Of a stretch of 64,000 nt of DNA, positions 1 through 64,000 are shown piece by piece. The first letter of the stretch is position 1, and the number at the start of each line of letters is the position of its first letter. The DNA is taken from contig CALUTD010000002.1 of the NCBI GenBank assembly GCA_944323625.1, positions 102,168-166,167 of the forward strand, written 5' to 3'. The DNA comes from Candidatus Gastranaerophilales bacterium. Its GTDB lineage: Bacteria > Cyanobacteriota > Vampirovibrionia > Gastranaerophilales > Gastranaerophilaceae. The notes under the pieces are model-generated. The model did no database searches. It was not told the origin of the DNA and was given only the letters and a program-made list of their open reading frames with translations. A program made the translations under genes and the position numbers.

Positions 1-278
1 TTTGCTTTGGCAATTTGTTTTGCTTTTATTGATTCGCTAATTTTATTATATTGCTGTTCTAAACGGTAACGCATAACATCTATCGAAGTAAGAGCTTGCT
101 TTTTAGCCTCTTTTATTTCCGGAGTATATTTTTGGGCAATATCCGTAATAGCGTTTTCAACATCTTTTCTTGTTTCTTCACCCGATTTAGGTGCAAATAA
201 AACTGCAGCAATAACACCGCCTACAACACCAACTAATAACCCGACTCCAAAACTGATTGAACTGTCTTCTTTTGACAT
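1..278 (-). CDS. YtxH-domain membrane-anchored protein; the C-terminus runs off the left edge
   Basis: My translation of the minus strand from ATG 278 gives MSKEDSSISFGVGLLVGVVGGVIAAVLFAPKSGEETRKDVENAITDIAQKY... One hydrophobic helix followed by LFAPKSGEETR is the YtxH signature. GGAGGA at 284-289 serves as the RBS. The ORF is absent from the track because it has no stop inside the window. Confidence 0.7.
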   Translation of the reverse strand, partial: MSKEDSSISFGVGLLVGVVGGVIAAVLFAPKSGEETRKDVENAITDIAQKYTPEIKEAKKQALTSIDVMRYRLEQQYNKISESIKAKQIAKA

Positions 279-457
279 TTTGTCCTCCATTCACATTGTG
301 TATCCGATTGTAACATTTTTTTCATAATCTTGCAATTATACCCTTCTATTAGAATACCCGATATTCTAAAATTACTAACATTTGAATAAGTTTCTAATGT
401 TACAATAACCTTTCTCTACTTCTTCTGTATGATTTTTTACGGTGATTCGGTTAATAG

Positions 458-466
458 TGGTATAAT
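458..466 (+). promoter_or_regulatory. Extended -10 promoter element (TGgTATAAT) for the helicase gene
   Basis: The sequence tggtataat lies 31 nt upstream of ATG 497. It matches the TGnTATAAT extended -10 consensus. Confidence 0.45.
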
Positions 467-496
467 CTTATATACAGTATTTTTACAGGGGATAAT

Positions 497-3400
497 ATGC
501 TTCAGGAAGCCACCAAAATTTTAAATTCAGCATTTCATAACAGTTTTATAAAAAGATTAAGTCTTTATCTTCACGATTGTGTTCGTGAAGAAGTTCAAAG
601 TTCAACTTTCAGAAATTTAAAACAGGATAAAGAAAACAAATGGATTTTTCTTGAAACGGAAAATCAAGATAAAAATACTTCTCTATTGAGTAATGAAAAA
701 TTATTTACTTCATACCCTCAACCCCTAAAATTAGACGGTTCTGATTCATATTTAACCGAACTTATGCTTCTAAGCGAAAACAGCCAAAAAGACAAATATT
801 TGATATACGGATATTTATTTTTAGTCGGTAAAAATGCAAAAACAAAAAGAAAAAATGAATTTCTGACTCCATTATTATATTCAACCTGTAAATTGGAAAG
901 AACAGGCATGAATATTGAGTGTTCAATCTTAGAAGAAGGCTTATCCTTAAATACTGCAGCGCTCACAAGCCTAATGAATTTACAGGGAGAAGAGGATGAA
1001 ATTGACAACATGCTTGACGGACTTTTGGATGTTGTACCTAAACTTCCTTTAAAAGAAGAAGATTTAAGTATATTTTTAACAACTTTAAAATCTTTAATCC
1101 CTGATTTGGAGTTTGAATTAAACAAAGAAGAAAATCTTGAGAATAATGTTGAAGATGATTCTAATGACTTTTATCAAGATAAACAGATAAATTACGAAAA
1201 TCTTCAAGAAGCAATAGAAGAAGCGGAATCTGACAAACCCAAACAAAAGCTAAAAGCGGATAAAGTTGTTTTAACAAACAAAAGTGCCGTAATACTTACT
1301 AAAAGACCTTTAGTTACTGCAGGCGTTTTATATGAATTAATGCAGATAGCAGAAAAGCCTTCAGGTGTCATCAGAGAAACTGCTTTAAATATCGTTAATG
1401 AAGAATATCTTCAGGGTAAAGGCAAAATGGCTTCAAAGATTATTAAAGAAAATAATTTTAAAGATTTTGTTGCTGTAACTCCTTTATCATTAAGTGATTC
1501 GCAGGAAGATGTTATAAAGAATCTTGAAGATAACAGTATATTATCGGTATATGGACCCCCCGGGACAGGTAAATCTCAAACAATAGTTAATCTAATTTGT
1601 CATCTTATTTCAAACGGCAAAACGGTTTTGGTCGCTTCCAGAATGGATAAGGCAACAGACGTTGTGGCCGACAGATTAAATGAATTCGGAGCCCCTTTTC
1701 TTGCTTTAAGAGCAGGCAGACCCAATTATCAAAAACAGTTATCTTTTGACTTGCAGGATTTAATTTCAAATAAAGTTGATTTGGATACAAATTTTGAAAA
1801 TTCTTTGGTTGTTGATGTTGATGATATGTATAAACTTGTAATGTCAATCAGAGAACGGGAAAATAAGTGTGAAGAAATAATAAAGCTTGAACAGGACTGG
1901 TATCAGATTACAAAAGAAAAAGAAGAAAAAGAAAATCAAATAGGAGAACTTGAATTTTTAAACAACAAATTGACTTTGCAAGAAATTGATGAAATTGATA
2001 ATGCCATAAAAAATCTTGAAAAAAACTCTGAAAAACAAGGATTTTTCTCTGATATAACAACAAAGTTTGCAAATTATCAATTGAAAAAAATAATACAAAA
2101 CAAAAATTTTAAACCCGATTTTGAGAATCTTGAACGTTTGAAAACCGAGCTTATAATTGCAAGACTTGCGGCACAGGCAAGATATAAAGAAGCTCAAATA
2201 TTTAAAACAGGTAATATTCACTCACTTTTAGAAGAAATAAAAGTACTTAAAAGAAAACAAAAAACTCTTGCTGTTGAAATATTAAAAGGAAAAAGAAGAA
2301 ACTCATTAAAAGGACTATTGCGCGACCAAATTAAACGCCAGCGCTTAATTGTTCATACAAAGGCACTTGTAACAAGAAAGAAAAATCTTCAAAACAGACT
2401 TTTGGAAGATGAGGATTTTAAACCGCTGTTGGAGGCTTTCCCATGTTGGTGTACAACAACTTATGCGGTATCAAATTCACTTCCCCTAAAACCCGGGTTA
2501 TTTGACGTTGCAATTATTGATGAGGCTTCTCAATGTGATATTGCAAGCTGTATACCTATTTTATACAGATGTAAAAAAGCTGTAATAGTAGGTGATGATA
2601 AGCAGCTGCCGCATCTATCCTTTTTGGAAAAATCAAAAGAACAGTCATTTTTAAGCCAGTATGAAATTCCCGATAAATACCAGTTAATGTGGAGATTCAG
2701 AACAAATTCCATGTTTGATTTGGCTAACTATTATTCTTCAAGACCGGTATTGCTTGATGAACATTTTAGAAGTTACGCTCCGATTATTGATTTTAGCAAC
2801 AAAGAATTTTATGGCGGCAGAATAAGAATAATGTCGAAATGTAACAGTAATGATGTATTAGAATTAATTCAAGTGCCTGACGGTAAAGTAGATGCTGAAA
2901 TGACAAGGAACATGCCTGAAGTTGAAGCTATTATGCAAAGATTACAGGAAATTATTCAGGATGATGAAAGAAGAAAAGATTCACATACTCCCGTTTCAGT
3001 CGGAATTATTTCTCCATTTAGAGGTCAGGTTGAATTAATTAAAAAAGCTGTTCATCAGTTATTTTCAGAGTCAGTTATAAGAAAACATAAGATTGAAATA
3101 GGTACGGCACATACGTTTCAAGGTGATGAAAGAGATATAATAATGCTTTCATGGGCGGTTGCCAATAACAGTTTTAATCAAAGCCTTACATTTTTACAGA
3201 TTCCGAATTTGTTTAACGTAGCTATAACCCGAGCAAGAAAAAAACAAATAATATTCTTATCAAAAGACCCTAAAACACTTCCGGCAGGGCTGTTAAGAGA
3301 TTATATAGAATTTGTTCAAACATATATTGATAGAAATAAAGTTCAAGAAGAACTCAATTTAGATGACAATATTTATAAAAATTCATTTGAAAAAGAAGTT

Positions 3401-3679
3401 GCCAAATATTTGCGAGATGAAGGCTATGAAGTAAAAGCCGGTAAAATTCTTGCAGGTTTAAGTGCCGATTTAACAGTTACATCTCCGTCAGGGAAAGTAC
3501 TTATTATTGAATGCGACGGAGTTGAAGATAACATAAAATCGAATAAACCACAGATTATAAAACAAACTTTACTTGAAAGAACAGGCGCAACAGTTGAAAG
3601 AATTTCAGCCAGGGAATGGCATGTAAGCCCTCAAGGTTGTATTGCAAGAATTAAAAATATATTTGAAGATATTACTTAA
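497..3679 (+). CDS. SF1B (Upf1/DNA2-like, AAA_11/AAA_12) helicase with a C-terminal Vsr/DUF559-like PD-(D/E)xK module
   Basis: 1060-aa ORF. Helicase motifs present: Walker A GPPGTGKS (nt 1553-1576), motif II AIIDEASQ, VIVGDDKQLPH, ISPFRGQ, TFQGDERD and NVAITRARKK. A coiled-coil insert lies between motifs I and II. The last ~100 aa (FEKEVAKYLRDEGYEV..SADLTV..LIIECDG) resemble a restriction-endonuclease-fold tail. The helicase call is firm; the nuclease call is tentative. Confidence 0.8.
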   Translation: MLQEATKILNSAFHNSFIKRLSLYLHDCVREEVQSSTFRNLKQDKENKWIFLETENQDKNTSLLSNEKLFTSYPQPLKLDGSDSYLTELMLLSENSQKDKYLIYGYLFLVGKNAKTKRKNEFLTPLLYSTCKLERTGMNIECSILEEGLSLNTAALTSLMNLQGEEDEIDNMLDGLLDVVPKLPLKEEDLSIFLTTLKSLIPDLEFELNKEENLENNVEDDSNDFYQDKQINYENLQEAIEEAESDKPKQKLKADKVVLTNKSAVILTKRPLVTAGVLYELMQIAEKPSGVIRETALNIVNEEYLQGKGKMASKIIKENNFKDFVAVTPLSLSDSQEDVIKNLEDNSILSVYGPPGTGKSQTIVNLICHLISNGKTVLVASRMDKATDVVADRLNEFGAPFLALRAGRPNYQKQLSFDLQDLISNKVDLDTNFENSLVVDVDDMYKLVMSIRERENKCEEIIKLEQDWYQITKEKEEKENQIGELEFLNNKLTLQEIDEIDNAIKNLEKNSEKQGFFSDITTKFANYQLKKIIQNKNFKPDFENLERLKTELIIARLAAQARYKEAQIFKTGNIHSLLEEIKVLKRKQKTLAVEILKGKRRNSLKGLLRDQIKRQRLIVHTKALVTRKKNLQNRLLEDEDFKPLLEAFPCWCTTTYAVSNSLPLKPGLFDVAIIDEASQCDIASCIPILYRCKKAVIVGDDKQLPHLSFLEKSKEQSFLSQYEIPDKYQLMWRFRTNSMFDLANYYSSRPVLLDEHFRSYAPIIDFSNKEFYGGRIRIMSKCNSNDVLELIQVPDGKVDAEMTRNMPEVEAIMQRLQEIIQDDERRKDSHTPVSVGIISPFRGQVELIKKAVHQLFSESVIRKHKIEIGTAHTFQGDERDIIMLSWAVANNSFNQSLTFLQIPNLFNVAITRARKKQIIFLSKDPKTLPAGLLRDYIEFVQTYIDRNKVQEELNLDDNIYKNSFEKEVAKYLRDEGYEVKAGKILAGLSADLTVTSPSGKVLIIECDGVEDNIKSNKPQIIKQTLLERTGATVERISAREWHVSPQGCIARIKNIFEDIT

Positions 3680-3688
3680 TATATATAA

Positions 3689-3697
3689 GGGGGGGGG
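3689..3697 (+). repeat. Homopolymer G9 tract, 10 nt after the helicase stop codon
   Basis: Direct count: g at positions 3689-3697. Confidence 0.95.
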
Positions 3698-3797
3698 TGA
3701 CAATCCAAGTAACAATATATTAAAACTAATACTCAAGTTTACATTTGTAAAAATTAGGGAAGATATGATAGTATAAAGCAAATAAGGAGATAAAATT

Positions 3798-4530
3798 ATG
3801 AATAAATTAATTGACCACTACGGGGGGGGGTAGAAACAGAGTAGTTTTTAGAATACTCTTTTCTTCACAAAAATTTTCATTTACACTTGCAGAAGTACTA
3901 ATAACACTTGTTATTATCGGAGTTATTGCAGCTATAACGGTTTCTTCTTTAATTGCTAATACCCAAAAACAAGAATATATTTCAAGATTAAAAAAGGCCG
4001 ATTCCGTTTTAAGACAGGCATTATATAAAGTCGCAATTGACTCGGGATATCCTGTTGGTGATTTTTCTTTTGTTTCAGATTATGAGTTTTTTGATGTTCT
4101 TAAAAAACATCTGAATACTATAAAAGTTTGTACAAAATCAGGTCAAGACTGTTTTCCTTCCGGTACAAAAACTTTAAAAGGGCAATTTCATTCTGATTAT
4201 AATAATATTGTATCATATTACACTCCGGCTTTTGTAACAGCTGACGGAATTGCGTTTAATTTTCAATGTTACGGAAGTGAAAAGTATTCATTTCAAAATA
4301 AAGGAATTTCAGAAGAAGATATTGAAAATGCACTTTGCAGAATTATGATAGATGTAAACGGGCAAAGTTCTCCCAATACATTTGGACGTGATTCTTTTTT
4401 TCTAATTATAGTAAACGGTAAAGGAGTTGTCGCAGCAGGGAGCGGAAATGACTCTGCAGATTGCAGCAAAAACGATAAAGGTTTTACATGTGCCGCACGA
4501 GTTTTGAAAACCGGTAAAATGGATTACTGA
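3798..4530 (+). CDS. Type IV pilin/pseudopilin-like protein (prepilin-type N-terminal FTLAEVLITL helix), out of frame as sequenced (phase-variable)
   Basis: RBS AAGGAGA at 3784-3790 and ATG 3798 give MNKLIDHYGGG and then stop at TAG 3831. The body (track ORF 3811..4530, ...RNRVVFRILFSSQKFSFTLAEVLITLVIIGVIAAI...) lies in the +1 frame. Eight or eleven G would restore the frame. Confidence 0.8.
3822..3830 (+). repeat. Homopolymer G9 tract inside the pilin leader codons (slipped-strand switch candidate)
   Basis: Direct count: g at positions 3822-3830, flanked by tac...tagaaacag. Confidence 0.95.
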
Positions 4531-4917
4531 TTAATTCTTTTTTGTATTTTCCAAAAAAGCCCTTATACACTGGTTTATGCTTGCCGGGGTACTTAATGTA
4601 TTCTTTCTTTTTCGCTTATTATGCTTTATATTGGAGGTTTCAATATATTCATAATTGTTATTATCGGGTTTTATTCTTTTTTTATAAAAAAAGTAAAACC
4701 CATAAATAACCAAAATACACAAAAACATTACCCCGAAAGATATTGCAATTTTCCCCATAACAAACGATAATTCACTATTTGCGGCCGAAGATTGTTCGCT
4801 TTCTAAGTTTAAAGGTTCAGAAGAGACAGAAACAGTAGTTTCTGTCTCTTTAGGTAATTCGGGTATAACAGTATTAAATAAATCACTGTTTGCAGCAATA
4901 ATATAATTATTATGCAT
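4531..4917 (-). CDS. Small single-pass membrane protein, function unknown
   Basis: 128-aa ORF with one hydrophobic helix (IAISFGVMFLCILVIYGFYFFY). It overlaps the rne stop by 8 nt, so it belongs to the same operon. Confidence 0.55.
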   Translation of the reverse strand: MHNNYIIAANSDLFNTVIPELPKETETTVSVSSEPLNLESEQSSAANSELSFVMGKIAISFGVMFLCILVIYGFYFFYKKRIKPDNNNYEYIETSNIKHNKRKRKNTLSTPASINQCIRAFLENTKKN

Positions 4918-6736
4918 TTACAACCGCTTCACTTTCAGTTTTCTTTTTATTTTTAGAAGGTTTTCGCCCCGGTTTCTTTTTTGGAGTTTGTTGTACATCA
5001 TCTTCTGATATACTTACCGTTGAAGGTTCATCCGGCTTAACTTCTTGAACAGTTTGAGCTTGTTTTCTTTTTCTGCCGGCGCCTCTTTTTGGTTTCTTTT
5101 CAGATTTTGTTTCTTCAACCGGCTCTTCAATTACAGGCTCTTGTAAACCATTTGTTTCAGATGGAATTAAAAGTTGTTTTTCTTCCTGCTCAATAACAGC
5201 CTGTTCTTCAAGCACAACGGGCTGTAAATCTTTAATTTCTTCAATTATTTGTTCTGAAACCTCAGATGGTTTATTGTTTTCCTGTCTGCGATCATTTCTG
5301 TATTTAAAGTTTTTCTTTTGATTATTATTATACTGATTATTTTGATTGTTATTTTGCCCGTTATTCTGTTGTACGGCAGAATTTTGTTCTGTTTCTAAAA
5401 GCGGGTTATTATTAGGATTATTAAATACCTTGTTCTGTTTATAATTAGGTGTTTTATTTTTTACCTGTTGAACAGGAATTTTAAGTTTTGCTGCTTTTGC
5501 TTTAATTTCACCTTCTGCAACGGGAGAAGAGAATGTTAAATCATCGGCAATATAACCTGTTCCCTGACAGTGAGGACATTTTTTTCCAAAAATTTCCGAT
5601 AAAGCTTGCCCCTGACGATGTCTTGTGAGTTCTACCAAACCCAAATCAGATAACTGACCTACTTGAGGTTTTGCTTTATCTTTTTCAAGCGCAATTTCAA
5701 GCTCTTCCATTACTGCCAGTTTATCTTTTCTGTTGTTCATATCGATAAAATCTATAATAACCATACCGCCGATATTTCTAAGCCTTAACTGGCGGGCAAT
5801 TTCATGTACTGCTTCAAGATTTGTTTTTACAATAGTCTCATCCTGCGTATTTGAACTTACAAATTTTCCGCTGTTTACGTCAATAACGGTCAAAGCTTCT
5901 GTTGTCTGTACAAAAAGGTAGCCGCCGCTGGGAAGATTTACTTTTGTTTGAAGTGCTGCTTTTATTTCTTTTACGACTCCGGAAGCAGCCAAAAGAGTTT
6001 CAGAACCTTTATAAACGTTTACTTCAATATTTTTTGTCATATTCCAATTTTGCAAAATCTGTTGTGTTCTGTGAACACCATAAGAAGTATCCAAAATTAT
6101 TTCGTCGACATCCTCGGTGCATTCTTCTCTCATAACTCTGTATAACAAATCCTGATCTCTATATAAAAGACTTGGAGCAGGTCTTGTTTCTGCAGCCGTC
6201 ACGATGGTATTCCATTTTTCAAGCAAAATTTCCAAATCTTCCTGAATATCGGCATCTGACTGACCTTCTGCTTCTGTTCTGACTATAACACCGACTCCCA
6301 CGGGTTTTAGTAGTCCGATTATTGATTTTAATCTTGCTCTTTCTTTCATATTTACTATTTTTTTTGAAACATTAATACCCGTTTCTTGAGGCATTAAAAC
6401 TAAAAAACGCCCCGGTAAGCTTATCAGAGTGGAAACTCTCGGCCCCTTATGCCCTACGGGTTCTTTTACTACCTGAACAATAAGTTTTTGTTTCGGAGCA
6501 AGTTTCTCTTTTAAAGTTCCTTTTCCTATTGCATCATGAGCATGCAAAAAGCCCATCTTATCATATCCGACATTTACAAATGCCGCATCTATACTGGGGA
6601 GTATATTATCTACGGTTGCAAGATATACATCATTAAGAAGCATATCCCCTTTCTGAACATAAAATTCACAAATTTTTCCGTCTTCTATAACTGCCGCAAT
6701 ATTATCTCTTTCAGCTACAACTATTGCTTTTGACAT
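4910..6736 (-). CDS. rne: Ribonuclease E/G family endoribonuclease
   Basis: N-terminal S1-like region; MVIIDFIDM catalytic-core motif; CPHCQGTGYI zinc-link motif. The tail is long, rich in N/Q and K/E, and of low complexity. Confidence 0.85.
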   Translation of the reverse strand: MSKAIVVAERDNIAAVIEDGKICEFYVQKGDMLLNDVYLATVDNILPSIDAAFVNVGYDKMGFLHAHDAIGKGTLKEKLAPKQKLIVQVVKEPVGHKGPRVSTLISLPGRFLVLMPQETGINVSKKIVNMKERARLKSIIGLLKPVGVGVIVRTEAEGQSDADIQEDLEILLEKWNTIVTAAETRPAPSLLYRDQDLLYRVMREECTEDVDEIILDTSYGVHRTQQILQNWNMTKNIEVNVYKGSETLLAASGVVKEIKAALQTKVNLPSGGYLFVQTTEALTVIDVNSGKFVSSNTQDETIVKTNLEAVHEIARQLRLRNIGGMVIIDFIDMNNRKDKLAVMEELEIALEKDKAKPQVGQLSDLGLVELTRHRQGQALSEIFGKKCPHCQGTGYIADDLTFSSPVAEGEIKAKAAKLKIPVQQVKNKTPNYKQNKVFNNPNNNPLLETEQNSAVQQNNGQNNNQNNQYNNNQKKNFKYRNDRRQENNKPSEVSEQIIEEIKDLQPVVLEEQAVIEQEEKQLLIPSETNGLQEPVIEEPVEETKSEKKPKRGAGRKRKQAQTVQEVKPDEPSTVSISEDDVQQTPKKKPGRKPSKNKKKTESEAVVNA

Positions 6737-9261
6737 AATTTTTCCTTTTCTGAATCCTTATAACTTAACTCATTCATATTTTCGTCATAGAATTTAGTTC
6801 TTACAATTCTGAACTTAACATCAGGCCTAAACAATCCGATTACATCTTCAGGTTTTACGGACGGTATATCCATTGATTGCCCTGTTTTTAAAATCATATA
6901 CAGAGTATTATTTTTTACTTCTGCAGATTTTATTGACGGTTTAATATTAACAAGTTTTTTAATACCTTTTTTATTTATCTTCTCAATTAATATTTCATCC
7001 TTCGAAGATATCATATTTTTAATATACAACAAATCTTCATTTTTTAAAATACCCTCTTTTAACGAAGTAAAAGTATACAATGCCCATTGTGCAGTTATAT
7101 CAATAGATGGGGTATTTTTATCAATTTTTACTGAATTTATTACATTTATATTATTGGGCAGAACATTATTTAATATATTTGTTAATTTATCAGGGGGTAA
7201 ATCATTATAAATCTCTATATCAATTAATTCACAAATACTTTCAACAAAAATCGGAAGCGCAATACCGAGCGAAAATTTTGGTGACGGATTAAAACCTTGT
7301 GAAAAACATAAATCAAGTCCTGAACGGTATAACGCTTTTATAATTGTATTTTGCCAATCTAAATGAGATATATATCTCATTTCATTTTCTTTTGTAATTT
7401 TAATTCTGTATCTGTATGATATACGTTCTTTTGTATTTTCAACATTATTCTGAGTATATTCAAACGGTTTATCCAAAACTTTATGAGTCTTAAAATTTTT
7501 ACATACACCGCAATTTACACACATAAACTCGCAAGGAGTAATGTTTACGGCATTCATTGCATTATTATACTGCTCAATAAGCCATTTTTTATCAATTCCC
7601 GTATCAATAATATCCCATGGGAGTTCTTCATTAATACAAAAACTTTTTTGTGCCTCTTCATCTATATTGAAGCCGCATTCAAGTGCCGTCTCTTCCCACA
7701 AATTCTTATCTATATTTTCATCCCATGTAGAAAGGTATACTCCTTTTTTATGAAGTGACAGTATGAAATCATTGTATTTGCTGTCGCCTCTTGTTAATGC
7801 ACATTCAACTTTCGAAGTAAAACTATTGTGATAATTGAGTTTTACACCTTTTATAGATTTTACTTTTTCTTTTAAATATATTATTTTTTCTCTTACACTT
7901 TTTTGTGACTCTTGAGGACACCACTGAAAAGGCGTAAAAGGTTTAGGAACAAAAATTGAAACCGTACAGGTTAAATTTAGCCCATCTTTTAATTCAAATT
8001 CTTTTTTTATTTGTTTTGATTTATATCGTATTTTTGCAAGTAATTCTGCCATTTCATCTAAATCTTCATAAGTTTCGGATGGCAGCCCTATCATAAAATA
8101 CAGTTTTACATTTGTAAATCCTGATTTATAACATTTTAAAATTGTGCTTATAATTTGTTCTTCACTAAGATTTTTATTAATTACATTCCTTAATTTTTGG
8201 CTTCCTGCTTCAGGAGCAAGAGTAACTGTTGTTGAGCGAACTCCTCTGACCAAATGCGCCAGTTTTTGGCTGTATCTGTCTATTCTTTGGCTTGGAAGAG
8301 AAACCGATATTCTTTTTTTATTCATTTTTTCGGAAAGTGTTTCAATAAGACTTTCTATATTCTGATAATCATTTGATGACAACGAAAGAAGCGAATACTC
8401 ATTATATCCCGACAAAGCTGTTGATTCTTCAACCATTTTGATAATATCGGAAGCTTTTCTTTCACGAACGGGAAGATTTACATGCCCGGCCTGACAAAAT
8501 CTGCACATTCTTCCGCAGCCTCTTCTTATTTCAACTATCGTTCTATCGTGTATTCCCGATGAATAGGGAACGGGAGATTTTATTATTTTTGTATCACGGG
8601 AAATATCATATATTCGTTTTTTTGTTTTATTTTCTTCTTCGGGAGAAAATATTCCTTCAATTTTTGATAATTCTTTTATTATTTGTTTTCGATTTAAACC
8701 TAGTTTTTTTAATTCATAATAATTTTGCATAAGTTCAGGCAAAAGCTCTTCACCGTCACCAATCATGAATAAATCAATAAAATACTGAATAGGGCGCGGA
8801 TTAAAACAGCAAGGACCGCCTGCCGTTACTATAGGCATTTCTTCTGTTCTTTTCTTTCTTAAAACAGGGATTCCCGATAATTTTAGCATTTCAAGTACTG
8901 TTGGATATGCAAGCTCATATTGAAGTGAAAATCCGATAATATCAAAATCTTTAACCGGTTTCTTGCTTTCAAGCGAAGAAAGCAGCCTGTTTTCAGATAT
9001 TAAAATTTCACGGTAATCGGTTTCGGGAGCATAAACTCTGTCGGCCATAAAATTTTCGTGAGAATTAATAACATCATAAAGTATTTTTTGGCCTAAATTG
9101 CTTATTGCAATCTCATATTTATCAGGGAATGCAAAGACCATTTTAACCTTTGCAGCATCAAAATCTTTGTTATATGCCAAATATTCCGACCCTATATATT
9201 GATATGGCTTTTTTACATTATATAAATTACACTGGGTATCTATAGGTAATTCTGTATTCAT
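6721..9261 (-). CDS. Radical SAM protein fused to a DUF2344-like C-terminal domain (TIGR03960 + TIGR03936 type)
   Basis: 846 aa with the CGRMCRFCQAG (CxxxCxxC) cluster motif. The N-terminus resembles a B12-binding-like region. The C-terminal ~230 aa (YRYRIKITKENEMRYISHLD...) matches the radical-SAM-associated domain family. Confidence 0.7.
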   Translation of the reverse strand: MNTELPIDTQCNLYNVKKPYQYIGSEYLAYNKDFDAAKVKMVFAFPDKYEIAISNLGQKILYDVINSHENFMADRVYAPETDYREILISENRLLSSLESKKPVKDFDIIGFSLQYELAYPTVLEMLKLSGIPVLRKKRTEEMPIVTAGGPCCFNPRPIQYFIDLFMIGDGEELLPELMQNYYELKKLGLNRKQIIKELSKIEGIFSPEEENKTKKRIYDISRDTKIIKSPVPYSSGIHDRTIVEIRRGCGRMCRFCQAGHVNLPVRERKASDIIKMVEESTALSGYNEYSLLSLSSNDYQNIESLIETLSEKMNKKRISVSLPSQRIDRYSQKLAHLVRGVRSTTVTLAPEAGSQKLRNVINKNLSEEQIISTILKCYKSGFTNVKLYFMIGLPSETYEDLDEMAELLAKIRYKSKQIKKEFELKDGLNLTCTVSIFVPKPFTPFQWCPQESQKSVREKIIYLKEKVKSIKGVKLNYHNSFTSKVECALTRGDSKYNDFILSLHKKGVYLSTWDENIDKNLWEETALECGFNIDEEAQKSFCINEELPWDIIDTGIDKKWLIEQYNNAMNAVNITPCEFMCVNCGVCKNFKTHKVLDKPFEYTQNNVENTKERISYRYRIKITKENEMRYISHLDWQNTIIKALYRSGLDLCFSQGFNPSPKFSLGIALPIFVESICELIDIEIYNDLPPDKLTNILNNVLPNNINVINSVKIDKNTPSIDITAQWALYTFTSLKEGILKNEDLLYIKNMISSKDEILIEKINKKGIKKLVNIKPSIKSAEVKNNTLYMILKTGQSMDIPSVKPEDVIGLFRPDVKFRIVRTKFYDENMNELSYKDSEKEKLCQKQ

Positions 9262-9591
9262 TTATGCTAAATCTTCCGGAACATATCTTTCTACATCTAT
9301 GACAACTCCGTATGATTTATTGTTTCTAAATTCATTTAAAAATTTTAAAAGAGAATCATAAGGAACTTTATATTTGTATAAAGAAACCCCGACACCGTTT
9401 TTTTTCATAACCGTTACAATATAAAAACACATTGAAGCGTAATCAAGCAAAGCCTCTTCTTTAAAATAATTTCCATTCTCATCTTTTGAAATTTTAATAT
9501 ATGGAAATCCTTTGAAAAATCTTTGATTTTCTAAATTGTTTTTGCTCTTTTTAAATAAATTAATAACTTTATCATTATGGTTGTCAGACAT
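9262..9591 (-). CDS. Hypothetical 109-aa protein
   Basis: The ORF abuts the radical SAM start with no spacer. No motif recognised. Confidence 0.5.
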   Translation of the reverse strand: MSDNHNDKVINLFKKSKNNLENQRFFKGFPYIKISKDENGNYFKEEALLDYASMCFYIVTVMKKNGVGVSLYKYKVPYDSLLKFLNEFRNNKSYGVVIDVERYVPEDLA

Positions 9592-9647
9592 ACTACAATT
9601 GAATCTGATTTTAAGTCTACAGTCAAATTTTTAACAAATGTTCAATA

Positions 9648-10433
9648 TTATTTGCATTCCCTTTTTCCGCCCCAGGATAAATCACTGCACCTTAGGTAGT
9701 CCATATTTTCATTATAAATTACCCACGCAGTGCAGCCCATTCCGTTAACATAACTGTCATACGCACTACCAAATTTCTTAGTGTTTGTACAATACTTATA
9801 AAAAGAAATATGGTCTCCGTTTGTTCCGATAGGGTAAATTTCATCTTTTGTAAAATAAAAATCAAATAAATCACGACCCATAACATTGGGATTTTTATTT
9901 CCGTTTATGTCAACATTTATGTGACCGCATACATTCTTTACTTTTCCATATGTAAAACTACAATTCTTATTCCATGCTCTAAATTGAAAAACAAGCCCGT
10001 TAATTGTTTTAAATGCAGAATGAGTTTGTGTATTTAAATTCCTATAACAATTTTTTATTGCTTCTGCAGACGTCATATCCGTACAATCAGTTTGAACCTT
10101 CATATAAGGTATAAATTTTTTAGCAAGAATTTTATGTGATATATCATCATACATTCCCTGCATTCCCCATTCATCAGGACTTCCCTCATCTTTTAATATC
10201 ATTCCGTATGCTTGAGAAAGCATTGAATAGGCCTGTTTTACTCTTTGTACCGTTGCTTTTTCCTGTATATCCGTAATTAAAATCATAATGGTTATTGCGG
10301 CAATGACCCCTATTACAACCAAAGTAATTAAAACTTCCGAAAGAGTGAATGAGAAATATTTACAAAGGAAGGAGTTTTTAAAAAGTAACCTGTTTCTACC
10401 CCCCCCCCCGTGGCGGTTTAATGATTTATTCAT
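9648..10433 (-). CDS. Type IV pilin/pseudopilin-like protein, paralog of 3798..4530, in frame
   Basis: MNKSLNRHGGGGRNRLLFKNSFLCKYFSFTLSEVLITLVVIGVIAAI... with a Cys-containing globular C-terminal domain. AGGAG (plus-strand ctcct 10442-10446) sits 8 nt from the ATG. Confidence 0.85.
   Translation of the reverse strand: MNKSLNRHGGGGRNRLLFKNSFLCKYFSFTLSEVLITLVVIGVIAAITIMILITDIQEKATVQRVKQAYSMLSQAYGMILKDEGSPDEWGMQGMYDDISHKILAKKFIPYMKVQTDCTDMTSAEAIKNCYRNLNTQTHSAFKTINGLVFQFRAWNKNCSFTYGKVKNVCGHINVDINGNKNPNVMGRDLFDFYFTKDEIYPIGTNGDHISFYKYCTNTKKFGSAYDSYVNGMGCTAWVIYNENMDYLRCSDLSWGGKRECK
10399..10409 (-). repeat. Homopolymer G11 tract (C11 on the plus strand) encoding the GGGG of the pilin leader
   Basis: Direct count: c at positions 10399-10409. 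Confidence 0.95.
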
Positions 10434-10556
10434 AATTTCTTCTCCTTTTTAATTTATATTACTATATTTTCAAAATATATCAAATATTGATTCATAAATC
10501 TTAATATATAAGCAAATTTTATGTTTCACCGATTTTAAACGTAAAGGGCAAAGGAA

Positions 10557-13307
10557 ATGTCTATGATTATTTCTTCAATTAATAATATTTCACCTTCTAA
10601 AATTTTAAATAATAAGAATACTATAACTTCAAATAAAGTAAGTGTTCTTGAAAATGATGTCTTCGAAAGAAAAAACATCTCTTTCGGATATAGTTATGAT
10701 GATTATTTTAACTATGAAAATGAAGATGAATTAACTTCAACTATACGTAAAGAAATATATGAAATAAAATTGCAACATTATTTGAATGTTTTTACGGATA
10801 AAAACATTCAAAATAAACTTATGTCCTACAAAAAGATGAAAATATCAGATTTTAATAATATGTATAATGTTGAAGCTCTGATAGATAAAAAGTTCTTAAA
10901 TGAGTTTTTAGATGGAAATGGAATTAAAACATTAGCTCAGTTACAAAATTTTATTAAATTTGGATTTTCAAACAAAGAAACAAAAAATGTTTTTAATTAC
11001 CAAAATATAGAAGCACTTGAAATATATGGATTGTTAAATTCAAAAGATAGCTTAAATAAATATCCACAAATGCTTTTATACTTATATAAAACAGAGAAAG
11101 CAAAACCCGAGCCGAATTTCGATAAATTAAACACTTATTCCAATTTCTTAAAAGAGATGGGGTTAAGTAATTTTGATAATTTTAATATCAAATTTTCTCA
11201 TCTTAAACCAAAATTTAATGACTTTGAAAGTATCACCGATCAAATAGATGCAATTGACTATATGATGGATACGTATGATGACAAAATTGATTATTTAAAT
11301 AAACTTATCAATTCAAATTCTAGAATTGTAAAAAAAGATGCAAGAACTCTATATAAAAATCAAAATGATATAGTTGAGTGTATTTACGGACAAAAAGACA
11401 GTAAATCTTTCTATAATTATTCATCCTTAATGGATTTAGTTTTCTCAAGTGACAAATTCTCGCGCTTAGCATTAAAAAATGTTGAACAGTATTTTAACAA
11501 TTTTGAAAATCCTGAAGATAAATTAGAATTCTACAAACTTCTAAAAAGTTGCAATGTTACCATATCTGAATTTAATAATTTATGCAGCAAAACAATATTA
11601 TCAGATTGTAATCCAGTTGATAATATTATAAACAAAGAAATAATTCCTGAAAATCTATCTAAATTTTTTGATAGCGACAAGCAAAAAGCCAATGAGTTTT
11701 ATTTGAAATTCGGCGGCATTGTAAATGCATTATGCGAACAAGATAACTTGCAAGGTTTTTCTAGCCTATTGAAAATTATTGATAAATACGAGTTAAAAAC
11801 TCAAGATGATATATTAAAATTCTATAATAAATGTTCAAATACGAAACAAAAAAGTATAACTTCCAAAGAATTAACAGATTTTATTGAATTATTTAATTAT
11901 GCACCTGATGAAAATGTTATTCAAAGAGCAAAAACAAAAAATGTTTCGGCTGTTGAGTATTTAAAATTACGAAAAGAAGAATTTAAAAACTTTGAAGGAG
12001 ATATAAGTCAGTTTTTATCAGAAGATAATACAGGATATTTTGCCGGTAAAAAACTTATAGAAATTTTTAATAAATATAAAGAAGCAATCAGACAGAATCC
12101 TAAAAACATATCAACCACTCTAAAAAATATAGTTGATTTTAATATATCCGGCTCAGAAGAATATAATAACAATCTTGCCCAAATCAACAAATTTTTAAGA
12201 CATTTTCCTGACAGAAAATCAGTTTTAAGGTTCATATCTGATAATAATATCAGTTTTGAAAATACAAAAGAAGCATCAGAATACCGGGAAAACTGCCTTG
12301 AAATTTTGGACATTCTAAATGACAAAAATAATATTAAACAATCACAAAAGAGAATTAAACAAATTTCCGAATCAAGGTTTTTGCCTTCATCTGAATCAGG
12401 TTTAACTACATTCTTAAAAGGTTTTAACACTCTTGAAGAAAAAAGAGAAATATTAAACATAATTGCAGACAGAAAAGTCCCTTCTTTAAGACAGTGGCAT
12501 TCTTTTTTAATTAAATATAAAGCTCAAAAAGGCAGTTATGACAAAGATGTAGTAAAATATTTTAACTCTATTGATGAAAATATTAATTTTAAAAGTATTA
12601 CACAACATTTAGATACTTTGCAAAAAGAAATAGATAAATATGGTATTGATGCTAAAATTACCGCACAAAATATGTCTGCGGCCAAAATTGATTTATATAA
12701 TCCTCAGGATTTTTATAATATGCTAAATAATCTTATTTCTAACGGAAATGAAAAGGCTAATTTTATTTCGAGCCTTCCATATACATTTAAAGAAACCGGC
12801 GATAACTATAATGCTTTTCAAATAGCTAATGAAATAGTGGATCAAAATATATTAACCCATAATAATAAATATGAAAACATACCAAGATTACTGGGTATTA
12901 ATAATGTAATCAATTCACAAAATCAAATAAAAACACTTTATTCCTTAATTGAAATTATTAAATCATGTATTCCTCAAAAATTTATAGATTTCGTTAATTC
13001 TAATGAATGGCTGGATTTCTCTTCAGAGGGTAAAATTCCTAACATATCTTTGCACGCTAAATTAAGAGCCATAGACAGATTCGCCCTGGCTGATGCAAAA
13101 ACAATTGATGAACTTTATTCTGATAAAACAAAAAATTTATTACAAGATTTATTTAGAACAATCTATATACAAACCCCAAAAAACGTTAAACGAGCTGATA
13201 AAGAAGATTCAAATCGCCTTGTAGTATATACAAAAAATAATAAAGACAAAATTAAAACAGTTTTTACCAATAAAGGCTCAATGATTACAGTTGTGAAAAG
13301 AAACTAA
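10557..13307 (+). CDS. Large (916 aa) N/K/I-rich hypothetical protein with no signal peptide
   Basis: Long uninterrupted ORF with genome-typical composition. The C-terminal ~85 aa (SLHAKLRAIDRF...LVVYTKNNKDKIKTVFTNKGSMITVV) weakly resemble DUF4258-type small toxin modules. Confidence 0.6.
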   Translation: MSMIISSINNISPSKILNNKNTITSNKVSVLENDVFERKNISFGYSYDDYFNYENEDELTSTIRKEIYEIKLQHYLNVFTDKNIQNKLMSYKKMKISDFNNMYNVEALIDKKFLNEFLDGNGIKTLAQLQNFIKFGFSNKETKNVFNYQNIEALEIYGLLNSKDSLNKYPQMLLYLYKTEKAKPEPNFDKLNTYSNFLKEMGLSNFDNFNIKFSHLKPKFNDFESITDQIDAIDYMMDTYDDKIDYLNKLINSNSRIVKKDARTLYKNQNDIVECIYGQKDSKSFYNYSSLMDLVFSSDKFSRLALKNVEQYFNNFENPEDKLEFYKLLKSCNVTISEFNNLCSKTILSDCNPVDNIINKEIIPENLSKFFDSDKQKANEFYLKFGGIVNALCEQDNLQGFSSLLKIIDKYELKTQDDILKFYNKCSNTKQKSITSKELTDFIELFNYAPDENVIQRAKTKNVSAVEYLKLRKEEFKNFEGDISQFLSEDNTGYFAGKKLIEIFNKYKEAIRQNPKNISTTLKNIVDFNISGSEEYNNNLAQINKFLRHFPDRKSVLRFISDNNISFENTKEASEYRENCLEILDILNDKNNIKQSQKRIKQISESRFLPSSESGLTTFLKGFNTLEEKREILNIIADRKVPSLRQWHSFLIKYKAQKGSYDKDVVKYFNSIDENINFKSITQHLDTLQKEIDKYGIDAKITAQNMSAAKIDLYNPQDFYNMLNNLISNGNEKANFISSLPYTFKETGDNYNAFQIANEIVDQNILTHNNKYENIPRLLGINNVINSQNQIKTLYSLIEIIKSCIPQKFIDFVNSNEWLDFSSEGKIPNISLHAKLRAIDRFALADAKTIDELYSDKTKNLLQDLFRTIYIQTPKNVKRADKEDSNRLVVYTKNNKDKIKTVFTNKGSMITVVKRN

Positions 13308-15922
13308 TCTTCTTCTATATATGAAACAATTTTATTTATATTTGTATCAAAACTTGATAGTTTTTGCTCAATAACTTTCATTGTATCTTCAGAAGCTTGT
13401 CTTGTTTTTGCATATTCACTTACAACTGAAATTTCAGATACTATATAACTTAACATATCTTTCATATCATATTCTTTGTAGTCTTCTGTTAATATTTCTA
13501 TTAATTTGTCAAACTTGCTATTAAAATCATTTATTTTGTTTGTTAAATGGTTAATTTGTTTGGTTTGATTCTCAATTTTGGTATTAAATGATTCTTCCAA
13601 CTGTTTTAGTTTATTATTATTTTCTTCGGCAAGTTTTTCTATTTTTTCATTTATTAAATCAATATTAGGATTTAATGCCGTATTAATTTGAACAATTATT
13701 CCAGATAGTAAACTCTTTAGTTCCGAAATATCTTCATGTTTTAAACTGTCCGAAATATTTTCAATATCTTTTAATTTATTATTATATAAAGAAACTTCCT
13801 GTTTTAGTTCTTTAATATCATCACAAACAGTTTTTTGGATGTTAGTTTCATCTTGGGCTATCAAGCTGCTTATATCATTTTGAATTTCATTTAAAACACG
13901 CCCTGAAGCATCTACCCACTCGGCAAGATATATAAAAGCTCTGTTTAAATTATTATTTGCTATAAGACTGTTTTGAGATAATATGGATATTTTATTTAAG
14001 TGTTCATTGAGCAGACTAAATTTTATATCCGTATTCCACTCTTTTCTTTCTTTATTAAAATCAAGAATAGAGTTTTTAAATACTTCAAGATGAGATTTAA
14101 ATTCTTTATTTGCATCGTCTGCAGTAAGAATTAATTTGTTTGTTCTTAAACTTATACTTGAAATATCATCATTTAATTCAGAAAAACGTTCTTTTAAAGA
14201 ATTGATATCATTTGATGTTATTTGAGTATTATCATCTAAAAATTTGTGCAATTTTAAGAAATCAGATTCTATATCAAGTAAAGTAGAATGCATATTACTT
14301 GATATTTCATTTATTTTTTCGCTTAACTCAGGAACATTATCTACCAGGTTACTTGTTTTATCAAGCATAGACTTTATATCATCAATTTTGGAATGAAGTT
14401 CAGATTCTGTTTCTTTTATTGTGTTTTCTGAATTTTCCGAAATTTTAATAAGTTCATCAATCTTTCCTGCCCATAAGTTAATTGATGAAAGATTATCATA
14501 GATAATATCAACTTTATTAATCGTATCAACAATGTCAATATCTTCAGGCAACATTGAACTGTTTTTATCTTTAATTAGATTTATGGAATTATTTATATTC
14601 TTAAGTTCAGATGTCAAAGAAGATAAATTTGAAACTTTTTGATTAATTTCATCAACTTCACCATTAACATTATCAAGCTTTTCAGCCCAACTATTTAATG
14701 CGGAGATATTTTCATAAATAATATCAATTTTATCAGAAACTTCATCTAGCAGGTTATTTGTATTATCAATATTACTAGAATTTTCTTCAGTAACTGCCAT
14801 TGAATTGTTTATTGAAATTAATTTATTATCTAATTCAGCAACCGAATCTCCTACTTTATCTATTTTAAGCGCCCAATCGTTAAGTGCAGCAATATTGTCA
14901 TAAATTATGTCAACCTTATCTGAAATATCTTCAAAATCAATATTATAACCAAGTTTAGATGATATTATATCAAGTGCTTTATTTACTTCTTCTTTTGAAG
15001 AAGTGATTGTTTTATCAATCTCTGCTACACTTTTTTCTAATGTTTCAACACCATTTACAATATTTGCCAATTCCGTAATATTTTCATAAACAGAATTAAT
15101 TTTATCCGAAACGTCATTAAAATCTGAATTAGCTGTAGATTCCGAATATAACTTTTCAAGTGTTTCAGTAATATTACCTGCTTTTTCAACCCATGAACAG
15201 ACAACATTCAAATTATCATATATACTGCTTATTTTTAAGATTTGATTTACAATATCAGAACTTTTAATATCCGATTGTAAATTCGATATTGATGTTTGTA
15301 TTTCTTTTAATAATTCCGAAGTATCGGATATATTAATATTTTGACTATTGTTTAAATTACTTAAAATCTCTTTTATTTCATTATTAAAATCAGGGATTTC
15401 ACTTATTTTTAATGAAATTTGTTCAACATACGTATTAAGATTTTGATGAAGATTTTCAATACTTTCTTCCAATATTTTAATATTTTCACTACTTTCACCA
15501 ATTGAAGAATTTGTTTTTATTTCTGCAAGTTTTTGAAAAACATTTTCTTGTGTTTTTAATGTCAAATCCAACTGTTGTTTCTGATATTCCTCAAATTCTG
15601 CTGTAGTAATGGCCATATTTTGGTTATTTTGAATATTCTCAAGTTTCAAACCAACATCTTCAAATGTAGTTTTTAATTCATTAATATCATTATAAAGATT
15701 TTTTATAAAAGCTTCATTACAGCTGTCTATATTATAAGCAACAGATTCAAGTTTATCTTTTATTTCCTGAAAATTTAATTTGGCCTGTGTATCAGTTAAC
15801 AAATCTTCTATTGATTCAACAGAATTCTTTATTTCGGTAATATCAATTTCTTTAACCGAATTCATTGATTGAATTTTTGTACAAACATCTTCCAAAATTT
15901 CTTTATAATTATCTGCAGCCAT
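13304..15922 (-). CDS. Large (872 aa) acidic coiled-coil protein with internal ~45-65-aa repeats
   Basis: Heptad-like composition throughout. The repeat unit SDK(V/I)DIIY(D/E)NI.ALN.WA.K(I/L)D recurs at least 4 times (about nt 14365-15160). Confidence 0.6.
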   Translation of the reverse strand: MAADNYKEILEDVCTKIQSMNSVKEIDITEIKNSVESIEDLLTDTQAKLNFQEIKDKLESVAYNIDSCNEAFIKNLYNDINELKTTFEDVGLKLENIQNNQNMAITTAEFEEYQKQQLDLTLKTQENVFQKLAEIKTNSSIGESSENIKILEESIENLHQNLNTYVEQISLKISEIPDFNNEIKEILSNLNNSQNINISDTSELLKEIQTSISNLQSDIKSSDIVNQILKISSIYDNLNVVCSWVEKAGNITETLEKLYSESTANSDFNDVSDKINSVYENITELANIVNGVETLEKSVAEIDKTITSSKEEVNKALDIISSKLGYNIDFEDISDKVDIIYDNIAALNDWALKIDKVGDSVAELDNKLISINNSMAVTEENSSNIDNTNNLLDEVSDKIDIIYENISALNSWAEKLDNVNGEVDEINQKVSNLSSLTSELKNINNSINLIKDKNSSMLPEDIDIVDTINKVDIIYDNLSSINLWAGKIDELIKISENSENTIKETESELHSKIDDIKSMLDKTSNLVDNVPELSEKINEISSNMHSTLLDIESDFLKLHKFLDDNTQITSNDINSLKERFSELNDDISSISLRTNKLILTADDANKEFKSHLEVFKNSILDFNKERKEWNTDIKFSLLNEHLNKISILSQNSLIANNNLNRAFIYLAEWVDASGRVLNEIQNDISSLIAQDETNIQKTVCDDIKELKQEVSLYNNKLKDIENISDSLKHEDISELKSLLSGIIVQINTALNPNIDLINEKIEKLAEENNNKLKQLEESFNTKIENQTKQINHLTNKINDFNSKFDKLIEILTEDYKEYDMKDMLSYIVSEISVVSEYAKTRQASEDTMKVIEQKLSSFDTNINKIVSYIEED

Positions 15923-16023
15923 CTTATATTTTCTACATCCTCTTTTTATAATATTTATTCTACCAAAAGAAAAATAAAGCGTATACTTTGTTACAATTTA
16001 TGTTAAAAGTATATCCCTAGGTA

Positions 16024-16596
16024 TTAGATAAACTCTTTTATTTTCAGTAAATCTTGCTTTGTAAGCCATCTGGGAGAACCATGTTCTTCCGAATGATTTC
16101 TTAAAAGATACGAAGGATGGAATATAACGGTTGTGTCAATATTATTAAATAGTTTATACCATTTACCTCTTATTTGTGAAATTTTTATTTTGCTGCCTAA
16201 AAAGGACTTTGCACTTGTAGCACCACAAAGAACGATAACTTTCGGATTAACTGTTTTTATTTGTTCAAGTAAAAAATTTTCGCAAAGTTTTTTTTCTTCA
16301 TCAGTAGGAACTCTATTTTCAGGGGGTCTACATTTTACAGTATTACAAATATAAAAATCATCTTTTCTTGAAAAACCGCAATCTTCAATAAGCTTTGTCA
16401 ATAGTTTACCTGCTCTTCCGACAAAAGGAATTCCTGATGCATCTTCATCTGCACCCGGGGCTTCTCCTATTAGTAAAATTTTTGCATCTGCACTTCCGTC
16501 AGAAAATACAATATTTTTTCTTGTCTTACCCAGCTCACATGCCCTGCACTCTATGCATTTCGTCTTTAATCTGTTTAATTCTTCCGATTTTGACAT
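16024..16596 (-). CDS. Uracil-DNA glycosylase, family 4
   Basis: GEAPGADEDASGIPFVGRAGKLL motif plus N-terminal Cys residues (CIECRACEL). Confidence 0.85.
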   Translation of the reverse strand: MSKSEELNRLKTKCIECRACELGKTRKNIVFSDGSADAKILLIGEAPGADEDASGIPFVGRAGKLLTKLIEDCGFSRKDDFYICNTVKCRPPENRVPTDEEKKLCENFLLEQIKTVNPKVIVLCGATSAKSFLGSKIKISQIRGKWYKLFNNIDTTVIFHPSYLLRNHSEEHGSPRWLTKQDLLKIKEFI

Positions 16597-16801
16597 ACTC
16601 TCACCTACTTTATAATACTTTTTTATTTTACATTAGTTTAATTAATAATACAAATTTTGAAGAATGTTTTTTAAACAAAAGTATAACTGATAAATATAGT
16701 CATTAAGTAGAATGAATCAGTAAGTAAAATATTCTATTATATAAAAGTAAATCCTCAACTCTTCTGATTGCTTATTCTTAGTGCTCATCCCCTTCTTAAA
16801 T

Positions 16802-18184
16802 TTAAGAAGGGTTTTCTTTATTTGTTATAAGTTTGTATTTTTGCCATACATAATAAACAGGTATTCCGGTTGCTATTATTAATAAAGATTTCATAGAATT
16901 TGCAAATTTATGCATAGTTAAAGAATAAATAATAAATATTCCCAGTAGCGAAAAAAGCATACCGAATACGGAATTAATTTTTTTGCAATTTGGATATTTG
17001 TATCTGTATATAAAAATACCTATAGCAGTAAGCACATAAAAAATCAAAGCGGCGTAAATGACATAATCCAATAATTCGCTGTAATTTCCGCAGAACAAAA
17101 TAAATATACAAGACCAAAAACATTGAAGCCAAAGTGAATTTACAGGGACTTTTGTTTTTCTGTTAACAACGGCAAGATTTCTGAATAAAAGTCTGTCTTT
17201 GGCCATTTGATAATATACTCTTGCCCCTGTGAGTATAAGTCCATTTGCGCTTCCTGCAGCAGATATCATAATAATTATTGCAATTATATATTTACCTATT
17301 TCACCTGTTATATTTTGCATTAAAACAACGGCAACTATATCTTCAGGCGCTGTTTTTATTTGTTCAAGAGGTATAGAGAATGTATATAAAATATTTATAA
17401 GAAAATACAAAATTCCTACAAGCACAACACCCCAAAACAATGCCAAAGGTATATTTTTATCTGGATTTTTTACTTCTGCCGATATAAATGTAATATTATT
17501 CCAGGTAACCATTGAAAATATTGCGCCTACTGCAGCAGCAGAAATTATTTCTAAATTAGAAAATGTAAAATCACTAAAACTTAATGTATTAAAAAAATTG
17601 GATTTTATTACGGGAAGGCTACAGCCAAAAAACAAGCCAAATACTATTATAGCAAGTATGGAGAGTATTTTTGTAGCCGTGAAAATATTTTGGGTTAAAA
17701 CTCCGTATTTTATTCCTTTTGAATTTACATATGTTAAAATAATACAAACTAAAAGCGCAAAAATTTGCTGCAAAGAAATATGACAAAACGGAAGATTAAT
17801 CAAATAAATTGAAGAACTAATAAACGGGAATATTATACCGATAAACTTACCTACAGCAATACAAACAGCCCCTATTGTTGCCGTTTGTATAACCAAAAGC
17901 AAAGACCAGCCGTACAAAAAAGCAGTTAAATCATTATACATTTTTTTTAAAAACATATATTGACCGCCGTCCTCTTTTATATTTAAGACGGGTTCCGTAT
18001 ATGCCAATGCGCCTGAAAGTGAAAATACTCCGGCTAATATCCAAACAAACAATAAAAACCAGGTATTATTTGTCTGCCTTGCAATATCCGCAGATACAAT
18101 AAAAATTCCGCAGCCTATCATTGAGCCTGCAACTACAGATATTGAATCTTTTAAATTTAAAGTTCTTTTTAAATCATTGCTCAT
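16802..18184 (-). CDS. APC-superfamily amino acid permease
   Basis: 460 aa with about 12 hydrophobic helices and an N-terminal GSMIGCGIF permease signature. Confidence 0.75.
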   Translation of the reverse strand: MSNDLKRTLNLKDSISVVAGSMIGCGIFIVSADIARQTNNTWFLLFVWILAGVFSLSGALAYTEPVLNIKEDGGQYMFLKKMYNDLTAFLYGWSLLLVIQTATIGAVCIAVGKFIGIIFPFISSSIYLINLPFCHISLQQIFALLVCIILTYVNSKGIKYGVLTQNIFTATKILSILAIIVFGLFFGCSLPVIKSNFFNTLSFSDFTFSNLEIISAAAVGAIFSMVTWNNITFISAEVKNPDKNIPLALFWGVVLVGILYFLINILYTFSIPLEQIKTAPEDIVAVVLMQNITGEIGKYIIAIIIMISAAGSANGLILTGARVYYQMAKDRLLFRNLAVVNRKTKVPVNSLWLQCFWSCIFILFCGNYSELLDYVIYAALIFYVLTAIGIFIYRYKYPNCKKINSVFGMLFSLLGIFIIYSLTMHKFANSMKSLLIIATGIPVYYVWQKYKLITNKENPS

Positions 18185-19703
18185 TATTAAACCATACTTT
18201 ATTCATTTTATATATCAGATTATGTTTTTTGCAATAAGTTATTAATTCAGACTTTATATCTTTAATCAGAACAAATATTGCAATCAGATTAGGAACAGAC
18301 ATTAAAAGATACGTTGCATCCGTAAAATCAATAACGCTTTTTATATTCATTGAAGAACCTATGATTATAAATAAACAGAAAATAATTTGATATATTTTAA
18401 TACGTTTGAATCCTTCGCCGACTAAGAAAGTCCAGGCTTTTTGCCCGTAATATGCCCATGAAATAGTAGTAGAAAGGGCAAATAAAATAATAACTACTGA
18501 CAGAATATATGGGAAAAACGGAATAACACTTTGAAAAGCGGCTGAAGTAAGTTCAACACCCGATATTCCGTCAGAATAATTAAGATATTCACCTGTAAGA
18601 ATTATTACAAATGCAGTCATTGAACAAACAATAACCGTATCTAAAAACGGTTCAAGCATTGAAACAAACCCCTGAGAAGCCGGTTCATCTGTTTTAACTG
18701 CGGCATAAGCAATAGGTGATGAGCCGATACCAGCTTCGTTGGATTGAATTGAACGTCTTAAACCTATAATAATTGTACCTATAATACCGCCTGCAACAGC
18801 TTTAGGGAAAAAAGCCTCATGTAATATTGTACATATTGCATCGGGTATATGCATAAAATTAACAGCAATAATAATTATGCAGGTACCGGCATATAAAAGA
18901 CACATAACGGGAACTATCTTGGAAGTTACATTTGCAATACTCTTAATTCCCCCGACAATAACAAGTGCAACAACAATGGCTGTTAACAAACCAAATACCC
19001 AGCTATGTAAAGCAAAAAAACTATTATCTCCGCCTGTAATAATAATAAATTGACGTGCAGCCTGATTCGTTTGAAGCATACAACCTCCGCCTACAGTTGC
19101 AGGTAAAAATGCAAGCGCATATACATAAGAAAGAGTTTTACCCAAACTATGATATCCCTTTCTTGCGAAACCGCGTTCAATATAAAACATAGGTCCTCCC
19201 GATACAGAGCCGTCCGAATTAAATCTTCTGTATTTTAATGAAAGAGTAACCTCGCAAAACTTAAGCGCCATACCGAATATTGCACCAATACACATCCAAA
19301 ACATAGCCCCGGGACCACCTATAGATATAGCTATTGCGACACCGGCAATATTGCCTAAACCAACTGTTCCGGAAAGTGCGGTTGCCAATGCTCCGATTGA
19401 AGATACTTCGCCTAAATGATCTTGATTTTCTGTATCTTTTTTATGAAAAATTTGTTTGAGAGAATGTCTAAAGCCCCATATTGCTATTCCCCTAAAATAA
19501 AAAGTGCAAAATATACTCGCTGCAATCATAAAAAATATTAAAATCGGAACTTCAGCGCCAAAAATTTCCACCGAGGTAAATATAAAAGAAGAAAAAGAAT
19601 CAGAAAACGGAGAAAAATATTTTTCTATAAACTCATCTACTCCTGCCGCATAAACTTTTTGATTAAAAAGCAATAAAATTAAAAATGTAATTAAAATTCT
19701 CAT
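18174..19703 (-). CDS. Sodium:alanine (AGCS family) symporter
   Basis: GGPGAMFWMCIGAIFGMALKF signature in a polytopic protein. I chose the start at ATG 19703 (AGGA 9 nt upstream). The track ORF extends to 19772. Confidence 0.8.
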   Translation of the reverse strand: MRILITFLILLLFNQKVYAAGVDEFIEKYFSPFSDSFSSFIFTSVEIFGAEVPILIFFMIAASIFCTFYFRGIAIWGFRHSLKQIFHKKDTENQDHLGEVSSIGALATALSGTVGLGNIAGVAIAISIGGPGAMFWMCIGAIFGMALKFCEVTLSLKYRRFNSDGSVSGGPMFYIERGFARKGYHSLGKTLSYVYALAFLPATVGGGCMLQTNQAARQFIIITGGDNSFFALHSWVFGLLTAIVVALVIVGGIKSIANVTSKIVPVMCLLYAGTCIIIIAVNFMHIPDAICTILHEAFFPKAVAGGIIGTIIIGLRRSIQSNEAGIGSSPIAYAAVKTDEPASQGFVSMLEPFLDTVIVCSMTAFVIILTGEYLNYSDGISGVELTSAAFQSVIPFFPYILSVVIILFALSTTISWAYYGQKAWTFLVGEGFKRIKIYQIIFCLFIIIGSSMNIKSVIDFTDATYLLMSVPNLIAIFVLIKDIKSELITYCKKHNLIYKMNKVWFNNEQ

Positions 19704-19901
19704 CCCAAACATTCCTTTTTCTTCTTCCTTTTTATAGCCTGTATTTGAGCATATCAAAAACAATATGCACAAACAAGATATTTGAAATTACGAATATAAA
19801 TCTATCCCTTTTTACAAAAAACTTTCAATTTTATTAACAGATTGAAAATACAGTTATTTAATTGTAGAATTGTTTTATACAAAATAAAAAGGGGATGTTA
19901 T

Positions 19902-20699
19902 ATGAAATTAATGGAAGGCAAAAGAGGTGTTATATTCGGCGTTTCTAACACTCATGGAATTGCATACGGTATCGCAAAACAATTATTTGAAGCAGGTGCC
20001 GAAATAGCATTTACTTATGCGGGCGAAGTAATGGAAAAACGTGTACGCCCGATAGCTGAAGGCATGAATGCAAAAGTCATTATGTCATGCGATGTAACAA
20101 AAGAAGAAGAAGTAAAAGCTGTATTCGCAGAACTGGAAAAAGTTTACGGAAAAATTGATTTTGTTGTTCATGCAGTTGCTTTTGCAAACAGAGAAGACTT
20201 AACCGGCGAATTTATTAATACATCAAAAGCAGGCTGGGATTTGGCAATGGGTGTAAGTGCATATTCACTTGTATCTTTAGCAAGAAATGCAAAACCGATT
20301 ATGAATGAAGGCGGTTCAATTTTAGCGTTAACATATCTTGGCGGTGAAAAAGTCGTTGCAAATTATAACATTATGGGAGTTGCTAAAGCTGCTTTAGAAT
20401 CATCTGCAAGATATTTAGCAGAAAACCTTGGCAAATGCGGTGTAAGAGTTAACTGTATATCTGCAGGTGCAGTTAAAACACTTGCGGCTTCAGGTATTGA
20501 CGGATTTGGAAAAATGCTTAAAGCTGCTGTATTAAAAGCTCCATTAAAAAGAAATGTAACTCTTGAAGATGTCGGAAAAACAGGTTTATACCTTTTATCT
20601 GATTTATCATCAGGTGTTACAGGTGAAATTATTCACGTAGATTGCGGATGTCATTGTGTATATGCCTCAAGCGAAGAAATGGAACTTGTTACAAAATAG
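19902..20699 (+). CDS. fabI: Enoyl-ACP reductase (NADH) FabI
   Basis: MKLMEGKRGVIFGV..., with LTYLGGEKVVANYNIMGVAKAALESSARYLA and RVNCISAGAVKT. The start at 19902 has AAGGGGA upstream. Confidence 0.9.
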   Translation: MKLMEGKRGVIFGVSNTHGIAYGIAKQLFEAGAEIAFTYAGEVMEKRVRPIAEGMNAKVIMSCDVTKEEEVKAVFAELEKVYGKIDFVVHAVAFANREDLTGEFINTSKAGWDLAMGVSAYSLVSLARNAKPIMNEGGSILALTYLGGEKVVANYNIMGVAKAALESSARYLAENLGKCGVRVNCISAGAVKTLAASGIDGFGKMLKAAVLKAPLKRNVTLEDVGKTGLYLLSDLSSGVTGEIIHVDCGCHCVYASSEEMELVTK

Positions 20700-20718
20700 T
20701 TAATAACAATCTAATCTA

Positions 20719-21150
20719 GTGTCGCCCCAATTTTTCGCCGTGTGTCTTGAATTTTCTTTACGCTCCAAGCGTATCGCCTCTGAGGCTTTGCCTCTGCCGG
20801 CTTTTGCTTGTCGCTTACCGGGCTGCGCCCGTCCGAAAATTCGCTCATCCACGCCGAAAAATTGGGGCTCACCTTTTGAAGCGCCCTCACCTAGCAGCTA
20901 CGCTGCGTCGGATACAAGCTCACAAGCATCACCTTCGGTTCTGCTGTTCGTTTTGTAACAAAAAGTTACTCACACCCTTCGGGCATCTTGGATTTTTCTG
21001 TCTTTCGGGCAAGTCGTTCATTACGCTATCGCTGTCATTCACTATTGCCCTCATATACTCGGGCTTTCGCCCTTTCGAAAAATCCGCTTATCGTAACTTT
21101 TTGCTCGGACAAATTTAGAATTGTTGTGGTAGAAACCACAACCTACATTT
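20719..21150. ncRNA. Candidate structured RNA or GC-rich intergenic element, class unknown
   Basis: GC-enriched by hand count (58% over 20761-20940) in an AT-rich genome. It contains several helices, including an 18-bp long-range one. It has no credible ORF. The strand is unresolved. Confidence 0.35.
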
Positions 21151-21224
21151 GAAACTTTTTGTTCGGATATTCTAAACAGACTTTAATTTTTTTGATATAT
21201 ACTTATTTATATAGGACATAGAAA

Positions 21225-22637
21225 ATGTATAAAATTAATTCCGACAAAGCAGAAACATTTATTTCAAATGAAGAAATTATAGCAACAATAGAGTTTGCAC
21301 AAAAAAATAAAAATAACAAAGCATTTATAAAAGATATTCTAAATAAAGCGAACGAAAAAAAAGGCTTAAATCATAGAGAAGCTGCAATACTTCTTTTATG
21401 TGAAGAGAAAGAAATTATTGAAAAAATTTTTACACTGGCAAAAGAAATAAAACAAGAGTTCTACGGAAACAGAATTGTTTTGTTTGCACCATTATACTTA
21501 TCAAATTATTGTATAAACGGATGTACATATTGCCCATATCATCTTATAAATAAACATATTCCAAGAAAAAAAATGACCCAGGAAGAAATAAGAAATGAAG
21601 TAATTGCACTTCAGGATATGGGGCATAAAAGACTTGCAATAGAATCAGGCGAAGATCCTGTTAATAATCCGATTGAATATATACTGGAATCAATAGAAAC
21701 AATATATTCCGTAAAGCATAAGAACGGTGCAATAAGACGGGTCAATGTAAATATTGCGGCAACAACGGTTGAAAATTACAAAAAGCTTCACAATGCTAAA
21801 ATAGGAACATATATACTGTTTCAAGAAACATATAATAAAAAGACGTATGAAGAATTACACCCGTTCGGGCCGAAACATAACTATCAATACCATACGGAAG
21901 CTTTGGACAGAGCTATGCAAGGCGGCATTGATGATGTAGGAATGGGAGTCTTATTTGGGCTTGATAATTATTTATATGAATTTATCGGGCTTCTTATGCA
22001 TAAAGAACATTTAGAATCCGTTTATAATATAGGACCTCATACTATCAGTCTGCCAAGGATTAGAAAAGCTGATGATATAGAAGTTTCAAACTTTAAAAAT
22101 TCTATAGATGATGACACATTTAAAAAAATAACAGCTTTAATAAGAATATCAGTACCTTATACGGGGCTTATAATCTCAACAAGAGAAAACGAAAAAATGA
22201 GAGAAAAACTTCTTGAACTCGGAGTATCTCAAATTTCAGGAGGTTCAAAAACAAGCGTCGGTGGTTATTATAAACAAGAGAAAGAGGACTCAAGCCAGTT
22301 TGAAGTTAATGATAACAGAACTCTTGATGAAGTAGTAAATTGGCTAATGAAACTCAATTATCTTCCGAGTTTTTGTACTGCTTGTTACGGAAACAACAGA
22401 ACCGGCGAAAAATTTATGTCTTTATGCAAAGAGAAACAAATACACAACTTTTGTCATCCGAATGCAATAATGACCTTAAAAGAATATCTAACGGATTATG
22501 CTTCCAATGAATCGAAATTGACAGGTGAAAAACTTATTCAATCAGAAATTAGCAAAATAAAAAATGAAACAATAAAACAATCAGTACTGACAAATATCTC
22601 AAAAATATCCAACGACGAAAGAAATTTTAAATTTTAA
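21225..22637 (+). CDS. hydG: [FeFe]-hydrogenase maturase HydG (radical SAM tyrosine lyase)
   Basis: 470 aa with the CINGCTYCPY radical-SAM motif and the C-terminal CTACYGNNRTGEKFMSLC...FCHPNA auxiliary-cluster motif. Confidence 0.85.
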   Translation: MYKINSDKAETFISNEEIIATIEFAQKNKNNKAFIKDILNKANEKKGLNHREAAILLLCEEKEIIEKIFTLAKEIKQEFYGNRIVLFAPLYLSNYCINGCTYCPYHLINKHIPRKKMTQEEIRNEVIALQDMGHKRLAIESGEDPVNNPIEYILESIETIYSVKHKNGAIRRVNVNIAATTVENYKKLHNAKIGTYILFQETYNKKTYEELHPFGPKHNYQYHTEALDRAMQGGIDDVGMGVLFGLDNYLYEFIGLLMHKEHLESVYNIGPHTISLPRIRKADDIEVSNFKNSIDDDTFKKITALIRISVPYTGLIISTRENEKMREKLLELGVSQISGGSKTSVGGYYKQEKEDSSQFEVNDNRTLDEVVNWLMKLNYLPSFCTACYGNNRTGEKFMSLCKEKQIHNFCHPNAIMTLKEYLTDYASNESKLTGEKLIQSEISKIKNETIKQSVLTNISKISNDERNFKF

Positions 22638-22677
22638 ATGTTTGCCTTTATTATACTTTAAGAATAGAATATAATAT

Positions 22678-22971
22678 ATGATTGGAGAAATGATGAGCGA
22701 AGATAAAATAATAGTAACGATTTCAGGAAAAGACGGAATAGGTATAGTTGCCGAAATAGCCGGAGTTCTTGCTAAATACGGCGTCAATATTGAAGATATA
22801 CGTCAAACAATTATGCAGGGATGTTTTATGATGTTTCTGCTGGGTGATATCAGTAAATCCAAATATTCTTTCAAAGAAATAAAGGATGCAGTAACGGAAT
22901 CAGGCAAAAAACTCGGAATGGAAATTTGGATACAAAAAAAAGAAATTTTTGATAAAATGCATACTATTTAA
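22678..22971 (+). CDS. ACT-domain protein (UPF0237 type)
   Basis: IIVTISGKDGIGIVAEIAGVLAKYGVNIEDIRQT. It is paired with the UPF0210 gene, as is typical. Confidence 0.75.
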   Translation: MIGEMMSEDKIIVTISGKDGIGIVAEIAGVLAKYGVNIEDIRQTIMQGCFMMFLLGDISKSKYSFKEIKDAVTESGKKLGMEIWIQKKEIFDKMHTI

Positions 22972-22981
22972 GGGAAAATAA

Positions 22982-24349
22982 ATGTCTTTTTTTAATGAAC
23001 ATTCAATAATTGAAACAATAAATATGATAAAGGTTCACAATCTTGATATAAGAACCGTAACTTTGGCCTTGAGTTTACGCGATTGCTGTTGCAATGACGT
23101 AAAAAAGACAGGAGATAAAATATATAACAAAATTACAAAATACGCAAAGCACCTTTGTGAATATGCACAAGAAATTGAAGAAGAATATTCTATTCCTATT
23201 ATAAATAAACGAATTGCGGTTACCCCAATTTCATTAATAGGAGAATCCTGCAAAGAATATGATTATGTTTATCTTGCAAAAGTGCTTGATGAAGCGGCTA
23301 AAGAAGTGAATGTTAATTTTATCGGCGGCTTTTCCGCACTTGTTGAAAAAGGATGTACAAAAGGGGATACAGCGCTTATTGAAAGTATTCCCGAAGCTTT
23401 AAAAACCACTCAAAGAGTATGTTCATCGGTTAACCTTGCCTCTACAAAAGCAGGAATTAATATGGATGCCGTAAAAAAAATGGGCGGAATAATAAAGCAG
23501 GCAGCAGAATATACAAAAGAAGAGGACGGAATAGGTGCGGCAAAACTTGTATGTTTTTGCAATGTTCCGGGGGATAATCCTTTTATGGCAGGGGCTTTTC
23601 ATGGTTATGGCGAGCCTGAATGCGCACTAAATATAGGTGTATCAGGCCCGGGGGTTGTTAGGGCCGCAGTTGAAAATCTCCCAAAAAATGCAGACTTTGG
23701 AGAACTTGCTAACAAAATTAAACAAATAGCTTTTAAAATAACATCAACAGGTGAACTTGTCGGCCGAAGGATGGCAAAGAAAATGAATATTCCTTTTGGG
23801 ATTATAGATTTATCTCTTGCGCCAACACCTGCCATAGGCGACTCTGTTGCAGGAATTTTTCAAGCCATGGGATTAGAACATGCCGGCGCTCACGGAACTA
23901 CTGCTGCCCTTGCAATGCTTAATGATGCGGTTAAAAAAGGCGGTATAATGGCAAGTTCCTATGTCGGCGGGTTATCAGGCGCTTTTATTCCGGTTTCTGA
24001 AGATGCAGGCATGATTGAAGCAGCGAAACAAGGTGTTTTAACATTTGATAAATTAGAAGCAATGACTTGTGTATGTTCTGTAGGACTTGATATGATCGCA
24101 ATTCCAGGAAATACACAAGAATCTACTATATCAGGTATTATTGCTGATGAAATGGCAATAGGAATGATTAACAAAAAAACAACTGCTGTAAGAATAATAC
24201 CGGTGCCGGGGAAAACCGTGGGAGATTATGCCGTATATGGCGGACTTTTGGGTGAAGCACCTATTATGCCCGTAAACAAGCTATCATCTGAAATATTTGT
24301 CAACCGTGGCGGCAGAATTCCGGCACCGATACATAGTTTAAATAACTGA
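22982..24349 (+). CDS. UPF0210/DUF711 (PFL-like) family protein
   Basis: 455 aa with N-terminal [12 protein letters not shown]. The size and the ACT partner fit the family. Confidence 0.7.
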
Positions 24350-24371
24350 TTGTATCAAAAATTCTTAAAAG

Positions 24372-24791
24372 TTATTCAGATTCCGAATCTGATATTTTAT
24401 CCTTTACAAATTCAACTATTTCACCCGTCATAAGAGTTGAGCTAACAACACCTTTTTTAATTCCATCAATTAAGGATTCGCCTAATTCTTCAGTATTTTC
24501 TTTTAATGTTTCAACAAATTCTGCACCGCCGGCTTTTGCTTTGTCAAGAATTGAACCTTCTTCTTCAACTGCTGCTTTGCCGCCTTGAATAAAAGCATTG
24601 CCTTCTGTAGCAATTCCATTAACTAAGAATTCGCCTAATTCTTCAGTATTTTCTTTTAATGTTTCAACAAATTCTGCACCGCCGGCTTTTGCTTTGTCAA
24701 AAATTGAACCATCTTCTTCAATTGCAGCTTTGCCGCCCTGAATAAAAGCACTGTGCTCTGCAGCATTTTCAAAAATTTTTTTAATTTCCAT
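24372..24791 (-). CDS. Small acidic protein made of two tandem 51-aa repeats, function unknown
   Basis: AFIQGGKAA(I/V)EE(D/E)GSI(F/L)DKAKAGGAEFVETLKENTEELGE occurs twice. No signal peptide or transmembrane segment. Confidence 0.6.
   Translation of the reverse strand: MEIKKIFENAAEHSAFIQGGKAAIEEDGSIFDKAKAGGAEFVETLKENTEELGEFLVNGIATEGNAFIQGGKAAVEEEGSILDKAKAGGAEFVETLKENTEELGESLIDGIKKGVVSSTLMTGEIVEFVKDKISDSESE
24476..24751 (-). repeat. Intragenic tandem duplication (period 153 nt, two ~123-nt near-identical copies)
   Basis: 24476-24598 versus 24629-24751. The first 72 nt are identical, followed by about 6 mismatches. Confidence 0.9.
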
Positions 24792-24831
24792 AAATTTATC
24801 CTTTCCTTTTTTCTACAAGTTAAATATCGGT

Positions 24832-24990
24832 CGGGGGGGGGGAACTTTAGGGTTTAATTCGCATAATTTACAAAAATTAACAATAGTAAAATATTTTTTA
24901 ACAAAAAAATATTTACGTGGTTTTAAAATAGCATATTAATAAACAGGAACAAAAAAACATGAAAAAATTATCAAAAAATCCCCCCCCCCG
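24832..24990. promoter_or_regulatory. Segment bounded by a perfect 12-nt inverted repeat, cG10a (24832-24843) and tC10g (24979-24990); candidate phase-variation element
   Basis: Direct count of both tracts. The 135-bp AT-rich interior lies upstream of the gene starting at 24791 and contains TTGTAA-N18-TAAAGT on the minus strand, abutting the tract. Confidence 0.5.
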
Positions 24991-25085
24991 TAGTAATTAA
25001 GTTGTTAAGTTTATGTAAAACATGTGCACCATCTTAAAAGGTGAGAGAAAAATAATTTAAAATTTTAGCTTATTAATCTAACTTC

Positions 25086-25120
25086 AAAAAAGCCCTAAAC
25101 TCTTTTAGTTTAGGGCTTTT
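25086..25120 (-). terminator. Rho-independent terminator after sucD (also usable in the opposite direction)
   Basis: 10-bp stem agccctaaac/gtttagggct (25091-25100 and 25108-25117) with a 7-nt loop and T-runs on both strands. Confidence 0.8.
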
Positions 25121-25127
25121 ATAGTTA

Positions 25128-26000
25128 TTAATTGTTTAAAATATTTTTAATAGTAATACCCAAATCTGCAGGATTCTTACAAACCGTTACACCACTAGAA
25201 GTCAATGCCTGCATTTTACTTGCGGCGGTTCCCTTTCCGCCTGAAATAATAGCCCCGGCATGGCCCATTCTTTTCCCTTCCGGCGCACTTAACCCGGCAA
25301 TAAAGCTTACAACGGGTTTTGTAACATATTGTTTTATAAATTCCGCCGCTTCTTCTTCCGCACTTCCGCCTATTTCTCCTATCATACATATTACATCAGT
25401 TTCACTGTCATCTTGAAATGCTTTTAAAACGTCTATAAAACTTGTACCTATAATAGGATCGCCTCCGATACCTATACATGTTGATTGACCGATTCCAAGT
25501 TGAGTTAACTGATAAACAGCTTCATAAGTAAGTGTTCCGCTTCTTGAAACAACACCTGCATTCCCTTTTTTATGTATTGCAGAAGGCATAATTCCGATTT
25601 TGGATTTTCCAGGAGATATTAACCCCGGACAATTCGGACCTATTAGTCTTGCTCCGTTCATTTTTACCGCTTTTTTGGCATTTATCATATCATAAACTGG
25701 AATACCTTCCGTTATACATACAATAAGCTTAATACCGGCTTCCGCAGCTTCAATTATTGCACCGGCAGCAAATCTTGCAGGCACAAATATCATGCTTGCA
25801 TCGGGTTTAACTTCGTTTACCGCTTCTTTAACAGTATTAAAAACAGGAACATCTAAAATTGTTGTGCCGCCTTTTTTCGGAGTTACTCCTCCAACCAGCT
25901 TTGTTCCGTATTCCTGACAGCTCTTTGCGTGAAAAGAACCTTCTTTTCCCGTTATACCCTGTACTATTAATTTTGTATTTTCATTTATAAATATAGACAT
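25128..26000 (-). CDS. sucD: Succinyl-CoA synthetase alpha subunit
   Basis: [19 protein letters not shown] and [14 protein letters not shown] motifs. Confidence 0.92.
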
Positions 26001-27130
26001 TATATCTTTCTGATTACCTCTATTGCTTCATTTAAATCTTTTACTACAGTAAATTTCAACCCTGATTCATTGAGAATTTCAGCGCCCTTCTCTTTGTTTG
26101 TTCCTTCCATTCTTACAATAACAGGACATTGAACATTCAAAGTTTTAATAGCGTTTTTAACACCTTCAGCTAAAAAGTCACATCTTAAAATTCCGCCGAA
26201 TATGTTTATAAATACTCCTTCCAAATTTTTGTCGGAAATTAACAGTTTAAATGCCTTTTCTATTTTTTCACTGCTTGCGCCGCCGCCTACATCTAAAAAG
26301 TTTGCGGCATCTTTTCCCGCTAAGCGTATTACATCCATTGTTGCCATTGCTAAACCTGCACCGTTTACCATACAGCCTATTGTTCCTTCCAGTTTTATAT
26401 AATTTAAACCGTCTTTTTGTGCTTCAAGCTCAAAGGGATTTTCTTCCGTTTCATCCTTTAATGCTAAAATATCTTCATGTCTAAATAGGGCATTGTCATC
26501 AAAATTCATTTTTGCATCAATTGCTATAACTTCATTGTTTTTTGTAATTACAAGAGGATTAATTTCTACCAGTGAAGCATCTTTTTCGAGTGCAAGTTTA
26601 TATAAAGCATTAACTATTTCCTTGATTTGTTTATTAATTTGTTCATTAAATCCTAGTCTTTTTATTGTTTCTATCGGATTAAAATTTTCATTTATCAATT
26701 CGGTATATATTTTATCGGGAGAATTCTTTGCGGCTTCTTCAATATCCATACCGCCTAACGGAGATATAATAAACGCAATACACTCATTTGCCCTGTCAAA
26801 AGTAAGACTTAAATACAATTCTTTATCAATATCAACAGCATCTTCTATCAATATTTTATTAACTTTTTTCATTCCTGCCTGTTTTGATTTAAGTTCCATT
26901 CCGAGTATATTATTTGCCGTTTCAACGGCACTAATGTAATCTTTTGCAAGTTTTACTCCGCCTGCTTTTCCTCTTGCACCTGAATGAACTTGCGCTTTAA
27001 TAACGCAAGGCATTTTCACTTTTTTTAAAATCGACTCTATTTCACTTCTATCCGTACAAAGCACTGATGAAGGAACTTTTATTCCGTATTGTTTAAATAA
27101 TTCTTTTGCTTGATATTCGTGTATTTTCAT
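26000..27130 (-). CDS. sucC: Succinyl-CoA synthetase beta subunit
   Basis: [20 protein letters not shown]... ATG 27130 overlaps the upstream stop as ATGA. The track ORF extends to 27187. Confidence 0.9.
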
Positions 27131-28497
27131 TGTTCCGCCGTTTTTTCTTCTCTTGTTAAAACCGTTAATACTGCCGCCATAGTCCAAAATATAAATTGAA
27201 CCTGAGGTCTAAAGTATATTGTATCAAAAAAACCGTGAACCATTACGGCAATTATTGAAATTATTGATACAAATAATAAAATTTTATAATTGAAATTTTT
27301 ACTGTTTATAAAACATTTTATTCCTGAACTTAACAGAGTACCTATAAACATTAAATATGCAATAAGTGCAAATATACCACTTTCAACAGCCATTTCAAGA
27401 AAAATACAATAACAGCTTAAAGCATCAAAGCCCGACATCATATATAGTCCGTATATTTCTCTGAAAACTTTATTGCCAACTCCTATACCAAACAACCAAT
27501 TATCCTGAAACATTTGAACTGCAGAGCTGTATACATTCATCCTGAAAGAGGCTGATGAATCACCTCTTAAAAGAAATATCGACATTAATCTTTGCAAAAT
27601 TTTATGATTCAATGCCATAAAAGCAAGAAATCCGAATATAAATACAGCTAAAAATCTTTTCCATATAAGTTTATATTTATCTGTATTTAAATCATTAAAA
27701 ACAATTTGAAAAGAAGCGGCTATTATACCTAAAAATATTGTAAACAACGAAATATAAACAGCTCTTGAGCCTGTCAAAAATATTGTAAATGAAGAAAGTA
27801 AAAAGAATAAAAACACTACGGCTGAAGTTTTATATTGTTTTTTTGTAAAAGCACTACAACTACACCATATAAGACAAGAAATACCTGCAATCATAAAACC
27901 TGCAAGTAGATTCGGGTTATACGGCTTAAGAGTTCCATATACTCTTGAAAGCACATCTTCAGGGTTTAAATAACTTACATCCTGCCATGTAGCTAAATTT
28001 TCAACTCTGATTATATTTTGGGAAATTCCTATAATACCCTCAAAGCCCACACATACAGCAATTACGGCAAATAAAAGAGATATATGGTGTTTATTATTTT
28101 TTAAAAACTGGCAAAGCGCAAAATAGAATCCAAAGTACATTAATGTTTTTGAAAAACCGTATATACTCTGCGGTATCATTGAAGATGTAAAGTTACTTAT
28201 AAAACATATAAGAAGATATATTAATAAATAAAAATTACATTTTTCAAGTTCAATTTTTTCACCTTTTGTTATTATAAATTTTAAAGAAACAAGAATCGGT
28301 ACAAAAAGCGCAACTGCTGCAATAGCATTTGTATTTTCAAATAATGATACAAAATATGTAAGAACAACAAAAAACAGTATTATATAATCAATGTTTGATA
28401 ATAAAAAGCTGTTCTTTCTTAATAACTCGGTTTTGCTTTGTATAAAAGCAAAAACCGAGTTTAAAAAGTCAAATATTGATGATTCCAAAATTTTCAT
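27127..28497 (-). CDS. O-antigen ligase/polymerase-like (Wzy_C-type) polytopic membrane protein
   Basis: 456 aa with more than 10 helices and a central FLTGSRAVYISLF loop typical of the family. Confidence 0.5.
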   Translation of the reverse strand: MKILESSIFDFLNSVFAFIQSKTELLRKNSFLLSNIDYIILFFVVLTYFVSLFENTNAIAAVALFVPILVSLKFIITKGEKIELEKCNFYLLIYLLICFISNFTSSMIPQSIYGFSKTLMYFGFYFALCQFLKNNKHHISLLFAVIAVCVGFEGIIGISQNIIRVENLATWQDVSYLNPEDVLSRVYGTLKPYNPNLLAGFMIAGISCLIWCSCSAFTKKQYKTSAVVFLFFLLSSFTIFLTGSRAVYISLFTIFLGIIAASFQIVFNDLNTDKYKLIWKRFLAVFIFGFLAFMALNHKILQRLMSIFLLRGDSSASFRMNVYSSAVQMFQDNWLFGIGVGNKVFREIYGLYMMSGFDALSCYCIFLEMAVESGIFALIAYLMFIGTLLSSGIKCFINSKNFNYKILLFVSIISIIAVMVHGFFDTIYFRPQVQFIFWTMAAVLTVLTREEKTAEQ

Positions 28498-29024
28498 TAT
28501 TCGGCAGTTTCTTCTTCAACCTTTTGTTCAACTTCTTCTACTTTAGAAATAGTACCGGAATATTTATATTTTTCACCTTCTATAACAACAGGAATACCCA
28601 TTTTTATTTTATTACCGCCGGCTACATATCCGTCGGGAGTCTTTTTTGCTTTATCTTCAAGTTTAACTATAAAGTCATACAAATTTGGAGTAGCTGCATC
28701 TTCCGCAATAATATAGCCCGGCTCTTTTGCAGAAGGAAGAAGTTTCATTCTCGGTCTGCCGTCAAGTGCAACTATTTTTAACTTTGTATAAGGTACATTT
28801 CTTATTGTAATAAAAGCATCATCTCCGACTGCAAACGGAACAACCGTATCAGAGATTGTAACCCCTCTGAAGAATACTTCAAACTGAATTGTTGCTTCTT
28901 TTTCAATAGGCAGTTTTGAAAAATTTTTCTTTTTTAATACGGCGAAAGAACCTATTCCGACTAAAATAATTATACCTAATATTATTAAATAATCGGTAAC
29001 TTTTAATTTTTTGAAAATATTCAT
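28497..29024 (-). CDS. Membrane-anchored hypothetical protein (DUF4330-like)
   Basis: An N-terminal transmembrane helix followed by a beta-rich domain. The family assignment is from memory only. Confidence 0.45.
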   Translation of the reverse strand: MNIFKKLKVTDYLIILGIIILVGIGSFAVLKKKNFSKLPIEKEATIQFEVFFRGVTISDTVVPFAVGDDAFITIRNVPYTKLKIVALDGRPRMKLLPSAKEPGYIIAEDAATPNLYDFIVKLEDKAKKTPDGYVAGGNKIKMGIPVVIEGEKYKYSGTISKVEEVEQKVEEETAE

Positions 29025-29033
29025 GACATCTCC

Positions 29034-30068
29034 TTATTTTCTTATTGTATACGTATCATTATCCATTTTTGTCAAAGTATCTTTAAGAATATCAACGGTT
29101 GTAGTTGCGCAGCCAAAGTATCTTATTACTATACTTGCGGCAAGATTACCTATAAATGCGGCATTTTTTTTGCTTAACCCTGCTGCCATAGCAAGAGTAT
29201 AAGCTGCAACAACGGTATCACCGGCACCTGTTACATCAAATACATCAGTTTTATTGAATACCGGAACTTTATTATAACTTCCGTCTTTTTCAAAAAGTGC
29301 CATTCCATCACCGCCTAAGGTAATCAAAACGGAATCTGCATTTGTTTTATCAAGAAGAATATTACCTGCTTTTTTGAGTGATTCTTCATCTTTTATAAGT
29401 ATTCCTGCAGCTTTTTCACTGTCAGGCTGATTTGGAGTCATGGATGTAACTCCCTTGAACCTTTCCAAGTCTTTTTGTGCATCAACAACTATAATTTTAT
29501 TGTATTTTTTGCATAGTTCAATTGCTTTACTTATAATGTTATCGGTTAATAAGCCTATATTGTAGTCGGATAAAATAACTGCATCGTGCAGAGGAATTGC
29601 TTTTTCCATTCTTGAAATAACTTTATCTTCGGTTTCTTTTGAAACAGGGTCAATTGTTTCTCTATCAATTCTAACAATTTGCTGAGTTACAGACTGAGAA
29701 CAAGAACCTGAAATTCTTGTTTTGACCGTTGTAGCACGGGTTTCATCCTGAACCATATATTCTGTATTAACATTCGCTTCTTTAAATGCATTTAAAAGGA
29801 TAGGAGCATAATAATCATCACCATGAACACCGATTACACTAACCTTTCCACCGTTAAGTGAGGCAATATTGTGTGCGGCATTTGAAGCACCGCCAAGTAT
29901 GATTTTAGTTTTATAATGCCTTAAAATAAGAACAGGCGCTTCTCTGGACATTCTGTCAGTTGTTCCGTAAACCATTTCATCAATTGCCATATCACCTATA
30001 ACAAGAACAGACGGATTCAAAAGTTTATCAATACTGTTTAAAATTTCTTTTTTTTCGGCATTCAACAT
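29034..30068 (-). CDS. PfkB-family sugar kinase, RfaE-domain-I-like (heptose 7-phosphate kinase type)
   Basis: DVTGAGDTVVAAYTLAMAAG PfkB signature and GGASNAAHN. The 344-aa size fits. Confidence 0.7.
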   Translation of the reverse strand: MLNAEKKEILNSIDKLLNPSVLVIGDMAIDEMVYGTTDRMSREAPVLILRHYKTKIILGGASNAAHNIASLNGGKVSVIGVHGDDYYAPILLNAFKEANVNTEYMVQDETRATTVKTRISGSCSQSVTQQIVRIDRETIDPVSKETEDKVISRMEKAIPLHDAVILSDYNIGLLTDNIISKAIELCKKYNKIIVVDAQKDLERFKGVTSMTPNQPDSEKAAGILIKDEESLKKAGNILLDKTNADSVLITLGGDGMALFEKDGSYNKVPVFNKTDVFDVTGAGDTVVAAYTLAMAAGLSKKNAAFIGNLAASIVIRYFGCATTTVDILKDTLTKMDNDTYTIRK

Positions 30069-30121
30069 ATTTACCCTCTGTAATTTTTTATTTTATTACT
30101 CTATAATATTATCATAAAATT

Positions 30122-30754
30122 ATGGATATATTAAAAAATAAAGATTTAAAAATTTCATTTGTAGGCATGTCCTTAAGTAACCTCAGTACTGTTGAATCTG
30201 CGGTTGCTGTTCTTGATACAAATTTAAAAATAGTTCTTTTGGAAAAACTGTTTTCGATGAACGATGTTAAATACTTTTTGGATAATCTTTCAGGTAAAAA
30301 AAATTCGGTAATTATGGTTTCTATTCCGGAAAACGAAGTTATGCTTAACAGTAAGTGGAAATATAATTCAAGAACATACGACACTGTTAACTTGGAAGAA
30401 AAGATTCACAATTATGACGGCTGGGCAGATAGATTTTCCACCCGCGGCTGCGAATATTTTAAAGAGTTGAGTGACCAAAATATTGATATTTTCAGGTTTG
30501 ATATAGATAATATGAAAAAGATGTTCGGCAGTTGTTTTGCATATAGAGATAGAAGTCCCATTGATTGTAAATCGCTTCAGGATACATTAAGAATCAAATA
30601 TAACATGAGCGAGCTTCCTGTAAATATGCTGCCTGTTGCTCAATTAGAGGCTATTTTAGGTTCAGTTCTCGCCCGTATGACAGCTATGGGTAGCGAAAAT
30701 TTTACCCCTAAAATTATTGGAACTTATTCAAAACTTCCGGTTATAGGAATTTGA
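30122..30754 (+). CDS. Hypothetical 210-aa protein
   Basis: ORF only; no motif recognised with confidence. Confidence 0.45.
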   Translation: MDILKNKDLKISFVGMSLSNLSTVESAVAVLDTNLKIVLLEKLFSMNDVKYFLDNLSGKKNSVIMVSIPENEVMLNSKWKYNSRTYDTVNLEEKIHNYDGWADRFSTRGCEYFKELSDQNIDIFRFDIDNMKKMFGSCFAYRDRSPIDCKSLQDTLRIKYNMSELPVNMLPVAQLEAILGSVLARMTAMGSENFTPKIIGTYSKLPVIGI

Positions 30755-30865
30755 AACATACAATCCAATATTACAGACTATTCCCATCAGATGTTTTAAA
30801 ATTTTGTTTGGACATTTTTTTATGCTATGATTTTTTTAGTAGCACATATATTCTAAGGAGTTAAG

Positions 30866-31828
30866 ATGTCAATCATGAATAAAAAATACAAAATAGGGGT
30901 AGATGTCGGAGGAACAAACGTAAAAGTTGCGCTTGTTGATAAATCAGGCAGTATAGTTTATTCCGATACCGTTCCTACGAGAGCCGAAATGGGTTATGAA
31001 TACACTATTTCAAATATAATCAAAGCTATTCAAAGCCTTATGAAAGAATCAAAAGTTGATAAAAGCAATATAGAAGGAATCGGTTTTGGTTTCCCGGGTC
31101 AGATTGACTGTGATAACGGTATAGTAAGATTAGCTCCTAATATTCCCGGTTGGGTTAATATTCCTATAGCAGATATTGTGTCAAAAGAATTTGATATACC
31201 CGTAAGAGTTGATAATGATGTAAGATGTGCAGCACTTGCAGAATTAAATTACGGTGCAGGCAAAGGTTCTAAAAATATGATATGTATAACAGTCGGAACC
31301 GGTATAGGTTCAGGATTAATTGTCAACGGAAAACTTGTCAGAGGCGCAAGCAATGCAGCCGGAGAATTAGGACATATAAAACTCCAAATGGAAAACGGAC
31401 CAATATGCGGCTGCGGTGACAGAGGTTGTTTGGAAGCTTTTGCTTCAGGGCCTTCTATTGTCGCTATGGCGGAAGAATATATTAAAGGCGGTAAATCGAC
31501 AAAATACAGAGTCCTTGCGAACCCTGATATTACTCCATATATTGTTGCCGAAGCTGCAAAACAAGGCGATGTTGTCGCAAAACAAATATACGAAACAATA
31601 GGTAATTATATAGGTATAGGGCTTGCAAGTGTGGTTAATCTCTTAAATCCCGAAAAAATTGTTATAGGCGGCGGAGTCGCCGATGCCGGTGATTTACTGT
31701 TTAATCCCATTAAAGAAACACTGAAAAAACGTGCAATGCCTATTCAGGGCAATGCCGTTGAAGTCGTTCATGCAGAACTCGGCAACACGGCAGGCGTTAT
31801 AGGGGCAAGTTTACTTATTGAAAACTAA
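30866..31828 (+). CDS. glk: ROK-family glucokinase
   Basis: DVGGTNVKVALVD and the CGCGDRGCLEAFASG zinc motif. Confidence 0.8.
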   Translation: MSIMNKKYKIGVDVGGTNVKVALVDKSGSIVYSDTVPTRAEMGYEYTISNIIKAIQSLMKESKVDKSNIEGIGFGFPGQIDCDNGIVRLAPNIPGWVNIPIADIVSKEFDIPVRVDNDVRCAALAELNYGAGKGSKNMICITVGTGIGSGLIVNGKLVRGASNAAGELGHIKLQMENGPICGCGDRGCLEAFASGPSIVAMAEEYIKGGKSTKYRVLANPDITPYIVAEAAKQGDVVAKQIYETIGNYIGIGLASVVNLLNPEKIVIGGGVADAGDLLFNPIKETLKKRAMPIQGNAVEVVHAELGNTAGVIGASLLIEN

Positions 31829-31831
31829 AAT

Positions 31832-32803
31832 ATGGCAGTATTTTTATTTTACGGACAAGAAGAATATTTAATGGAAAAAGAGATTAAGAAGCTTAAAGAT
31901 GAGCTTCTTAATGCTTCTTTTGCTTCTATGGCTTATAAAGTTTTTGACAATCCTTTATATAATACTCTTATTGAATGTGTTCAAAGTTCACCTTTGATGT
32001 TCGGAAATACTTTAAATCTCATTCATATTGATAAATATTTAATAGGAAATAAAATGAGCCTGGATGATAAACAAATGGAAGTATTTTCACAGGCTTTGGA
32101 GTCATTAAATCCCAGTGTTAATATTATATTCGTTTGTAAAATTCCGCGTGATGAAACGAAAAAACCTGATTCAAGAAAAAAAATTTACAAAATCATTTCA
32201 AAATATTCTCAAGTTCATGAATTTGCACAATTTAAAACTTATCAAAAGGAATTAAATACTCAAATTTCAAAAATGGCAAAAGAAAAAGATTTGGTAATTA
32301 GCTCCGATAATATATCGTTACTTATTGAACAATTGGGCTCTAATCTTACATTAATTGATTCCGAGCTCGAAAAACTTAAAACTGCTTTGCACCCCGACAA
32401 AACCATTACAACAGAAGCAATTAAACAATATTGTACTTCAACTGAAGATGTTTTTACGCTTGCCGATTTATTAATTCAAGGGAATAAAAATGAAATTTTA
32501 AAACAGTATAATCTTTTGACTGAAAAAAGACATCCCCTGGAAATTTTTTCAGTACTTCAAGGCAGTTTTCAACGTTTTATATTTATAAAAAATTACGAAA
32601 AACGAATGAGTGATAAAGATATATCATTAAAATTAAGGCTTCATGAATTTATTGTTATGAAAACAAGAGAAAAATTAAAAAATACTCCGCTTAACAAATT
32701 GGTAAAAATAAGAGAAAACTTAACCGATGCAGAATATAAACTAAAAACAGGGCAAGGAGCTTCAAGTGATATAATATTAGAACTCATTTTATTAAGTCAG
32801 TAA
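31832..32803 (+). CDS. holA: DNA polymerase III delta subunit
   Basis: 323 aa with an FLFYGQEEYLMEKEI start. It is adjacent to holB. Confidence 0.7.
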   Translation: MAVFLFYGQEEYLMEKEIKKLKDELLNASFASMAYKVFDNPLYNTLIECVQSSPLMFGNTLNLIHIDKYLIGNKMSLDDKQMEVFSQALESLNPSVNIIFVCKIPRDETKKPDSRKKIYKIISKYSQVHEFAQFKTYQKELNTQISKMAKEKDLVISSDNISLLIEQLGSNLTLIDSELEKLKTALHPDKTITTEAIKQYCTSTEDVFTLADLLIQGNKNEILKQYNLLTEKRHPLEIFSVLQGSFQRFIFIKNYEKRMSDKDISLKLRLHEFIVMKTREKLKNTPLNKLVKIRENLTDAEYKLKTGQGASSDIILELILLSQ

Positions 32804-32819
32804 GGCGGAAAATTAAAGT

Positions 32820-33767
32820 ATGAATCAATTATTAGATAAAAAATATACATATTTAAGTAATTTTTTTAAAACTGCAATTGAACAAAATAAATTGTTTCAT
32901 TCACTTATTTTTTACGGCAGCAATAATTTTATGCAATATGCAATGGCCATGGAACTTTCAAGATTATTAAATTGTACGGGTGATAAAACAGAAACCTGCT
33001 CTTGCCAAAATTGCCGTTGGATAAGAGAAAATAAACATCCTGCGGTTATGACAATATCAAAAATTGATAATAAAACAGATTCAAGTAAAACTGTTATATC
33101 TGAAGAACAGGTAAATCAAGTACTTGATACATTAATAAATTCATCCGATTACCACCGTGTATTTATATTTTGCGATGCCCAATTAAAAAAATTATCAGAT
33201 GAAGAATTGACGGAATATGAAGAGTATAAAACAACAGGATTTAACATTCCGCAAGAACCTGACGGTGATAAATTATGGTATCCGTCGGGAGTAAATACAA
33301 ATTGTTTTTCTACAGTTGCTGCAAACTCAATGCTTAAATCAATTGAAGAACCACCGTCAAACGTTACTTTTATTTTTCTTTCAAATAATAAAGATGACTT
33401 GCTCCAAACAATTATATCCCGTTCTGAATCTTTTTATATTGCAGATGTAAAAAATACAAAATATCAAACTGAATTTTTTGAAAAATTCTTTAGTTCCTAT
33501 CCCTTATTTGAAAAACAACATGTACTGGATTTTTCACAGTGTCTGCTAAACTTTCAAACCGAAAATAATATGAACCCAAAATATATCATAGATTGTATTC
33601 AATATTATCTGATTCAACTTCTAAAATCAAATTCAAATAACAAATTATTATTAAACAGAATTCTTAAAGATATTCAAAAAACGGAAAAATCAAAAAAAAT
33701 GATTGATTCATATATAAAAGAACAAACAGTATATGAGGATTTAGCATTTTATTTCTTTGGCAGATAA
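32820..33767 (+). CDS. holB: DNA polymerase III delta-prime subunit
   Basis: Degenerate P-loop region, a CSCQNCRWIRENKHPAV zinc module and an SRSESFYI sensor region. Confidence 0.7.
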   Translation: MNQLLDKKYTYLSNFFKTAIEQNKLFHSLIFYGSNNFMQYAMAMELSRLLNCTGDKTETCSCQNCRWIRENKHPAVMTISKIDNKTDSSKTVISEEQVNQVLDTLINSSDYHRVFIFCDAQLKKLSDEELTEYEEYKTTGFNIPQEPDGDKLWYPSGVNTNCFSTVAANSMLKSIEEPPSNVTFIFLSNNKDDLLQTIISRSESFYIADVKNTKYQTEFFEKFFSSYPLFEKQHVLDFSQCLLNFQTENNMNPKYIIDCIQYYLIQLLKSNSNNKLLLNRILKDIQKTEKSKKMIDSYIKEQTVYEDLAFYFFGR

Positions 33768-33915
33768 AGATAAGATAAATCAATTTAATTCAGTGTTGCC
33801 CACATTGCTTGGTTGCTCGCGTGAAACTCATAAAAATAATCTGCGAAAAACTCGGATACGGTATAGAATTTTATAAAATTGATTAAAAAATTTTTGTTTG
33901 AATTATACTAAGATT

Positions 33916-35061
33916 ATGAGTTTTTATAGCGAAGAATTAAATAAATTAGTTGAAAAAGATAATTTCAGGCAAATCAGAGATATTGATGAAAAATATGCCA
34001 AATACATATTCACAGGTGGAAAACGCCTGATTAATTTTTCATCGAACGATTATTTAAATTTGAGTACGGATAGAGAACTTATCGGGGAATTTGTCGAAAA
34101 ATATAAAAATGATAATGAATTTATATTTTCTTCCGCATCTTCAAGACTTTTAACAGGTACTTCAAAAATATACAAAAAGCTCGAAAATCATATTGCTTCA
34201 TTATTTCAAAAAGAATCATGCCTGCTTTTTAATACCGGTTATCAGTGCAATTTGGGTGTTGTTTCATCTCTTGTAAACAGAGATGATGTAATATTTTCCG
34301 ATAAATTGAACCATGCCAGTATAATTGACGGAATGAAGCTTTCGGGAACTAAATTTTTCCGATACAGACATTTGGATTACGAAAATCTTGAAGAACTTTT
34401 AAAAAAGAACAGAAACAGCTACAAAAAAGCATTTATAATATCTGAATCGGTATTTTCGATGGATGGTGATATTGCGGATATAAGAAAACTAATAGAATTA
34501 AAGCAAAAATACAACGCATATTTAATGATTGATGAAGCGCATGCTTTCGGAGTTTTTGGCGAAAATCTTGCCGGTGTATCAGATGAAAACGGTATAAGAG
34601 AAAATGTTGATATAATTACTGCTACTTTAGGTAAATCATTCGGGGCTATGGGGGCATTTTGCGTTTCAAATAAAGTGATTATTTATTATTTAATAAATAA
34701 GGCGGATTCATTTATTTTTTCAACTGCTTTGCCTTCCGTGAATATAATGTGGTCTGATTTTTTGATATCCGAAAAGTTTGATTTTGTCAGAGAAAAATCA
34801 CTCAAACTGAGAAATTTAATAAACGAGGCTCATTTATATATAAAAGATGGCGGATTAACTCAAATTATACCTGTTATTATCGGAGAGAATAATAAAACGG
34901 TAAAAATAGCTCAGGAACTTCAAAGTAAGGGATTCTATATTCTTCCGGTCAGACCGCCTACGGTGCCTGTCAATACTTCAAGGCTCAGACTCTCATTAAC
35001 ATCAGATATAACTAAAGAAGAATTTAAAACTGTTATAGACATTGTAAACGGGGCTTTATAA
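33916..35061 (+). CDS. bioF: 8-amino-7-oxononanoate synthase
   Basis: DEAHAFGVFG and TLGKSFGAMGAF (PLP lysine). I chose ATG 33916; the track uses TTG 33898. Confidence 0.85.
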   Translation: MSFYSEELNKLVEKDNFRQIRDIDEKYAKYIFTGGKRLINFSSNDYLNLSTDRELIGEFVEKYKNDNEFIFSSASSRLLTGTSKIYKKLENHIASLFQKESCLLFNTGYQCNLGVVSSLVNRDDVIFSDKLNHASIIDGMKLSGTKFFRYRHLDYENLEELLKKNRNSYKKAFIISESVFSMDGDIADIRKLIELKQKYNAYLMIDEAHAFGVFGENLAGVSDENGIRENVDIITATLGKSFGAMGAFCVSNKVIIYYLINKADSFIFSTALPSVNIMWSDFLISEKFDFVREKSLKLRNLINEAHLYIKDGGLTQIIPVIIGENNKTVKIAQELQSKGFYILPVRPPTVPVNTSRLRLSLTSDITKEEFKTVIDIVNGAL

Positions 35062-35687
35062 TGGAATATAAATGGATTAATAAACAAAATAATAAAAATC
35101 TTATAGTGTTTTTTAACGGCTGGGGTATGAATGAAAGAATTGTTTCTTCTTTAGGGTTTCAAAATTTTGATGTACTTGTTTTTTATGACTACAGAAATTT
35201 TGAATTAGGAGAATTTAATTTTTCTCAATATGAAAACAAAAATTTAGCGGCCTGGTCATTAGGGGTTTATGTATGTAATAATTTTTATTCTCAATTTAGT
35301 GATTTTGGTAACTTTGTAGCTATTAACGGAACTCAAAAGCCTGTTGATGATAATTTCGGAATCCCTGAAAAAATTTACAATTTGACTGTTGATAATTTTA
35401 ATGAACTTTCATGCAGAAAGTTTATGAAAAAAATATCTTCCGATATAAATATTCAGGACTATTGTTCTCGTAATTGTAATGAATTAAAAGAAGAATTAAT
35501 TTCCATAAGAGATTTAAAACCAAATAAATTTTTTAAGTTTAATAAAGCTTATGTTTCATTGAATGATAAAATTATTCCGGCAAAAAATCAAATAAATTTT
35601 TGGGAAAAAGAAGGTGTTGAAGTTATAAAGCTTGATAAAATGCATTATATTTTTGATTCTTTTAAAAACTGGAGTGATTTATTATGA
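35061..35687 (+). CDS. bioG: Pimeloyl-ACP methyl ester esterase BioG (DUF452)
   Basis: LIVFFNGWGMNE and AWSLGV motifs. The gene sits between bioF and bioC. Confidence 0.65.
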   Translation: MEYKWINKQNNKNLIVFFNGWGMNERIVSSLGFQNFDVLVFYDYRNFELGEFNFSQYENKNLAAWSLGVYVCNNFYSQFSDFGNFVAINGTQKPVDDNFGIPEKIYNLTVDNFNELSCRKFMKKISSDINIQDYCSRNCNELKEELISIRDLKPNKFFKFNKAYVSLNDKIIPAKNQINFWEKEGVEVIKLDKMHYIFDSFKNWSDLL

Positions 35688-36421
35688 TTGATAAATCTCT
35701 TGTAAAAAGAAGATTCAAAAAGAGTTTTACTACATACGATAATAACGCCGTTGTTCAAAAATGTACTGCAAAAGAGTTAATTAAACTTCTGCCGTCTAGA
35801 GAATTTGATTATATATTTGAAACAGGATGTGCAACGGGTATTTTAACCAAAGAAATTAAACAAAATTTAACTTTTAAAAAATTCTGCGCAAATGATATTG
35901 TTGAAGAAGCAAAACAGTATATTGACTTAATAATTCCCGACAATACTTTTATATTCGGTGATATAGAAGAAATTGAACTGAAAGATAAATACGACTTAAT
36001 AATTTCTAATGCCAGCCTTCAATGGTGCAATGACATTAAATCAGTAATCAAAAAACTGTATTCTTCACTTAATGATAGAGGAATACTGTTATTTTCTGTT
36101 TTTTCAGACAATAATTTAAAAGAAATAAAAGATATTTTTAATATTAAAAATAAAAATTATTCCATAAATGATTTAAAAGACTTTATAGCGCAATACAGGG
36201 TTGAATATTATAATGAAGAAGAAAAAGAGCTATATTTTGATACTCCCCTGGATGTTTTAAAACATTTAAAATTGACGGGTGTAAATGCCGTAGAGGAGAT
36301 GAAATTTACAAAAAAGAAACTCTTAAATTTTGAAACACAATATTTAAAAAAGTACTCAAAAAATAATAAAGTTACACTTACATATAATCCTGTAAATATT
36401 TTGATAACAAAAAGTTCATAA
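35684..36421 (+). CDS. bioC: Malonyl-ACP O-methyltransferase
   Basis: SAM-methyltransferase motif I ETGCATGILT, in a bio-cluster context. Confidence 0.75.
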   Translation: MIDKSLVKRRFKKSFTTYDNNAVVQKCTAKELIKLLPSREFDYIFETGCATGILTKEIKQNLTFKKFCANDIVEEAKQYIDLIIPDNTFIFGDIEEIELKDKYDLIISNASLQWCNDIKSVIKKLYSSLNDRGILLFSVFSDNNLKEIKDIFNIKNKNYSINDLKDFIAQYRVEYYNEEEKELYFDTPLDVLKHLKLTGVNAVEEMKFTKKKLLNFETQYLKKYSKNNKVTLTYNPVNILITKSS

Positions 36422-36474
36422 AGTGATATTGTTATTTGTTTTATGTTACAATATGCCGGGGATGTCGAGATAAA

Positions 36475-37794
36475 ATGAGACTTAGTTTAACAGAAATTAT
36501 AAAAGCTTCAGAAGCGGAAATTATTAAAGAAATCGGTAATAACACTGATTTTGGATTCTCGTCCGATACAAGAACAATAAAAGAAGATGAACTGTATATT
36601 CCTTTAAAAGGTGAAAATTTTGACGGTGAAAATTTTATAGAAAAAGCCATTGAACAGGGAGCTGCAGGGTATTTTACATCAGATAAAAATAAAGTGTTGG
36701 AATCTGCAAAAGTTGTTTTGTATACGGAAGATACAAAAGAAACTTATTTAAAACTCGCCAATTTTTATAAAAATAAAATCAATCCGTATACTATTGCTAT
36801 AACAGGAAGCAGCGGTAAAACAACCGTAAAAGAAATGATGTATTCCGTTTTTAAAAATGCCGGTAATACAGTAAAATCAATATTAAATCACAATAATGAA
36901 ATAGGTTTATGTCAAACTCTTTCATCTCTTGAAAAGTCAAGCCGTTATTTAATTGTTGAGATGGGTATGCGCGCAATGGGAGAAATTGAGCTTTTATCAA
37001 AATATACACAGCCCGATATTGCAGTTATAGTTAATTCGGGAAGTGCGCATATAGGCAGATTAGGCTCATTATTAAATATTGCAAAGGCTAAATTTGAAAT
37101 TGCCAAATATATAAAACCAAATGGCATACTTATCTCTCACGATAATCCTTTAATCAGACAAATAAATGATAACAGGCATGAAACGATATATTTTAGTCTT
37201 AATGATAAAAATTTAAATATTATAGAGATGACACTGGATAAATCTGTTTTTGAGTATAAGGGTTATAAATATACACTAAATAGCGCAGGAGAACACAATA
37301 TACAAAATGCACTAGCAGTTATAGAAACAGGACTTTATGCTAACCTTGAGCCTGAAATTATATCAAAAGGTCTAAAGGAGTTTAAACCGATTGAAAAAAG
37401 ATGGGATATTCAGGATATAAAAGGGTTTAAAATCATAAATGACAGTTACAATTCGAACCCCGAATCCGTAAAAGCCGCAATCAAAACTTTCCTGGAATTT
37501 ACTCCGAATCCAAAAGTTATAATACTTGGTGATATGGGAGAACTTGGCAAAGATGAAAAAGAGTATCATATTAAAATCGGTGAGTTTTTAGATTCTTTTG
37601 AATGTGATTATGTTTTAACTTTGGGAGAACTGGCAAAAAATATTAATCCACAAAAGATAAAAACCGTCCATTTTGATACAATAAATGAAATTGCAGAATT
37701 TATAAAAAATAAATTAACTCCGGGGGCAAATATTTTATTAAAGGCATCTAGGTTTATGAAGTTTGAAGAGATTATTGAGGAGCTAAAAAAATAA
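36475..37794 (+). CDS. murF: UDP-MurNAc-tripeptide--D-Ala-D-Ala ligase
   Basis: ITGSSGKTTVKEMM in a dcw context. The start is ATG 36475; the track uses TTG 36436. Confidence 0.85.
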   Translation: MRLSLTEIIKASEAEIIKEIGNNTDFGFSSDTRTIKEDELYIPLKGENFDGENFIEKAIEQGAAGYFTSDKNKVLESAKVVLYTEDTKETYLKLANFYKNKINPYTIAITGSSGKTTVKEMMYSVFKNAGNTVKSILNHNNEIGLCQTLSSLEKSSRYLIVEMGMRAMGEIELLSKYTQPDIAVIVNSGSAHIGRLGSLLNIAKAKFEIAKYIKPNGILISHDNPLIRQINDNRHETIYFSLNDKNLNIIEMTLDKSVFEYKGYKYTLNSAGEHNIQNALAVIETGLYANLEPEIISKGLKEFKPIEKRWDIQDIKGFKIINDSYNSNPESVKAAIKTFLEFTPNPKVIILGDMGELGKDEKEYHIKIGEFLDSFECDYVLTLGELAKNINPQKIKTVHFDTINEIAEFIKNKLTPGANILLKASRFMKFEEIIEELKK

Positions 37795-38768
37795 TGGATT
37801 TTAATATACTGATAGTTGTATCAATGCTTGTAGCGTTTGTACTTGCGTTATTATCGGGAGTTGTATATATAGACTTTTTAAAAAAGAAAATGTATACCCA
37901 ATATATACTGGAAGATGTACCTGAAAATCATGCAAAAAAAGCCGGAACTCCTACAACAGGAGGTGTATTTATTGTCTTTTCGACGGTAATTGCATCCCTT
38001 GCTGTTTTAACTATGAACCAGGGGATTACTCCCGTACCGTTAATTGTGTTAATGAGTTTTGTATTCTTTATGCTTGCCGGATTAACAGATGATTTAGGAA
38101 AAATTAAACATAAAGAAAATAAGGCAGGTTTAACACCAAGAAATAAATTGTTTTTGCAGTTTGCCATATCAATACTGCCGGCTGTTTATATGACTATAAC
38201 GGGGCAGACTTATTTAGGATTTGGCCCTTACAACATAGATATACACTATCTATATCCTGTATTTGCCATTTTGTTTATTGCGGGAGTATCAAATGCGGTA
38301 AATTTAACTGACGGCTTAGACGGACTTGCTTCATCAAATACTGCTGTTGCTATGATTATATGCAGTATAATATGCGCAATAACAGGACAAAATAATCTTG
38401 CAATTATTACCGCTGCTGCAGCAGGGGCTTGTATTGGTTTTTTGTATTTTAATAAATATCCGGCAAAAGTATTTATGGGGGATACCGGCTCTCTTGCACT
38501 TGGCGGATTACTGGGCTGCATAGCGGTTATGGGAAAGTTTGAACTTTGGATTTTATTTGTCGGGATTGTATTTTTTCTTGAAACACTTTCCGTTATAATT
38601 CAGGTTACGAGCTTTAAATTGACAGGAAAAAGAGTTTTCAAAATGAGCCCTATTCATCATCATTTTGAACTTTGCGGTTGGAGTGAAAATAAAATCGTAT
38701 TGGTTTTCTCCTGCGTAAGTTTGTTATTCGGGCTTTTTGCCGTAGTTTTATTTAATATATTTTGGTAG
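37794..38768 (+). CDS. mraY: Phospho-MurNAc-pentapeptide translocase
   Basis: NAVNLTDGLDGLA and MGDTGSLALGG motifs. Confidence 0.92.
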   Translation: MDFNILIVVSMLVAFVLALLSGVVYIDFLKKKMYTQYILEDVPENHAKKAGTPTTGGVFIVFSTVIASLAVLTMNQGITPVPLIVLMSFVFFMLAGLTDDLGKIKHKENKAGLTPRNKLFLQFAISILPAVYMTITGQTYLGFGPYNIDIHYLYPVFAILFIAGVSNAVNLTDGLDGLASSNTAVAMIICSIICAITGQNNLAIITAAAAGACIGFLYFNKYPAKVFMGDTGSLALGGLLGCIAVMGKFELWILFVGIVFFLETLSVIIQVTSFKLTGKRVFKMSPIHHHFELCGWSENKIVLVFSCVSLLFGLFAVVLFNIFW

Positions 38769-38777
38769 GATTTTATT

Positions 38778-40127
38778 ATGAAAAGAAAATGGATAGATAA
38801 AAAAGTTTTAATCTTAGGGCTTTCAAAAAGCGGATGTGCAGCTGCCAGGTATCTTTCAAAACAAGGTGCCGATTGCTATATAACAGAGTCAAAACCTCTT
38901 GATGATAAAAATGAAGAACTGGTTAGAGAGCTTGAAAAAGAAGGAATAAAAGTAGAAACCGGCGCTCATTCCGATGAGTTTATTAATGATTCTTATATTG
39001 CAATAACAAGCCCGGGGATACCGCCTAAAAGCGAAATATTTAAAAGAGTCAAGGCACAAAATATTCCTATAATCAGTGAAATAGAACTTGCATACCTTGA
39101 AGCTCAAGCACCTTTTATAGCTGTTACCGGAACTAACGGTAAAACAACCACTACTTATTTAATTTCACATATACTCTCAAGTGAATATAATGCCCCGGTA
39201 TGCGGGAATATAGGCATTCCTCCCACTTCATTATTGGAAGATAAACCCGATTTCTTTGTATGTGAGGCAAGTTCATTTCAGCTTGCAATGTCGCCGACAT
39301 TCAGACCTCAAATAGGATGTTTCCTGACATTTACACCTGACCATATTGACTGGCATGAAGGACTTGATAACTACTTTGAAGCTAAAATAAGTCTATTCAA
39401 AGATTATAAACAGCCTATGTATGCAGTATTTAGCGGTGTTGATGAAAAAATTTATGATTTTGCAAAAAAATATACAGGCGAAAAATTTATCTATGCAAAA
39501 GAACTCGACAAAAATTGCTGTTACATAAAAAATGATACAATATGTTTTAAGAGAAATAAAGAAGAAGAAATTATTAAATTAAACGAGATTTCACTTGTCG
39601 GAGAACATAATTATCAAAATATAATGTGCGCTGTTGTTGTTGCCAAATTGATAGGTATATCAAATGAACATATAAAAGAAAGAATAATGTCTTTTAAGGC
39701 TGTAGAGCACAGAATTGAGTATGTTGCGGACATAAACGGAAAATCTTTTTATAATGATTCAAAAGCAACAAACCCCGAAGCATCATTTGTTGCCATTAAG
39801 GCATTTGAAGGTAAAAAACTTACCCTTATTGCGGGAGGACGTGATAAAAATACCGATTTGACCGAATTTTGCAAAGATTATATAAATAAATATGTTTCAA
39901 CTGTTATATTAATAGGTGAAGCTACTATTCGATTTAAAGAAAATATGGAAAAAAATGGGTTTGATAATATAATATTGGCAAACTCATTGGAGGAGGCAGT
40001 TGATATTTCATTGACTCTTGATAATGAAATAGTTCTTCTTTCGCCGGCATGTGCAAGTTACGATATGTTTAACAGTTATGAACACAGAGGAGAAGTGTTT
40101 AAAGAATATGTCAAATCCAAGTTATAA
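38778..40127 (+). CDS. murD: UDP-MurNAc-L-Ala--D-Glu ligase
   Basis: VTGTNGKTTTTYL and an N-terminal GLSKSG Rossmann region. Confidence 0.88.
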   Translation: MKRKWIDKKVLILGLSKSGCAAARYLSKQGADCYITESKPLDDKNEELVRELEKEGIKVETGAHSDEFINDSYIAITSPGIPPKSEIFKRVKAQNIPIISEIELAYLEAQAPFIAVTGTNGKTTTTYLISHILSSEYNAPVCGNIGIPPTSLLEDKPDFFVCEASSFQLAMSPTFRPQIGCFLTFTPDHIDWHEGLDNYFEAKISLFKDYKQPMYAVFSGVDEKIYDFAKKYTGEKFIYAKELDKNCCYIKNDTICFKRNKEEEIIKLNEISLVGEHNYQNIMCAVVVAKLIGISNEHIKERIMSFKAVEHRIEYVADINGKSFYNDSKATNPEASFVAIKAFEGKKLTLIAGGRDKNTDLTEFCKDYINKYVSTVILIGEATIRFKENMEKNGFDNIILANSLEEAVDISLTLDNEIVLLSPACASYDMFNSYEHRGEVFKEYVKSKL

Positions 40128-41247
40128 TATCCAAAATAATAATGAACAAAAAACGGTAATGTTGTCATCGTATGATTCAACACTGGTTTTTATTGTCATT
40201 TTTTTGATTATAGCAGGTCTTTTGGCAATATTTTCCGCCGGAGCACCAAAATGTATAATGCAGGGAGTATCTTCAACTTATTTTGTTGCAAGACAATTTA
40301 TATGGTTTATTTTGGGCTGCTTTGCAATGTTTTTTATAAGCCGTATTAATTATAAAGCTTTAAATAAATTGTCAATTCCGTTTGCATGGTTTATTATTTT
40401 GCTTTTAATTGCGGTGCATTTTGCAGGAACAACGGTAAATGGCGCAACAAGATGGCTTACTTTAGGTCCTATACAGTTTCAACCGTCAGAGGCTTCAAAA
40501 CTGGCAGTTATTATGCTTCTTGCAAGCGCATTTTCAAAAGATATAAATTTATTTAATCCTAAATTATACAAGTATTTTATCCCTATAATTATAATGATTT
40601 TATTAATATTTAAACAGCCCAATTTAAGTATGGTATTGATTTTGTTATCTTCGTCGGCTGCAATATATTTTGCAGCAGGCGGGTCAATAAAATTAATAAT
40701 AAGCGCTATATGTATGGGGGTATTTGGTTTAAGTTTTGTTATACATTCGTTTCAAAAACAAAGAATATTGATATGGCTTGACCCTGAATCAGACCCATAC
40801 GGAGCCGGATATAATATTATACAAGCAATGCTGGCATTTGTTGCAGGCGGTTTTTTCGGTGAAGGTTACGGAAATTCAAGACAAAAACTCGGCTGGCTGC
40901 CAGAAGGACATACAGATTTTATTTTTGCCGTGTTTGCGGAAGAATTTGGATTTTTAGGCTGCATTTTGATTATAGGATTGTTTTTGGCATTTCTGCAAAG
41001 AGGGCTTTTGGTTTCCGCAAAATGCGAGGATTTATTCGGCAAACTACTTGCTGCAGGTATTACAATTTCAATATGTCTGCAGGCATTTATAAATATGTCT
41101 GTAGCGAGTTCAATGCTCCCGGCAACCGGTGTCCCGCTTCCTTTTATAAGTTATGGAGGTACCTCTTTATTTATAACAATGTGCATGATAGGCGTTTTAC
41201 TCAATATTTCAAAAAAAAGAATAAGAAGGTTCCCTAATGTCAGATAA
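40108..41247 (+). CDS. ftsW: SEDS-family peptidoglycan glycosyltransferase FtsW/SpoVE
   Basis: LPEGHTDFIFAV and PFISYGGTS motifs. ATG 40108 overlaps the murD end. Confidence 0.88.
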   Translation: MSNPSYNIQNNNEQKTVMLSSYDSTLVFIVIFLIIAGLLAIFSAGAPKCIMQGVSSTYFVARQFIWFILGCFAMFFISRINYKALNKLSIPFAWFIILLLIAVHFAGTTVNGATRWLTLGPIQFQPSEASKLAVIMLLASAFSKDINLFNPKLYKYFIPIIIMILLIFKQPNLSMVLILLSSSAAIYFAAGGSIKLIISAICMGVFGLSFVIHSFQKQRILIWLDPESDPYGAGYNIIQAMLAFVAGGFFGEGYGNSRQKLGWLPEGHTDFIFAVFAEEFGFLGCILIIGLFLAFLQRGLLVSAKCEDLFGKLLAAGITISICLQAFINMSVASSMLPATGVPLPFISYGGTSLFITMCMIGVLLNISKKRIRRFPNVR

Positions 41248-42352
41248 AAAAATATATTTTATAACCGGCGGAGGCACGGGAGGACATATCTATCCCGCTT
41301 TTACCGTTGTTGAAAAACTTTTAAAACAGGATGATACGGAAAAAATATATTATATCGGGAATCCGAAAAATTTGGAATATGATATATCTAAACAGTATCC
41401 CGATGTTCAGTTTTTACCGGTAAATGTATCGGGAATGCCAAGAAAATTGAGTTTTAGTTTCTTTAAATGGAGCTTTCAAATCGTATTGGCAATAATAAAA
41501 ACGATATTTTATATGAAAAAGTATAAACCAAATGCGGTTTTTGCAACAGGCGGTTATGTTTCAGCCCCGCTAGTAATTGCTTCTCAAATATTAAAACATC
41601 CTTATATGATTCATGATTGTGATTCCGTTCCCGGGATAGTTTCTAAAATTTCGGCTCCAAAGGCTCAAGTTGTTTCAGTTGCTTTTGAAGCTTCAAAAAA
41701 TGTTTTAAAATCAAATAATATAATTTGTAACGGAAATCCGGTCAGAGAGGCATTTTTTATTGTTACAAAGCATGAGTCGAAAAATAAATTGAATATCCCC
41801 TATGACAAAAAAGTAATATTTGCGACTGGAGGTTCACAAGGCGCAAAAACTATTAATGATTCAATGATAAAATTATTAAAACCCCTTAGCGAAGATATGA
41901 ACTATTTTGTTATACTTCAAACCGGCAAAAAGAATTATGAAAATGTTATAAATGAGCTTGAAAATATATATCCGGATTTTAAGAGCAATAAAAATTTACT
42001 GATAAAACCGTATTTTGATGAATCGGTATACCCTATGAAAGCGGCAGATATAGTTATATCGCGCGCGGGTTCGGTAAGTTTAAGCGAAATTATTCAGTGC
42101 GCTTCTGTATCTGTTTTAATTCCGTATCCTTATGCAGCGCAGGACCATCAAAGAAAAAATGCAAAAGAAATGTGTGAAAAAGGTGTATCATTATATTTAG
42201 AGGACTCTGAATGTAATAATATAACTCTTATGGAAAAAATTAAAGAACTTACTCCTGATAAACTACTTGAAATGAGTAAGAAAACAAAATTAATGTCAAA
42301 ATCAAATCCTACGGAAGAAATAGTTAATCAACTAAAAAGTACAATAAAATGA
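41237..42352 (+). CDS. murG: UDP-GlcNAc:lipid I GlcNAc transferase
   Basis: GGGTGGHIYPA and a C-terminal SRAGSVSLSE motif. Confidence 0.88.
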   Translation: MSDKKIYFITGGGTGGHIYPAFTVVEKLLKQDDTEKIYYIGNPKNLEYDISKQYPDVQFLPVNVSGMPRKLSFSFFKWSFQIVLAIIKTIFYMKKYKPNAVFATGGYVSAPLVIASQILKHPYMIHDCDSVPGIVSKISAPKAQVVSVAFEASKNVLKSNNIICNGNPVREAFFIVTKHESKNKLNIPYDKKVIFATGGSQGAKTINDSMIKLLKPLSEDMNYFVILQTGKKNYENVINELENIYPDFKSNKNLLIKPYFDESVYPMKAADIVISRAGSVSLSEIIQCASVSVLIPYPYAAQDHQRKNAKEMCEKGVSLYLEDSECNNITLMEKIKELTPDKLLEMSKKTKLMSKSNPTEEIVNQLKSTIK

Positions 42353-43581
42353 TTTCAACATACCAAGATATAACTAAAATACTAACATCACAGGGAAAAT
42401 TTTGTATAAAGCCGGGACTTGAAAGAGTCGGGGCTGTATTAGATCTCCTGGGCAACCCTCAGGATAAAACTGCTATAATACATGTTGCAGGTACAAACGG
42501 TAAGGGGTCTGTTTCATCTGTACTGGCAAATATATTAAAATGTGCAGGCTATAAAACAGGATTATATACAAGCCCTCATTTGACAGAATATACGGAAAGA
42601 ATAAAAATAAATAATATTGATATCTCAAAAAATGATTTTTCAAAATATATAAGTGGTATTTGCTCGCTTGCCGATAAAAATCATATAGATTTAACCGAGT
42701 TTGAAATTCTTACGGCAGCGGCTTATAAATATTTTTACGATAACAAAGTTGATATTGCAGTAATCGAAACAGGACTTGGCGGCAGATTTGATGCAACAAA
42801 TGTAATAAAAAATCCTGTTTTGTCAATTATAACATCTATTTCGCTTGACCATACAGACAGACTCGGCAATACTTATGATGAAATAGCATACGAAAAGAGC
42901 GGAATTATAAAACCTAATACCCCTGTTATTACAGCAAAATACAATAATGGTTTTAACGTAATAAAATCGGAAGCCTTTAAAAAACATTCAAAACTAATTT
43001 ATGAACAATCAGGAATTAAACTTTTGTTTGAAAACGGACGAAATTACACACTTTACAACGAAAAGGAATATGAATTTCCGCTTTTGGGGCTTTATCAAAA
43101 AAAGAATCTTGAACTTGTTTTAAGTGCCGTAAATTATTTAAAGGAAACAGGATATAAAATTTATGAATGTGATATTGAAAAAGGTTTGAAAACCGTTAAA
43201 TGGGGGGCAAGGCTTGAATATATACCCGATAAAAATATTATTATAGACGGAGCTCATAACCCTGATGCTGCACTTGAACTAAAGAAAAGTCTTGATTATT
43301 ATTTTAAAAATCAAAAAAGAATCTTTATATATTCAACCTTAAATACAAAAGATTATAAAAAAATCTCAGAAATATTATTTAATAAGAATGATGAAATTTA
43401 CTTTTTTGAGTTTAATCATAAAAACGCTGTTAGTTTTAATGAATATAAAAAAATAGTTCCAAACATTAAACCATTTAACAAAGAAAAATTAAACGAAATT
43501 TTAGATAAAGACGGTTTAAAAATAATAACAGGCAGCCTTTATATGATTGGTGAATTGTATGTAAAACTCTGCACAAAATAA
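42349..43581 (+). CDS. folC: Folylpolyglutamate synthase/dihydrofolate synthase
   Basis: IHVAGTNGKGSV and YTSPHLTEYTERIKINN. Confidence 0.8.
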   Translation: MISTYQDITKILTSQGKFCIKPGLERVGAVLDLLGNPQDKTAIIHVAGTNGKGSVSSVLANILKCAGYKTGLYTSPHLTEYTERIKINNIDISKNDFSKYISGICSLADKNHIDLTEFEILTAAAYKYFYDNKVDIAVIETGLGGRFDATNVIKNPVLSIITSISLDHTDRLGNTYDEIAYEKSGIIKPNTPVITAKYNNGFNVIKSEAFKKHSKLIYEQSGIKLLFENGRNYTLYNEKEYEFPLLGLYQKKNLELVLSAVNYLKETGYKIYECDIEKGLKTVKWGARLEYIPDKNIIIDGAHNPDAALELKKSLDYYFKNQKRIFIYSTLNTKDYKKISEILFNKNDEIYFFEFNHKNAVSFNEYKKIVPNIKPFNKEKLNEILDKDGLKIITGSLYMIGELYVKLCTK

Positions 43582-43592
43582 ATAGATATAAA

Positions 43593-43632
43593 TATGCCGG
43601 GATTAATAAAGCCCGGCATAAATTTATTTTTA
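43593..43632. terminator. Hairpin between convergent genes (bidirectional terminator candidate)
   Basis: 9-bp stem tatgccggg/cccggcata (43593-43601 and 43612-43620) with T-rich flanks. Confidence 0.55.
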
Positions 43633-43644
43633 ATATACTGCATA

Positions 43645-44832
43645 CTAATCCGTATTATAAAATCTATAGGCATTAAACCCGGCTTTTACCGCATCAAAGA
43701 ATGAAGCATCTTTGTCAAAAATCTCTTCATCAATGACAAATTCAGCCAAAAGTTTATTTGTATTTGCACTATAAATTTTAGTTTTTGGCAATTCCGAATT
43801 TTTTGAAAAAGTTTTAAAGTCTTTAGGATTCGTTTCTTTATATTTTTTTGTTTTTTCGCTTGCCGCAATACCGGCAGCTAAATCGATTAAATTTTTCTTT
43901 TGACTAAAAGAACTGCTTTCCCAATCCGAATCTAAAATATAAAATGCATTTTCATTTTCATTTATTTCATAACTTTGAAAGTATATAGAAGCATATTTTG
44001 ACGTTAAATCTTCTATTTTTGAAACTAAACTTTCCGCTTTTTCAGGGTTTTCTTTAATTGTTGTATTTATATGCGAAATTAAAGCAAAAACAAGACCGAA
44101 TAACAATATAAAATATACTAACGGAATAATAATAAAATAAAATATTAACCAAAATAAAGCTTGATTTTCCTGAGATTTATTAAATTTTTTAACATCTGTC
44201 CATTTCTTATTTTTATATGCCCATTCATTACCTTTAAGACCGCATATTAATTGAAAATAAAATCCCCAAGGAGTAAAAAATATCAATATATACCATAAAG
44301 GAATATAAGATTTATTAAATAAACCCCATAGCCAAGTTCCGAAAAAAGCACCCCAGTTAAATTCCTTTGTAAAATCATAAGGCAGCTTAGATGTTATTTT
44401 TCCACTTTTAAATAAAAGAATAAAATACATAATCATTGCTGCAAAAGAAATTAAAAAAGCATATCCTAAAGGCATTAAAATACTAAAATAAGCTAATACC
44501 CAAATTGCCGAGCAAAATATATTTACACCTGAATTAACAGATCCGTTTATATCGTTTAAACGTTTTATGATATTGGATACAAAAAGCACACATATTCCTG
44601 CAGTTCCTAAAAGGACCCAAACCTGAAGCAAAACAGGTGCAGCAAAAAAATATTTTCCATAATCAAAATATTCCGTCAATGTTTGCATTTTGGTCATAAA
44701 CCAAGTCATATAAGGCAGTATAAAAAACATATATATTGAAACAATGTATATACTGTTAAGAAAAAAATCTCTTCTTCCAATTATTCCGCCAAATTCAAAT
44801 AATTTAGGATTCAACCTCAATTTATCATTCAT
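43645..44832 (-). CDS. Polytopic membrane protein (DUF805-like N-terminus + NWGAF...GNEWAYKN module + soluble C-terminus)
   Basis: GIIGRRDFFLNSIYI, then EFNWGAFFGTWLWGLFNKSYI...GLKGNEWAYKNKKW, a module shared with the next gene. Confidence 0.6.
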   Translation of the reverse strand: MNDKLRLNPKLFEFGGIIGRRDFFLNSIYIVSIYMFFILPYMTWFMTKMQTLTEYFDYGKYFFAAPVLLQVWVLLGTAGICVLFVSNIIKRLNDINGSVNSGVNIFCSAIWVLAYFSILMPLGYAFLISFAAMIMYFILLFKSGKITSKLPYDFTKEFNWGAFFGTWLWGLFNKSYIPLWYILIFFTPWGFYFQLICGLKGNEWAYKNKKWTDVKKFNKSQENQALFWLIFYFIIIPLVYFILLFGLVFALISHINTTIKENPEKAESLVSKIEDLTSKYASIYFQSYEINENENAFYILDSDWESSSFSQKKNLIDLAAGIAASEKTKKYKETNPKDFKTFSKNSELPKTKIYSANTNKLLAEFVIDEEIFDKDASFFDAVKAGFNAYRFYNTD

Positions 44833-44850
44833 TTTAAATTCTCTCCGCTA

Positions 44851-45297
44851 TTAATACATACTACCTTGAGGCATACCGGCACCTGACATTAATAAACCAA
44901 AAATAGCTATAAAATAAAATACAGAGAAAATTAAACCTATAATAAGTAATATAAGTCCGGCAATTACCCATTTTTTTTGATATTCATGAAATTGCCTTAC
45001 ACCTTCAAAATATTTATTTTGCCACGCCCATTCATTACCTTTTATACCAAACCAAATTAAAACACCTAAATTTACAAAAGGAATCCAGCAAAGAACCAAA
45101 TATAACAATGTTATATATGATTTATTACCGATACCCCATATCCAGGATAAAAGAAAAGCACCCCAGTTAAAATGGTTTTTTACAACGGCAGGTACATTAA
45201 CTCTGCTGCCTTTCCCTGAATTATTTACAAACTTTCTTTTCGGCGGGTTGCTATTTTTTGTAATCTCACATTTTGAGAACTATTTTCATCTGACATA
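44851..45297 (-). pseudogene. Frameshifted paralog of the NWGAF/GNEWAW membrane-protein module
   Basis: ATG 45297 (RBS AGGAGA) opens MSDENSSQNVRLQKIATRRKESL and then stops. The conserved NHFNWGAFLLSWIWGIGNKSYI...GIKGNEWAWQNK continues in another frame with no ATG. One extra A in the A6 run (about 45253-45258) would join the two. Confidence 0.6.
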
Positions 45298-45431
45298 ATA
45301 ATCTCCTATTATTGTAACTTTAAATATTATATAATTTTACAAATTTATTGAACTCATATAAAAAACTTATTTGCTTGTTAAAATAAGAAATTTTATGTAG
45401 AATAAAGTTATTGTTAAAGAGTGGAGGCAAG

Positions 45432-46253
45432 ATGGTTAATAAAGTTAAATTAAGAGATTTTGAAATAGGCGGTAAAAAATTAACAATTCTTGCTGGTCCA
45501 TGTGCTATAGAATCAAAAGATATTTTGTTTAAAACTGCAGAATATTTGAAAAAGCTCACAACTGAGCTTGATATAAATTATGTTTTTAAAGCTTCATACG
45601 ATAAAGCAAACAGAAGTTCAATAAACTCATATAGAGGGTTGGGAATTGAAAAGGGGCTTTCTCTGTTAGCGGAAGTAAAAAAAGAATTTGATGTTCCGAT
45701 AGTTACGGATATACATGAGTCTAATCAGGCGCAGATAGCATCAGAAGTTGCCGATATAATTCAAATACCTGCATTTTTGTGCAGACAAACGGATTTGCTT
45801 ATTGCTGCCGCAAAAACAAATAAGATAATAAATATAAAAAAAGGTCAGTTTTTGGCGCCTTCACAAATGAAGTCCATAGCTCAAAAAGTTATTGATTCAG
45901 GTAATAAACAGGTAACAATAACAGATAGAGGTGTATCTTTCGGATATAACAATCTAGTTTCTGATATGAGGGCAATTCCTATAATTCAAGAGATGGGTTA
46001 TCCCGTTATATTTGATGCTACACATTCCGTTCAACTGCCTGGCGGTTTTGGCGAAAGTTCATCTGGCGAAAGAAAATTTGTGCCTGTTCTTGCTAAAGCG
46101 GCAGTTGCTTCAGGTGCAAACGGGCTGTTTTTTGAAGTCCATCCTTCTCCTGATTGTGCTTTATGCGACGGAGCTAATATGATTAATTTTGAACAGGCTA
46201 AAAATATATTTAATATATGTAATGAAATTTTTAAACTCGTAAATAACGTTTAA
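45432..46253 (+). CDS. kdsA: 3-deoxy-8-phosphooctulonate synthase
   Basis: LAGPCAIES, FKASYDKANRSS and FDATHSVQ motifs. The start is ATG 45432, after GGAGG. Confidence 0.9.
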   Translation: MVNKVKLRDFEIGGKKLTILAGPCAIESKDILFKTAEYLKKLTTELDINYVFKASYDKANRSSINSYRGLGIEKGLSLLAEVKKEFDVPIVTDIHESNQAQIASEVADIIQIPAFLCRQTDLLIAAAKTNKIINIKKGQFLAPSQMKSIAQKVIDSGNKQVTITDRGVSFGYNNLVSDMRAIPIIQEMGYPVIFDATHSVQLPGGFGESSSGERKFVPVLAKAAVASGANGLFFEVHPSPDCALCDGANMINFEQAKNIFNICNEIFKLVNNV

Positions 46254-46334
46254 TAAAAATTCCAATACCGTTTAACTAATTATGAAAAATATACAGGTAT
46301 GATAAAAAAATTACATTTTGATTTAAAAACTAAA

Positions 46335-47396
46335 TTAATTTTCAAACTTAATTTCTTTTAGTCCGAATCCGTTTAAATCTATTTCAACATTCGTTGAATC
46401 AATTGATATAAGCATAGATTTTTCTTCATTATAATCAATACTCCAAGTTCCAAGGAATAAAGGATTATCTTTGGTAAAAGCGTAAGCATATACAATAAGC
46501 CTTTCGGGATTATTTTTATCCCATCCTATTGGGAAAATATCCCACATATAGTCTTTTAAATCAATTTGTTTGTTTTGGCGCCACCAGTATATAATAGCTT
46601 CACGCACCGCCAAAAGCCGCTTCCAACTTTTTGTTTTAAAATCATAAATTATAACATTGGTTTGCCAGGTTTCTTCTAAATTTGAACCTATTTTTTCTTT
46701 AAAAGCTATTTTGGTACTGTCTTTTGAAAAATCAATAGGGAATAACGTTTTAAACTGATATGTTTGAATTTCATCCATCCCTGTTTTAACAATAGATGTA
46801 GTATCACCTTCCATAACATTAGTCATATAAAGTGCATCATAAGCATCTTTATAACGTTTGTTGACAGGAATATAATAAGCTGATGAGGAAGTTTGTGATA
46901 ATTTAGGATAAAAAAAACATTTTGTGTAAACCATTTTGGTTTTATCGGGCGACAAAATTCCTGCGGATGAAACTGTTCTTTTGGAAACAATTTGAGACAG
47001 GTCAATATTTCTTTGTCCCGGCGGAGTATTATATCTTATTACTCTGTAATGAGAATCGGGGATTATAATATCATCTTCTGAAGTAAAAATAGGTTCAGGG
47101 ATTTCAAAATCTTTACGTTTTTTATCTGCCGCTGCTGTGTGATAATCTTCCATCGTTAGCGGAATATGTGATTTATCAATATTGTGATAATAAATTTTCT
47201 TTGTTTTTGGCAGATGAAGTTTTTCTCTTAATTTTTCATTGAGAGTCCTGGGGTCAGATTCTTTGACAGGTTCTTCAATTTTAGAAGAGTCTAAAACAGG
47301 CGAGTTTAAATATAAAGGGTCGGGAATATTTTCTTTTGATAAACAATTTATTCCTGAAATACAAAACAAAACCAGCAGTAAAAAGGTCTTTTTCAT
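46335..47396 (-). CDS. Lipoprotein/secreted hypothetical protein
   Basis: MKKTFLLLVLFCISGINC lipobox-like signal. It is the last gene of the HK-RR operon. Confidence 0.55.
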   Translation of the reverse strand: MKKTFLLLVLFCISGINCLSKENIPDPLYLNSPVLDSSKIEEPVKESDPRTLNEKLREKLHLPKTKKIYYHNIDKSHIPLTMEDYHTAAADKKRKDFEIPEPIFTSEDDIIIPDSHYRVIRYNTPPGQRNIDLSQIVSKRTVSSAGILSPDKTKMVYTKCFFYPKLSQTSSSAYYIPVNKRYKDAYDALYMTNVMEGDTTSIVKTGMDEIQTYQFKTLFPIDFSKDSTKIAFKEKIGSNLEETWQTNVIIYDFKTKSWKRLLAVREAIIYWWRQNKQIDLKDYMWDIFPIGWDKNNPERLIVYAYAFTKDNPLFLGTWSIDYNEEKSMLISIDSTNVEIDLNGFGLKEIKFEN

Positions 47397-48067
47397 TAAA
47401 CAAGTCCTTCTTTTACAGCTTGAATAGTTGCCTGTGTTCTGTTTGAAACATAAAGTTTTTGTAAAATACTGTGTACATGAGCTTTTGCTGTTGCAAGAGT
47501 TATAAATAATTTATCTGCAATTTGTGCATTATTTAACCCTTCAACAATTAAAGCCAACACCTGAATTTCCCTGTCTGTAAGGCCATAGATATTTTTAGCC
47601 GTTTTGGCGCCATTGGGGTTAGACTCTACAACAGGCGAATTTTGTTTTCTGACATTTGATAAAACAAGCCTTGCAATGGCAGGGTCAAGCCAGGCTGTGC
47701 CTTCCGATACCGCTTTAATTGCACTTATAAGCTGATCTTCATTTGCACCTTTCATTATATAGCCGTCCGCACCTGCTGCTAATGAATCAAAAACATCATC
47801 ATCTGATTCTCGTGAAGTAAAAATCAGAATCTTTATATTAGGATTATTTTTCTTAATTATTTCTGTCGCTTGTATTCCGTCAAGTTCAGGCAGACCTATA
47901 TCCATAAGAACAACATCGGGATTAAGACTTAAAGCAAGTTCAACACCTTTTTTACCGTCTTCGGCTTCGGCGGTTAAATCAATGTCTTTGCAATTCTCAA
48001 ATACTAAAGACAGCCCCAATCTTACCATTTTATGATCTTCTACAAGTAAAACCTTTATGCCGTCCAT
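47396..48067 (-). CDS. NarL/LuxR-family response regulator
   Basis: REC domain (DVVLMDIGLPELDG) plus a C-terminal LuxR helix-turn-helix (LTDREIQVLALIVEGLNNAQIADKL). Confidence 0.88.
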   Translation of the reverse strand: MDGIKVLLVEDHKMVRLGLSLVFENCKDIDLTAEAEDGKKGVELALSLNPDVVLMDIGLPELDGIQATEIIKKNNPNIKILIFTSRESDDDVFDSLAAGADGYIMKGANEDQLISAIKAVSEGTAWLDPAIARLVLSNVRKQNSPVVESNPNGAKTAKNIYGLTDREIQVLALIVEGLNNAQIADKLFITLATAKAHVHSILQKLYVSNRTQATIQAVKEGLV

Positions 48068-49611
48068 ATTTCATCCTTTTCTTCCGTTAAAACCGAATCG
48101 GGAAGAAGAAAGAAAAACTCGCTTCCCTTCCCTTTATCACTTTCAAGCCATATTTTCCCGCCATGAGCATCTATTATTTGTTTTGATAAATAAAGCCCAA
48201 GCCCGGTACCAATTGAGCGTTTTTCTTGTGTCCCTTGCGAAAAACGTTTAAATAGTTTCGGAATATCTTTCTTATAGAGCCCTTCCCCGTTATCTTTTAC
48301 TGAAAATCTTAAATCATTATTATCTATTTCTGCTTTTATTTCTATTAAACCTTTTTCTTGCGTATATTTTATGGCATTACCCAAAAGATTTATTATAACG
48401 CGCCTTAGTTCATTGCGATCAGCTATTATTTTTTTTGTTTCTGTATTTATAAAATGTTTTTCAATTGTCTGATTTTTTGCTTGTGCAAGCGGAAATACTT
48501 GGGCAATACATTCATTAACGAGTGAATCAATCTCAAACGGTGTTTTTACTAATTTTAAACGTCCCGATTCGTACTTGTATACTTCTAAAAGCGTATTTAC
48601 AAGCCCTAACATATCTTCGCTGCTTTTCTTCATTGTTTGAAGAAGTAAAGTTTGTTTATCCGTTAATGTGCCGAGTTTTCCGTTAAGAAAATATTCTAAA
48701 GTCTGTATTGTAGCAACAGAAGGAGTTCTTAAATCATGAGTTAGGGTTGCAATAAAATCTTCCCTTAAACGCTCCATTTCCTTTTGAAGATGTACATTTC
48801 TTATAACAAAAACATATTTACCTTTATCTTGAGATGATTTAGGAGGAATAAAAGCACTGCTTATTTCAACAGGAATAATATTGCCATTTACAGCATTCTC
48901 AACTTCTATCTCTCTTAATAATTTGTTCTCATCCGAAGAAAATACTTTATTAAAATTAACTTCTTTTGTAATAAATAAATCATAAACCGTTTTTGTTGTT
49001 AATAGATTGTGTGCGGCACCAAATAAAGACTCACAAGCAGGATTTACGTCCAAAATATTTCCATTGTAAGATACCAGCATAATACCATCAGCACAATTAT
49101 TTATAACAGCACTCAAATGCTCATTCATCTCTGCAATATCCGAAGTCTTTTCCCTTACTAATTCCTCCAAATGAACAGAATATTTTTTTAATTCTTTATT
49201 TGATTCCTCCAGTTTTTCTATTAAATTTGCCCGCTCACACGCATTTTTTATATTTATTATAAGTTCATCGTTATCCCACGGTTTTTCTATATATTTATAA
49301 AGCCCGACCTCATTTATAGCTTTTATTGCATTTTCTTTATCCGCATATCCCGTAAGAAGAATCATGCTTGCAAAAGGATACAGTTTCTTCGCTTCAGACA
49401 AAAATTCAATACCATTCATAGATGGCATCATAAAATCAGATATAATAACGTCGCGGGGATTATTTTTTAAATATTCCAAAGCTAATACAGGCTCATTAAA
49501 AAATACGGCATCATGAAAGTCCTCTATCACTAAAAGCGATTTTAATGACGAAGTAACAAGTTTATCATCATCAAGAATTAATATCTTATACGAAAGCTGC
49601 ATCTTAACCAC
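48055..49611 (-). CDS. Hybrid sensor histidine kinase (N-terminal REC, PAS, HisKA, HATPase)
   Basis: REC (VIISDFMMPSMNG), PAS, H-box FIATLTHDLRTPS, N-box LLGNAIKYT and G-boxes DNGEGL and GTGLGL. No transmembrane segment. Confidence 0.85.
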   Translation of the reverse strand: MVKMQLSYKILILDDDKLVTSSLKSLLVIEDFHDAVFFNEPVLALEYLKNNPRDVIISDFMMPSMNGIEFLSEAKKLYPFASMILLTGYADKENAIKAINEVGLYKYIEKPWDNDELIINIKNACERANLIEKLEESNKELKKYSVHLEELVREKTSDIAEMNEHLSAVINNCADGIMLVSYNGNILDVNPACESLFGAAHNLLTTKTVYDLFITKEVNFNKVFSSDENKLLREIEVENAVNGNIIPVEISSAFIPPKSSQDKGKYVFVIRNVHLQKEMERLREDFIATLTHDLRTPSVATIQTLEYFLNGKLGTLTDKQTLLLQTMKKSSEDMLGLVNTLLEVYKYESGRLKLVKTPFEIDSLVNECIAQVFPLAQAKNQTIEKHFINTETKKIIADRNELRRVIINLLGNAIKYTQEKGLIEIKAEIDNNDLRFSVKDNGEGLYKKDIPKLFKRFSQGTQEKRSIGTGLGLYLSKQIIDAHGGKIWLESDKGKGSEFFFLLPDSVLTEEKDEIWTA

Positions 49612-49697
49612 AATCTCCCTAATAAAATAATAATTTAATTTTGTAAAATAAACAAATATTTTACAAATATTAAACAGTCTAGACTCAATTAAAGTCT

Positions 49698-51650
49698 TTA
49701 TATGGTTACACTTTCTTCAATTTCTTTTGCTTTTTCTTGCAAATCACTTATTGTTGACTCAATAAGGTAAATTTCTGTTTGAAGTTGATTTATTTGTTGC
49801 GGAATCTTAACATAATTTTGTTTTTCATTTAATCGTCTTATATCTTCAGAATATTGCCGACTTTTTTGTAATGCCTCATCTTTGCTCATTTTTGTTGTAA
49901 TTTGTGTTAAATTCCGTATTTGTTCTTTTAGAACTTGTATTTGATTTTTTATATTTCCTTTATTTTTATTACTTCTTTCTGCAAGCTTTTTATATTCTTT
50001 TTTCTTTTCATTCATCAAAAAATCTTTTACAATTTTTGTTTGTTTTAAATTCTGCAATTCAGTTTGAAGAACATCTTGCGCCGCAGAATGAATACAAACT
50101 TTAATACTGCCTCCATTTGGATGTGCAACTATATATTCCAGTGCTTCTTTTATTGTTTGATATTGGCTTAACATATTTTGTTCATTTTCATTATAAGCAC
50201 TCACATCAAAACCTTCAGATGGAAGCTGTCCAATAAATGTTTCTAATCTTGTACTTTCAATATCTTCTTCATCATATTTTGCTTGCAATGATTCTAATTC
50301 TGAATGTTTTTCATCCAAACTTTTATAAGCATTATAAACTCTCTCAGCTTGTGATTTTTGAAATTCAATCATTTCTATAGTAGGAAAGTCTATGTTCAAG
50401 TTTTCTAACTCAACTTCAAAATTAAACTTCATTTCTTCATTGTTTGATATTTGTTCTGAACATCTTTGTAACTCTGCTTTTAGCTCCCTATTCTTCTGTT
50501 CAATTTTCTGTTTTTCGTCTTGATTTATTTGAGAAGTTTTTTGTTTGGTTTTGCTTTTCTTTGAACCTTTTTTATTATTAATATCATTATTTTTATTTAT
50601 TGCCTGACTTAAATTAGATTTTCGTTCTTTTAGTGAGTTAATAGCAGTCTGTTCCGCTTGAATATTATTTAATAACTCCTGCCTTTTTACGATTGCCATA
50701 TATTCAGGGTCTTTTTTTAATTTTTCATGTTTTGTTTTTAATTCGGTAATTTCATGCTCTTTTGCTTTTATATCCTCTTTGCATGACTCAACCGTAGTAT
50801 TAATAGTAGATTTACATCCTTTAATTCTGAAATCAACGGAATCTAAATTTCTTAAAACCTCATCTCTTTGAGCAAATAATCGTTTTAAATGACTTAATAA
50901 TGTTGCAGCAGATAAACGTTTTAATATACTTTCTTGAGAAAAATCTAAAATATTAGACATCGCAAATTTGAACTTTTCTACAGGCATATTATTTTTTATT
51001 GTCGGAAACATTGCATAAAATTCATCAAATGCTACGCCTTTTTTTAAGTCATGATTACAGCAGTAACAAGCTTCAACAAGATTAATATCTGAATTTAAAT
51101 TATCTTTTTGCTCATTTTGGGGAGAAATATGGTCAACAGTTGCTAACAAAGGATGCATGTTCTTCTTAAGCATGACAAGCGCTTTATCTTTATCAATTTC
51201 ATCAACTTGGTGAAATATTGCTTCACCTTTTAAATACGATTTATTAGAAGCATTTTCAAGAAATCGGCTAAAAAACTTTATTTCATCTTCGTTTTCTAAT
51301 CTCTTAGCTAATGATAATTCTTGAGAATTTTTAGCCTCTGTTAATTTTTCAAGAACACTTTTTATTTTTCCTTCGAGTCTGCCTGCCTTTGTTGTTAACA
51401 TTTCTTTTGCAAGACTGTCAATTTGATTTTCACTATATACTTTACACCCACAATACGCACAATGCCCCGTAGGATTCAATATGTCATCTTTGTCATAGTT
51501 CTTTGCTTTAAAACTGACTGTATCAGACCTTAATTGATTAACCGGCGAAATGACATTATAGCTATTTCGCAGGGGGGAGGGTAGTTTTTCATTTGATTTT
51601 GAAAATGGGTTAGTAAATTTATATGCATAGTTTATATTTTGAATTTTCAC
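49698..51650 (-). CDS. HNH-motif protein fused to a ~450-aa coiled coil
   Basis: CAYCGC (residues 64-69), then VDHISPQNE (172-180), N190 and CYCCNHDLKKG (195-205). The remainder is K/E/Q-rich heptad sequence. Confidence 0.6.
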   Translation of the reverse strand: MKIQNINYAYKFTNPFSKSNEKLPSPLRNSYNVISPVNQLRSDTVSFKAKNYDKDDILNPTGHCAYCGCKVYSENQIDSLAKEMLTTKAGRLEGKIKSVLEKLTEAKNSQELSLAKRLENEDEIKFFSRFLENASNKSYLKGEAIFHQVDEIDKDKALVMLKKNMHPLLATVDHISPQNEQKDNLNSDINLVEACYCCNHDLKKGVAFDEFYAMFPTIKNNMPVEKFKFAMSNILDFSQESILKRLSAATLLSHLKRLFAQRDEVLRNLDSVDFRIKGCKSTINTTVESCKEDIKAKEHEITELKTKHEKLKKDPEYMAIVKRQELLNNIQAEQTAINSLKERKSNLSQAINKNNDINNKKGSKKSKTKQKTSQINQDEKQKIEQKNRELKAELQRCSEQISNNEEMKFNFEVELENLNIDFPTIEMIEFQKSQAERVYNAYKSLDEKHSELESLQAKYDEEDIESTRLETFIGQLPSEGFDVSAYNENEQNMLSQYQTIKEALEYIVAHPNGGSIKVCIHSAAQDVLQTELQNLKQTKIVKDFLMNEKKKEYKKLAERSNKNKGNIKNQIQVLKEQIRNLTQITTKMSKDEALQKSRQYSEDIRRLNEKQNYVKIPQQINQLQTEIYLIESTISDLQEKAKEIEESVTI

Positions 51651-51727
51651 AACTTAATCTCTTAAATCTATATAAGTTCGAAAAACTAAATATAATATTT
51701 TTTGTTATAATATTAAAAATATGTTAC

Positions 51728-51756
51728 AAAAAAAGAGCTCTGAATAATCAGAGCCC
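51728..51756 (-). terminator. Rho-independent terminator after tuf
   Basis: Minus strand gggctctga-ttat-tcagagctc followed by a run of 7 T. Confidence 0.85.
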
Positions 51757-51777
51757 TTTTCGTATTAAATAAAATTA

Positions 51778-52986
51778 TTATTCAGTAATTTTATCTACAA
51801 CGCCTGCGCCAACTGTACGTCCGCCTTCTCTGATAGCGAATCTCATACCTTGTTCAATAGCAACAGGAGAGATTAACTCAACGTCCATAACAACGTTATC
51901 ACCAGGCATAACCATTTCACCGTCAAATTTAATTGAACCGGTAACGTCAGTTGTTCTGATGTAGAACTGAGGTCTGTAACCCGGGAAGAAAGGAGTGTGA
52001 CGTCCGCCTTCATCTTTAGTTAAAACGTAAACGTTTGCAGTAAACTTAGTGTGTGGTTTTATTGAACCGGGAGCTGCTAAAACTTGTCCTCTTTGAACTT
52101 CAGTTTTATCAACACCTCTTAATAAAGCACCGATATTGTCACCTGCAATACCTTCATCAAGAAGTTTTCTGAACATTTCAACACCTGTTACGGTAGTTTT
52201 CTTGGTTTCGCCGAAACCAACGATTTCAACTTCCTGACCTACTTTAACTTTACCACGTTCAACTCTACCTGTAGCAACTGTACCACGACCTGTGATAGAG
52301 AAAACGTCTTCAACCGGCATTAAGAACGGTTGATCAACATCACGTTCGGGAGTAGGAATCCAAGTATCAACTGCATCCATAAGTTCCCAAATTTTATCTA
52401 CCCATTTATCTTGACCGCGGGCAATTGTAGGATTAGCTTGAACAGCTTCCAATGCTTTTAATGCAGAACCTTTGATGAATGGAGTATTGTCACCGTCAAA
52501 TTCATATTTTGACAATAATTCTCTTGATTCCATTTCAACAAGTTCAAGTAATTCTTCATCTTCAACCATATCGCATTTGTTGAGGAATACAACCAATTTA
52601 GGAACACCAACCTGTCTTGCAAGTAAGATGTGTTCTCTTGTTTGAGGCATTGCACCGTCTGTAGCTGCAATAACGAGGATTGCACCGTCCATTTGAGCAG
52701 CACCTGTAATCATGTTTTTTACATAGTCTGCGTGCCCGGGGCAGTCAACGTGTGCATAGTGTCTTGCATCTGTTTCGTATTCTACGTGTGCTGTAGAAAT
52801 AGTAATACCTCTTGCTTTTTCTTCGGGAGCTGCGTCGATTTCGTCAAACTTTTTAGCTTGAGCTTTACCAACAGCTGCCATACAAGATGTAATTGCTGCA
52901 GTTAACGTTGTTTTACCGTGGTCTACGTGTCCGACGGTACCAATGTTAACGTGCGGTTTGGTTCTTTCAAACTTTTCGCGTGCCAT
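51778..52986 (-). CDS. tuf: Elongation factor Tu
   Basis: [18 protein letters not shown] and NKCD motifs; 402 aa. Confidence 0.98.
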
Positions 52987-53051
52987 GAGTTTAAACTCCT
53001 TTTTCTTAGATATTTTCTACTGTATTGTACTTTCAATTGTTATTATTAAAC

Positions 53052-53123
53052 AGCCCTTGACGGGACTTGAACCCGTGACCTTTCCCTTACCAAGGGAATG
53101 CGCTACCACTGCGCCACAAGGGC
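53052..53123 (-). tRNA. tRNA-Thr (anticodon GGU)
   Basis: Hand-folded cloverleaf: acceptor GCCCTTG/CAAGGGC, anticodon loop TTGGTAA, T-arm ACGGG-TTCAAGT-CCCGT. Confidence 0.9.
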
Positions 53124-53229
53124 AAACTTAAATTTAATTTAACGCACATTCCTTACGGGAATGTTGCCTCTCGGCAGAGTCACTGTGCCGCAAGACAAAT
53201 GACTTTGCACCGTATGGGCTCATAAAAAA

Positions 53230-53312
53230 TGGGCAGAGGTGGATTCGAACCACCGTAGACTCGCGTCAACAGATTTACAGTCTGTCGCCTTTAGCCACTC
53301 GGCCATCTACCC
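53230..53312 (-). tRNA. tRNA-Tyr (anticodon GUA), long variable arm
   Basis: Anticodon stem ACAGA/TCTGT with loop CTGTAAA, T-arm GGTGG-TTCGAAT-CCACC; 83 nt. Confidence 0.9.
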
Positions 53313-53348
53313 ACGTTATATTCAATTTCTAATGTACAACCTATAAAC

Positions 53349-53420
53349 AGCCGGTGATAGGAATCGAACCTACAACCTACGGTTTACAAAACCGTTGCTC
53401 TACCGTTGAGCTACACCGGC
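53349..53420 (-). tRNA. tRNA-Thr (anticodon UGU)
   Basis: Acceptor GCCGGTG/CACCGGC, anticodon loop TTTGTAA, T-arm GTAGG-TTCGATT-CCTAT. Confidence 0.9.
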
Positions 53421-53584
53421 ATAATTTAATGCTTCTTGTATAATATAAAGGACATAAAAGATTGTCAAGAAAAATTATTTTATTTGATAATATATACTTA
53501 AATTCAAATACTTTACCGATTTACATCAATGCTATATTATTTTATTTATAATTGATATATAATAAATTTCAGGAGAATATAAAA

Positions 53585-53917
53585 ATGGCAGAAGTTAAAG
53601 AAATTACCGATGAATTGTTTGAGTCAGAAGTCTTAAATGAAGAAAAACTTACTCTTGTTGATTTTTGGGCAACATGGTGCGGACCATGCCGCAAGCTTGC
53701 TCCTGTTATTGATGAGCTTGCAATTGAATATAAAGATAAAGTTAAATTTGTTAAAATTAAAGCCGATGAAAATATTCAAACAGCTCAAAAATATTCTGTA
53801 AGCGGGATACCTTGTATTTTATTTTTTAAAAATGGCGAGCCTGTTGAAAGAATTGTAAATTTAGTGCCGAAATCAATCATTGCTTCCGGAATAAACAAAT
53901 ATTTAAATACCGATTAG
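53585..53917 (+). CDS. trxA: Thioredoxin
   Basis: WATWCGPCRKLAP. The start is ATG 53585, after AGGAG. Confidence 0.92.
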   Translation: MAEVKEITDELFESEVLNEEKLTLVDFWATWCGPCRKLAPVIDELAIEYKDKVKFVKIKADENIQTAQKYSVSGIPCILFFKNGEPVERIVNLVPKSIIASGINKYLNTD

Positions 53918-53929
53918 AAGAGGTTTTTT

Positions 53930-54388
53930 ATGGGATTTAACGATTATAATAATGATTTTTTAAGCTATCAGGGCACAATAAGCAGAAAAAACTATGCAAT
54001 TAATATGCTTATTCTTGCTGCTTTATATATTGTTATTTCTCTAGTAAGATTTGATGTTTTACTCCAATTTATAACTTTTAAATTTTTGTTTTCGATTTTG
54101 ATGTTTATGGTTGGTTTAGTTAAATTTGTGATACTTATGTCGGCGCTTTCAGTTGTATACAGACGGTTTGCTGATATTTCAAAATTTAAAACGTATAATT
54201 TTAATATAAATATGAAGCGGCTTTTTGTTTTTCTTTTTGTTTTGCCTGTTTTGTATCTTTTTTGTATCAGATATTTTTTGGATTTTATGCCTTTTTTAAT
54301 TAATATACTTGATTTAGTAACTTTTTTTGTATTGATGCCGTTAGGACTTATAACTGCATTAGTGCTATGCTTTATTAAAGGAAATTAA
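53930..54388 (+). CDS. DUF805-like small polytopic membrane protein
   Basis: YQGTISRKNYAINMLIL N-terminal motif and 4 helices. Confidence 0.55.
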   Translation: MGFNDYNNDFLSYQGTISRKNYAINMLILAALYIVISLVRFDVLLQFITFKFLFSILMFMVGLVKFVILMSALSVVYRRFADISKFKTYNFNINMKRLFVFLFVLPVLYLFCIRYFLDFMPFLINILDLVTFFVLMPLGLITALVLCFIKGN

Positions 54389-54460
54389 TTTATTTGTATT
54401 ATTGATAATTATTATCTGTTCACTTATAATAAACTACTATGAATGGGAAGGAGTAAATTT

Positions 54461-54931
54461 ATGAGCGATGACAGACTTTTTGCATCAAATAATCCTATAG
54501 GAAGAAAATGGTATTTTATAAATATATTATTAATTGCAATAATAACAGCAGCAATATATTTTGGAATGACAAAAGGGGTTATTCCCAATGTTACAAACAA
54601 TGACTATATAGTCATAGGCAACTGGATACTAAATATAGCAATGTTTATATGTGCAATAACATTCTTTTCTTTAATAGACAGGAGGCTGTATGATGTATCG
54701 GGCTCAAGAGATAAAGGTATATATAAATCATTAGCCCCTGTTTTAACATTTATTGTTTTATTTGTTGTGATTGTTGTTGTGTTTAATGTTTATCCTACAA
54801 TAGAAATGGGCGGAAGAAATTTATCTCTGCCTCTTGAAATATTTAATCCGATAGCAATTCTTTTAAGCTTTGTTTTTGCAATAATAGTTTTTGTTATTGG
54901 ACTCAAAAAAGGTAAAAAAACAAAACAGTAA
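54461..54931 (+). CDS. DUF805-like small polytopic membrane protein (paralog)
   Basis: NPIGRKWYFINILLIAI motif. ATG 54461 follows GGAAGGAG. Confidence 0.55.
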   Translation: MSDDRLFASNNPIGRKWYFINILLIAIITAAIYFGMTKGVIPNVTNNDYIVIGNWILNIAMFICAITFFSLIDRRLYDVSGSRDKGIYKSLAPVLTFIVLFVVIVVVFNVYPTIEMGGRNLSLPLEIFNPIAILLSFVFAIIVFVIGLKKGKKTKQ

Positions 54932-54936
54932 TACAA

Positions 54937-55869
54937 ATGAAAGAAATAAGAAATATTTTAATATGCGGTCTTGGAGCAATAGGATGTGTTTGCGCCTGCC
55001 ATATTTACGAGAAGAAAGAATATAATTTAAAAATACTGGTTGATGAATCAAGACTGAAAAGATATATTGAAAATCCGACTATTTTTAATTCTAAAGAATA
55101 CAGATTTGATTATGTTTTGCCGTCAGAAACTGGTTTTAAGGCTGATTTAATAATTATTGCAACAAAAAATTATGCTTTTGACTTTGTTGTGGATAGTATT
55201 AAAAACTTTGTTACAAAAGAAACAATATTTATGTCGCTTTTAAACGGAGTTCAAAGTGAACAGAAACTTGCCTCAGTATATGGTTCTGACAACTTGTTGA
55301 TATCTTTTTATATAGGGGCCTCCTGTGTGAGAGAAGGCAGAAACATAAAACAGGATAAAGGTGAATATTGCATAGAAACAGGTCCTTATGATAATTCAAA
55401 ACCGCAAGCAGCCGAAGCTGTTTCACATTTTTTTGATAATGCGGGTATAAAATATATTTGTTCATTAAATATAAAAGAAGAATACTGGAAAAAATTTATA
55501 ATTAATACCGGAATTAACCAGCTTTCCGCAGTTTCCGGTAAAACTCTTAAAGAAATAAAACAGAATCCCGAACTTGTTAAAAGACTTAAAGCTCTTATGT
55601 ATGAAGCGGCACTTACAGCAAAAGTTTCAGGAATAACTCATTATAAAGAAATTTATGATTCTGCCGTTAAATTTTTGATGGAAGAAATCGAAGATGCAAC
55701 CCCTTCTATGCTTCAGGATATAAAAAGCGAAAGAAAAACAGAAGTTGATATTTTTTCGGGATATATTATTCAAATTTGCTCAAAAAACAACATAAAAACC
55801 CCTGAAAATGAAAAAATACATAACGAAATTAAACAAATTGAATTAAAATTTGACAAAAATATGGTATAA
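54937..55869 (+). CDS. Ketopantoate reductase (PanE/ApbA) family oxidoreductase
   Basis: N-terminal ILICGLGAIGC Rossmann motif; 310 aa, a family-typical length. Confidence 0.6.
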   Translation: MKEIRNILICGLGAIGCVCACHIYEKKEYNLKILVDESRLKRYIENPTIFNSKEYRFDYVLPSETGFKADLIIIATKNYAFDFVVDSIKNFVTKETIFMSLLNGVQSEQKLASVYGSDNLLISFYIGASCVREGRNIKQDKGEYCIETGPYDNSKPQAAEAVSHFFDNAGIKYICSLNIKEEYWKKFIINTGINQLSAVSGKTLKEIKQNPELVKRLKALMYEAALTAKVSGITHYKEIYDSAVKFLMEEIEDATPSMLQDIKSERKTEVDIFSGYIIQICSKNNIKTPENEKIHNEIKQIELKFDKNMV

Positions 55870-55899
55870 TTTAACCAATTGATAAAAAAAGGGAAAATT

Positions 55900-57210
55900 A
55901 TGCCGAAAAAATACATTTATTTTGTCGATGTAACAAACAGAGACGGTGTTCAAACTTCAAGATTAGGTTTAGCTAAATTACAAAAAACAATCATTAATCT
56001 TATGCTTGATGATATAGGTATTACTCAGTCAGAGTTTGGCTTTCCGACAACAAGACATGAAATCAATTATTTAAATGGGAATTTAGAACTTGTTGACAGA
56101 GGTGTTATTACAAAAACAAAACTTTCAGGATGGATGAGAGGAATTTCTGAAGATGTACTTTTATCTTTCCAAAATGTACCGAGATTAAAATATATTAATC
56201 TTTCCGTATCAACATCAGACCAAATGATAAAAGGGAAATTTGGCGGAAAGAAAACACGTGAAGATATTATAAAGTCAACAGTAAAAGCACTTGATACAGC
56301 AATTGCCTGCGGAGCTCAAGATATTGGCGTTAATGCCGAAGATGCTTCAAGAACGGATATTAATTATTTAATTGATTTTGCACTGGAAGCAAAAAAACAT
56401 GGAGCAAAAAAGTTCAGATACTGTGATACATTAGGTTATGACGATCCTATAAGTGCGTATGAGCGCATTTCACAAATTGCAAAAGCAATACAAATGGATA
56501 TTGAGCTTCATTTCCATAATGATCTCGGCATGGCGGCAGGGAATTCCGTTATGGGGGCAAAAGCCGCAATAGATGCCGGCGTTAATGCTTATATTAACAC
56601 AGCAATAAACGGAATGGGAGAGAGAGCCGGAAATGCAGATTTAATTTCATGCCTATTGGGAGTTTTAAAATCAAGCGGAATGCATGGCAGGTATGAAATT
56701 GACCCGAATATAGATCTTTCGAAAACTTGGAAACTTGCAAAATATACTTCATACGCATTTAATGTACCTATCCCGATAAACCAGCCGGCGACAGGTGATA
56801 ACGCATTTGCACATGAATCAGGTATACACGCGGATGGAGCACTAAAAGACAGATTAAATTACGAATTATACGATTTTGAAGAACTTGGAAGAGGTGAACC
56901 CGAAATAGTTGAAACCGGAAGAATGATTACAACAGGTGAATATGGCGGTATTAAGGGCTTCAGAAATGTATATGAAAAAATGGAAATAGAATTTAAAGAT
57001 GAAGATGAGGCACGAAATATTCTCGAACTTGCCCGTTATGCAAATGTTCATACTCAAAAGCCTTTAACACAAAGTGAACTTAAATTTATATATTATTATC
57101 CGGATATAGCGGCAAAAATTATGACTGTTACACCTTTTTATATGCCGACAGGCAGTTTAAAACAAAGGGTTGATAATCACTTTATAACTAAACCGCATTT
57201 ATTTGTATAG
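55900..57210 (+). CDS. HMGL-like 2-oxoacid:acetyl-CoA condensing enzyme (homocitrate / Re-citrate / isopropylmalate synthase family)
   Basis: DVTNRDGVQT (variant of the RDGEQ motif), HFHNDLGMAAGNS and HESGIHADG. Confidence 0.7.
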   Translation: MPKKYIYFVDVTNRDGVQTSRLGLAKLQKTIINLMLDDIGITQSEFGFPTTRHEINYLNGNLELVDRGVITKTKLSGWMRGISEDVLLSFQNVPRLKYINLSVSTSDQMIKGKFGGKKTREDIIKSTVKALDTAIACGAQDIGVNAEDASRTDINYLIDFALEAKKHGAKKFRYCDTLGYDDPISAYERISQIAKAIQMDIELHFHNDLGMAAGNSVMGAKAAIDAGVNAYINTAINGMGERAGNADLISCLLGVLKSSGMHGRYEIDPNIDLSKTWKLAKYTSYAFNVPIPINQPATGDNAFAHESGIHADGALKDRLNYELYDFEELGRGEPEIVETGRMITTGEYGGIKGFRNVYEKMEIEFKDEDEARNILELARYANVHTQKPLTQSELKFIYYYPDIAAKIMTVTPFYMPTGSLKQRVDNHFITKPHLFV

Positions 57211-57218
57211 GAGAGATT

Positions 57219-58472
57219 ATGGGACAAACAATTGCAGAAAAAATTTTATCGGAACACGCAAATAAACCCGTAAAACCGGGTGAATTGGTAATAGCAAATA
57301 TTGATGCGGTAATGGTTCAGGACGGAACAGGGCCTCTTGCCGTAAGTGAATTTAAAAAGCTTAATAAAGATAAACTGTTTAATCCTCAAAGAACAATACT
57401 GTTCATAGACCATGCCGCACCGAGTCCGCGAAAAGAACTTTCAAATTCACATACCGTATTAAGAAATTTTGCTAAAGAATATGGTGCTGTATTATCAGAA
57501 GTCGGAGAAGGTGTATGCCATCAAAGACTTATTGAAAGTTATGTAAACCCCGGTGAAATACTTTTGGGTGCAGACTCTCATACATGTACATCAGGAGCAT
57601 TAGGTGCACTCGCCACAGGTGTTGGTTCTACGGATATAGCGGTTGTTATGGCGCTTGGCAAAACCTGGCTTAAAGTTCCGTCAACATATAAAATAGTACT
57701 CGAAGGCGAGTTTCCCAAAGGTGTTTATGCAAAAGATTTAATTCTTCATTTAATAGGTTTAATAGGGGCTGATGGTGCTACATATAAGGCTCTTGAGTTT
57801 ACGGGAAGCGCTGTTAAAAACCTTTCAATGTCAGACAGGTTTACGATTTCAAATATGGCTGTCGAAGCAGGGGCAAAAGCAGGTCTTTTTGAAACTGACG
57901 AAAAAACCTTTGAATACCTTAAAGAACATTCACGGGCTGATAAATATAAACAAATAAAAGCTGATTCTGATGCCGTATATGAAAGGGTAATTAATATAAA
58001 TCTTAACAATTTAAAACCGACCATTTCTTGCCCTCACACGGTTGATAATACTAAAACAATAGATGAAATTGATAAAATTGAAATAAATCAGGTATATATA
58101 GGAACCTGTACAAACGGTCGTATTGAAGATTTAAGAATAGCAGCTGAAATTTTAAAAGGTAAAAAAGTAAAAGAAGGCGTAAGGCTTTTAGTCGCCCCCG
58201 CTTCAAGAAAAGTATTTTTAGAAGCGCTTAACGAGGGAATAATTTCGACTCTTGTAGAATCAGGTGCATCTATTGTAACATCAGGCTGCGGCGCTTGTGT
58301 TGGTGTCCATGCCGGTATACTCGGCGACGGAGAGGTTTGTTTGGCAACACAAAACAGAAACTTTAAAGGCAGAATGGGTAATACTGAAGGTTTTATATAT
58401 TTGTCATCGCCGGCAACAGCTGCATATAGTGCGATAAAAGGATACATAGCCGATGTGAGGGAGGTTTTATAA
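57219..58472 (+). CDS. Aconitase-family dehydratase large subunit (LeuC/HacA type, 417 aa)
   Basis: ADSHTCTSGALGA, GTCTNGR and SGCGACVG cluster ligands. Confidence 0.8.
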   Translation: MGQTIAEKILSEHANKPVKPGELVIANIDAVMVQDGTGPLAVSEFKKLNKDKLFNPQRTILFIDHAAPSPRKELSNSHTVLRNFAKEYGAVLSEVGEGVCHQRLIESYVNPGEILLGADSHTCTSGALGALATGVGSTDIAVVMALGKTWLKVPSTYKIVLEGEFPKGVYAKDLILHLIGLIGADGATYKALEFTGSAVKNLSMSDRFTISNMAVEAGAKAGLFETDEKTFEYLKEHSRADKYKQIKADSDAVYERVININLNNLKPTISCPHTVDNTKTIDEIDKIEINQVYIGTCTNGRIEDLRIAAEILKGKKVKEGVRLLVAPASRKVFLEALNEGIISTLVESGASIVTSGCGACVGVHAGILGDGEVCLATQNRNFKGRMGNTEGFIYLSSPATAAYSAIKGYIADVREVL

Positions 58473-58972
58473 TGGAATTAAAAGGAAAAGCATTTAAATT
58501 TGGAGACAATATATCAACAGACCATATAGCGCCGGGCAGATTATTTCACCTTCGCTCTAACCTTCCTGAACTTGCAAAGCATGTATTGGAAGATGCAGAT
58601 CCTGAATTTGCTTCAAAAATGAAAAAAGGTGATTTTGTTGTTGCAGGTAATAATTTCGGACTCGGTTCTTCAAGAGAACATGCACCTCAAATTATAAAAA
58701 TAGCCGGTGTTGGCGCAGTTTTGGCAAAAAGTTTTGCAAGAATATTTTACCGTAATGCAATAAATATAGGACTTCTTTTAATTGAATGCGATACAGATAA
58801 AATTAATGACGGTGATGAACTTGAAATAGACATAAAAGAAGGTTATGTACATAATAAAACTCAAAATACAAAAATGCCTATTACTCCTTTACCTGATGTT
58901 ATGATAAAACTGCTTAATGAGGGCGGCTTAATTGAACACATCAAACTTCACGGTGATTTTGATTTGGTATAA
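58472..58972 (+). CDS. Aconitase-family dehydratase small subunit (LeuD/HacB type)
   Basis: GNNFGLGSSREHAP; 166 aa. The start overlaps the stop of the large-subunit gene. Confidence 0.8.
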   Translation: MELKGKAFKFGDNISTDHIAPGRLFHLRSNLPELAKHVLEDADPEFASKMKKGDFVVAGNNFGLGSSREHAPQIIKIAGVGAVLAKSFARIFYRNAINIGLLLIECDTDKINDGDELEIDIKEGYVHNKTQNTKMPITPLPDVMIKLLNEGGLIEHIKLHGDFDLV

Positions 58973-58981
58973 GGAGTTATT

Positions 58982-59977
58982 ATGCAAATAGTTACATTAA
59001 TCCCAGGCGACGGTATAGGGCCTGAAATAACGGATTCGGTTGTTAAAATTTTAAAAGCGGCAGATGCACAAATAGAATGGGACATCCAAACAGCAGGAGC
59101 CGATGTTGCCGAAGTTGAAGGCACTGCGTTGCCTCAAAGAGTTATTGATTCAATCAAAAAAAATAAAATTGCACTCAAAGCCCCGGTTACAACTCCTATA
59201 GGAAAGGGGTTTAGAAGTGTAAATGTTGCTCTCAGAAAAGAACTTGATTTATATGCAAATTTACGCCCCTGCAAAAATATTGAAGGCATAAAGACACGTT
59301 TTGATAACGTTGATTTGGTTATAGTAAGAGAAAATACAGAAGATTTATACGCAGGAATTGAAAGACAAATTGATGATGATACTGCTGAATCAATAAAAAT
59401 AATTACAAGAAAAGCATCTGAAAGAATAGCCAAATTCGCATTTGATTATGCAGTTAAGAATAAACGCAAAACCGTTACGGCAGTTACAAAAGCTAACATT
59501 TGCAAATTAACTGACGGTTTATTTTTAAATTGTGCAAGAGAAGTTGCTCAAAATTATCCCGAAATAAAATATAATGAAGTTTTAGTTGATAATCTATGTA
59601 TGCAATTAGTTCAAAATCCGGAAAAATATGATGTTTTAGTACTCCCTAATTTGTACGGGGATATTGTTTCTGATCTTTGTGCAGGTTTAATCGGTGGTTT
59701 AGGAATTGCAAAAGGTGCGAATATAGGAATTGACACTGCGGTATTTGAACCCGTTCATGGCAGCGCTCCTGATATTAAAGGTCAAAATAAAGCAAATCCT
59801 ACGGCACTACTTCTTTCTGCAATTGATTTATTAAAATATATAAACCAAAATCAAGTAGCAAAAAAAATTGAAAATGCTCTTTATAAAACATTAAAAGACG
59901 GAAAAATATTAACATATGACCTTGGCGGAAATGCCTTATGTTCTGAATTTACAAATGAGATAATAAACAATATATAA
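58982..59977 (+). CDS. Isocitrate/homoisocitrate/isopropylmalate dehydrogenase family enzyme
   Basis: IPGDGIGPE, VRENTEDLYAG and NLYGDIVSDL; 331 aa. Confidence 0.8.
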   Translation: MQIVTLIPGDGIGPEITDSVVKILKAADAQIEWDIQTAGADVAEVEGTALPQRVIDSIKKNKIALKAPVTTPIGKGFRSVNVALRKELDLYANLRPCKNIEGIKTRFDNVDLVIVRENTEDLYAGIERQIDDDTAESIKIITRKASERIAKFAFDYAVKNKRKTVTAVTKANICKLTDGLFLNCAREVAQNYPEIKYNEVLVDNLCMQLVQNPEKYDVLVLPNLYGDIVSDLCAGLIGGLGIAKGANIGIDTAVFEPVHGSAPDIKGQNKANPTALLLSAIDLLKYINQNQVAKKIENALYKTLKDGKILTYDLGGNALCSEFTNEIINNI

Positions 59978-60011
59978 TATAGAATTAGACGTTGTAACAA
60001 TTAGCTAAAAA

Positions 60012-60045
60012 AACATTCTAAATAAATTTAGAATGTTTTTTATTT
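60012..60045 (+). terminator. Rho-independent terminator after the dehydrogenase gene
   Basis: Stem aacattcta/tagaatgtt followed by a T-run. Confidence 0.75.
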
Positions 60046-60152
60046 GATATATTAAATTATGTTACAAAAATTATATACTCTTGTCATGTTTACAGGTAAA
60101 AAAAACTTTATATAACCATAAGAGAGTTTTAACATGAAAGAGAGAGTATATT

Positions 60153-60653
60153 ATGGGAATTAACAGTGTATTTAATCACTTTGATTACAGTAATTATCAA
60201 AAAAGTTCATCATCAAACGAAAATGCAAAACTAGCAGAATATGCAAAGCAATTTCAAGGATACAATGAATCTGACGGAAGTGCAAATATATTTCTTGGCG
60301 GCGGCAGTTCATCGGCAACACCTTGGTGCGCTGCATTTGTTGAATATTGTGTTGAAAACTGCGGTGATTCTGACATAGCAGATTGGTATGAAGATGTCGG
60401 CAATAAATGGTATTGCCCTGATATTTATGCCGCAGCTGAAGAAGCAGGTGCAATAGTAGACTCCAAAGAAGCTCAAATAGGTGATTTAGTTTTATTTGAC
60501 TGGGAAGGCGACGGAGTTCAAGATCATATCGGAATTTTCTTAGGATATGATGATGATGGAAATATGCTGACAATGGAAGGTAATACAAACGGCGGAGAAG
60601 CAAAAATCCAAAAAAGAAGTTTAGATAACGCAACATTCTGCTCTATGGCATAA
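60153..60653 (+). CDS. CHAP-domain (Cys/His amidohydrolase/peptidase) protein, leaderless
   Basis: ATPWCAAFVEYC (catalytic Cys), QDHIGIFLGY (His) and TMEGNTNG. No signal peptide. Confidence 0.75.
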   Translation: MGINSVFNHFDYSNYQKSSSSNENAKLAEYAKQFQGYNESDGSANIFLGGGSSSATPWCAAFVEYCVENCGDSDIADWYEDVGNKWYCPDIYAAAEEAGAIVDSKEAQIGDLVLFDWEGDGVQDHIGIFLGYDDDGNMLTMEGNTNGGEAKIQKRSLDNATFCSMA

Positions 60654-60667
60654 AAGATAAATGTAAT

Positions 60668-60702
60668 AAAAGGACTTTTATATAAAAGTCCTTTTATTTT
60701 TT
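60668..60702 (+). terminator. Rho-independent terminator
   Basis: Stem aaaaggactttt/aaaagtcctttt followed by a T-run. Confidence 0.8.
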
Positions 60703-60770
60703 ATAAAAAGTCAATTTTTATAAACAAAATTTTTTTATATATATATAAATTAAAAAGAGAGAGTCAATAT

Positions 60771-62684
60771 ATGAATATTAATTCATTAAAATCAGGATTT
60801 AAAGAATATCTGCAAGAATTAAATCAAATATCAAACAAAAACTATAAAACAGATTCGGATTATAGTATTTTTGAGTATTCAAATGAATTCTTAAAATATT
60901 TATCTGATGAAGTTCAAACAGATGCTTCTGTTTTTTCAATGAATATTAATGATATTTCAAATAATGATATTACAAACGGAGAAATAGATTTTGACAATCA
61001 AACAGGAGATTCGTATGAATCATCATCAACAGAAGAAGATTTAGCCAAGTTATTAAATACAATGTTTGAATTAGAAAATGTAAAATCGATAATTGATGCT
61101 GATTCCAACGGAGAACTTGATGATGATGAAATAATGAATTTTCTAAATTCAATTATCGGGTATGATAATAACGAAAAAACGCTTTCATTGGAAGATATAA
61201 TCAGCGCAATGAAAGATATAAATGATAATAATTTTAAGCTAAAAGAAGAAAGTCAAACAGAAACACAACCTCAATCAACAAATAATGCTACTTCTGGCAC
61301 AGCAGGTTCTTCAGGGGCAGCAGGTACTTCAGGAGGTGCTTCAGGTGTTTCAGGCTCGAGTTCTGCCGGCAGTGCGGGAAGTGCAGGTTCTTCATCAGGA
61401 ACCGGTTCATCAAGTAGTACATCAAGTGTTGATGACGGTGAAACATTAGAAGAATTAGAATCTTTAAGAACGGAAAAACAAGGCGAATTACAAGAAGCGC
61501 AAGATGCGGTAAGTGACGTTTATTCGGGTGAAAACGAAGCTGTAAAGCAGGCACAAGAAGATAGTGATAAAGCACAAGAAGAATATGATAAAGCTGTTGA
61601 AGAAGATGAAAATATATCAGAAGAATTAAAACAACAAAAAGAAGAAAACGATAAACAAATAGCAGAAAAAGAAAATACAATAAATCAAAAAAAGGCAGAC
61701 ATAAATACTAAAGAAAATGAAATTTCCGCAAAAGAATCGGAATTATCATCAGAACAATCTAATCTTGCTGCACTTCAATCGGCCCTTGCCACTTATGAAA
61801 CAACAAGCGAAGACTCTGAAAATCAGCAAGAAATGGCAGAAAAAAAAGCTGCCGTTAAACAAAAAATAGCTGATTCCGAAAAGAAAATTCAAGATATTAA
61901 AGATGCTATTCAAAAACTGAATGATGACAAAAAAACTCTTGAAGATGACAAAAAAATTGCAGAAGATGACCTCAACGGATTAAAACAGGATCAAACAACT
62001 ATACAAGGAGAAATAGCAAAAGTATGTAAACCTGAAACAAAAGAAGCAATGCAGGCTTGTAATGATGCAAAAAATAACTTAGAACAAGTAAAAACAACAG
62101 AAGAAACTAAAGCAAAAGAAGTTGTTGAAACCAAACAATCAGAATTAGATGAAATTAATAAAAAAATTGATGATAAAAAAGCACAAGAAACAATAAAAGA
62201 AAATTCTGCACAAGATAAATCAGTACAAGCTCTTCTTGATTTTGCATTATCAAAAGATGGTTTATCTGCAGAACAAATGAAAAAATTAATGCAAGAAGCC
62301 GGCTGTCAGTTTGATGATGGACAATGGTGTGCCGATTTTGTAACATATTGTTTAAAGCAGGTATATGGTGATGACATCCCGGGTGATTTTGCAAATACCT
62401 GCTCAAATACGGCATATTGCCCAACTATAGAAGAATGGGCAAAAAGTAACGGCTCTTATACAACAGATTCAAGCCAAGTTGAACCCGGTGATTTAATTAT
62501 TTATACAAGAAAAGGACAAGCCGGTCACATTGGTATTGTAACTTCCGTAAATGCAGACGGAACTGTAAATACAATTGAAGGCAACACTTCAAATGACAGC
62601 GGTGGTTACGGAAGCGGCTGGGTAAATGAGCATCATAATGTTAGCGACGCGAGAAGTTTTGTCAGACTAAGTGCGTTAAAATAA
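60771..62684 (+). CDS. Modular protein: conserved N-module, EF-hand-like loop, Ser/Gly linker, long coiled coil, C-terminal CHAP domain
   Basis: DADSNGELDDDE (nt 61095-61130), S/G tract (about 61289-61428), E/K/Q coiled coil, then QWCADFVTYC...GHIGIVTSV...IEGNTSN. Confidence 0.75.
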   Translation: MNINSLKSGFKEYLQELNQISNKNYKTDSDYSIFEYSNEFLKYLSDEVQTDASVFSMNINDISNNDITNGEIDFDNQTGDSYESSSTEEDLAKLLNTMFELENVKSIIDADSNGELDDDEIMNFLNSIIGYDNNEKTLSLEDIISAMKDINDNNFKLKEESQTETQPQSTNNATSGTAGSSGAAGTSGGASGVSGSSSAGSAGSAGSSSGTGSSSSTSSVDDGETLEELESLRTEKQGELQEAQDAVSDVYSGENEAVKQAQEDSDKAQEEYDKAVEEDENISEELKQQKEENDKQIAEKENTINQKKADINTKENEISAKESELSSEQSNLAALQSALATYETTSEDSENQQEMAEKKAAVKQKIADSEKKIQDIKDAIQKLNDDKKTLEDDKKIAEDDLNGLKQDQTTIQGEIAKVCKPETKEAMQACNDAKNNLEQVKTTEETKAKEVVETKQSELDEINKKIDDKKAQETIKENSAQDKSVQALLDFALSKDGLSAEQMKKLMQEAGCQFDDGQWCADFVTYCLKQVYGDDIPGDFANTCSNTAYCPTIEEWAKSNGSYTTDSSQVEPGDLIIYTRKGQAGHIGIVTSVNADGTVNTIEGNTSNDSGGYGSGWVNEHHNVSDARSFVRLSALK

Positions 62685-62715
62685 ATTTCATTTATGAAGT
62701 TTTGTAAAAATATGA

Positions 62716-62753
62716 ACAATTTAGATAATTTTTAATTATCTAAATTGTTTTTA
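62716..62753 (+). terminator. Rho-independent terminator
   Basis: Stem acaatttagataatt/aattatctaaattgt followed by tttt. Confidence 0.75.
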
Positions 62754-62783
62754 TAAATATAGGTATTAATTAAGAGAGAAACT

Positions 62784-64000
62784 ATGGACATCAATACATT
62801 AAAATTAGGATTTAATGCATATCTTCAAGAATTAAATGAAATGTCTAATAAGAACTATCAAGAAATAGATTCTGATTATAGCATTTTCAAATATTCCGAT
62901 GAATTTAAAACGTATGTATCTGATGAAGTACAGACAGATGCTTCCATTTTTTCTATGAGTGTAAATGACATATTAGATATGGAAATTGTAAACGGCAAAT
63001 TAGTCGACCCCGAGAAAGAAGCAGAAAAGACACAAGTTGGGGATTCATTTGAAACAACTTCCGAATCGGAAGAAACAAATGATCAAACAGATAACACACA
63101 ACTGCAACAAGGGCAGGAAACAAATCTAACAGATAGTAGCGAAGCAAATAATGAAGAAATTATGCCTGCATTATTAAATGAAATGTTTGAATTGGATTAT
63201 GTGCAAAATGCAATGGATTCAGATTCAAACGGAGAAATAAACGAAGATGAAATGCAGTCATTCTTAACATCAATTAGCGGATTTGATAATAATGAAAATG
63301 ATATCTCGTTAGAAGATATTATGACAGCTTTAGATGAAATAAAAAATGGTACATTTAATCAGGAAGAAGAAATAGAAGAAGCAGAAAATGAAGTTGAAGA
63401 ACTTGCTGCAACTACACCAAGTACCTCTAATTCAACAGGAACTTCAGGTTCTTCAGGTGGTTCAGGTGTTTCAGGAACGTCCGGCGCATCAGGGGTTTCA
63501 GGCTCAGGTTCTGCCGGAGGCAGCGGTTCAAGCGGAACAACAGGAACTCAGGAAAAAACTCTTCAAACAATGAGCAAAGAAGAATTAAATTCAGAATTAA
63601 CAAAAGCAAATTCAGATTTGTCAGATAAACAAGCGGTTCTTGATGGTGTTTTAGACGGCAGTGATCCTGAAATAAAAGCTGCTCAAGAAAATGTTGATAA
63701 AAATTACGAAGAATATCAGGAACAACTTAAAGCAGTTGATGAAGAAATGGCAAAACAAGTTGATGATATAAAAACAAGACAAGATGCTAAACAAGCAGAA
63801 ATCGATGCAAAAGAAGGCGAAATTTCAGATCAGGAATGTGCTGTTTCAGAAGCTGAAACTACATACAATAATGCAGTTACAACAAGAGAAACATTAGAAA
63901 CTACTCTTCAAGGACTTGAAAGCGCTGATCAAAGTGACATGGATGCAACAAAAAAAGGTGAATTAAATTCACAAATATCCGAGTTAAAAGGTAAAATTTC
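62784..64000 (+). CDS. Paralog of 60771..62684 (N-module, EF-hand loop, S/G linker, coiled coil); the 3' end lies beyond the window
   Basis: My translation from ATG 62784 is open to the window edge: MDINTLKLGFNAYLQELNEMSNKNYQEIDSDYSIFKYSDEF...DSDSNGEINEDE (63216-63251)...TSGSSGGSGVSG... It is absent from the track because it has no stop in the window. Confidence 0.75.
   Translation, partial: MDINTLKLGFNAYLQELNEMSNKNYQEIDSDYSIFKYSDEFKTYVSDEVQTDASIFSMSVNDILDMEIVNGKLVDPEKEAEKTQVGDSFETTSESEETNDQTDNTQLQQGQETNLTDSSEANNEEIMPALLNEMFELDYVQNAMDSDSNGEINEDEMQSFLTSISGFDNNENDISLEDIMTALDEIKNGTFNQEEEIEEAENEVEELAATTPSTSNSTGTSGSSGGSGVSGTSGASGVSGSGSAGGSGSSGTTGTQEKTLQTMSKEELNSELTKANSDLSDKQAVLDGVLDGSDPEIKAAQENVDKNYEEYQEQLKAVDEEMAKQVDDIKTRQDAKQAEIDAKEGEISDQECAVSEAETTYNNAVTTRETLETTLQGLESADQSDMDATKKGELNSQISELKGKI

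Follow-up and report, generated by a model that had tools for sequence, protein, structure and literature searches.

A tandem array of leaderless CHAP-domain genes and a modular protein family in Candidatus Gastranaerophilales

How do proteins that end in a CHAP peptidoglycan-enzyme domain, and that start without a signal peptide, come to act on a cell wall, and whose wall would it be? The question is raised by a run of genes at the end of a 64,000-nucleotide stretch, here called the window, from the genome of a Candidatus Gastranaerophilales bacterium (contig CALUTD010000002.1), an uncultured relative of cyanobacteria from the chicken gut. An earlier note on the window had described three consecutive CHAP-related genes and proposed diversifying wall-targeting effectors or a dedicated secretion route. 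The array was confirmed, with one gene more than the note had counted. It consists of four neighbouring plus-strand genes encoding proteins of 166, 637, 664 and 528 aa, the fourth of which became apparent on the full contig.

The gene array and its surroundings

The genes and their flanking elements are as follows.

60106..60114, plus strand: CTTTATATA promoter-region motif upstream of gene 1
60136..60146, plus strand: purine-rich GAAAGAGAGAG tract, weakly Shine-Dalgarno-like, 6 nt before the gene 1 ATG
60153..60653, plus strand: gene 1, a 166-aa head-only CHAP protein (Cys59, His125, Glu142-Gly-Asn)
60665..60698, plus strand: intrinsic terminator after gene 1 (15-bp stem, 4-nt loop, T run)
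60752..60763, plus strand: AAAAAGAGAGAG tract 7 nt before the gene 2 ATG
60771..62684, plus strand: gene 2, a 637-aa leaderless modular hydrolase with a net charge of -68
62715..62749, plus strand: AT-rich 15-bp hairpin with a T run (TTT) after gene 2, a probable terminator read from the sequence
62772..62781, plus strand: AAGAGAGAAA tract before the gene 3 ATG
62784..64000, plus strand: gene 3 (405 of 664 aa in the window), with a gene-2-like N-terminal module and EF hand and a stalk of a different clade
C2:167086-168672, outside the window: gene 4, 528 aa, leaderless, coiled coil plus CHAP

CHAP scores exceed the Pfam cut-off in all four genes, and the active-site residues (Cys, His and Glu-x-Asn) align and are intact in every one of the four proteins. 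Gene 1 is the bare CHAP protein that had been described (Pfam E=1.2e-10, 42 bits against a cut-off of 26; PHROG endolysin family, E=5e-19). Its head is 51% identical to that of gene 3, and the gene is in effect a gene-3-type copy with the head alone. Gene 2 ends in CHAP as stated (residues 516-605; Pfam E=2.9e-14, 53.8 bits; PHROG endolysin E=2e-13), and gene 3 does run past the window edge, beyond which its C-terminal CHAP domain lies (E=7.6e-9). Extension of the contig then reached gene 4, which represents a second leaderless coiled-coil/CHAP subfamily, followed by pckA on the opposite strand. An assembly artefact was rejected, as the same four genes occur with identical bases in three other public assemblies.

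The four genes are predicted to be transcribed separately, each from its own promoter. The motif CTTTATATA(TA) or TATATACTTTATATATA also lies 20-50 nt upstream of gene 4, of the C4 paralog and of family genes in other genera, and TTATATATA precedes 8 of 52 family genes against 4 of 531 background genes (p=9e-7); it may be a promoter, an operator or an RNA hairpin. The motif is also common to other leaderless proteins of the genome that have glycine-zipper C-termini. Of the two strong terminators claimed, the one after gene 1 stands. The hairpin after gene 2 is not called by the terminator scan because it has only two G:C pairs where the scan needs three.

The AAGAGAGAG-type purine-rich tracts before genes 1, 2 and 3 had been regarded as an unusual element. 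They are enriched: AGAGAGA or GAGAGAG lies within 20 nt of the start in 5/6 family genes of this genome, compared with 11/1569 other ORFs (Fisher p=3e-10). They do not, however, make up a novel class of element. Predicted pairing is -4.0 kcal/mol against -10.1 for AAGGAGG, calculated with a canonical anti-Shine-Dalgarno sequence that may not be the host's, the MAG's own 16S 3' end not having been found, and at the corresponding place the orthologs of other genera have ordinary sites (AAGAGG, AAGGGGA or AGGAGAG). Given this weak pairing and the ordinary sites elsewhere, the tract is best read as a lineage-specific weak ribosome-binding site.

The neighbours of the array are housekeeping genes, namely homocitrate synthase, aconitase, isocitrate dehydrogenase, pckA, oad and birA, and its GC content equals that of the genome. 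Related genes recur at such positions: a lone YkuD-headed member adjoins the same oad/birA genes (L037), another member adjoins pckA (L065), in at least six genomes the LT-like paralog shares synteny with fur and a flavoprotein gene, and in two the glucosaminidase paralog adjoins secA, so that family paralogs occupy syntenic housekeeping loci across genera. We attribute the array to module shuffling and local expansion at a conserved site by the pckA and oxaloacetate decarboxylase genes. The sole informative strain comparison, with one divergent strain and 17 substitutions in one gene, gave a pN/pS of 0.10; it points to purifying selection, which the earlier note had set, together with a division-gene context containing ftsEX, against its own effector proposal. 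Chicken-gut metatranscriptome contigs, which can contain DNA, match genes 1-3 (60191-60506 on gene 1; 62220-62393 on the gene 2 CHAP head; 62784-63014 and 63915-64000 on gene 3), but not the upstream isocitrate dehydrogenase gene.

A common chassis with exchangeable heads

Genes 2 and 3 are members of a large family, so far undescribed and specific to Candidatus Gastranaerophilales. Its layout comprises an N-terminal module, a pair of EF hands, a Gly/Ser linker, a helical stalk (about 250 aa) and a peptidoglycan-enzyme head that can be exchanged. In gene 2, for which an AlphaFold2 model was built from 150 sequences (mean pLDDT 83.6), these parts are:

60771..60995, plus strand: N-terminal family module, residues 1-75 (MNxxxLKxGF...SIFxYSxEFxxYL)
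61029..61223, plus strand: EF-hand region, calcium loop D109-E120 at 61095-61130
61248..61436, plus strand: Gly/Ser/Thr-rich disordered linker of low-complexity sequence (pLDDT below 50)
61446..62204, plus strand: conserved coiled-coil stalk, residues 226-478 (pLDDT above 90)
62223..62681, plus strand: CHAP head, Cys520 at 62328, His586 at 62526, Glu603-Gly-Asn at 62577

The N-terminal module has no match in Pfam. It is conserved across the family, with S32 and F34 nearly invariant and S[IVL]F within the first 120 aa of 138 of 170 representatives, and residues 1-50 of gene 2 are modelled with a pLDDT of 84-94. D109 and E120 of the EF hand are invariant (pLDDT about 90-95), and the family profile matches solved EF-hand proteins (E=6e-10). 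The stalk is modelled as three long helices (284-344, 352-418 and 421-478).

A search at E<=1e-30 placed the family at no fewer than 513 clusters at 50% identity, and a word-index search returned 27 homologs. All 35 loci from species-representative genomes come from gut MAGs; the titles name Gastranaerophilales, Gastranaerophilaceae or Avigastranaerophilus in 27 cases and 'uncultured Vampirovibrio' in two, and six bear other bin labels, which we take to be wrong. The genome studied here holds six copies, and the distribution is patchy, in that most genera within the bacterial family lack these proteins.

The heads were counted twice, among 72 members and then among 170. In the larger census CHAP (57) and LT-like domains (46) lead, followed by esterase (24), glucosaminidase (12), SLT (12) and YkuD (5), with NlpC/P60 and VanY also present. 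CHAP heads match phage endolysin families (E=1e-13 to 1e-23), one head match is a tail lysozyme family (PHROG), and one member matches Phage_lysozyme2. A tree of the stalks requires at least 41 head changes. Gene 2 is itself a chimera, its N-terminal module being 65% identical to that of gene 3 and only 33-40% to other paralogs, while its stalk shares 55-56% identity with the stalks of two paralogs on other contigs, the LT-like and the glucosaminidase one, and 29% with that of gene 3. Gene 3 is therefore a paralog of gene 2 in its N-terminal module and EF hand, and not a simple tandem duplicate. The diversification that had been suggested holds for whole-module swaps, whereas within the gene compared the low pN/pS speaks against it.

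Leaderless proteins and a possible export route

No upstream frame extension was found for the starts of the array genes, and a screen of 170 family representatives showed neither a hydrophobic N-terminus nor a membrane segment in any (one apparent exception is an upstream mis-start), which bears out the reported lack of a signal peptide. The dedicated secretion route that had been suggested is thus reasonable in so far as export would proceed without Sec or Tat.

The flagellar-type type III export apparatus is an attractive candidate and probably the likeliest route, since the apparatus is kept without flagellin or hook, a lytic transglycosylase of the rod operon is itself leaderless, and a third of the family lies behind sigma-28-type promoters. 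FlhA was found in 33/33 genomes tested, flagellin in only three of 19, exactly those with a second FlhA, and the 460-aa hook protein is missing from the flagellin-less genomes. The present genome has kept the apparatus and has no flagellin. Its rod operon (flgF/G-flgB-flgC-SLT-fliE-fliF-..-fliH-flhA-fliI) includes the leaderless SLT (E=1e-33), and FliA scores above its curated cut-off. The sigma-28-type sequence TAAAGTTT-N11-12-GCCGATA precedes 17 of 52 family genes, the C1 paralog of this genome among them, against 7 of 531 neighbouring genes (p=2e-14), and a promoter of the same type precedes flagellin genes in related genomes. Early flagellar subunits carry a two-part export signal, to which the hydrophobic start and the conserved hydrophobic motif at about residues 32-44 of the family bear a resemblance, and only that (PMC8983047).

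In its leaderless proteins, in a diderm with a flagellar-type export gate, and in its glucosaminidase and SLT heads, the family resembles FlgJ and other flagellar rod-associated murein hydrolases, which use flagellar type III export. It differs in having no detected Rod_binding domain, in its six copies per genome instead of one, and in much larger, stalked proteins encoded outside flagellar operons; in the loci examined no family gene lies inside such an operon, the nearest being about 3.5 kb from flgBC (L061). No sigma-28 promoter precedes the array genes, which share the CTTTATATA motif instead. Most genera with the same apparatus lack the family, so the apparatus does not need it and their co-occurrence lends the route no support.

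Whose wall, and under what control

The reading we favour, tentatively and at somewhat below even odds, is that the array encodes modular murein hydrolases exported independently of Sec, probably autolysin-like, with the flagellar-type apparatus as the likeliest exporter. The Cys-His-Glu(-Asn) head would cut amide or peptide bonds in murein, the stalk would position or restrain the head as in PcsB, RipC and CwlO, and the EF hands may tie folding or activity to the high calcium outside the cytoplasm. We lean towards the producer's own wall as the target, for remodelling instead of attack on neighbours, by analogy with Bacillus subtilis, where the flagellar sigma factor, sigma-D, controls the autolysins LytC, LytD and LytF, which comprise an amidase, a glucosaminidase and an endopeptidase. 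The sigma-28-type promoters of the family parallel this arrangement; the Bacillus enzymes, unlike the family, are Sec-exported and carry LysM or CWB repeats in place of a coiled-coil stalk, and the array genes use a different promoter motif. Head swaps at the C-terminus, the constant N-terminal part, the patchy spread and the head-only orphan, which count against an autolysin-like role, also fit polymorphic effector families.

Antibacterial or predatory effectors, the earlier proposal, are the foremost alternative, though a rather unlikely one. The constant part would serve as trafficking module for a secretion system of its own, with swappable heads that would degrade the walls of competitors or prey. 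This architecture, with its orphan head in a tandem array and its patchy spread among genera, is shared with polymorphic toxins (T6SS Tae/Tge, LXG/T7SS, Rhs, CDI). The proteins are, moreover, leaderless, very acidic and calcium-binding, they share CTTTATATA with the glycine-zipper proteins of the genome, the flagellin-less T3SS could serve as a delivery device, and Vampirovibrio, of a sister order, is reportedly a predator. Targeting of the wall is supported; the hallmarks of competition are missing. No immunity-like gene, of the kind the earlier note had proposed to look for, was found next to the family at about 50 loci examined, a search for PAAR, VgrG, Rhs, LXG and MIX-type domains found none, and the T6SS gene TssC and contractile sheath genes are absent from the genome. 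Paralogs at syntenic loci, purifying selection and an array identical across samples also argue against effectors, and esterase, YkuD and VanY heads fit wall maturation more than killing.

The order of parts, first a coiled coil and then a CHAP or NlpC/P60 domain at the C-terminus, recalls PcsB (Streptococcus pneumoniae), CwlO (Bacillus subtilis) and RipC/Cg1735 (Mycobacterium, Corynebacterium), FtsEX-activated murein hydrolases with a long antiparallel coiled coil; here as there, the stalk probably holds the head in position or in check. On that model the stalk would bind FtsX at its extracellular domain, and the heads would be activated at the septum when FtsE hydrolyses ATP. The genome has ftsE and ftsX (C5:1938-3510), and strong stalk conservation among paralogs with unrelated heads suggests one common docking partner. 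The best PDB fold matches of the stalk, PcsB (4CGK) and Cg1735 (8AUD), are both non-significant (E=0.02), with EnvC-FtsX (6TPI) at rank 10, and significant sequence similarity is likewise lacking. The PcsB-like layout noted earlier holds, but we consider a PcsB-type division hydrolase improbable. To our knowledge all such hydrolases have Sec signal peptides, whereas the present family is leaderless and multi-copy, has many unrelated heads as well as an extra N-terminal module, EF hands and Gly/Ser tether, and has no gene near ftsEX in any locus examined. Alongside it the genome encodes an EnvC-type protein of canonical build (signal peptide, coiled coil, M23) and two Amidase_3 proteins exported by Sec, a set that relatives without the family also carry, and since most sister genera do without the family it cannot be the essential division hydrolase.

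Enzymes that are never exported, acting on murein precursors or recycled muropeptides or freed by cell lysis, would account for the failure to find an export signal of any known type, and some CHAP and YkuD/LdcA-like enzymes are cytoplasmic. We nonetheless regard this as quite improbable: canonical-loop EF hands, Gly/Ser tethers and a long stalk are traits of proteins outside the cytoplasm, the substrate of lytic transglycosylase and glucosaminidase heads has to be polymeric glycan, the heads are endolysin-like, and sigma-28 control, as seen for a third of the family, suits autolysins or late substrates that are exported. Remnant phage lysis or virion-associated lysins are very improbable and largely refuted by context. 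The CHAP heads do match endolysin PHROGs (E down to 7e-23), share the Cys-His-Glu-Asn arrangement of phage endolysins such as LysK, and include the tail lysozyme and Phage_lysozyme2 matches, and virion-associated lysins are leaderless and often have coiled coils; but the array genes are chromosomal, fused to a cellular chassis and set among housekeeping genes at positions syntenic across genera, with genomic GC content and no sheath gene, and holin, terminase, capsid, tail and integrase genes were seen in no locus examined.

The CHAP gene array and its surroundings

The array lies on contig C2 of the window's genome (G000), a 1.99-Mb metagenome-assembled genome with 31% G+C and an estimated completeness of 96%. 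The earlier note had described three plus-strand genes, and their coordinates and sizes agree with ours. On the full contig, past the window edge, gene 3 also ends in a CHAP domain, and a fourth gene follows.

Genes and terminators of the array, with CHAP scores and predicted catalytic residues (window positions unless contig C2 is named)
C2:102168-166167 of G000: the window
60153-60653, plus strand: gene 1, 166 aa; 42.2 bits; C59/H125/E142
3' of gene 1: intrinsic terminator, a clear call
60771-62684, plus strand: gene 2, 637 aa; 53.8 bits; C520/H586/E603
3' of gene 2: AT-rich 15-bp hairpin and T run, read in the sequence
62784 to beyond the window edge, plus strand: gene 3, 664 aa on the full contig, C-terminal CHAP; 36.4 bits; C557/H622/E638
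C2:167086-168672, plus strand: gene 4, 528 aa, leaderless, coiled coil and CHAP, N-terminus unlike the others; 40.5 bits; C389/H451/E467

All four proteins exceed the curated Pfam cut-off of 26 bits for CHAP (PF05257; NlpC/P60-like cysteine peptidases), the motifs (P/Q)WC, xH(I/T)G and EGN are alignable across them, and each of the CHAP domains matches phage endolysin families (E=1e-13 to 1e-23). The array proteins are predicted murein hydrolases, and this enzyme identity is well supported.

The intergenic gaps of 100-140 bp contain promoter and terminator only. Homocitrate-synthase-like, aconitase and isocitrate-dehydrogenase genes lie on the 5' side of the array, and on the full contig pckA follows gene 4 on the opposite strand. 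The G+C content of the array equals that of the genome, and the four-gene array is identical in three other public assemblies. Its organism is present in chicken-gut metagenomes, and contigs of one chicken-gut metatranscriptome partly cover genes 1, 2 and 3, with the upstream isocitrate dehydrogenase gene uncovered. In one divergent strain, gene 3 carries 12 synonymous and 5 non-synonymous changes (pN/pS 0.10); between the array paralogs, synonymous sites are saturated, as amino-acid identity is 23-51%.

A conserved chassis with exchangeable heads

Searches with gene 2 returned relatives that match over the first ~500 residues and have unrelated C-termini. The shared chassis consists of an N-terminal module with the consensus MNxxxLKxGFxxYL ... 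SIFxYSxEFKxYL, one to three EF-hand loops per member (family profile against solved EF-hand proteins, E=6e-10), a Gly/Ser linker and a strongly conserved helical stalk of ~250 residues. An AlphaFold2 model of gene 2 built with 150 sequences was confident (mean pLDDT 83.6). In it the N module is folded and followed by an EF-hand domain, the tether is disordered, and three long helices lead to a CHAP fold. With 21 sequences the model was poor beyond the stalk, and Foldseek returned only generic coiled coils for it. The net charge of gene 2 is -68.

An exhaustive profile search (E<=1e-30) put the family at 513 or more clusters (50% identity). Among 170 representatives the C-terminal heads were CHAP (57), LT-like (46), esterase (24), glucosaminidase (12), SLT (12) and YkuD (5), with NlpC/P60 and VanY/M15 as further types; the lysozyme/LT-like head weakly matches a solved lytic transglycosidase. 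A signal peptide or membrane segment was found in none of the 170, and genes 1-4 have no hydrophobic N-terminus.

A scan of one-genome-per-species contigs with an alignment of 10 closer sequences yielded 35 family loci, all from gut MAGs. Twenty-seven are labelled Gastranaerophilales, Gastranaerophilaceae or Avigastranaerophilus and two 'uncultured Vampirovibrio'; the other six belong to three co-assembly bins labelled Muribaculaceae or Gammaproteobacteria, labels that we take to be wrong. Members with the chassis are confined, within the class, to the window's own taxonomic family: they occur in the genera coded g1, g8, g22 and g23, and g17 gave a weak match. Genera g2-g11 (g8 excepted) yielded none, even with a broader profile. 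Current annotation names every member hypothetical or 'CHAP domain-containing', and our literature search found no description of the family. A modular, leaderless and lineage-specific hydrolase family is well supported.

Two further members in G000 bear on the origin of the array:

Paralogs of the array genes in G000
C1:135709-138054: C1 paralog, LT-like head
C4:50615-52654: C4 paralog, glucosaminidase head

The N module of gene 2 is 65% identical to that of gene 3 and 33-40% identical to those of the C1 and C4 paralogs, and its EF hand 52% and 24-32%, respectively; for the stalk, the values are 29% to gene 3 and 55-56% to the two paralogs. Judged by these module-by-module identities, gene 2 is a chimera. 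In a maximum-likelihood tree of 153 stalks it is sister to the glucosaminidase paralog with 99% support, gene 3 belongs to another clade, one of mostly CHAP-headed members, and the tree requires no fewer than 41 head-type changes. Gene 1 is, by sequence, a head-only copy of a gene-3-type CHAP (51% identity), and the orthologs of gene 4, proteins of ~500 aa, form a set of their own and all bear CHAP. The array's site is itself conserved: another genome has a single YkuD-headed member adjoining the same oxaloacetate-decarboxylase and birA genes, and in a further one a member adjoins pckA. At least six genomes preserve synteny between the LT-like paralog, fur and a flavoprotein gene, and two genomes have the glucosaminidase paralog adjoining secA.

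Upstream elements and the flagellar-type apparatus

The AGAGAGA-type element to which the earlier note drew attention is not a chance feature: it occurs within 20 nt of the start in five of the six family genes of G000, compared with 11 of the 1569 other ORFs (p=3e-10). Its predicted pairing with the canonical anti-Shine-Dalgarno sequence is weak. A special regulatory role was rejected, because family genes of other genera carry ordinary purine-rich AAGAGG, AAGGGGA or AGGAGAG at the equivalent position; for the same reason, we read the element as a probable weak ribosome-binding site, lineage-specific and inherited here.

Further upstream, the array genes share a second motif, CTTTATATA(TA), often inside TATATACTTTATATATA, which is also enriched upstream of family genes in other genera (8/52 versus 4/531). 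One genome has it as a perfect palindrome of 26 nt that includes the ribosome-binding site. The motif is a candidate promoter, operator or RNA hairpin; the predicted folds of the four genes' 5' regions had no stable hairpin in common. As in the array, CTTTATATA also precedes some genes for leaderless proteins whose hydrophobic C-terminal regions are rich in Gly/Ala and glycine-zipper-like (G000 C29:9025-10026, C21:24449-25633, C4:49768-50502, C4:11461-11814). The position of the C4:49768 gene beside the glucosaminidase-headed paralog is conserved in two genomes. A Pfam scan of neighbouring and motif-sharing leaderless proteins returned nothing useful.

The family is enriched in the classical sigma-28 promoter, TAAAGTTT-N11-12-GCCGATA, positioned 25-40 nt upstream of the gene: 17 of 52 members carry it, compared with 7 of 531 genes in the neighbourhood (p=2e-14). 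The C1 paralog is among the 17, and the promoter is absent upstream of array genes 1-4. G000 encodes a FliA-type sigma factor scoring above the curated cut-off, and promoters of this type also stand before the flagellin genes of the three fully flagellated relatives.

FlhA was found in 33 of 33 related genomes, and flagellin in only 3 of 19 tested, exactly those that also have a second copy of FlhA along with the 460-aa hook protein; in a few genera the flagellin-less apparatus stands beside a second, complete flagellar gene set. The corresponding genes of G000 are clustered:

Flagellar-type genes of G000
C1:29323-39619: two FlgF/G-like genes, FlgB, FlgC, FliE, FliF, FliH, FlhA and FliI
C1:31560-32282, between flgC and fliE: SLT protein of the rod operon, 240 aa, SLT E=1e-33, no signal peptide

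Neither flagellin nor the 460-aa hook protein is present in G000, so its gene content indicates an export apparatus of flagellar type that lacks both filament and hook. Because FlhA of this type occurs in all 33 Gastranaerophilaceae genomes tested, and the second FlhA, flagellins and hook in only three, the flagellin-less system is retained as such, not as the remnant of a flagellum in decay. All 33 genomes also encode a ~490-aa protein matching only the C-terminal cytoplasmic half of FlhA (profile ~310-655; e.g. G000 C1:2551-3567).

The SLT protein of the rod operon is presumably exported through this apparatus, like FlgJ, and looks like a functional analogue of it. For the hydrolase family, Pfam scans gave no match to the Rod-binding (FlgJ N-terminal) domain PF10135. 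The N-terminus of the family carries small hydrophobic residues (positions 3-6) followed by a hydrophobic motif conserved at ~32-44, and in this it resembles the two-part export signal reported for early flagellar subunits (PMC8983047). The flagellar-type apparatus is, we infer, the most likely export route, against which count the missing sigma-28 promoter of the four array genes, the absence of the family from most genera possessing the apparatus and the lack of family genes inside flagellar operons. Two other lines were set aside: [DNE][IVL][SN][IV]F as an export tag has only 16 N-terminal matches in G000, a mixed and unconvincing set, and co-occurrence is uninformative, as FlhA is in all 33 genomes and the family in a subset.

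Several further observations concern promoters and leaderless proteins. Sixteen genes of G000 lie behind TAAAG-N13-17-CCGATA and may constitute the sigma-28 regulon of the flagellin-less system; most encode large, acidic, leaderless proteins (e.g. C1:235711, C4:78568, C9:9365-13300, C14:35093, C18:8158-14412, C18:43222), and one 122-aa product begins like the hydrolase family (MDINSFISKYL...ASIFSSEN). In the window, a sigma-28-type promoter, CTAAAGTT-C10-GACCGATAT (24825-24850, minus strand), lies upstream of a 139-aa gene (24372-24791); its spacer is a poly-C slippage tract (poly-G on the plus strand), which suggests a phase-variable promoter whose -35/-10 spacing would alter with tract length. 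Three paralogs (G000 C3:14407-15279, C5:53862-54602, C6:97583-98536) have conserved termini, MGLxxSQGRxLxLTAR ... NIExxFKxFA, around a variable middle, a flagellin-like arrangement that matched nothing in Pfam; one related genome has a gene of this kind (locus L027:7131-8519) directly beside a hydrolase-family member. Finally, many otherwise unrelated proteins without signal peptide share the start M-[KR]-[IL]-[SN]-x-[IV]-x..., among them G000 C5:502-1935, which adjoins ftsX, and, in loci of related genomes, L025:12487, L029:9584, L032:11100, L060:15175 and L067:18956.

Probable role of the family in the cell wall

A conserved N-terminal region that bears exchangeable C-terminal domains is also the layout expected of polymorphic toxins, and the earlier note had proposed cell-wall-targeting effectors of competition or predation, or cargo of a dedicated secretion route. 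That the proteins are antibacterial effectors is possible, but several findings weigh against it. The N-terminal 480 aa matched only EF-hand and generic coiled-coil entries in Pfam and NCBIfam, with no PAAR, VgrG, Rhs, LXG, MIX, TPS or other known trafficking domain. No immunity-like neighbour was found in ~50 loci, and neighbours vary between loci. Neither TssC nor a phage/T6SS sheath gene is present in the 96%-complete genome, on which ground cargo of a T6SS or contractile injection system was rejected.

Membership among the FtsEX-governed hydrolases of PcsB/CwlO/RipC/EnvC type is unlikely. In the gene 2 model, a coiled coil (helices 226-478, pLDDT >90) is N-terminal to the CHAP head, and the top Foldseek PDB matches of the 150-sequence model were PcsB and Cg1735 (E=0.02, TM 0.14-0.23), with EnvC-FtsX lower in the list, all non-significant; the PDB sequence search matched no known member. 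Putatively the layout works as in PcsB or RipC, but membership fails because genes 1-4 and the 170 representatives lack an N-terminal Sec signal peptide and there is no genomic coupling to ftsEX, which is on another contig with no family neighbour. Moreover, the genome already has two Sec-exported amidases as well as an EnvC-type protein with signal peptide, coiled coil and M23, relatives without the family have the same proteins, and most sister genera lack the family. Replacement of missing housekeeping autolysins was likewise rejected, since Amidase_3 and the M23/EnvC-type protein are equally present with and without it. Action of the enzymes within the cytoplasm appears somewhat less probable still. 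A phage lysis cassette or virion-associated lysin is very improbable, and a prophage cassette was rejected, given housekeeping genes on both sides here and in ~50 related loci and no structural, sheath, holin or integrase genes.

Our preferred reading, held tentatively and at a little under even confidence, is that these are modular murein hydrolases exported independently of Sec, probably by the flagellar-type route, which would act as autolysin-type enzymes on the producer's own wall; both role and route are what we infer. We lean towards own-wall autolysins because of the syntenic loci, the purifying selection, the complementary bond specificities predicted for the paralogs and the precedent of Bacillus, which has sigma-D autolysins.

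To our knowledge, murein hydrolases with a coiled-coil stalk are known only as Sec-exported FtsEX clients. What is found here is a single conserved chassis that carries at least eight kinds of wall enzyme, in hundreds of clusters, without a known export signal; its heads are endolysin-like and naturally modular, and the chassis may interest lytic-enzyme engineers. The family raises the question of non-Sec export in a diderm and is tied to sigma-28 targets without flagellin and to the 'incomplete' flagellar gene sets of gut Melainabacteria, reportedly noted since 2013-2014. We consider it doubtful, yet worth stating, that the family and the other large, acidic, leaderless sigma-28-promoter proteins are cargo of a flagellum-derived type III apparatus without flagellin or hook, a protein-secretion machine and not a motility organelle. 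If this is true, the chassis would be a delivery-and-tether module that places any murein enzyme beyond the inner membrane without Sec, whether to remodel the wall or to attack bacteria nearby.
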